DNA from: Myxococcales bacterium
Lineage (GTDB): Bacteria; Myxococcota_A; Polyangia; Polyangiales; Polyangiaceae
NCBI GenBank assembly: GCA_947473045.1
Contig: CANJCO010000014.1
Coordinates: 39,118-71,117 of the forward strand
Direction of reading: 5' to 3'
Length of the DNA: 32,000 nt
The notes beneath the pieces are model-generated. The model saw nothing but the letters and a program-made list of their open reading frames with translations. It searched no databases and was not told the DNA's origin. This document shows positions 1 to 32,000 of the stretch, piece after piece (the first letter of the stretch is position 1; each line of letters begins with the position of its first letter). The position numbers were made by a program, and so were the translations under genes.

Positions 1-113
1 GCGTTGACCAGCGGCCGCTGCGTTATATAGTCCCGCGCCTGAGCGCCTCGGCCGTATGCCGCGCGCCGACGCCGCAAGCGAAACTCGCGCGCGTTGCGTC
101 ACGGAGACTACGC

Positions 114-1391
<1,278 letters not shown>

Positions 1392-1460
1392 TAACCGCTC
1401 CCTAAACCTTCTTCTTATCTCTCCAATTCCAAGACTTATGGCGTCGACACGCAAATATCG

Positions 1461-1490
1461 TTGATTGCACGATTTTCTGCGTGTTATAGT
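1461..1490 (+). promoter_or_regulatory. Sigma70-like promoter candidate (TTGATT-18 nt-TATAGT) in an AT-rich island
   Basis: -35 TTGATT at 1461-1466, 18-nt spacer, -10 TATAGT at 1485-1490. It lies in the only AT-rich stretch between ftsY and the next gene. Motif match only. Confidence 0.35.
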
Positions 1491-1700
1491 GGCTGGTGGT
1501 TTAGCTATAAGCCAAAATCCTCAGTTTTTTGGGGCAGTTACGCAGTCCTCGCACTGTCGAGATCGCCGAGCTTCTTCGCGTAAGGGAAGTGGGGCGGTGC
1601 CACCTAAGGGGTCGCGATGAACTTCAGGATTGAGCCGGCCGGCAGCGCCGGGCGGATCGAACGGAAGCCTGACGAGGCTCGTAACAAACCGGTCGAAAAA

Positions 1701-2660
1701 ATGAGCAAGTGCTTCGCGCTCGCTGCAGCGGCGACGCTGTTGTTGGCACCCGTAAATGCGTTCGCCCAAAAGGGCCCCACCAAAGCCGACGCCCCTGGCG
1801 CTGGGCAGACGCAGGAGCTCGATCTCGATCAGCCTGCCGATGCCAAGCCCGCAGGTCAGGAAGGCACCGCCAACCCGGCGGCTCCGGCCGGCGGCATCTG
1901 CGAAATCGACCCGTCGGCCTGCCCCAAAGGGCAGGATCTCGGCGAGGCGGCCAAGCGGAAGGTCAAGGCGGATATCTACGCGGTGGAGCAGATTTATGCC
2001 CTGCGTTATCATCGCTTTGAGCTCCAGCCCTACTGGAACTTCACCCTGAACGATCAGTTCGTCAGCCACCCGGGACCGGGCTTGGCGATGAACTACTACC
2101 TTACCAACGTCCTCGCGGTCGGTCTCAACGGAAACTTCTATTCCGGACTCAACGTCGACTCGGACTTCAACTTTCAGAACCGCCGCGCGACGCGTGTTGC
2201 GGTTCCGCTGAATGAGTACTCGTGGAGCGGAGCCCTCGACTTCACGTACGTGCCGGTTTACGGCAAGTTCGCCGGGTTTTCGAACTTCATCTTCAGCTAC
2301 GACATCTTCGTTCAGGGCGGCGTCGGCGCGATTTCTACGCGACCCATCCCGGTCATCGACCCTGACAACCGGAAGTTCGACTTCGCTCCGAAGGTCGCCT
2401 TCAATGTCGGCATCGGGCTGCGCGTCTTTCTTACGCGCTGGCTCGCGGCGAACATCATGATCGCCGACTACATCTTCCCCGAGAAGCTTGAGAGCCTGAG
2501 CATCGCACCCGGTCCGGTCGGTCAGCCGAACAACCCGACGTCTCCGTCGAACTCGGCGACGTGGCTCCAGGATGGCGCAAGCGTCACCAACAACGTGCAG
2601 GCGCAGATTGGCATCAGCGTCTTTCTCCCCTTCAGCTTCAACTACAGGCTGCCCAAATGA
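1701..2660 (+). CDS. Secreted outer-membrane beta-barrel-type protein (paralog 1 of a pair)
   Basis: ORF 1617..2660 trimmed to ATG 1701, which gives the signal peptide MSKCFALAAAATLLLAPVNAFA. The mature part is Gly/Tyr/Phe/Asn-rich with an alternating pattern. Shares the block VPVYGKFAGFSNFIF...GGVGA with the next gene (IPFRGKLALFQALFV...GGGAA). Confidence 0.75.
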   Translation: MSKCFALAAAATLLLAPVNAFAQKGPTKADAPGAGQTQELDLDQPADAKPAGQEGTANPAAPAGGICEIDPSACPKGQDLGEAAKRKVKADIYAVEQIYALRYHRFELQPYWNFTLNDQFVSHPGPGLAMNYYLTNVLAVGLNGNFYSGLNVDSDFNFQNRRATRVAVPLNEYSWSGALDFTYVPVYGKFAGFSNFIFSYDIFVQGGVGAISTRPIPVIDPDNRKFDFAPKVAFNVGIGLRVFLTRWLAANIMIADYIFPEKLESLSIAPGPVGQPNNPTSPSNSATWLQDGASVTNNVQAQIGISVFLPFSFNYRLPK

Positions 2661-3523
2661 GGACGACGACGATGCGGCGATTCGTCAAGGCTCTGACTTC
2701 GGCGGCGCTCGGCGCTACGGTCGCGTTCGCGGCCTGCGAGCCGAAGGCTGAAGCCCAGGAAATTCAACTCACGGGGCCCCTCGCGGGAGCCAAGGCCGTT
2801 CGCAAGCTGCGGCTGTATCGCGAAGGACGCTTCGAGATCGCTCCGACGGTGAGCTTCTCCCTGCTCGACGAGTACCGTCGCACCATCATTGGCGGCGCCC
2901 GGCTTCAATACAACTTCACCGACTGGCTCGCAGTCGGCGTTTGGGGCGGCTACGGCTTCGGTTTTTCGACCGACCTCACCGACCAGATCGACACAGTCGC
3001 GCAGCGAAACGCGCGTACCGCGATCAACGTCAATCACACGGCGACGGGAACCGCTCCGTTTGGCGATCAGGTCGGACGGATTTCCTGGGTAGCGTTTCCG
3101 CAAGTCCAGTTCATCCCGTTCCGCGGCAAGCTAGCGCTGTTTCAAGCGCTGTTCGTCGACGCTGACGCCTATGTGTTTCTTGGGGGCGGAGCGGCCGGAC
3201 TACAGGAGCGGCCCGACTGCGGCGCTGCCGGGCAGACGTCTTGCAGCAATCCTTCCAGTTTCACGCTGGGGTCGCGCGTTGCTCCTGCCTTCACCGGCGG
3301 CATCGGCCTGAACTTCTGGTTGGCCGATCTCGTTTCGCTCGGCATCGAGTATCGCGCGATGCCCTTCTCGTGGAACCGCGGCGGGTTCGACTCGCGCGGC
3401 GGGCCGCCCAGCGGGAACTTCCCTGACAACAAGGTCGACTCTTCGGACCAGACCTTCAAGTTCAACCAGATGCTGTCGATTTCGGTCGGCGTAATGCTCG
3501 GCGACCGGAAGACGAGCCCGTAG
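2657..3523 (+). CDS. Secreted outer-membrane beta-barrel-type protein (paralog 2)
   Basis: ORF 2561..3523 trimmed to ATG 2657, which overlaps the upstream stop as ATGA (2657-2660). Signal peptide MRTTTMRRFVKALTSAALGATVAFAA. Beta-strand-like Gly/aromatic composition. Confidence 0.75.
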   Translation: MRTTTMRRFVKALTSAALGATVAFAACEPKAEAQEIQLTGPLAGAKAVRKLRLYREGRFEIAPTVSFSLLDEYRRTIIGGARLQYNFTDWLAVGVWGGYGFGFSTDLTDQIDTVAQRNARTAINVNHTATGTAPFGDQVGRISWVAFPQVQFIPFRGKLALFQALFVDADAYVFLGGGAAGLQERPDCGAAGQTSCSNPSSFTLGSRVAPAFTGGIGLNFWLADLVSLGIEYRAMPFSWNRGGFDSRGGPPSGNFPDNKVDSSDQTFKFNQMLSISVGVMLGDRKTSP

Positions 3524-3543
3524 CACCGGTTCGACTCCGAAAA

Positions 3544-3590
3544 GCGAAGGCCGCTCCCAATTGGGTAGCGGCCTTCGTGCTTTGTTGGGT
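3544..3590. terminator. Bidirectional hairpin terminator between convergent genes
   Basis: Perfect 11-bp inverted repeat, cgaaggccgct (3545-3555) with agcggccttcg (3567-3577). Followed by tgctttgtt on the plus strand and cttttc on the minus strand. Confidence 0.6.
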
Positions 3591-3606
3591 ACCGCGCGCG
3601 CGCCGA

Positions 3607-4365
3607 CTATTTGCGGCGGACTGTGCCGTCGGCCGCGAGCGTGAAGTCACTTGGGACCGACTTTTTGAAGTCGAATCTGCGCTCTTCGACCACCGTCCAG
3701 CCGCGCGCGATGAAGCCCTCGCACACGCGTGCGCGGATGCGAAGGCTCTCTTCGTCGCAGAACATGTCGACGAGTTTGTCGAGGGCTGCGTCGTCTTCCT
3801 GTTTCAGCGTGGCACCGACCGCGTGAAACCGGGCGGGCTCGTTTACGTCGTAGAGAAAATCGGCCACGGCTTCGCGGATGCGCGGGTCGCTGAATTCTTC
3901 GAGCGCACTCAAGATCTGAACCTTCGGGTCGATGAACTTGGCGTACTCGGTGTCCCACTTTGAGAGCCACTCGAGGAGCTCGGCCACGTAGGCCTCTTCA
4001 TCGACGAGGCGCTTGAGAATCTTCATCGGCCACGCCACGCTCTCGGCCTTTGCCGCGTAGGCGCGAATGACCGGCAGGGCGTCGGTGCCAACCTCTACGA
4101 TGCCCTCGAAGGCGATCTGCTTTTCTTCCTGGTCGGTGATCGTAGGATCGATGACAAAGTTGAAGCGTTTGAGCAGGGCGGCGGCGGCCTCGGGCGTAGC
4201 GGCGTCGGCCAGAGCGGCGATGGCTTCCTGCCGATCGTAGTTCTGCGCGCGCTTGTCGGATGCCTTCTCGCCCCAGCGTGCGACCTCTTTCGAGACGGGC
4301 TTGGGCTTTTCGCCGAGCTTATCGGCTTTGTTGTCGCTGCTCTTGAAGAAATCGAAGATGCCCAA
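3607..4365 (-). CDS. Hypothetical acidic all-helical protein (HEAT-like repeats by eye)
   Basis: The ORF runs 3607..4431 from a TTG. I prefer the TTG at 4365 (MGIFDFFKSSDNK...), which has GGAG 9 nt upstream. High third-position GC. No catalytic motif recognised. Confidence 0.7.
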   Translation of the reverse strand: MGIFDFFKSSDNKADKLGEKPKPVSKEVARWGEKASDKRAQNYDRQEAIAALADAATPEAAAALLKRFNFVIDPTITDQEEKQIAFEGIVEVGTDALPVIRAYAAKAESVAWPMKILKRLVDEEAYVAELLEWLSKWDTEYAKFIDPKVQILSALEEFSDPRIREAVADFLYDVNEPARFHAVGATLKQEDDAALDKLVDMFCDEESLRIRARVCEGFIARGWTVVEERRFDFKKSVPSDFTLAADGTVRRK

Positions 4366-4485
4366 GCGTGGCGCTCCAGTGCGGTGAGATGCGCGCAAAG
4401 TGCGGCTCCCCGCCGCTTTTGGCAAGGCCAATCCTCGAAGCGACGCTCAGAGCGCTGCAGGCACGGCGCGAAGATCGGCGCAATC

Positions 4486-5889
4486 TCAGCCGGCGTCGAC
4501 CGGCTGCAGCTTGACCTCTTTGCCGTCGACGCGCACTTCGAAACGAACCTTCTTGCCTTGGTTCGCGGCGGCCTCCTGCTCCATCGACTGAATGCGCGCG
4601 ACGAACGTCGGCTCGGTGATGTGGTCGGTCGGCTCACCAAGACTCTGCTTTGCGGCGATGTATTCGGCGAAGAGGCGCGAGTAATTTCCGTCCGCGGGCT
4701 CATTGCTTGAGCCGGCGTCGGCTTCAGTGGAATACGACGGCGCCGCGGGCGCCCTCGACAGTCGGCCTTGTTCGTCGGTCGAATCTTCCTCGACGCCCAT
4801 CAGCTCGTTGAGCAGTTGGTCGATGCGAAAGGCTACGCCGCCGAGCTCGGCATGGTCGAGATTGAAGCGGCGTTCGGACTGGCCGTTGAGAATGGCGAGC
4901 AGGCCCTCCTCAAGAATACCGATGGGGCGCGTGATGTAGCTGCCGAGGAGCGAACCGGCGACGACGACGAGCAGAACGCCCAGAACGGATACGAAAAGGA
5001 GCGGAGTGGCGAGCGCGGCCGCGTTTTCGATTGTCGTGGTCGGAGCGGCGACCACGATGGCCGAAGAATGGCCGCCGCCGAAGCCTTCGAGTGGCGCAGC
5101 GGCAACGAGCAAGTCCGCGGTCGCGAGAGCGGTCGCGTGGCCGGTGTCGAGGACACTCTTGACCGACGCCTTCGCCTCTCCGCCGACGGCCCCGTCGAGC
5201 GCGGCCGTGTTCGCGGTCGAGCGCGCCACAACGACCTGGGAAGCCTCACCGACGGAGCGAACGACCACGATCGCGCGGCCGGTCGTGCTCTCTGCAACGC
5301 GCGACAGCTCGTCATTGATCGTGAATCCTGCGACGAGCGCGCCGACGATTTGCCCTTTGTCGTCGCGAACGGCCGCGTACGAGGCAAGGTACTGATCGTT
5401 GCGCGAAGGGTTAATCCAGAGGTCTGAGCCGGAGCCGCCCTTTGACAGGACTTCCTTCAGAAACGGATAGGCCGCGCTGACGTCGTCGCCTCGAAGCAGG
5501 TTCGATGCGTTTCGTCCGAGAATTTTGCCCGATGCACCGACCAGAAGGACCAGCGACGGGGTCCCACCGTCGAAGGCCGCGTACGTCTTGGAGGCCGCGA
5601 CAACGGAGTCGCAGAGCGCAGTGGCTGCTTCGCCCGCGGCCGAAGGAACGGCCTTGTTGAGCGCGTCGAGGGTGGCAGGTTCACTGGATTTCGCGGCGAG
5701 CCAGCGTTCGGCGCGCAAGCCGTCGAGCTGCACCCGGGCGGCGGCGCTTTGCGCATCGCGCTTGGCTTCGCCGAGCAGCTGCGACGTGGGGGCCGCCGCC
5801 GTCGTGATCGACGTGCGCATCACGAAATACGACAGCAGCCCGACAATGGCGATGATGGCGGCGTTGACGGCGATGATCTTGTTTCGCAT
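4486..5889 (-). CDS. Membrane sensor-like protein: TM, periplasmic domain, TM, HAMP, short C-terminal domain; no enzymatic output
   Basis: ATG at 5889. TM1 is IIAVNAAIIAIVGLLSYFV, followed by about 270 aa of periplasmic region. TM2 is LLFVSVLGVLLVVVAGSLLG, then a HAMP-like ITRPIGILEEGLLAILNGQSERRF...GGVAFRIDQLLNEL. The C-terminus is YSRLFAEYIAAK...KKVRFEVRVDGKEVKLQPV. Confidence 0.8.
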   Translation of the reverse strand: MRNKIIAVNAAIIAIVGLLSYFVMRTSITTAAAPTSQLLGEAKRDAQSAAARVQLDGLRAERWLAAKSSEPATLDALNKAVPSAAGEAATALCDSVVAASKTYAAFDGGTPSLVLLVGASGKILGRNASNLLRGDDVSAAYPFLKEVLSKGGSGSDLWINPSRNDQYLASYAAVRDDKGQIVGALVAGFTINDELSRVAESTTGRAIVVVRSVGEASQVVVARSTANTAALDGAVGGEAKASVKSVLDTGHATALATADLLVAAAPLEGFGGGHSSAIVVAAPTTTIENAAALATPLLFVSVLGVLLVVVAGSLLGSYITRPIGILEEGLLAILNGQSERRFNLDHAELGGVAFRIDQLLNELMGVEEDSTDEQGRLSRAPAAPSYSTEADAGSSNEPADGNYSRLFAEYIAAKQSLGEPTDHITEPTFVARIQSMEQEAAANQGKKVRFEVRVDGKEVKLQPVDAG

Positions 5890-6114
5890 GCGGCCTCTTC
5901 ATGCCTCCCGAGGTGCCCGTCGCGCAAGACACGGTGGCCCGAACGGAGAGGAGCGATTGCCTGACGCGCGGCGCGAACCTGAGGGCGACCTTCGACCCCG
6001 ATCGGTTGGCGCAACGCGGAAGACGAAAGAAGGCTACCACCCGCAGCGCAAGCGCGGCAACATGGACGAAGGCGTGGCATACGCGGGCTCACGCCGCGGC
6101 CCGCCGGCTCGCTC

Positions 6115-7164
6115 ATGTCCAGACCCCGCTCCCTGCTCGTTGACGACGCCGCGTTTGATCGGCATGTGCCCCTCGCCTACCACCCGGAGCGCCCCGAGCG
6201 GCTCACCGCGGCGCGTGCCGCCGTTGAGGCTGCCGACGTTGATTGGCAGAAGGTGGCGTCACGCGAGGTGACCCCCGAGATCGTCAATCGCGTGCATGAT
6301 GCACGATTTGTCGATGAGCTCGTCGCGCTGCGCGGACAGTCGGCCATGGTCGATCCCGACACGTACGTAAACGAGCACAGCGTCGACGCGGCGCTTCGTG
6401 CAGCGGGTGGCGTTGCGGCCATGGTCGACGCGATGCTGCACGGTCCCGTCAGCACCGGCGTCGCGCTCCTCCGGCCCCCCGGACACCACGCGCGCCGCGC
6501 CGCGGCGATGGGATTCTGCCTGCTGAACAACGTCGCGATCGCTGCCGCACACGCCCGCGCCAGCGGCCTGTCACGCGTGGCCATCGTCGACTTCGACGTG
6601 CACCACGGCAACGGTACGCAGGAGATCTTTTACGACGACCCCGGCGTGCTCTACATCTCTGCGCACCAGTGGCCCTTCTATCCTGGCTCCGGCGCAGCGA
6701 ACGAAGTCGGCACGGCCGAGGGCACGGGGTTCACCGTTAACCTGCCGCTCTCGGCGGGCGGCGGTGACGCTGTCTATCGCGGCGCGTTCGAGCGCGTCGT
6801 GGCTCCTGTGCTCGAACAGTACGCCCCGGAGCTCGTGCTCGTGAGCGCGGGTTTCGACGCCTCTGCCCGCGATCCGCTCGCCGAGATGCGCTTGTCGCCG
6901 CAGGCATTCGGGTTCATGGCCGAGGTGCTCGGGACGCAGGCGCGTCGGTCCGCGAGCGGTCGAATCGCGCTGGTGCTCGAAGGCGGGTACGATCTCACGG
7001 CGATCGAGCAGGGGCTCGCGGAGGCGATCCGCGGAATGCTCGGTACGGCAACGTTCAGCCTGCCCGCGCGCGCCTCGATTCCACCCGGCCTCGCGGTGCC
7101 ACCCAACGAGGCCGACCTCGCTCGCGCAGCGAAATTTGCAGCGCGCACGTGGAAGCTCGCCTGA
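6115..7164 (+). CDS. Histone deacetylase-family (acetoin utilisation / acetylpolyamine-type) deacetylase
   Basis: 349 aa. Motifs PPGHHA, DFDVHHGNGTQ, SAGFDA and EGGY are typical of Zn-dependent HDAC-fold enzymes. Confidence 0.93.
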   Translation: MSRPRSLLVDDAAFDRHVPLAYHPERPERLTAARAAVEAADVDWQKVASREVTPEIVNRVHDARFVDELVALRGQSAMVDPDTYVNEHSVDAALRAAGGVAAMVDAMLHGPVSTGVALLRPPGHHARRAAAMGFCLLNNVAIAAAHARASGLSRVAIVDFDVHHGNGTQEIFYDDPGVLYISAHQWPFYPGSGAANEVGTAEGTGFTVNLPLSAGGGDAVYRGAFERVVAPVLEQYAPELVLVSAGFDASARDPLAEMRLSPQAFGFMAEVLGTQARRSASGRIALVLEGGYDLTAIEQGLAEAIRGMLGTATFSLPARASIPPGLAVPPNEADLARAAKFAARTWKLA

Positions 7165-7296
7165 CGGCTGAGCAGGCCATTGCGGCCGCTGCTCGCGCTG
7201 CGCTCGACGGCGACCGGCGGACGTGCGCGAACGCAGGAGCGTGGGCCATCCGCTGGGCGATCGCGCGCCCTACGGCATCCCTCACCGGCCGGGAAA

Positions 7297-8337
7297 TCAG
7301 TACGCGACGCCCTTGGCAAAATCGGTCGCGATCGCGGCTGAAACCTTGGCGATTTCTGTTGGCGCGCCCACGATGACGCCCAGCTCGCGGTTGGACGCGA
7401 GCGAGTTGTACGTGAAGTTCTCGGAGCCCACGTAGGCCTTCACGCCGTCGACGACGAAGGCCTTCGAGTGAATGTACGGTGTCCCGGTTTTTACCACCGC
7501 GACCTTCGCCGCCTTCAGGTTGTTGACCGCGGCCTGCATTGCCGCCGTCGGCGTTTGATCGGACAGCACTACGCGCACGACCGCGCCGCGCTGCTTTGCA
7601 GCGATGAGCGAGGCCGTAATCTTCGTGTCGCTCAGCGACTCGCCTTCGAGATCGACGGTGCTCTTCGCCGCATCGAGCAAGGCGAGCATGCCGGCCTGCG
7701 CGTTGACCGGCGCGACGAGCAGCTTGCCCGTGATCGTCGGCGGTTTGTGCGCAAAATCAGCCTGAAAGATCGTCTCCGCCTCGGCGACATCTTCCGGGTC
7801 GCTGTCAACCGCGAGAAACTCCCGGTTTTGCGTGGGCGACGACGCCGTGAGGTTCATCGTCATGATCCAGGCGACCTGCCCGTCGATGATGACGCACTTT
7901 TCGTGGGTGTACTGATACGTCGCGGCACCCCACACCACCTTGATGCCAGCCGCGTTGAGCTGCGCGAACTCGACGCCGTTGTCGCTCCCCGCGGAAGGGA
8001 ACGTCTGGTTGAGCACCACACTCACCTCGACGCCAGCTTTCTTGCGGGCGATGAGCGCGTCGATCACCGGCTGCGACGACAGCAGGTACATCGTCATGTG
8101 CACTGACTTCTTCGCGCCCGAAATGGCCGCGATGATTCCGGCGGCGCTGTCGCTGGGCTCGACGATGATCGTCACGTTGGTCGTCGTGCCGGGTGGCCCC
8201 GCGGCGTCGACCCCGTTGCTGGCGTCATCGGGCGCGCTGCCGTCCGCCTCGGCTACCGGCGGGGAGAGCTTGTCACCCGAACATGCAGAACCAAGCGCGC
8301 AGAGCGCCACGAGCGAACAAGCGATTAAGGTACGCAC
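7297..8337 (-). CDS. Phospholipase D-family lipoprotein (two HKD motifs)
   Basis: Only the C-terminal 346 codons of ORF 7297..9045 look real. GTG at 8337 gives VRTLIACSLVALCALGSAC (lipobox). HKD motifs are HEKCVIIDGQVAWIMTMNLT and HSKAFVVDGVKAYVGSENFT. The upstream extension is an Arg-rich shadow. Confidence 0.85.
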   Translation of the reverse strand: MRTLIACSLVALCALGSACSGDKLSPPVAEADGSAPDDASNGVDAAGPPGTTTNVTIIVEPSDSAAGIIAAISGAKKSVHMTMYLLSSQPVIDALIARKKAGVEVSVVLNQTFPSAGSDNGVEFAQLNAAGIKVVWGAATYQYTHEKCVIIDGQVAWIMTMNLTASSPTQNREFLAVDSDPEDVAEAETIFQADFAHKPPTITGKLLVAPVNAQAGMLALLDAAKSTVDLEGESLSDTKITASLIAAKQRGAVVRVVLSDQTPTAAMQAAVNNLKAAKVAVVKTGTPYIHSKAFVVDGVKAYVGSENFTYNSLASNRELGVIVGAPTEIAKVSAAIATDFAKGVAY

Positions 8338-8405
8338 AACCCCCCAGCATACGGGCGAAAGCACGGGGTACCGCAAGACCAAATGAGCGCTAGGGTCGAA
8401 GGAGC

Positions 8406-9206
8406 ATGGAACAGCGGGCGCCGGCGGGTTTTGAGTGGGCGCGCGAAGCGGACGCGTCACCGGCGACCCATTCGATAATCGTCTCGCGCGGCGGCCAGCT
8501 GCTGCGCTGCAAGCGGCTGTCTTCCCGCGCGAACGAAGACGACGGCGCCCGGGCACGGATGGCGCGCGAAGCGTGCATTTTGCAATTACTCGCCGGCCGC
8601 GGAGCCCCCGAGCTCGTCGCGTCCGGACTGGACGCGCACGGCCCCTACGTCGTGATGGATGAGGTCGCGATGCCTCCCCTCTCCAACATTCTTTCACTGC
8701 CGCCCTTGGGATTGGCCGCGTTGATGGGCGTGGCGCTGCGAACCCTGGCAGCGCTCGCACGCGTTCACGAAGCGCGTGACGCAGGCGGTCCGCTCGCGGT
8801 CGTGCACGGCGACCTGAGCCCCGACAACGTGCTCGCGGACGACGCGCGCGCCGTGATTGTCGACTTCGGGCTTTCGGGCTTTCGCGATCAGCCGCTCGTG
8901 CCCGCGGCCGTGTTCGCCGGGACGCTGCGATATGCAGCGCCTGAGCTCGCGCGCGGGGAGCATGTCGACCAGCGCGCCGATGTATTCGCGATCGCTGCCA
9001 CGCTGCTGCACGTGGCCTCGCGGCTGCCTCCGCGCGAGGCGGCATCGGCCGGTGCGATGCTGATGCAGGCAGGGAGCGAGCCGATGGACGGGTACCTCGC
9101 GAGCTGCGCCGGGCGCGTCCCTCGCGAGCTGCTCGCGCTGCTGGCGCCTTGCCTCGCGTTCGATCCGGCGATGCGGCCGGCGTCGGCGGCGACCATCGCG
9201 CGGTGA
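8406..9206 (+). CDS. Stand-alone eukaryotic-like protein kinase domain, atypical (non-RD; possible pseudokinase)
   Basis: 266 aa. Catalytic loop is HGDLSPDNVL, with DFGLSG and YAAPE present and a candidate beta3 Lys in LLRCKRL. No GxGxxG loop. The GGAG lies very close to ATG 8406, so the start is not certain. Confidence 0.75.
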   Translation: MEQRAPAGFEWAREADASPATHSIIVSRGGQLLRCKRLSSRANEDDGARARMAREACILQLLAGRGAPELVASGLDAHGPYVVMDEVAMPPLSNILSLPPLGLAALMGVALRTLAALARVHEARDAGGPLAVVHGDLSPDNVLADDARAVIVDFGLSGFRDQPLVPAAVFAGTLRYAAPELARGEHVDQRADVFAIAATLLHVASRLPPREAASAGAMLMQAGSEPMDGYLASCAGRVPRELLALLAPCLAFDPAMRPASAATIAR

Positions 9207-9228
9207 CCGTGCACGCCGGGGGACCGCC

Positions 9229-10422
9229 ATGATAGACGCGTCAGCCATGAAACAGGCGCACCAGCTCGGCATCGACACCCTCGCGATTCACGCCGGACAG
9301 GAGCCCGACCCGCACAGCGGCGCCGTCATGACGCCGATCGTGCTGTCGAGCACCTTTGCGCAGGATGGTCCCGGCGTTCACAAAGGCTACGACTATTCGC
9401 GCGCGGGAAACCCGACCCGGACCGCGCTCGAAGGCTGCCTCGCCGCGCTCGAAGGCGCCCGCCACGCCATATCGTTCGGCTCGGGCTGCGGCGCAACCAC
9501 CAGCGTTTTGCTGTCGCTCAAAGCAGGCGATCACGTGCTCGTCGGCGACGACGTCTACGGCGGGACGTTCCGCATCTTCGACAAAGTGATGAAGGACTTC
9601 GGCGTCACCGCGACGTTCCTCGACATGACCGAGCCGGCACGCGTGCGGGAGGCGATCCGCAAGGAGACGCGCCTCATCTGGATGGAGACGCCGAGCAACC
9701 CGATGCTCAAGATATTCGACATCGCGGCGATCGCGGAGATCGCAAAAAAGGCCGGTATCCCGCTTGCGGTCGACAACACGTTCGCGACGCCCGTGCTGCA
9801 ACGGCCGCTCGAGCTCGGTGCGACGATGGTCGTGCATTCGATGACCAAGTATCTCAACGGCCACTCCGACGTGGTCGGCGGCTGCGTTATGACGAGCGAC
9901 GAGGCGGTCGGCGAGAAGCTTCGCTTTCTGCAGAAAGCCGTGGGCGCGGTGCCGAGCCCGTTCGACTGCTACCTCGTGCTCCGAGGCCTCAAGACCCTGG
10001 GCGTGCGCGTTCGACAACACGTGCAGAATGCACAGACTTTGGCCGAGTACCTCGAAGGTCACGCGCAGGTGGCGCGCGTGCTGTATCCGGGTCTGCAGTC
10101 GCACCCGAGCCACGCGCTCGCGAGCCGCCAGATGAAGGCGCCCGGCGGCATGATCACCTTCGAGGTGAAAGGCGGACTGCCTGCCTCGACGGCTTTCCTC
10201 AAGGCGCTGGGCATCTTCGCGTGCGCCGAGAGCCTCGGCGGCGTCGAATCACTCGCAGAACACCCGGCGATCATGACGCACGCGAGCCTCACGCCTGAAG
10301 CCAGAGCCGCCCTCGGAATTGGCGACGGCCTCCTGCGCCTTTCGATCGGAATCGAAGACGTGCGCGACCTTCAGGACGACCTCGAAACGGGTTTTGCAGC
10401 GGCTCGCCGCGCCGCCGGTTAG
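9229..10422 (+). CDS. Cys/Met-metabolism PLP enzyme (cystathionine gamma-synthase/gamma-lyase family)
   Basis: 397 aa. PLP-lysine motif HSMTKYLNGHSDVVGG, plus DNTFATP and ESLGGVESL. GGGGGA lies 5 nt upstream of ATG 9229. Confidence 0.93.
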   Translation: MIDASAMKQAHQLGIDTLAIHAGQEPDPHSGAVMTPIVLSSTFAQDGPGVHKGYDYSRAGNPTRTALEGCLAALEGARHAISFGSGCGATTSVLLSLKAGDHVLVGDDVYGGTFRIFDKVMKDFGVTATFLDMTEPARVREAIRKETRLIWMETPSNPMLKIFDIAAIAEIAKKAGIPLAVDNTFATPVLQRPLELGATMVVHSMTKYLNGHSDVVGGCVMTSDEAVGEKLRFLQKAVGAVPSPFDCYLVLRGLKTLGVRVRQHVQNAQTLAEYLEGHAQVARVLYPGLQSHPSHALASRQMKAPGGMITFEVKGGLPASTAFLKALGIFACAESLGGVESLAEHPAIMTHASLTPEARAALGIGDGLLRLSIGIEDVRDLQDDLETGFAAARRAAG

Positions 10423-10523
10423 GCCTCGCGCCAGCAAAGTTTTCGCCCGCGCCGCGAAGCCAAGCTATGGTTTTCGGGCTTGGCGCGCTCGCGCCTCACG
10501 AACCGTAAACAGTGGAGATGGTC

Positions 10524-11231
10524 ATGGCTCACGCAACTTCCAATCGTCACAGCTTCATCAAAGTGGCTGCTTTCCCTATCGCAGCGGCTGTTGTGTCGAT
10601 TCTGGCGTGCTCCGACCCTGTCGTCCCGCCGCCGAAGGCTGGCGTCGCTTCGACCATCGGCCCCGGTCCGATGGCGCCGTCGATTGGGTGCGGCATCAAC
10701 CGCCAGGTCGTGATGGCCGACACCGGCAGCGCGATCACCGGATGCAACGACAACCTCGGCTGCATGGGCGACCCCGACAACGGCCCCTCAGTCGAGAACA
10801 ACAGCGGCTCCAATTTCGTCGACTGCAGCGTCACCCAGAGCGGGAATAACTTCGCCGTTTCGGCGCTCATGAAGGTCGGTAGCGGCGCCGACGCCGGCAG
10901 CATCACGCTGTCGGGCACCTTCGTGCCCCTCGACAAGAAGAAGCCCGCGCCGCAAGAGGCCGACGTCCCGGGCACCGTGCGCGCCGTGTTCGTGCGCGCC
11001 GACACGGGCGGCTTCACCAGCACCGATTGCACCGCGTGGTACACCAACGACCGCGTTTCGCCGCAGACGAGCACAACGCTCAACGGCAACATGGGCGTCG
11101 CCGCCGGGCGATTCTGGGCGACGGTCATCTGCCCTACGGCCAAGTTCAACGACCCGACAAGCTCGGCCCACCAGGCGTGTCAGGGCGTGGCCACCATCAA
11201 GCTCGAGAACTGCAATCAGGGCGGCGGCTGA
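10524..11231 (+). CDS. Cys-rich lipoprotein, unknown function
   Basis: The ORF begins at GTG 10512. ATG 10524 sits 6 nt after GGAG. Signal peptide and lipobox AAVVSILAC. Eight further Cys in the mature part. High GC3. Confidence 0.7.
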   Translation: MAHATSNRHSFIKVAAFPIAAAVVSILACSDPVVPPPKAGVASTIGPGPMAPSIGCGINRQVVMADTGSAITGCNDNLGCMGDPDNGPSVENNSGSNFVDCSVTQSGNNFAVSALMKVGSGADAGSITLSGTFVPLDKKKPAPQEADVPGTVRAVFVRADTGGFTSTDCTAWYTNDRVSPQTSTTLNGNMGVAAGRFWATVICPTAKFNDPTSSAHQACQGVATIKLENCNQGGG

Positions 11232-11259
11232 GCGTCGTACGCGCCTCGCGCGCCCAATG

Positions 11260-11294
11260 AAAACGCCCGGCGGCTCTCGCGAGTCGTCGGGCGT
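11260..11294 (-). terminator. Hairpin terminator downstream of prkA
   Basis: Stem acgcccg (11263-11269) pairs with cgggcgt (11288-11294). On the minus strand it is followed by ttttc. Located between convergent genes. Confidence 0.5.
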
Positions 11295-11317
11295 CTGCGT
11301 TTCGTGCGCGGAGCCGG

Positions 11318-13381
11318 CTACTCCTTGGCGTCACCGCGCGCGAAGATCGACGCGACGTAGTTGAGCACGTCGGTGGCCGACACCTCGTTGTAGCCGAAGT
11401 TTTTGATGAGCCGGCTCTTGATGATGTCGATCTTCTCCTGCGTGTCTTTGTCGATCACCGCGGAGACGAGCGTCTTCAGCTTAATCGAGTCTTTTTGGTC
11501 CTCGAACAGCTTGAGCTCGAGCGCGCGGCGGAGGCGATCGTTGGTCGACCAGATGAACTTCTTTCCGTCGACGGCCAGCGCTCCGATGAAGTTCATGATC
11601 TCGCGCCGAAAGTCTTCTTTGCGGCTGTCGCTGATTTCGATCTTCTCCTCGATCGAGCGCATGAGGCGCTCATCGGGCTCCTCGTCCTGCCCCGTGTAAC
11701 GATTTTTGACCCGCTCCTTGAGCGTGTAGGCCTTGATATTATCAATGTAGTTTGCAGCCAGTTTAGCGATCGCGTCCTCGTCCGCGCTGATCGCACGCTG
11801 CACTTCGTTCTTCACGATCTCCTCGTACTCACGCTTCACGAGGCTGATGATCTCGCCGAAGCGCTTGCGCATTTCGTCGTTCGTGATGAGCGAGTGGTGA
11901 CGCAGCCCCTTCTCGAGCTCGTTCATCACCATGAACGGGTTGATGGTTCCCTCGCCCGACTCGTTGACCAGCGCGTTGGAGATTTTGTCCTGCACGTACC
12001 TGGGCGAGATGCCTTCCATGCCCTCGCGCTTGCTCTCCTTGCGCAGCTCTTTCACGGTGTCCTGTGTGTAGCCGGGCAGCACCTTGCCGTCGTAGAGCTT
12101 CATTTTTTGCAGCAGCGACAGGTTGTGTTTCTTGGGGTCTTCGAGGCGGGTCATCACGGCCCACATCGCGGCGACTTCGAGCGTGTGCGGGGCCACGTGC
12201 TTGCCCTTGATGCGCGAGGCGTGAAAGTCCTTTTCGTAGATGCGCACTTCCTCGCTGAGCTTCGTGATGTACGGCACGTCGATTTTGATCGTGCGATCGC
12301 GCAGCGCCTCCATGAACTCGTTGCTGAGGAGCTTGCGGTACTCGGCCTCGTTGGTGTGACCAATGATGACCTCATCGATATCGGTCTGCGCGAACTTCTT
12401 CGGCTTGATACGGTGCTCCTGGGAGGCTCCCAGGAGATCGTAGAGAAACGCCACATCGAGCTTGAGCATCTCGACGAACTCGACGATCCCGCGATTGGCG
12501 ATATTAAACTCACCGTCGAAGTTGAACGCGCGCGGATCGCTGTCAGAGCCGTACTCGGCGATCTTGCGGTAGTTGATGTCGCCGGTGAGCTCGGTCGAAT
12601 CCTGATTTTTCTCGTCCTTCGGCTGAAACGTACCGATGCCGACCCGATCTTTTTCGCTGAGCACGAGGCGCCGCACGCGAATGTGCTTCTCCATGACCAT
12701 CGACCAGTCGCCGCTGTAGTGGGTCATCAGGTGCTTGAAGATGAAGCGGCTGGCGGGATCGAGATCGCCGACCACCTTGATCGTCAACTGCTCGCTCGAG
12801 AGCCCGAGCTCGTCGATGGCCCGCACGCGCCACTCCGCCGGGATGAGGCGCAGCGGCTCTTCGTTCATCGGGCTGGGAAAGCGATCGACGTCGGCGCCGG
12901 TGAGGCCCGTGTCCTTCATGTTCACCCAGTCGAACGAATAGAGCGCGCCGGCAGCCGTGCGCGAATACTGCTCGGTGCCCTGCTTGAGCAGCCGCGCGAT
13001 CGTGCTCTTTGAGGAGCCAACCGGACCGTGCAGCAGGATGACCCTTTTTTCAGGGCCGTAGCCCTCCGAGGCGGCTTTGAGCACGTGGACGAGCCGCATG
13101 AGCGGAATGTCGAGGCCGAAGATTGCGTTGGCGCCGCCGTTCTGTTCGTCCTTGAAGAAGTTGTATCTTACAAGCTTCTTCTTGTTGTCGATGTACTCCT
13201 CCGCGCCGTAGCTGATGATCATGTCGTAGAGCCGCTGGTACGCGTTGCGCGCGACCATCGGGTTGTCCCGAACGATCTGCAGATACTCTTCGAACGAGCC
13301 CTCCCAGCTCAGCTCGCGATACAGCTTGAAGTCCTGCATCGCAGCGATTTTCCCCGTCATCGCGCTTCGCGTATCGGCCAT
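11318..13381 (-). CDS. prkA: PrkA-family serine protein kinase (AAA-type P-loop)
   Basis: ORF 11318..13513 trimmed to ATG 13381 ([34 protein letters not shown]). Walker A is [12 protein letters not shown]. The 687-aa length and conserved blocks match PrkA/YeaG. Confidence 0.93.
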
Positions 13382-13645
13382 GATCTTCTCCTGCTCGGTC
13401 AAGCGTAACACGCGGGCGGCAGCCCTGACGGCGGCGGCCCGTGTGAACGCGCGGCGACACTGCGAGTGTGCACGGTTGGGCGGTGCCGACGCGACCGGGG
13501 CGCTTCGCCTCATCGCAAATGCGTCGCTGGCGGCGCAAGGCGTCGCTTAGGCGGCGGAATCGACCGGTTTGCGCGGGTTTGCCGCCGGGACCACCTTTTG
13601 CTTTGCGTACCTGCGGAGCTCGCCCACCGGACGAGAGCATTCACC

Positions 13646-15109
13646 ATGAAGTTCTTCCTCAACGTGACCGTCGCCGCTGCCGCCCTCGCCTCTATCGCCG
13701 GCTGCGGTGAATACGAGTACGCCGGGCGCCCTGTCGCCTATGCGCAGGGAAGCCTCGCCTACGCCGAGCCGGTTCGAGCCGAGGCGCCAGTCGCGGCCAC
13801 CGTCGACGCTCGCGCAGGCGACCCACAAGACGTCTTCATTGGCGCTCCCGCTGACGAATACGCCGACACCGATCCCTCGGCGTTGAGCGACTTCCGAAGC
13901 ACGCTCGACCCTTACGGAAATTGGGTCGAAGACAGCACGTACGGGACGGTCTGGGTGCCCTCTTCCAACGTGGTCGGCGCAAACTTCACGCCGTACGTTA
14001 CTTCGGGTCACTGGGCGTACGGCGACGACTATGTGTGGGTCTCCGACTACGACTGGGGTTGGGCTCCGTTCCACTACGGCCGTTGGGTTTACATCGACAA
14101 CCGCGGCTGGAGCTGGATCGCCGGGCGCTCCTACGCAGGAGCCTGGGTGAGCTGGCGCACCGGCTACGACGGTTGGGGTTACGTGGGGTGGGCGCCGATG
14201 CCTCCGAGCTGGTACTGGCGCGGCGGCCTGGCGATGGGTTTGGGAGTCATCCCGCGCGCCTCGTACACGTTTTGCGCCAACGGCGATCTCTTCGCGCCGG
14301 CGATGGGCGGACGCGTGATCGCCGGTCAACAGGGCGCCGTCGTGGGTAGCCACACCCGTCCGTACACTCCCGCGAGCCCCACGGTTGGCGGCCCGGGACG
14401 CACCGCGGCCTCGCCGACCGTCAACGGTTCTGCGCCTCTCGGGCAGCATCACATCGGACCGCCGCCCGCTTCACTCGGCCTCGGCGCCGGTCAATTGTCG
14501 GCGCCTCCTTCGCAAGATCGCGGTCTGCTACGCGCCGGTCAGTTTGCCAGGCCGAGCACCGCGACCGTGGCCGGCGCGCGGTCTCCCGCTCCGTTCGCGC
14601 CCGCGGGCAGCAGCTGGACGCCGTCGCCCACAAACGCTGCGGCTGCCGGCTACAGCCGCACCATCGGCGCGCCGGACTACAACGGCCGCGCGGTCGCCTC
14701 GTCGCCCACGTTTCGCCCCTCACAGTATGGGCCTACGCAGACCTCCCGCCCCGCAGCGACCGGCAGCGCACCGACAGTATTCGGCTCGCCGAGCTCCGGC
14801 GGCGCGCGCAGCCAGGCGCCCCAACGCATCTACTCGACGGCCCCGAGCGGGTCTGCCCCTTCGTACTCACCGCAGGTCAGCGCGCCCACCTTTCACAGCA
14901 GCGCACCTTCATACTCACCGCAGGTCAGCGCGCCCACCTTTCGCAGCAGCACCCCAACGTACGCACCCCAGGTCAGCGCACCCACCTTTCGCAGCAGCAC
15001 CCCAACGTACGCGCCCCGCGTCAGCGCACCTGCCCCCGCCTCGCACGGCTCATTCGGCGGCGGCGGACGATCCTTCACTGGCGCTGGCGGCCGCGGCGGC
15101 CGTCGATAA
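13646..15109 (+). CDS. Lipoprotein with Trp/Tyr/Gly-rich domain and Pro/Ser/Thr-rich repetitive tail
   Basis: ORF 13466..15109 trimmed to ATG 13646 (MKFFLNVTVAAAALASIAGC lipobox). Core is YGTVWVPS...HWAYGDDYVWVSDYDWGWAPFHYGRWVYIDNRGWSWIAGRSYAGAWVSWRTGYDGWGYVGWAPMPP. The C-terminal 250 aa are low complexity, ending GGRGGRR. Confidence 0.8.
   Translation: MKFFLNVTVAAAALASIAGCGEYEYAGRPVAYAQGSLAYAEPVRAEAPVAATVDARAGDPQDVFIGAPADEYADTDPSALSDFRSTLDPYGNWVEDSTYGTVWVPSSNVVGANFTPYVTSGHWAYGDDYVWVSDYDWGWAPFHYGRWVYIDNRGWSWIAGRSYAGAWVSWRTGYDGWGYVGWAPMPPSWYWRGGLAMGLGVIPRASYTFCANGDLFAPAMGGRVIAGQQGAVVGSHTRPYTPASPTVGGPGRTAASPTVNGSAPLGQHHIGPPPASLGLGAGQLSAPPSQDRGLLRAGQFARPSTATVAGARSPAPFAPAGSSWTPSPTNAAAAGYSRTIGAPDYNGRAVASSPTFRPSQYGPTQTSRPAATGSAPTVFGSPSSGGARSQAPQRIYSTAPSGSAPSYSPQVSAPTFHSSAPSYSPQVSAPTFRSSTPTYAPQVSAPTFRSSTPTYAPRVSAPAPASHGSFGGGGRSFTGAGGRGGRR
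14855..15046 (+). repeat. In-frame 48-bp tandem repeat, 4 copies (16-aa unit APSYSPQVSAPTFxSS)
   Basis: Units are 14855-14902, 14903-14950, 14951-14998 and 14999-15046. Copies 1/2 and 3/4 are near-identical pairs. The last copy degenerates in its second half. Confidence 0.9.
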
Positions 15110-15130
15110 TCTTCAGGAGTCCAATATCCC

Positions 15131-15697
15131 ATGCGCCCTCTGTTCGCCCTCCCATCGATTCTCGCCCTCCCATTGTTCGCCGCCTGCATCGTCGATCCGG
15201 GGCCGAGCAACCGCAACCCGCCGCCGAGCGGCACAGTCCCCGCAAGCGTTCCGCCGATGGTGGTCTCGGTTGACACCAACCAGACGATGAACGCAAAAGG
15301 CGGCGAGGGCGTCGGCGTGTTCGTCGAGTACCGCGCGGGCGGCCACTGGCACGTCTGGCTCACCTGTGACACGAGCGTGAGCGGGCAGGACTGCAGCTTC
15401 AAGCTGAGCGCCGGCGCAACATCGGGGTCGCTTCGAAACCTGCTCCCGACGTCAGGAGGAACCGCCCAGGTCGATGTGAGCAACATCGGCGGCGCTATCA
15501 CTGCGAGCTCACGCATCACCACCGAAGTCGCGGGAGTCGATTTCGACTCTGATCCTGGAGCGCGCGTTACCATCGACGCGAGCGTCAGCGGCTTGCACAC
15601 GGGAGATTTCTTCTTCTTCGTGCAAGACGGAACGGTCAACGGCGGCTTCGGCGGCAAGTTCACCAACCCGCTGGCCTTCGAACCCACGCAGCCTTGA
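15131..15697 (+). CDS. Lipoprotein, unknown function
   Basis: ATG at 15131. Signal peptide and lipobox MRPLFALPSILALPLFAAC. 188 aa with high GC3. Its stop overlaps the folK start region. Confidence 0.7.
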   Translation: MRPLFALPSILALPLFAACIVDPGPSNRNPPPSGTVPASVPPMVVSVDTNQTMNAKGGEGVGVFVEYRAGGHWHVWLTCDTSVSGQDCSFKLSAGATSGSLRNLLPTSGGTAQVDVSNIGGAITASSRITTEVAGVDFDSDPGARVTIDASVSGLHTGDFFFFVQDGTVNGGFGGKFTNPLAFEPTQP

Positions 15698-16182
15698 GCT
15701 ACGATGGCCGCGTGCGCGCGGTCCTCGGCATCGGTAGCAACCTCGGCGACAGGCTTGCGCTCATTCGCGAAGCGGTCGCGCAGATGCGAGCCGTCGCGTC
15801 GGTGCTGGCGGTGTCGCCAGTCTACGAGTCGGACGCTCTCGGCCCGCCGCAGGGCCGGTACCTCAACGCGGCCATGCTCGTCGACACCCCGATGGCGCCG
15901 CTCGCGCTGCTGGCGGCGATGCACGAAGTCGAACGGCACCTCGGCCGGGAGCGCCGCGAACGGTGGGGAGCGCGAACGCTCGATCTCGACGTGCTCTGGA
16001 TAGAAGGCACTTCCGTCGACGATGCCGCGCTGACGGTTCCCCACCCGGCGCTGCGCGAGCGCGCGTTTGCGCTTAGGCCACTGGTCGACGTGGCGCCGCT
16101 CGCGGTCGACCCGCGCGATGGGCAAAGACTCGCGGACGTGCCCCGCGACGACGCGAGCCTCGTCGTGTTTGGGTACGCGTAG
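15694..16182 (+). CDS. folK: 2-amino-4-hydroxy-6-hydroxymethyldihydropteridine diphosphokinase (HPPK)
   Basis: Motifs LGIGSNLGDR, SPVYESDALGPPQ..YLNAA, ERHLGRER..RWGARTLDLDVL and VPHPALRERAF. The start is TTG 15694, overlapping the upstream TGA, or in-frame GTG 15712. Confidence 0.9.
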   Translation: MSYDGRVRAVLGIGSNLGDRLALIREAVAQMRAVASVLAVSPVYESDALGPPQGRYLNAAMLVDTPMAPLALLAAMHEVERHLGRERRERWGARTLDLDVLWIEGTSVDDAALTVPHPALRERAFALRPLVDVAPLAVDPRDGQRLADVPRDDASLVVFGYA

Positions 16183-16195
16183 GCGCGCACCGCCA

Positions 16196-16236
16196 CAAAA
16201 AGCACGAAGGCGACCTGGTTGCCCAAGCCGCCTTCG
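16196..16236 (-). terminator. Strong rho-independent terminator, minus-strand oriented
   Basis: The minus strand reads cgaaggcg-g-cttgg-GCAA-ccagg-t-cgccttcg then tgcTTTTTgtgg. This is about 14 continuous pairs including two G-U pairs that exist only on the minus strand, a GNRA loop and a U5 tract. On the plus strand there is no T tract and the wobbles become mismatches. Confidence 0.7.
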
Positions 16237-18430
16237 CGGAAGTTCACGTAGTCTGCGCGGACTCACGAGGAGCCTCTGGTCGGTGATTGGCCAACCCGCA
16301 AACCTGCTGCCGAGGCCGCGACCTTTCGAGCCGCGTTCTGCCATCGACACATCATCGCTCCTGCACGATGCCCGCTGCGAGCCCGACGCGATTCGCGTCG
16401 GTCGAACTCGAACGGATCGGTGGGGAGGTTATCCCGCACCAGCTTCGGAAGACTTTCACTCGAGTCGCACAACCGCACCTTTCGGCGCTGCTTACGACGG
16501 ACCCACCGCGCCTTTGTTTCGGCTGGATGAGCCTTGCCCGAGATGGAGCCTGCCTCTCACGCTCTGTTGTCGCCCCTTGGGCACCGCGCGTCGATTCCTG
16601 TCGAGCGAAGCTTTGGCGCGCCTTTGGTCTTTCGAAGAAAGGTCCGCCCAACCCTGGGAGCCAAGAACCGCCTCGACGGCGCTCGTTAAAGCGCTGGATC
16701 GTGCCGGCTCAAAGCGCGTTCTGTCGTGCCGTATCCCTCGAGAGCAAAAAGCCCTTGAGCCCGGATATTTCAGCTCGAATTGAGACTGAAACATCACAGG
16801 TCACCCGTTCGCGAAAGCTTCGGCTGCGGTTCGAGCTCAGCTCGATGTCTGCAGAGGCTGTTGCTAGCGCCACTCCCGACGGCAGGCCTTGCGGCCAGCC
16901 GACGACGATGAGGTGCAAGGTGAGGTAGACCGACGTCTGCCATCGTTGCCTGTTTTTCGGATGCGAGCACCCGTGCCTCGTGGGTTTTCGGTGAGGTCGC
17001 GCCCCGCATGCGCTCGAGCTTCAGGCTCTTGCCCATGCTGCCCTCCTTGCGGCTTTCGCCTTGGGGTGAGCTACCGAACCGCGCTTGCGTTTCACGACGC
17101 AATCGCGGGCTGAGGCGGCCTGCTCATCGTGGTGGCGAGGCGTTTTCTTCCTCGCACTACGCTGTTCAGACGAGCCCCTGACGCCTCTGTCGAACCGCTC
17201 CGAGAAGGCGCCGCGCACCTGGGTGAGCGACGGCATCTGCGTTGAACGATTCCGAAGACCGCTTCGTACGACGGCCCCGTGAAGGGCCGACGCGTAGGCG
17301 ATCCGAGAGCGCCTTCCACCGAAGGGAGTTTCTTCTCGGCCGGTGGGCTTGCGCCCGCTTGCCGTGCACCCTGAACATCGCTCTTTCGAGCGACATCTGC
17401 CTGTGCAAACCAGGAGCGATCGCGTGGCTTAGCCACCGCGCGTCACTCCGCTGCGCCTTTTGGGGCAGCGACTGGGACTCCGCCAGTTAAGCGGGAGCCT
17501 CCGTTCGCAAACCCTGGGCTTTCCGTGCACGCCTGCGTCTTTCGACGCGGACGCTTCATGAAAACCTGACGCAGCCCTTCGACTTCTGCAACACAACGAA
17601 CGACACACGGACGCAGCCTTGGCGAACGTTCGTAACCTCGCGTGCGCTCCCTTGGTTTCCCGCAGAAGCGTTTTTCGGGCGCCTGCCGAAGCAGGAGTGC
17701 TTTCGCACCGGACACCCGTCGCGAGCTGGTTGCGCTTTGATCTCGCGCCTCGTGTTGATTCGAGGCGACCCCTCCTGAAGCGAGAGGACATTTCGCCGTT
17801 GCCGGCGAATACCGAGAGCGAACCAGGCCGATGAAGCTCAGGCAAAGATAAAGCGAACCGCACGCCTCTCGGCGAACCCCGCACCGCGTCGCGCTTACGC
17901 CCGCCGCGTTCCTTCCCGATGCCGCACCGAACCCCTCTTGTCGCCAGAGCGGCAGCGCGGAGGATTGGAGCCCACCACGCCGCGCGCCAAGGCCGAGGTC
18001 TGCCCCGATGACGTGCCCCGCGAAGGGCGCTGTCACCGCGGGTTGACCGAGGTGCTTGCCACCGCCCGGAAACGAATAAAGCCGAGGTATTTCTCCCCGG
18101 TTTGTTCGTCAGGGCCTTCAGTTCACGCCGCCCCGGGAGGGGACTTGCAAGCTGAAGCGCCCACGCTTTTTTTACCTCGCCCTGCCCGCCTCGGTCTGAT
18201 GCCCGAAGCGGAGGGAGAAGCTTGGCCGAACCTGCAGCGCGCCGACGAATCGACACCCTTTACAGACCGACCACAGCGCCTGATGCGGCTTTTGCGATCG
18301 AACGTTCGCGGACTTGCGTTACCGCGAACTTCGAGCGGCGTTATGCCTGATCACTGCGAACGGCTCAAGGAAAAAGTCACCGTTCAAACGCGAATATTTC
18401 GCAAGAGCGTCACGCGCGGGCAGACCGAAG

Positions 18431-18450
18431 TTTTCCACAAGTTATCCATA
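18431..18450 (+). promoter_or_regulatory. Two adjacent DnaA-box-like 9-mers
   Basis: TTTTCCACA (18431-18439) fits TTWTNCACA. TTATCCATA (18442-18450) has one mismatch. The two are head-to-tail, 2 nt apart. Confidence 0.25.
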
Positions 18451-18530
18451 GGCGCCCATTCGGCTCGTTCGGCGATCCATGAGCGGGGAGCGCACCGCGG
18501 GCTCGCGACCGAATCATGCAAAACAATTGC

Positions 18531-18552
18531 TATTGATTGCAGGTATTGATTG
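18531..18552 (+). repeat. Direct repeat TATTGATTG x2 in an AT-rich patch
   Basis: Copies at 18531-18539 and 18544-18552, with a 13-bp period. They sit immediately 3' of the stop of the 18559..19389 gene. The 9-mer TTGATTGCA also occurs at 1461-1469. Confidence 0.4.
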
Positions 18553-18558
18553 TCGCGA

Positions 18559-19389
18559 CTATTGGGCAAACGCGAGCGTGGCATCGGCGAAGAGAATGCT
18601 CGCGTCAGCCTGTAGCGTCGCCGCCGAAATCACCGCGGCCACGTCTTCGAAGCGTGTCGCCGGCGCGGCCGTCACGATCACGGTGGTGTCGGCAGCGAAC
18701 TCCCGATGCAGCCCCTTGATGCGCGCGAGACACGCCTGCAGCGCAGCCAAATCGCGGCCACGTACAGCGAGGCCGGTGCCGATGTCATCGCAGCCCGGCG
18801 CGAGATTCGCGCCCGTCGCCCGCACCGCGTAGCCGTCCGGCGAAACGCGAACCGTCGCGCGGAGCCCGGGCTCGGTCGTGCAGGCCATCACGTTGGCGTC
18901 GCGTCGCTGGGGGCCAGCATCCTGGACGGGGGCCGCTCCGCGAAACGTGTATTCGCACTCAGGCGGAAGCGGCGCTCCAAGGCGGAGCGACGCGACCCGG
19001 CCGTCGGGCCCGGCTACCGCAAATGCAACGTGATCCGTGCGCAATCCTGCCATTCCAAGCGCGGCCACGAGCGCCGAGACGACCTCGAACATCGCCCCAC
19101 GATCGACGTAAACCAGCACGTCGCCAGACGCACCGAGGGCGCGCACGACGCGCTCGCGCACCACGGCGTCATGCAAGCTTTCGCGCAGGTCGCGCGTCGT
19201 CGCGAGCAAGGCCCCGTCGCGCTCCACGCCTCGCGAATCGAGCACGAGCCGCGAGCCTGCCTGCGGAGGAGCGCCGCTCGCTGGCGCGAGGGACAGCCCT
19301 TGCGGCGCAGCGAACGCGTCGATCGTCGCTTCCGTCCTGCGACACCGAAGGGCGCACGCCATGAGCAGCAGCCCGCAGAGGCGACGCAT
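18559..19389 (-). CDS. Secreted or lipoprotein of unknown function (two weakly ExbD/TolR-like alpha/beta modules by eye)
   Basis: 276 aa. Signal peptide MRRLCGLLLMAC. Two segments, VLVYVDRGAMFEVVSALVAALGMAG and TVIVTAAPATRFEDVAAVISAA, resemble ExbD-type periplasmic domains. High GC3. Confidence 0.7.
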   Translation of the reverse strand: MRRLCGLLLMACALRCRRTEATIDAFAAPQGLSLAPASGAPPQAGSRLVLDSRGVERDGALLATTRDLRESLHDAVVRERVVRALGASGDVLVYVDRGAMFEVVSALVAALGMAGLRTDHVAFAVAGPDGRVASLRLGAPLPPECEYTFRGAAPVQDAGPQRRDANVMACTTEPGLRATVRVSPDGYAVRATGANLAPGCDDIGTGLAVRGRDLAALQACLARIKGLHREFAADTTVIVTAAPATRFEDVAAVISAATLQADASILFADATLAFAQ

Positions 19390-19396
19390 CAGCAGC

Positions 19397-19996
19397 TCAA
19401 CTCAGCAACTTCGCGAGCCAGTCGGGGTGGAGCTGCAGCTTCGCGAAACCCGCCACTCCCAGCAGCACGCCGAAGGACGCGAATGTGAGCGCCACACCGA
19501 GCAGCCAGCGCTTTTGCGTGAGCGCCGTGACACCAAACAGCGCGATCGCGACCGACAGCAGCGCCTCCGACATGTCGAACTGATCGTCGTGATTGTTGAG
19601 CTCGTCGTACTGGGCCTGCAGGTCTTCAGCTTGCTTTTTGATGACCTTTTTCTCATCGTCGTACTTGGCGACGAGCGCGGCATGCTGGGCAATTCTGTCG
19701 TCGAACGCCTTTCGCGCTTCGGGGGCGAGCGCCGGCGCGGTGTCGCGCGCGAGCCGCATTTGCTCCATCGTCGACTCGGCGAGGTTCTGTTTCACACCCT
19801 TCGCCTGATAGTACGACCACGCATCGACGGCCTGCGACTGCGACTGCGCCATCGCCTGACAGATGTTGCCATCTTTCACGTTGCACAGCGCCATGAAGGT
19901 GGCCACGAGCGCCACGCAAGCCGCGATGATCGTGTTGAGCCTCGACTCGCGCGCTTTCTCGACCGACTCGGAGACCGCCTCGCTGATGTCTGCCAT
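19397..19996 (-). CDS. Membrane protein resembling the DUF4337 family
   Basis: 199 aa. One TM near the N-terminus (IIAACVALVATFMAL) is followed by AWSYYQAKGVKQNL, a coiled segment and two C-terminal TMs. The family name is from memory. Confidence 0.75.
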   Translation of the reverse strand: MADISEAVSESVEKARESRLNTIIAACVALVATFMALCNVKDGNICQAMAQSQSQAVDAWSYYQAKGVKQNLAESTMEQMRLARDTAPALAPEARKAFDDRIAQHAALVAKYDDEKKVIKKQAEDLQAQYDELNNHDDQFDMSEALLSVAIALFGVTALTQKRWLLGVALTFASFGVLLGVAGFAKLQLHPDWLAKLLS

Positions 19997-20002
19997 CAGC
20001 GG

Positions 20003-21070
20003 CTACTTTCGTACCGCCGGGAGCTTGTAGAGACCGGCCTGCACCTGCAGCTCGAGGCCGTTGCCGTACGTCCAGCCCTTGAAGATCTTGCCGCCCTTCA
20101 GCTGCATGACGCTCGCCGTGTGCAGCGTGATCGGGCGGTTCGACGCCGGGACCCCGTCGATCGCGCCACTCTGCTTGCCGGTGGTCACGGTCTCGACGAC
20201 GACGAAGTCACCGAAGCCCCAGGCGCTCGCGATCTGCACCTTGATGTCAGGCACCGATTTCGTCCACGTCGAAAAGAGCGACCGCGTCTCGACCGTGCCG
20301 ACGTAGCTCTCCGAGCGGCGCAGATCGTCGAGCTCGACGTCGTCCTGCTGCGCGGCCAAAAAGTCAGCCTCGCTCTTGCCAGCCAGCGCGCCGTAAAACT
20401 TCTTCACGACCTCGACGTTCGCCGACTCGGTCGTTGAACCCGTGGCGGGCATACTGCGCGGCGCCGCGGGAGCGAGCGGCGGCGACCGCCACTTGCCTTT
20501 CATGCCACCCAGCTGCCCGAGCATCGTGGCGACGTCGTAGTAGCGGCTCTCTTTCACAATGGCGCCGTCGGCGTTGAGCGACATGACCGACAGGCCCCGC
20601 ACGCCGACCTGCTTGTTCGCGGCCTTGACGCCCATCCAGTCGTTTTGCTGCGTGGCGCTCAGCACCCACTCGACCACGGCCACATCGCCGACCGAAAACA
20701 CGCGTGCCGCGCTCATGCGCGTATCGGGAAAGCCCTCGAGCAGGCGCTGATGTTCGTTTTGGATGCCGGCGTTTCCCGTGACATCGGGCATGCCCGGCGT
20801 GACAATTTTGCCGTCGGCCGCGTAAGCGCCCGCGTATTTCACGGCGTCCTGCTGATTGAACCCCGCCATGAAGTCACGGACGGTCTGCAGCGCGTTGATC
20901 GCAGGAGCAGGTGCGGGAGTCGCCGGCGCGGCAGACGCGCTCGCGCCCGGGGCCGGAGCCTCGACAGGTGCCGCGGCCGGGGGCGGCGGCGGGGGAGATT
21001 CGGCGGGCTTCGAAGCCTCTGCGCCGCCACAAGCAACGAGGACCAGAGCTAACGTCGCAATCTTTCGCAT
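20003..21070 (-). CDS. Lipoprotein with two SnoaL/NTF2-like (ester cyclase-type) domains
   Basis: ORF trimmed to ATG 21070 (MRKIATLALVLVAC lipobox), then a Pro/Ala linker. Two repeats of the pattern ...F..A.N..D......Y..D.......G......G...F..AFPD... are typical of SnoaL-like folds. Confidence 0.8.
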   Translation of the reverse strand: MRKIATLALVLVACGGAEASKPAESPPPPPPAAAPVEAPAPGASASAAPATPAPAPAINALQTVRDFMAGFNQQDAVKYAGAYAADGKIVTPGMPDVTGNAGIQNEHQRLLEGFPDTRMSAARVFSVGDVAVVEWVLSATQQNDWMGVKAANKQVGVRGLSVMSLNADGAIVKESRYYDVATMLGQLGGMKGKWRSPPLAPAAPRSMPATGSTTESANVEVVKKFYGALAGKSEADFLAAQQDDVELDDLRRSESYVGTVETRSLFSTWTKSVPDIKVQIASAWGFGDFVVVETVTTGKQSGAIDGVPASNRPITLHTASVMQLKGGKIFKGWTYGNGLELQVQAGLYKLPAVRK

Positions 21071-21130
21071 GCGCGCATTGAACACGCGATCGCCGAGCAT
21101 AAGCAAGATGGTGGCGCGCGCCGGCTGTGA

Positions 21131-21173
21131 CAAAAAAAAGAAATCCCCCGAGAGCCTGAGCCCCCGGGGGATT
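21131..21173 (-). terminator. Rho-independent terminator of groESL
   Basis: The minus strand reads aatcccccg-(loop)-cgggggatt followed by tcTTTTTTTTg. The stems are 21165-21173 and 21142-21150, and the A8 run on the plus strand is 21132-21139. Confidence 0.8.
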
Positions 21174-21207
21174 GCATGCATTCTGCAGCTATTGCCGCAG
21201 ACTCGGC

Positions 21208-22869
<1,662 letters not shown>

Positions 22870-23163
22870 TCAGTTCTGGATCACGCCGAGGATGTCATCC
22901 TCGCGGAGGATGAGGCGCTCCTGGCCGTCGATCTTGACCTCGGTGCCGCTGTACTTGCCGAAGAGCACGCGGTCGCCGACCTTGACGTCGAGCGGGCGGA
23001 CTTTGCCGTCATCGGCGACCTTGCCGTTGCCGACCGCGATGATCTCGCCCTCGATGGGCTTCTCTTTGGCGGTGTCGGGGATGATGATGCCGCCCTTCGA
23101 CATCTTCTCTTCTTCAACACGCTTAACGAGGACGCGGTCCTGCAGGGGACGAATCGTGGCCAT
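22870..23163 (-). CDS. groES: Co-chaperonin GroES (Hsp10)
   Basis: ORF trimmed to ATG 23163 ([36 protein letters not shown]...). AAGGAGAG lies 4 nt upstream. Confidence 0.97.
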
Positions 23164-23273
23164 AGTGCTCTCCTTGGTTGCTCTCTGGCTCGCTGACGAG
23201 CCTTCAAAAAACGCCCGCCGCGGATCGGCGGGAGGTGCGAACGACCACGCGCAGAGCACGAGGCCGTCGATTG

Positions 23274-23300
23274 CTAGCACTCACCACAGGCGAGTGCTAA
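23274..23300. promoter_or_regulatory. CIRCE operator (HrcA binding site)
   Basis: CTAGCACTC-N9-GAGTGCTAA. It matches the consensus TTAGCACTC-N9-GAGTGCTAA except for the first base. It lies between the promoter candidate and groES. Confidence 0.85.
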
Positions 23301-23313
23301 CCGGTCGAGGCGC

Positions 23314-23341
23314 AAGATAACCCCATGCGGCAGTCCGTCAA
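23314..23341 (-). promoter_or_regulatory. Sigma70-like groESL promoter candidate
   Basis: The minus strand reads TTGACG (23341-23336), a 16-nt spacer, then TATCTT (23319-23314). It sits just upstream of CIRCE, the usual arrangement. Confidence 0.45.
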
Positions 23342-23554
23342 GGCCCGCGGGTGACGATCCGTCAAGGCGCCGACGCCAACTCGCAAATCACTGATATTGC
23401 TCGCGTTTATTAGCGCGCAGGCGGTGCGGCGCGTGCGCGTTCTGCGCGTACTGGCACACGAGGCGTCAGACTGCTGACGCGCCCGCCCACGCCCCGATTT
23501 TGCTAACCCGTGAAAATTGCACGCGTATTTGATCGTGGCATAGACAATGGAAGA

Positions 23555-23569
23555 GACTTCTTAGAAGTC
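23555..23569. promoter_or_regulatory. Perfect 15-bp palindrome GACTTC-TTA-GAAGTC (operator-like)
   Basis: Located 50 nt upstream of ATG 23620, in an otherwise GC-rich leader. Confidence 0.3.
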
Positions 23570-23619
23570 CGGAGCGCTGACGCCCCGGATCAACCAGAAG
23601 CACGACGCGGAGGTGTACG

Positions 23620-24240
23620 ATGTCGATCGTCGCAACGGGTTCGCTCGACGGATACTTTGGCGAGCTGGTCGGAGAGTCGATTCGCACGAAGGGTGTGCAC
23701 GCTTCGGGGGGCGCCAGCGCCTACCTCGTGTCGCTCCTGAGCGACTACAGCCACCCCGAGCGCTCCCACGACGACGCCCTCCACAAGCCCCTCGGTCTGC
23801 TGCTCGGCGAGGCGCTGCATGAGCCCGACCTCGGCGTGCGATTCGACAAGCTGCGCTCGCTCGGCGACGGCGTGCTCTACGCCAGCGGGTTCTTCTCGGA
23901 CCACTTCGCGGCGCGCGGAGTCGACGCGAAGTACCTCGAAGGCATCGGGGCGCGCGCGTACGGCACGGCCAGCGGCATGCTGCGCTCGAGTTCTTCGACA
24001 ACTTCGCTCGAAGAAGCCGCAGCGGCGATCGATATCTTCCGCGAGCTCGCAGACCGCTTCAGCGCGTTCGTCGCCGTCATCGCCGACGTGGCCGATGCCG
24101 CACTCGCCAGCAACGCTTCGGGCGCGCGACAGCTGCTCAGACTCTACGAGCGCTGGCTGAAAACGGGCAGCGATCGGATCGCGGGCGCGCTTTCGACGCA
24201 GGGAATGCTGCCGATGCGCGGGCCGAAGGGGCTGCACTAA
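23620..24240 (+). CDS. Hypothetical protein
   Basis: ATG at 23620 with GGAGG 6 nt upstream. 206 aa with high GC3. No motif recognised. Confidence 0.75.
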   Translation: MSIVATGSLDGYFGELVGESIRTKGVHASGGASAYLVSLLSDYSHPERSHDDALHKPLGLLLGEALHEPDLGVRFDKLRSLGDGVLYASGFFSDHFAARGVDAKYLEGIGARAYGTASGMLRSSSSTTSLEEAAAAIDIFRELADRFSAFVAVIADVADAALASNASGARQLLRLYERWLKTGSDRIAGALSTQGMLPMRGPKGLH

Positions 24241-24882
24241 ATGAGCGAGCAAAGGCTCGCGGGCAACGGCGCGGGCCTCATTCGCGAACGCGCGATGGCC
24301 GCGGCAGTACAGTCTGCGCTCGAGCGACTCTATCAGCTCGATCCGGTCGCCGACGTGCGCGCGTACATTCAGCCGGTCACCGCGGGGCGCGAGTCGCTGC
24401 TCGTGCGGGAAGCGGACGACGGCGCGCTCGAGCTCGCGCTGCATATCCCGCAGCTCGCCGCGCGCGATCTCGATCTCGAGTCAGGCGATCTCGATCCGCT
24501 GTGCCAACTGATCGAAGGCGTCAGTCACTTTGTGTATATTACACATAGAGCAACCCAGCAGCGCGAAGCGACGGCCCTGGAGCTCGAGCTGCAAGCCGAG
24601 GTCGACAAGTGGATCGTGCTCGGCGCCAGCCTCTCCCCGCTCGACGTCGCCCGCAGCCGCCGACTTCGCGCGCGCCTGTATGAACGCGTCTCGTTCGTGC
24701 ACGAGAACGAAAGCGAGCTCGGGGAGCGCTACCGAGTCGCGAATCTCGCGGCCGCGCGCTTCGTGCGAACGCTCGAGCAGCGCTACCTCGCGACGCGGCG
24801 CTTCGTCGAACTCCGGCAGGCGCTGCGCGTCTTTTTTCGCAACGGCCAGGAAGACAAAATCCGACTCGGACGCGCTGCCTAG
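24241..24882 (+). CDS. Hypothetical protein
   Basis: ATG at 24241 follows directly after the upstream TAA. 213 aa with high GC3. No motif recognised. Confidence 0.75.
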   Translation: MSEQRLAGNGAGLIRERAMAAAVQSALERLYQLDPVADVRAYIQPVTAGRESLLVREADDGALELALHIPQLAARDLDLESGDLDPLCQLIEGVSHFVYITHRATQQREATALELELQAEVDKWIVLGASLSPLDVARSRRLRARLYERVSFVHENESELGERYRVANLAAARFVRTLEQRYLATRRFVELRQALRVFFRNGQEDKIRLGRAA

Positions 24883-24921
24883 GTCGTAGCTGGGCCGCGC
24901 CCGGTCGGTTAGCGTTCGGGC

Positions 24922-26580
24922 ATGACGTTCTTCCAGGCGCCGCCGATGCTCGGAAACCCGTATGCGCACGACGCGCTGCTCCGATCGTACCTCGACCGCG
25001 TGCTGCCCGGCGACGTGCGGACGTCGATCGAGCCGTCGCTCGCGGAGATGGGCGCGCTGTCCGGAGCCATGTTCGCGCGATCGGTCGAGGAACAGGCCGA
25101 TGAACCGAAGCTCGTGACGTGGAGCCCGTGGGGGCACCGCGTCGATCGGATCGAGCTGACCGCGCTGTGGCGGGATGCCGCGCGAATCGCTGCGGAAAAA
25201 GGCGTGGTCGCCACCGCGTATGAGCGCAAACACGGGCGGCACTCGCGGGTGCACCAGTTCGCGCTCGCGTACCTCATCGAGCCGTCGTGGCATGTCTACT
25301 CGTGCCCGCTGGCGATGACCGACGGCGCCGCGCGCTCGCTGATCGCCTCCGGCAACGCGGCGCTGATCGACCGCGCCGTGCCGCGCCTCACCTCGCGCGA
25401 TCCCGACCTCGCGTGGACGAGCGGCCAGTGGATGACGGAGCGCACCGGCGGGAGCGACGTGGGCCTGTCGGAGACGATCGCGCGCGCCGATGGCGACGGC
25501 TTTCGGCTCTTCGGAACCAAGTGGTTCACCAGCGCGACAACGGCACAAGTGGCGCTCACGCTCGCGCGCCCAGAGGGCAATCCGGCGGGCGGAAAGGGGC
25601 TGGCGCTTTTTTATGTCGAGATGCGCGACGCGTTCGGCAAGCTGAACAACATCGCGATCAACCGGCTAAAGTCGAAGCTCGGGACGCGTATGGTGCCAAC
25701 CGCGGAGCTCACGCTGGGCGGCGCGTTCGCGATCCCGGTCTGCGGCACGGGCGACGGCATCAAACACATCACCCCGATGCTTGCGATCACGCGCACGTGG
25801 AACTCCGTCTGCGCGGCGGCGGGCATGCGCAGAGCGCTCTCGCTCGCGCGCGACTACGCCAACAAGCGCGTGGCGTTCGGAGCGCGGCTCGCCGACAAGC
25901 CGCTTCACCAGGACACCCTCGCGACGGCCGAGGCCGAAGCGGCCGCCGCGTTTCTGCTCTCGTTTCGCGCCGTCGAGTTGCTCGGCAAGGATGAAGCCGG
26001 CGAGAGCGACGAAGCCGATCGCGCGCTCATGCGGCTGTGCGTTCCGCTCGCCAAGCTCGTGACGGGCAAGCAGGCCGTGGGCGTCGCGAGCGAGGCGCTC
26101 GAAGCCTTCGGCGGCGCAGGCTACATCGAGGATACTGGGTTGCCGCGCCTGCTTCGCGATGCGCAGGTGCTCCCCATCTGGGAGGGAACCACGAACGTGC
26201 TCTCGCTCGATGTGCTGCGGGCGCTCGGCAAGGGCGGGAGTCTGGAGCCCGTCGTCCGCGAGGTGTCGAAGTGCGTGCATACTGCACACGCATCGTTGCG
26301 CGAGCCGGCCGAAGTCGCCGCGCGAGCGTTGACGCACGCGCAGGCGTGGTTGGAAGACGCCATGCAGCGTTCGCCCGAGGCCGTCGAAGCCGGTGCGCGC
26401 CGCTTCGCCCTGACGATCGGCGGAGCCTTGCAACTCGCACTGCTCGTCGAGCATGGGAGCTGGGCCCTCGCGCATGGCGACGGGCGCTACGCTGCGGCGG
26501 CTCGCATCTTTTCGCGTAGCGCGATCGATCGAATCGACATCGGTCCGGCCGCGGACGACGCGCGCGCACTGCTGACGTAG
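24922..26580 (+). CDS. AidB-like acyl-CoA dehydrogenase family protein
   Basis: 552 aa. Motifs WMTERTGGSDVG, KWFTSA and GGAGYIEDTGLPRLLRDAQVLPIWEGTTNVLSLDVLRAL are typical of the AidB/ACAD10-like subgroup. Confidence 0.9.
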   Translation: MTFFQAPPMLGNPYAHDALLRSYLDRVLPGDVRTSIEPSLAEMGALSGAMFARSVEEQADEPKLVTWSPWGHRVDRIELTALWRDAARIAAEKGVVATAYERKHGRHSRVHQFALAYLIEPSWHVYSCPLAMTDGAARSLIASGNAALIDRAVPRLTSRDPDLAWTSGQWMTERTGGSDVGLSETIARADGDGFRLFGTKWFTSATTAQVALTLARPEGNPAGGKGLALFYVEMRDAFGKLNNIAINRLKSKLGTRMVPTAELTLGGAFAIPVCGTGDGIKHITPMLAITRTWNSVCAAAGMRRALSLARDYANKRVAFGARLADKPLHQDTLATAEAEAAAAFLLSFRAVELLGKDEAGESDEADRALMRLCVPLAKLVTGKQAVGVASEALEAFGGAGYIEDTGLPRLLRDAQVLPIWEGTTNVLSLDVLRALGKGGSLEPVVREVSKCVHTAHASLREPAEVAARALTHAQAWLEDAMQRSPEAVEAGARRFALTIGGALQLALLVEHGSWALAHGDGRYAAAARIFSRSAIDRIDIGPAADDARALLT

Positions 26581-26587
26581 TCGCAGT

Positions 26588-27124
26588 TCAGAACGGAGCC
26601 GAAGCCTTCGCGCAGCTCGCCTGGTCGACCGGATGCGTCGTGTCGGCGAGCAGCCACGACACGATGCACAGCTCGGCCGCGTCGTTCGACGAGGCAATCA
26701 CCTGCCCGCCCTTGTGCCCTTCAAGCATCAGCGGCTTTTTTAGGAGCAGCAAGTCACGGGGCACCGCGACCCCAGCGACAACGCGCGTGATCGCCTCGGG
26801 TTCGAGCCCGATGACGGCCCTGTAGTTCGCCGTCGACTCCTCGAGCGTCGTCGCGCCGACGCCGGGAATGAGACCCGCCTCGCTCGGCAGACGCAGTCCC
26901 CTCGCGCTGTAGAGGCGCAGCGGGCGACCGACCTCACCGTGGCAGTCGAGCGTGGCGCATCGCCGCTCGAGCACCGGGCTCACGAACTGCTGAAATTGCG
27001 ACTGGTTGGGCGCGAGGATCGTGGTGACCCGCGTGTTGCCGTCCGGCGTCGGGCTCGACGCGCACGCGATCACGATCGGCGCCATCCACAGGGCAGCGGC
27101 CCCGAGCGCGGCGATGCGGCGCAT
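26588..27124 (-). CDS. Lipoprotein with PSCyt1-like FVSPVLERRC-x4-CHG motif (possible c-type haem site)
   Basis: ATG 27124 shares its A with the upstream TGA (TGATG); GTG 27127 is an alternative start. Lipobox PIVIAC. Single CATLDCHG motif. Confidence 0.7.
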   Translation of the reverse strand: MRRIAALGAAALWMAPIVIACASSPTPDGNTRVTTILAPNQSQFQQFVSPVLERRCATLDCHGEVGRPLRLYSARGLRLPSEAGLIPGVGATTLEESTANYRAVIGLEPEAITRVVAGVAVPRDLLLLKKPLMLEGHKGGQVIASSNDAAELCIVSWLLADTTHPVDQASCAKASAPF

Positions 27125-27699
27125 CACTTCGTGCCTCCGACGCGAGGATTAACGGCGCAGCTGCCCGAGGCGGGCGGCACTGCGTCGTCGGGAGAATAAA
27201 GATACACATGCCCCACGCTCGAGAGCTTTTCGTATGCCGAATAGGGGTCCTTGTGGCAGTTGGCGCATGAGCGCTCGCGGCCGACCTGCCCCTGCATCGT
27301 GCGCGATTTGTCGCCCTTCCACACGCGCACGAGCACAGGAAACGAGGGGTCCCAGTCCGAGCGGCGCACGAAGAAATTGCCAACGCAGTTCGTCGTCGCC
27401 GTATAGGACGAGCCCGCCGTGTCGGTCATGGCGACGGTCGCGCCCTCGACTCCCACTACGTCGTCCTGCCGCGCGAACACGCTTCCGGCGACCGAAAACG
27501 CCGCGCCAGACGCGGGTCCGCCCGCGGAGTGACACATGACGCAAGGCTGCCCTGCGCGGTGAAATTCGCCAACGGGTACGCCGTCGGACTCACCGCCGAG
27601 CGCTGCAATTTCTCCGTCATAAACAGGGTCGCCGCAAGCCGCGGAAAAGGCGGCGATGCAGGCCAACAGCGCGAGCAGACCCGAGGTGATTCGGCGCAT
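27124..27699 (-). CDS. Putative di-haem c-type cytochrome lipoprotein
   Basis: ATG 27699 overlaps the upstream TGA by 1 nt. Lipobox AAFSAAC. Two CxxCH motifs, CVMCH and CANCH. Confidence 0.75.
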   Translation of the reverse strand: MRRITSGLLALLACIAAFSAACGDPVYDGEIAALGGESDGVPVGEFHRAGQPCVMCHSAGGPASGAAFSVAGSVFARQDDVVGVEGATVAMTDTAGSSYTATTNCVGNFFVRRSDWDPSFPVLVRVWKGDKSRTMQGQVGRERSCANCHKDPYSAYEKLSSVGHVYLYSPDDAVPPASGSCAVNPRVGGTK

Positions 27700-30029
27700 C
27701 AGTCGAACTCCGCGTCCAGGCCAAGGGTTCCGTAGCCAGCCGTACGCTGCGTGAGAAAAATGGCGTTAAAGTAGCGGGTGTACATCACATCCGCCTGCAG
27801 CGTGACGCCGATCTGGGCCTTCGCGTCCGGCGACGTGAGCGCGTATCGAACTCCACCGCCCGCCGTCACGGACACGAGCGGAGACAGCTCGCGGTCCGTA
27901 GTGCGAAACAGCGGCAACGAAATCGAACCGTCCGCGTTGAGCGCGGCGGCGTAGGCGAGCTGGTAGAAGCTCGTCCCCGTTTGCGCGTGCAGGCGCGCGT
28001 GTGGCCAAACCCGAAGCCGCCGCCCAACGTCGACGATAAACCGCGCGTCGGTCGACGTAGCCTTGAGCGACCAGGTGTCGACGTAGAGGCGCTCGTCGAC
28101 CCTGAGGGTGGCGCCAAGCGCAGCCAGGCGATGGGCGAGCCTGGCACCGACCGCGTAGCGATCCCGCTCGGTCGGAAGCTGCTCGATCGGACGCAGCGGC
28201 AACCGGTTGGCGTTGACGAGATCGACCGTCGCGCCGACGGGAAGGCGACGCGCGATCGCGGGATCGAACAGCGGAACATACCGGTACGGCTTCGACTGGT
28301 CGCCGCGCTCGAGTTGGAGCGTCGCCGACAGAAGCAGCAGCGTCCTCGGCGAGAGCACGACGGTTACGCCGCCTTCGAGTCCGTGCGTCTCGAGTGTGTG
28401 CGAAAATACGCTAAACGGCGTGGTTGAGCGACCGATCGTGTCGTGCGAGTACGAGTAGGCAACGCGAGGCGTGACGAGCTTATCGGCCGTGTCCAAGCTA
28501 AGCGCGATGCCGCCTCCCGCCGAGACGTAGTCGCTCTCGACCGAAAGATTGCTCGACGCCTGCGCGCTCACCGTCTTGTACTTGTAGCCCCCCGAAAGCG
28601 CCCCCGCGTAGCGCTTGTCGCGAAACACGCGAGACGCTTCGGACACGATATCCGGTGAGGCCGCGGTGACGACGTCGAGCAGAAAGTTACCACCCACGTT
28701 CCAGCCCGACGTGGGCGAGGTGACGCTCGCGCTCAGCCCGGGCGAGGCGACGTTGACGCTGCTCGTGTCGGTGTAGACGCTCGAGTCGAGTCCAAGGCGA
28801 ACCACGAGGTTCTTTCGGTCCTCGGGCAGGCACTTCACCACTTCGTCCTGACTTTTGGCCGAGAGCATGCACTTGAGCTGACCCGGCGTGAGGTACTCCG
28901 ACGCCTGCGATTTGAGCGTGAGCTCGACCGTCAACAGCTCGGCCTCCTTCACGTCATATTCGCCGTCGAAGGCCAGCGGAACGCCGCCCTGCGTGCCTTC
29001 GGCGTGCACGGTGTGCTTTCCCGGATCGACCGAAAACTTCTTGGTCAGCGACTCCACGGGCACCGCGCGCTCGTCGAAGGTCACCTGCAAATCGTCGACG
29101 CCGGGCGGCGGCTTGAACGTCACGTGGGGGATGCGCGGCAAGATACCCTGCACGCGATCGCGCGCGGCACGCATGACCGCGGAGTCGCGCTTTTGAATGG
29201 CGTCTTCGAGCGCCTTCTGCGCATCGCGAAGCGCGTCGATGAGCTTGCCGCTGCGCCTCTCGCACGACGCGAGATGCAGACGCGTTCTAGGCTGCTCTTC
29301 GAGCTTGAGCGACTCCCTGTCTTTGGCGATGCACTCGTCGAGGTTGCCCGCCATGTCGGCCGACAGCCCTGCGCTGGCCGCCTGAAAAGCCTCGCTGCTT
29401 TCCCATCCGGGAATTTTCATCGGAGGAGCCGCTGGCTTCGGGGCCTCGGGCCTTGGCGCGTCCGGCGTCGGCGCGTCGGGCCTGGGACCCGGCGCAGCCG
29501 GAGCCGGCGCAGAGCCACCAGCCTCGCGCTCGGCTTCGGACCACTGCGTTCGGATGTTGGGTGTGGTGCCCGACGCTGGAAGCCGCGCGGTCGCGTCGAG
29601 CTGAAGCGCGCTGATGAAATCGATCTTCGCCTCGTCGGCTTTCCCGAGCTGAGAGGCCACCATGCCGAGGGCGACGAACACCTGCGCCCGCGTGGCCCCC
29701 GAACACTTGCCGCGCTTGCACTTCTCGTAGGCCTCTTCGAGCTTCTCCTGCGCGGGGCCGAACGCAGCGCCCGGATAGTCCTCCGACATCACCTGCTGCA
29801 CCGTGCCGAGCACCGTCATGTCGTCGGCGGCCCGGGCCGGCGCGGCGATGGTCGAAGAAACGGCCAGCGTCAGCCAAAAGGCAGCGCCGCGCGCACGTGC
29901 GCCGAGGCCGACGGCGAATTGGCCCGCAGCGCGACCGCTGCGCAGGCCCGGCTTAGTTGCAGCCGCAGCCACCGCCGCCACCACCGAAACCGCCCGTCGC
30001 GCCTTCCGACACCGCGCGCACATGCTCAT
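27699..30029 (-). CDS. Large outer-membrane protein: helical/TPR-like N-terminal region, Pro-rich linker, PEGA-like module, C-terminal beta-barrel resembling DUF3570
   Basis: 776-aa ORF. A signal-like segment is GAAFWLTLAVSSTIAAPARA. The start is uncertain: ATG 30029/30023 or in-frame GTGs about 29980, all overlapping the upstream gene. The C-terminal 430 aa are Ser/Thr/Tyr/Gly/Asp-rich alternating strands. The family name is from memory. Confidence 0.7.
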   Translation of the reverse strand: MSMCARCRKARRAVSVVAAVAAAATKPGLRSGRAAGQFAVGLGARARGAAFWLTLAVSSTIAAPARAADDMTVLGTVQQVMSEDYPGAAFGPAQEKLEEAYEKCKRGKCSGATRAQVFVALGMVASQLGKADEAKIDFISALQLDATARLPASGTTPNIRTQWSEAEREAGGSAPAPAAPGPRPDAPTPDAPRPEAPKPAAPPMKIPGWESSEAFQAASAGLSADMAGNLDECIAKDRESLKLEEQPRTRLHLASCERRSGKLIDALRDAQKALEDAIQKRDSAVMRAARDRVQGILPRIPHVTFKPPPGVDDLQVTFDERAVPVESLTKKFSVDPGKHTVHAEGTQGGVPLAFDGEYDVKEAELLTVELTLKSQASEYLTPGQLKCMLSAKSQDEVVKCLPEDRKNLVVRLGLDSSVYTDTSSVNVASPGLSASVTSPTSGWNVGGNFLLDVVTAASPDIVSEASRVFRDKRYAGALSGGYKYKTVSAQASSNLSVESDYVSAGGGIALSLDTADKLVTPRVAYSYSHDTIGRSTTPFSVFSHTLETHGLEGGVTVVLSPRTLLLLSATLQLERGDQSKPYRYVPLFDPAIARRLPVGATVDLVNANRLPLRPIEQLPTERDRYAVGARLAHRLAALGATLRVDERLYVDTWSLKATSTDARFIVDVGRRLRVWPHARLHAQTGTSFYQLAYAAALNADGSISLPLFRTTDRELSPLVSVTAGGGVRYALTSPDAKAQIGVTLQADVMYTRYFNAIFLTQRTAGYGTLGLDAEFD

Positions 30030-30165
30030 CGAGCGGCGACGCGAGGTCGTTGGGAGTCATCGTCGGATGCGCGAGCGCCCCGCGCTCATAGGGAGCAACC
30101 GTTGCGCAGCCTGCGAGCACCAACGCAATGGCCGCCGCGACAACCTTATGGGTGGGGATCTTCAT
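29953..30165 (-). CDS. Small lipoprotein ending GGFGGGGGGCGCN (resembles DUF4266)
   Basis: ORF trimmed to ATG 30165 (MKIPTHKVVAAAIALVLAGC lipobox). 70 aa. First gene of the operon. Confidence 0.7.
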   Translation of the reverse strand: MKIPTHKVVAAAIALVLAGCATVAPYERGALAHPTMTPNDLASPLDEHVRAVSEGATGGFGGGGGGCGCN

Positions 30166-30272
30166 GTGAACGTGCCCTGAACCGCCATTGTGCACCGATG
30201 GCGCGCCGGACGATAGGGGTCGATGCGCGTTTGCTCGTTGCCCGCCGGCCGCAGTGCTCGCACAATAGGGGG

Positions 30273-30824
30273 ATGCATTGGCGGGTCATCCTTGCGCTCG
30301 GTGTGCTGGCAGCCGCGATGCTGCCCCTCAGCGCAGCGTGCAGCCTCGAGTCAGACTCAAAGTTCGGCAATCCGTCCGGGCTGTCGCACGCCAATCTGCC
30401 CTCGCCCGCCGCCGCCGAGGGGGGCGCGGCTCCGAGCACCGGCTCCCTGTGCGACGGTGGCGGCCCGGTCGATGGGGGGCCCTGTCAAATCAGCTTCGCC
30501 AAAGACATCTGGCCGATGATGTCCGCCGCCGGCGTGTGGGCGTGCGCCGACAGCAACTGCCACGGCGGCACCGCGCTCAACCCGTTTATCAACGACGCTC
30601 CCAGCGCGTACGCGAACCTCGTCGCCTACAAGATCGGCGGCAAGGCCTACATCAACCCGTGCTCGACCGACCCGAAGCAGTCGACATTTGTGTGTAATCT
30701 ACAAGGAACGTGCGGGCAGCAGGCTATGCCGATTCCCGACAACACCAAGAATCGGCCGCTCGCGATCGCGACCGACATCGGGAAGGTGAACACGTGGTTG
30801 CAGTGCGGGGCTCCGTTCAACTGA
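30273..30824 (+). CDS. Cys-rich lipoprotein with C-x4-CHG motif, paralogous in motif to 26588..27124
   Basis: Only the last 183 codons of ORF 29004..30824 are credible. ATG 30273 is preceded by AGGGGG. Lipobox LPLSAAC. Motif is DIWPMMSAAGVWACADSNCHGG. Confidence 0.7.
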   Translation: MHWRVILALGVLAAAMLPLSAACSLESDSKFGNPSGLSHANLPSPAAAEGGAAPSTGSLCDGGGPVDGGPCQISFAKDIWPMMSAAGVWACADSNCHGGTALNPFINDAPSAYANLVAYKIGGKAYINPCSTDPKQSTFVCNLQGTCGQQAMPIPDNTKNRPLAIATDIGKVNTWLQCGAPFN

Positions 30825-30883
30825 CGCGCGGCTTGCGCGGGGCGCCGATGGCCTGCGCGCCGCCGACGTAGTATCGCGCTCGC

Positions 30884-31684
30884 ATGGATCGCTTCCTCGC
30901 GCGGCTCGAGCGACGCATCGGTCGCTACGCTGTCCCCAATCTGACGTTCGTCGTCGCGGCAGGCATGGCGATGGTCTTCGTGTTGTCGCTGGTGCGGCCG
31001 GAGTTCGAGAATCTGCTCGTGCTCGACGTGCAGGCCATCAAGCACGGCCAGATTTGGCGCGTGTTTTCGTACCTGTTTCTGCCTCCGCCCGCCGGCTCGT
31101 TCATGATGCCGAAGCCGATCGCGATGCTGTTCGCGATCTACTTCGTGTGGCTCATCGGCACGAACCTCGAGCGCGAATGGGGCCCCTTCAAGCTCAACGC
31201 GTTTTACGTCGTCGGCATGCTCGGCACCACAATCGCCGCGCTGCTAGCGGGGGGCGCTGGCAATTACTACTTGAACCTTTCGCTCTTCCTCGCGTTCGCG
31301 ACCGTCTTCCCTGATTTCCAGATCATGATCTTCTTCATCATTCCGGTGCGGATCAAATGGCTCGGAATCATCAGCGCGGCGATGCTCGGGTGGACGTGCC
31401 TGACCGGCGACTGGGACGAGCGCGCTGCGATCGGCGCCGCGATGGGAAACTACCTGCTCTTCTTCGCGGGATACTGGCGCGACCACTTTCGCAGCCGAAA
31501 CCTGCGCGTGCGGCAATCCGCACGGCGCGCAGCTGTAAGCGAGGCGCCTGCACTACCGGCCGTTCGCTCCTGCGCGATGTGCGGCGCGCGCGAATCGGAC
31601 GGCGCCGATATTCGGGTTTGCTCGTGCGAAAAATGCGAGGGAAAGCCGCGCACGCTCTGCCTCGAGCACGCTCGCAATCACTGA
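30884..31684 (+). CDS. Rhomboid-fold-like polytopic membrane protein with C-terminal Cys-rich (zinc-ribbon-like) tail
   Basis: 266 aa with about six TM segments. Rhomboid-like GQIWRVFSYLFLPP and WLIGTNLEREWG. I do not see the catalytic GxSG or the TM6 His. The tail is CAMCG...CSCEKCEGKPRTLCLEH. Confidence 0.7.
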   Translation: MDRFLARLERRIGRYAVPNLTFVVAAGMAMVFVLSLVRPEFENLLVLDVQAIKHGQIWRVFSYLFLPPPAGSFMMPKPIAMLFAIYFVWLIGTNLEREWGPFKLNAFYVVGMLGTTIAALLAGGAGNYYLNLSLFLAFATVFPDFQIMIFFIIPVRIKWLGIISAAMLGWTCLTGDWDERAAIGAAMGNYLLFFAGYWRDHFRSRNLRVRQSARRAAVSEAPALPAVRSCAMCGARESDGADIRVCSCEKCEGKPRTLCLEHARNH

Positions 31685-31685
31685 C

Positions 31686-32000
31686 TCAGGTCGTCAGCAC
31701 GATTTTGCCAAAGCTCTCGTTCGCCGCAAGCAGGGCGTGCGCGCGCCCCGCCTGTGCGAGTGGCAGCACCTGATCGATGACCGCTCGATAGACGCCTCGC
31801 GCGACGAGCGGAGCGATGTTGCGCCCGAGCACCTGCGCGGCCGCGATCCTCTCCTCGAGAGGCCGTGAGCGCATCACCGTTCCCCTGAGGGTGATGCGCT
31901 TGCGCAGGATCACAGAGAGATCGAGCTCTGCGCGGCCGCCCGCCACGAGTCCCACGAGCACGAGACGCCCTTTTGGTGCGAGGCACTTCAGTCCCTCCGC
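31686..32000 (-). CDS. NAD(P)H:quinone oxidoreductase / MDR-family dehydrogenase, C-terminal fragment (runs off the window)
   Basis: The C-terminus ...GRLVLVGLVAGGRAELDL..ILRKRITLRGTVMRSRP...LPLAQAGRAHALLAANESFGKIVLTT is typical of Qor-like zeta-crystallin proteins. The frame is open to the window edge. Confidence 0.8.
   Translation of the reverse strand, partial: AEGLKCLAPKGRLVLVGLVAGGRAELDLSVILRKRITLRGTVMRSRPLEERIAAAQVLGRNIAPLVARGVYRAVIDQVLPLAQAGRAHALLAANESFGKIVLTT

Follow-up and report, generated by a model that had tools for sequence, protein, structure and literature searches.

A gene-free block between two convergent genes

The window, which is the whole stretch of 32,000 nucleotides analysed here, contains folK on the plus strand and, facing it, a minus-strand gene for a putative 276-aa lipoprotein, which is the final member of a groES-groEL-SnoaL-DUF4337 string (Table 1). 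The ends of the two genes converge on a gap of 2,376 bp (16183-18558), as an earlier note on this DNA, made from the letters alone, had described; no other gap between called genes of this contig exceeds about 457 bp. The lipoprotein gene lies upstream of the candidate RNA discussed below and on the same strand. The neighbourhood, which comprises groESL, SnoaL, DUF4337, lipoprotein genes and folK, gives no hint of a partner protein or of a function.

Table 1. Genes, sequence elements and predicted RNA features around the gap between folK and the lipoprotein gene (positions in the window)
Feature	Position	Strand	Description
folK (HPPK)	15694..16182	+	Pfam PF01288, E 5e-36; convergent with the 3' end of the candidate RNA
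Intrinsic terminator (predicted)	16194..16238	-	3' end of the candidate RNA; GCAA loop, then CUUUUUGU
Candidate large structured non-coding RNA	16194..18450	-	about 2,254 nt, counted from the conserved 5' box through the U-run of the terminator
Hairpin domain	17112..17178	-	long, covarying; 21 pairs, 8 covarying, 95% paired
GAAA-capped hairpin	17365..17407	-	GUAA in L038; 15 pairs, 7 covarying; stem of 10 bp in the window
Invariant segment	17578..17597	-	20 nt, GUUGUGUUGCAGAAGUCGAA
GNRA hairpin	17790..17811	-	GCAA here, GAAA in lineage B; 9 pairs, 7 covarying
Long helix	17826..17933	-	best supported; 5' arm 17933-17910, 3' arm 17848-17826
Most conserved block	18288..18335	-	hairpin CUCGAAGUUCGCGG-loop-CCGCGAAC, then GUUCGAUCGCAAAAGC
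Conserved box	18431..18450		homology begins here; RNA sense TGGATAACNTGTGGA; invariant in seven sequences including L005
Direct repeat TTGATT-N7-TTGATT	18533..18551		upstream of the RNA; from the alignment
Putative lipoprotein, 276 aa, lineage-specific	18559..19389	-	stops at 18559

The DNA of the block is non-coding. All six frames are broken, as had been claimed, and the longest ORFs, with the sizes given before of 275 aa (17429..18256, minus strand) and 238 aa (plus strand), are both Arg/Ser/Pro-rich and have no match in a Pfam search. The GC frame plot is flat over 16200-18600, while the flanking genes have codon-position GC differences of 0.25-0.5, and it is flat also in the homologous region of L038. 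Substitutions between homologs have no 3-base periodicity, nine of 63 indels have a length that is a multiple of 3, and none of the relatives examined has a conserved or intact ORF at the homologous position. Gene callers put different spurious ORFs into the block in different assemblies. A pseudogene or hidden coding sequence is ruled out by the frame plots, the lack of periodicity, the indel lengths and the Pfam search. Phase-biased substitutions occur in one 180-nt stretch, 17803-17982 (p < 0.001, uncorrected), and are taken as chance because a 14-nt indel interrupts the open plus frame in lineage B and the peptide that this frame encodes is Arg-rich nonsense.

The block has a GC content of 62.8%, against 65.6% in the remainder of the window, so that the lower GC described earlier is real but small. 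The word bias described with it is upheld by count. The hexamer CTTTCG is found seven times, at exactly the positions first read from the letters (2.95/kb versus 0.51/kb elsewhere, with one copy of its reverse complement), and CGAACC, which is GGTTCG on the minus strand, has seven copies versus one.

Homologs and conservation of the block

The block aligns end to end with three more metagenomic Polyangiaceae-like lineages, at 95% identity in L032 and at about 60% (60-62%) in L038 and L046. FolK protein identity to these deep lineages is only about 55%, while the block aligns with them over its full length. Between the conserved 5' box and the terminator the four sequences measure 2254, 2255, 2282 and 2231 nt, a spread within 51 nt, and 50% of the columns are invariant in the four lineages, with a longest invariant run of 20 nt. 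Judged from these alignments, the block is under purifying selection and is conserved beyond neutral expectation.

The most conserved part of the candidate RNA, at 18288..18335, has invariant runs of 14 and 16 nt and a 10-pair helix that stays constant while its loop varies. Part of it was the anchor for a metagenome scan, in which L039 and L040 are rejected as chance 20-mer matches in unrelated sequence. An nhmmer profile finds no copy in 25 other Polyangiaceae folK loci, and no homolog is found by blastn in plasmid and phage collections or in one viral-contig scan. The close relative L005 has cleanly lost about 2.15 kb of the body, and its cassette is inverted with respect to the operon; it retains the box plus about 50 nt and, at the other end, the last 60 nt or so, which include the terminator. 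From this deletion the candidate RNA is taken to be accessory or dispensable, not essential.

The RNA region directly follows the 276-aa gene on the same strand with no intervening terminator in this lineage, and a separate promoter was not detected. This arrangement fits a giant structured 3' UTR of the groES-groEL-SnoaL-DUF4337-lipoprotein operon, which would be read through from 18559 and act in cis, for example on mRNA stability. Such a 3' extension, which the earlier note had left as an option, is disfavoured because a plus-strand lipoprotein gene separates the upstream operon from the RNA in L035, L038 and L046. The inverted cassette of L005 also stands against it, as does the abrupt beginning of conservation at the box, about 110 nt past the stop codon, and the 3' UTR reading is held to be improbable. 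The arrangement in the relatives suggests instead that the candidate RNA is a unit independent of the upstream operon.

Secondary structure and strand

Compensatory change was scored in a non-circular test, in which pairs are predicted from one sequence alone and scored in another lineage. Between the window and L038, 63-69% of the pairs changed on both sides are still paired (null 43-48%, z about 5.5), and between the window and L046 this fraction is 69-71% (z 6.3-7.0). L038 against L046 gives z 3.8-4.3, and a coding control of 2.86 kb at 70.6% identity gives z -0.9 to +1.3. The homolog alignment that had been proposed as a check thus finds compensatory changes in the deep lineages (z 5.5-7, coding control near 0). 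A consensus of 711 pairs has 130 changed on both sides, compared with 6-17 per half in slid controls, and 92.6% and 95.7% of its cells are paired. RNAalifold predicts a consensus of 80 helices with 603 pairs, 154 of them covarying, and the mean column-shuffle z of the consensus folding energy is -3.4; these z-scores are uneven along the block and are weak around 17550-17710 and 17153-17350.

The long helix at 17826..17933 has 20 pairs, 11 of them covarying, with 98% of cells paired, and encloses a GAGA/GUAA-capped hairpin at 17867-17870; in the separate consensus, where it is helix 24, eight of 17 pairs are changed on both sides. Compensatory changes replace nearly all of the stem at 17790..17811. 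On this comparative evidence, RNA secondary structure, predicted at about 80 helices, is what selection maintains; many of the helices end in GNRA or UNCG tetraloops, and A-rich single-stranded segments lie between them. The sampling amounts to some four independent lineages, effectively two deep clades with sub-branches, and near-identical copies (L024-L031, at least 99.7% identity) are too invariant to be useful; with so few lineages, per-pair covariation statistics are weak and the detailed fold, above all its long-range helices, is unreliable.

Full-length alignability at about 55% folK identity, together with the compensatory changes, excludes neutrality. Myxobacterial genomes tolerate long spacers, and two DnaA-box-like 9-mers lie at 18431-18450, which would suit DNA that is neutral or in decay, such as an old pseudogene or the remnant of a mobile element, or else a DNA-level element (a replication origin or a REP-like hairpin array). 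The block has no residual coding signal, no repeat families and no plasmid, phage or viral homolog, and this group of explanations is very improbable. As an oriC the block is rejected, since it has only two DnaA-box-like sites, the cumulative GC skew declines throughout the window at a steady rate and with no turn, and there is no AT-rich unwinding region, every 500-bp bin in 16001-18500 having at least 61% GC. A repeat or REP/MITE array is rejected because repeat families were not found.

GNRA hairpins, counted as tetraloops closed by at least 4 bp, number nine on the minus strand of the block, against 2.15 +/- 1.4 in 300 dinucleotide shuffles, none of which reaches nine; the plus strand of the block has one, and the remainder of the window has 0.6-0.7/kb. 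UNCG hairpins number five on the minus strand (shuffles 1.26; 3/300 reach five) and zero on the plus strand. The density of hairpins and hexamers is thus matched neither by shuffles nor by the remaining window. Among the minus-strand hairpins listed from the letters, those at 16480, 17349, 17384, 17540, 17701 and 17799 are recovered, and those at 16630 and 17054 have stems of only 2-3 bp. Inside the block, 150-nt windows have a mean folding-energy z of -1.46 (minus strand) and -0.59 (plus strand), whereas outside it the value is about 0. The 11-nt GNRA receptor (CCUAAG/UAUGG) is absent.

The minus strand is supported as the functional RNA strand by G-U asymmetry, by the GNRA and UNCG loops, by A-rich loops and by the terminator, in agreement with the earlier reading. 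Changes on one side of a pair keep pairing via G-U with z +1.6 to +3.0 on the minus strand, while on the plus strand the z is -1.4 to +0.9, with one exception at +2.8. GNRA loops exchange within the family across lineages (GAGA/GUAA, GCAA/GAAA, GAAA/GAGA, GUAA/GCAA). In the RNA sense G exceeds C and A exceeds U, and A makes up 29-34% of unpaired positions versus 10-13% of those in pairs. A GUGA hairpin at 17273-17288, which had been listed as counter-evidence for the plus strand, is AUGA in L038 and so is not kept as GNRA. Between 16572 and 16960 the plus strand has the more negative consensus z-scores, so the strand assignment holds globally, not locally.

At the folK end of the block, where a strong minus-strand terminator had been proposed, a GC-rich stem-loop is followed immediately by a U-run on the minus strand, as expected of an intrinsic terminator. 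Its stem (16238-16203) has 16 pairs, of which 10 are G-C, a 4-nt loop and the tail CUUUUUGUGG, and is present in the minimum-free-energy fold. All four full-length lineages share the segment CGCCUUCGUGCUUUUUGU (16212-16195) unchanged, and 30 of 31 nt survive in L005.

In L035, L038 and L046 the small lipoprotein gene begins about 300 nt beyond the box on the plus-equivalent strand, so that the block could serve this gene as a regulatory region or, on the plus strand, as a long leader (5' UTR). The strand tests favour minus, however, and the terminator is predicted to function on the minus strand only. The two elements also occur apart, as in lineage A the block is complete, at 95% identity, with the small lipoprotein gene gone, and L005 has lost the block but retains the gene. 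A plus-strand leader is accordingly given very little credence.

Relation to known RNAs and proposed mode of action

The whole window has no match at gathering score among the 4227 models of Rfam 15, which include OLE, GOLLD, ROOL, HEARO, raiA, group I and II introns, RNase P, rRNAs, tmRNA and 6S. At E <= 10 the region 16000-18800 has only two matches, with 15-16 bits versus thresholds of 45-72, and at E <= 1 there is none in L032, L035, L038 or L046. The cmscan search that had been suggested therefore yields no known family for the window or its relatives, and no description of such an RNA was found in the literature.

The large "ornate" non-coding RNAs of bacteria, GOLLD, ROOL and OLE, are Rfam families with cryo-EM structures (PMC12286853). 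The candidate resembles them as a stand-alone, large, densely structured and non-coding unit, which has covariation-supported helices, highly conserved single-stranded nucleotides, many GNRA loops, a narrow or patchy distribution and a function that is not evident from sequence. It differs in its size of about 2,250 nt, in the lack of any sequence or structure match by cmscan, in its occurrence in GC-rich Myxococcota and not in Firmicutes or phage contexts, and in a locus without oapA-type protein genes and without a phage or tRNA neighbourhood. OLE has roughly 600 nt, ROOL 580 and GOLLD 800. With 16S and 23S rRNA the candidate shares kilobase size, multi-domain local helices, the excess of G over C and A over U, A-rich loops and richness in GNRA and UNCG loops. 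In contrast to rRNA, it matches no rRNA model even at E <= 10, is a single-copy accessory locus absent from most relatives, and evolves fast, at about 60% identity between lineages, whereas PrkA gene DNA in other Polyangiaceae loci shares 81-85% identity with the window. Group II introns, RNase P and group I introns are likewise large folded RNAs with GNRA-capped hairpins, and the hairpin at 17365-17407 bears a superficial resemblance to a domain-V-like stem with a GAAA loop. The candidate has no match to their Rfam models, no reverse-transcriptase or maturase ORF and no flanking exons, and it sits between two convergent gene ends.

The best explanation, with a probability of roughly 0.7, is that 16194-18450 on the minus strand specifies a single, very large and highly structured candidate non-coding RNA (about 2,250 nt) outside all described families. 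One or more long structured minus-strand RNAs of no recognised family were the main reading of the earlier note, and this reading is supported wherever computation can test it. The RNA would have its own promoter in an AT-richer stretch, where the DnaA-box-like pair and the TTGATT repeats lie, and its transcription would begin at the box TGGATAACNTGTGGA (about 18430-18450) or a little upstream of it. The transcript would continue to 16194 with no conserved internal terminator and end at the conserved intrinsic terminator facing folK, and it would adopt a multi-domain tertiary fold with long-range contacts made by GNRA loops and A-rich strands.

Since the 5' end and continuity of this transcript are only proposed, its structure consists mainly of local hairpin domains, and the consensus z is weak in the two stretches given above, the block could also be a cluster of several smaller structured minus-strand RNAs that are independently transcribed. 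However, the single conserved terminator lies at the far end, and a terminator-like site of the minus strand at 18082-18100 is not kept in L032 or L038. Conservation of both homology and length covers the block as one unit, the L005 deletion takes the interior and leaves exactly both ends, and no AT-rich promoter-like gaps lie inside the block. A cluster of separate RNAs is considered unlikely, though less so than the other alternatives.

By analogy with OLE, GOLLD and ROOL, the single candidate RNA would most likely act in trans, as a folded RNA or as the RNA core of a ribonucleoprotein; judged from its anatomy, it is most likely not a base-pairing regulator or a cis leader. More tentatively, with odds somewhat short of even, it may be the first example of "ornate" bacterial RNAs on the kilobase scale as a class of their own, a single transcript of about 2.25 kb with a defined multi-domain architecture. 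Equally tentatively, it could work as a ribozyme, as the scaffold of a ribonucleoprotein or as an assembly of RNA only, possibly regulated via the conserved DnaA-box-like pair at its 5' edge.

To our knowledge, the large structured bacterial RNAs other than rRNA (OLE, ROOL, GOLLD, group II introns, RNase P) all stay under about 1 kb, and almost no non-coding RNAs are characterised in Myxococcota. Each new large bacterial RNA has opened unexpected biology, the latest being RNA-only cages and oligomers seen by cryo-EM. If the single-RNA reading is true, the size range of non-ribosomal structured bacterial RNAs would be extended about threefold, and this would be by far the largest one known in bacteria. 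The candidate would be a concrete and testable target for ribozyme searches and structural biology. In large genomes of high GC content, long "empty" spacers, which gene callers currently fill with spurious ORFs, can hide such genes.

A sigma-70 promoter search of the block gives no convincing match, and conserved -35/-10 elements were not found by eye in the alignments. At the box, the spacing does not fit the GG-N10-GC of a sigma-54 promoter; a -10 of the TANNNT type (TAACNT) is possible there, with no conserved -35 found by eye. On the plus strand the box consists of two tandem DnaA-box-like 9-mers, TTTTCCACA and TTATCCATA, which are the sole matches to TTATCCACA with at most one mismatch in the 32-kb window, and it may serve as a promoter or operator for the RNA. 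The TTGATT direct repeat, which may also have a regulatory role, lies in other lineages between the RNA and the divergent small-lipoprotein gene, and it is kept here though this gene is absent.

Sequence and coding potential of the block

The genes folK and lipo276, a 276-aa putative lipoprotein gene, converge on a block of 2,376 bp, which is five times the size of the contig's second-largest gap. The open reading frames of this block are broken and Arg-rich and its GC content is slightly lower (62.8% versus 65.6%), as the earlier note had claimed. The hexamer CTTTCG is present in seven copies (16323, 16479, 16629, 17053, 17383, 17539 and 17700), or 2.95 per kb versus 0.51 per kb elsewhere, and its complement once; the claimed CGAACC bias (seven copies versus one), the listed hairpins and the minus-strand terminator were also found. 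Hairpins with a GNRA loop and a stem of at least 4 bp number nine on the minus strand and one on the plus strand, with about 0.6-0.7 per kb elsewhere, and UNCG-capped hairpins number five and zero, respectively. The density of tetraloop hairpins is not due to chance. Dinucleotide shuffles contain 2.15 +/- 1.4 GNRA-capped hairpins, and 0 of 300 reach the observed nine. Local folding energy is below that of shuffles: mean z within the block is -1.46 for the minus strand and -0.59 for the plus strand, and outside it is about 0.

Coordinates of features in the window and, where a locus is named, in related metagenomic loci
Feature	Position	Strand	Remark
folK	stop at 16182	+	faces the block
lipo276	stop at 18559	-	last in groES-groEL-SnoaL-DUF4337 string
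Terminator stem	16203-16238	-	16 pairs, then U-run
Box	18450-18431	-	TGGATAACNTGTGGA
Example helix	17933-17910 with 17848-17826	-	20 pairs, 11 covarying
Second terminator-like hairpin	3545-3590	+	tail GCCTTCGTGCTTTGT
48-bp tandem repeat	14862-15030		3.5 copies, 89% matches; 3' end of DUF6600 gene
674-aa ORF	21172-23196	+	no Pfam match
groEL	21208-22839	-	Cpn60 in contig gene calls
Small lipoprotein gene	L005 1624-2366; L035 2169-2717; L046 3163-3672		about 165-180 aa; adjoins RNA 5' side; lineages B, C
Lineage B insertion	L038 360-2643		~2.3 kb; ORFs 445..1710, 1550..2632

A coding region or a fresh pseudogene is ruled out by codon-position GC, by the pattern of substitutions and by indel lengths. 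The GC plot is flat over 16.2-18.6 kb, whereas flanking genes differ by 0.25-0.5, and the signal is also absent from the homologous region of L038, a locus of lineage B. Substitutions between the window and L038 have no 3-base periodicity, save one nominal outlier (17803-17982), where the open frame is Arg-rich and is interrupted in lineage B by a 14-nt indel, and indels between the two are multiples of three in only 9 of 63 cases. Gene callers place different short ORFs in the block, depending on the assembly.

Relatives and conserved pairing

Loci L024-L031, found via an identical neighbour protein, are at least 99.7% identical to the window and have too little variation to be used. L032, found via a 94%-identical lipoprotein homolog, has ~95% nucleotide identity and a spacer of 2,377 bp versus 2,376 bp; L036, which came from a DNA scan, also has ~95% identity and is partial. 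In the 95%-identical pair the spacer differs at ~5% of positions, and some 200-nt bins are far more conserved (two differences in 18201-18400). L037 and L038, found in a scan of metagenome contigs for a 20-mer that also occurs in the related locus L035, have only ~55% protein identity in folK, and their entire block is homologous. Small-lipoprotein homologs led to L046, a third deep branch with a complete locus, and to L047, which is near the related locus L005 and has the first 430 nt. Pairwise identity of the RNA is 60% for window-L038, 61.5% for window-L046 and 78% for L038-L046, and despite these values between deep lineages the alignment is unbroken from the terminator to the box, a conserved segment at the 5' edge. 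The box-to-terminator lengths in four lineages are 2254, 2255, 2282 and 2231 nt; half the alignment columns do not vary between them, in runs of up to 20 nt.

Pairing was scored by a non-circular test, in which pairs come from the span-limited minimum-free-energy fold of one sequence and are scored where both sides differ in the other lineage, with a null that draws the 3'-side substitution at random from the observed spectrum. On the minus strand, 63-69% of pairs are still paired between the window and L038 (z about 5.5 against a null of 43-48%; plus z 3.3-3.9) and 69-71% between the window and L046 (z 6.3-7.0; plus z 2.4-3.9), while L038 and L046 give z 3.8-4.3 (plus z 2.1-3.4). The test is calibrated, because a coding control of 2.86 kb at 70.6% identity gives z about 0 (minus -0.9 to +1.3, plus -0.5 to +1.0). 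Compensatory changes, which the earlier note had named as a check, are therefore present in homologs, at z about 5.5-7.0 between the window and the deep lineages.

The RNAalifold consensus of a five-sequence alignment, scored separately in two halves, has 333 pairs in the 5' half, with 92.6% of cells paired and 65 both-side changes (33 +/- 3.6 in shuffles, 8-17 in slid controls), and 378 pairs in the 3' half, with 95.7% of cells paired and 65 both-side changes (20 and 6-9). The six-sequence consensus has 80 helices and 603 pairs, 154 of them covarying, spread over the entire 16250-18460, and column-shuffled alignments fold far worse than the real one (mean z -3.4). The presence of a conserved minus-strand RNA structure, behind which stand few independent lineages, is given a probability of about 0.9.

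Strand and ends of the putative RNA

One-sided changes are kept as G-U pairs in the minus-strand reading (z +1.6 to +3.0) but not in the plus-strand reading (z -1.4 to +0.9), except in one L046-L038 comparison (+2.8). GNRA loops swap within their family across lineages (GAGA/GUAA at 17867, GCAA/GAAA at 17799, GAAA/GAGA at 17540, GUAA/GCAA at 17895), and conserved GNRA loops are seen in the minus reading only; the plus-strand GUGA loop, named in the earlier note as counter-evidence on strand, reads AUGA in L038. In the RNA sense, G exceeds C and A exceeds U in all lineages, with A at 29-34% of unpaired and 10-13% of paired positions, the usual signature of folded RNAs. The terminator, whose 3' half is invariant, is predicted to function on the minus strand only. 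The reading of a large structured minus-strand RNA is supported and the observation behind it confirmed. At 16572-16960 the order of the strands is reversed relative to the remaining block: consensus folding z is -2.9 to -5.2 for the plus strand and less negative, -1.6 to -3.0, for the minus strand. Noise, symmetric helices or an antisense element confined to this stretch could account for it.

No conserved internal terminator is found; a minus-strand site (18082-18100) and a plus-strand site (18154-18169) are not kept as hairpin and U-run. Conservation starts abruptly at the box, which on the plus strand consists of two tandem same-orientation DnaA-box-like 9-mers, TTTTCCACA and TTATCCATA, the only two matches with at most one mismatch in the 32-kb window; their cores, TCCACA and GTTATCC, show no change across seven sequences that represent all lineages. 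It is speculated that the pair may place the RNA or the divergent lipoprotein gene under DnaA-dependent control. A replication origin was rejected, with no origin-like skew change and no AT-rich element. An invariant TTGATT-N7-TTGATT lies ~85-100 nt further upstream of the box and is kept where the divergent gene is missing; no convincing promoter was identified upstream of the RNA.

In L035, L038 and L046, the small lipoprotein gene sits on the opposite strand between the box and lipo276, and therefore the RNA there is not a simple 3' extension of the lipo276 operon. Lineage A (window and L032) has lost this gene and retains the RNA; in the window lineage, the sequence that would immediately precede the missing start is apparently joined to the end of lipo276. 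In L005, a cassette of terminator, box and small lipoprotein gene is inverted and the RNA interior is deleted, so that the box and ~50 nt are joined to the last ~60 nt, including the terminator. Since L047, a close relative, still has the RNA 5' part, L005 lost about 2.15 kb recently, a deletion that marks both ends as belonging to one putative unit and shows the candidate RNA to be dispensable. The tail of the second terminator-like hairpin is the same as that of the RNA terminator (GCCTTCGTGCTTTTTGT), which suggests a lineage-typical terminator design; the 30/31-nt terminator match to L005 alone is therefore no proof of homology.

Relation to known RNAs and neighbouring genes

Rfam 15 gives nothing at gathering score on the window, with two chance matches of 15-16 bits (E about 8), and no match on four relatives. 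Nothing similar to the block was found in plasmid and phage collections, no exact match to one conserved 20-mer in viral contigs, no repeat families in the block and, in the literature searched, no account of an RNA of this kind from Myxococcota. Searched with a whole-RNA profile, 25 further folK loci of Polyangiaceae gave no match, among them that of the nearest folK relative (67% identity).

The comparisons show that selection at this locus maintains a secondary structure of ~2.25 kb that is specific to the minus strand, rich in tetraloops and closed by an intrinsic terminator. It is probably one stand-alone RNA of ~2.25 kb, a putative transcript whose 5' end is placed by sequence conservation; the small number of independent lineages and the narrow distribution, with loss in one relative, are among the main weaknesses of the overall case. 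A single primary transcript would start near the box. Its fold would be a large tertiary structure that docks through GNRA loops and A-rich strands, and it may act in trans as a particle of RNA or ribonucleoprotein, much like the OLE, GOLLD and ROOL RNAs. These three RNAs form defined homo-oligomeric complexes (PMC12286853). The window RNA is similar in kind to such "ornate large RNAs", but by membership tests it belongs to none of the described families. It is presumably ~3x longer than the largest of them, and the candidate is rated as a new RNA family of unprecedented size; it is not categorically new, since an established category already exists for large structured non-coding RNAs whose function is unknown.

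The neighbouring genes give no lead to the function of the RNA. The PrkA-DUF6600-hypothetical-folK synteny of the window is common to many Polyangiaceae metagenome-assembled genomes, and the window itself, to which L024 is identical, is an ENA metagenome scaffold of a Polyangiaceae-like myxobacterium. The lineage B insertion of L038 separates folK from the 188-aa hypothetical gene, its direct neighbour in the window and in most Polyangiaceae loci. The 674-aa ORF overlaps the real groEL, which shows that spurious long ORFs arise readily in this GC-rich genome. Between the window and L032, no stretch varies more than the 48-bp repeat, which also differs among near-identical strains (L029).
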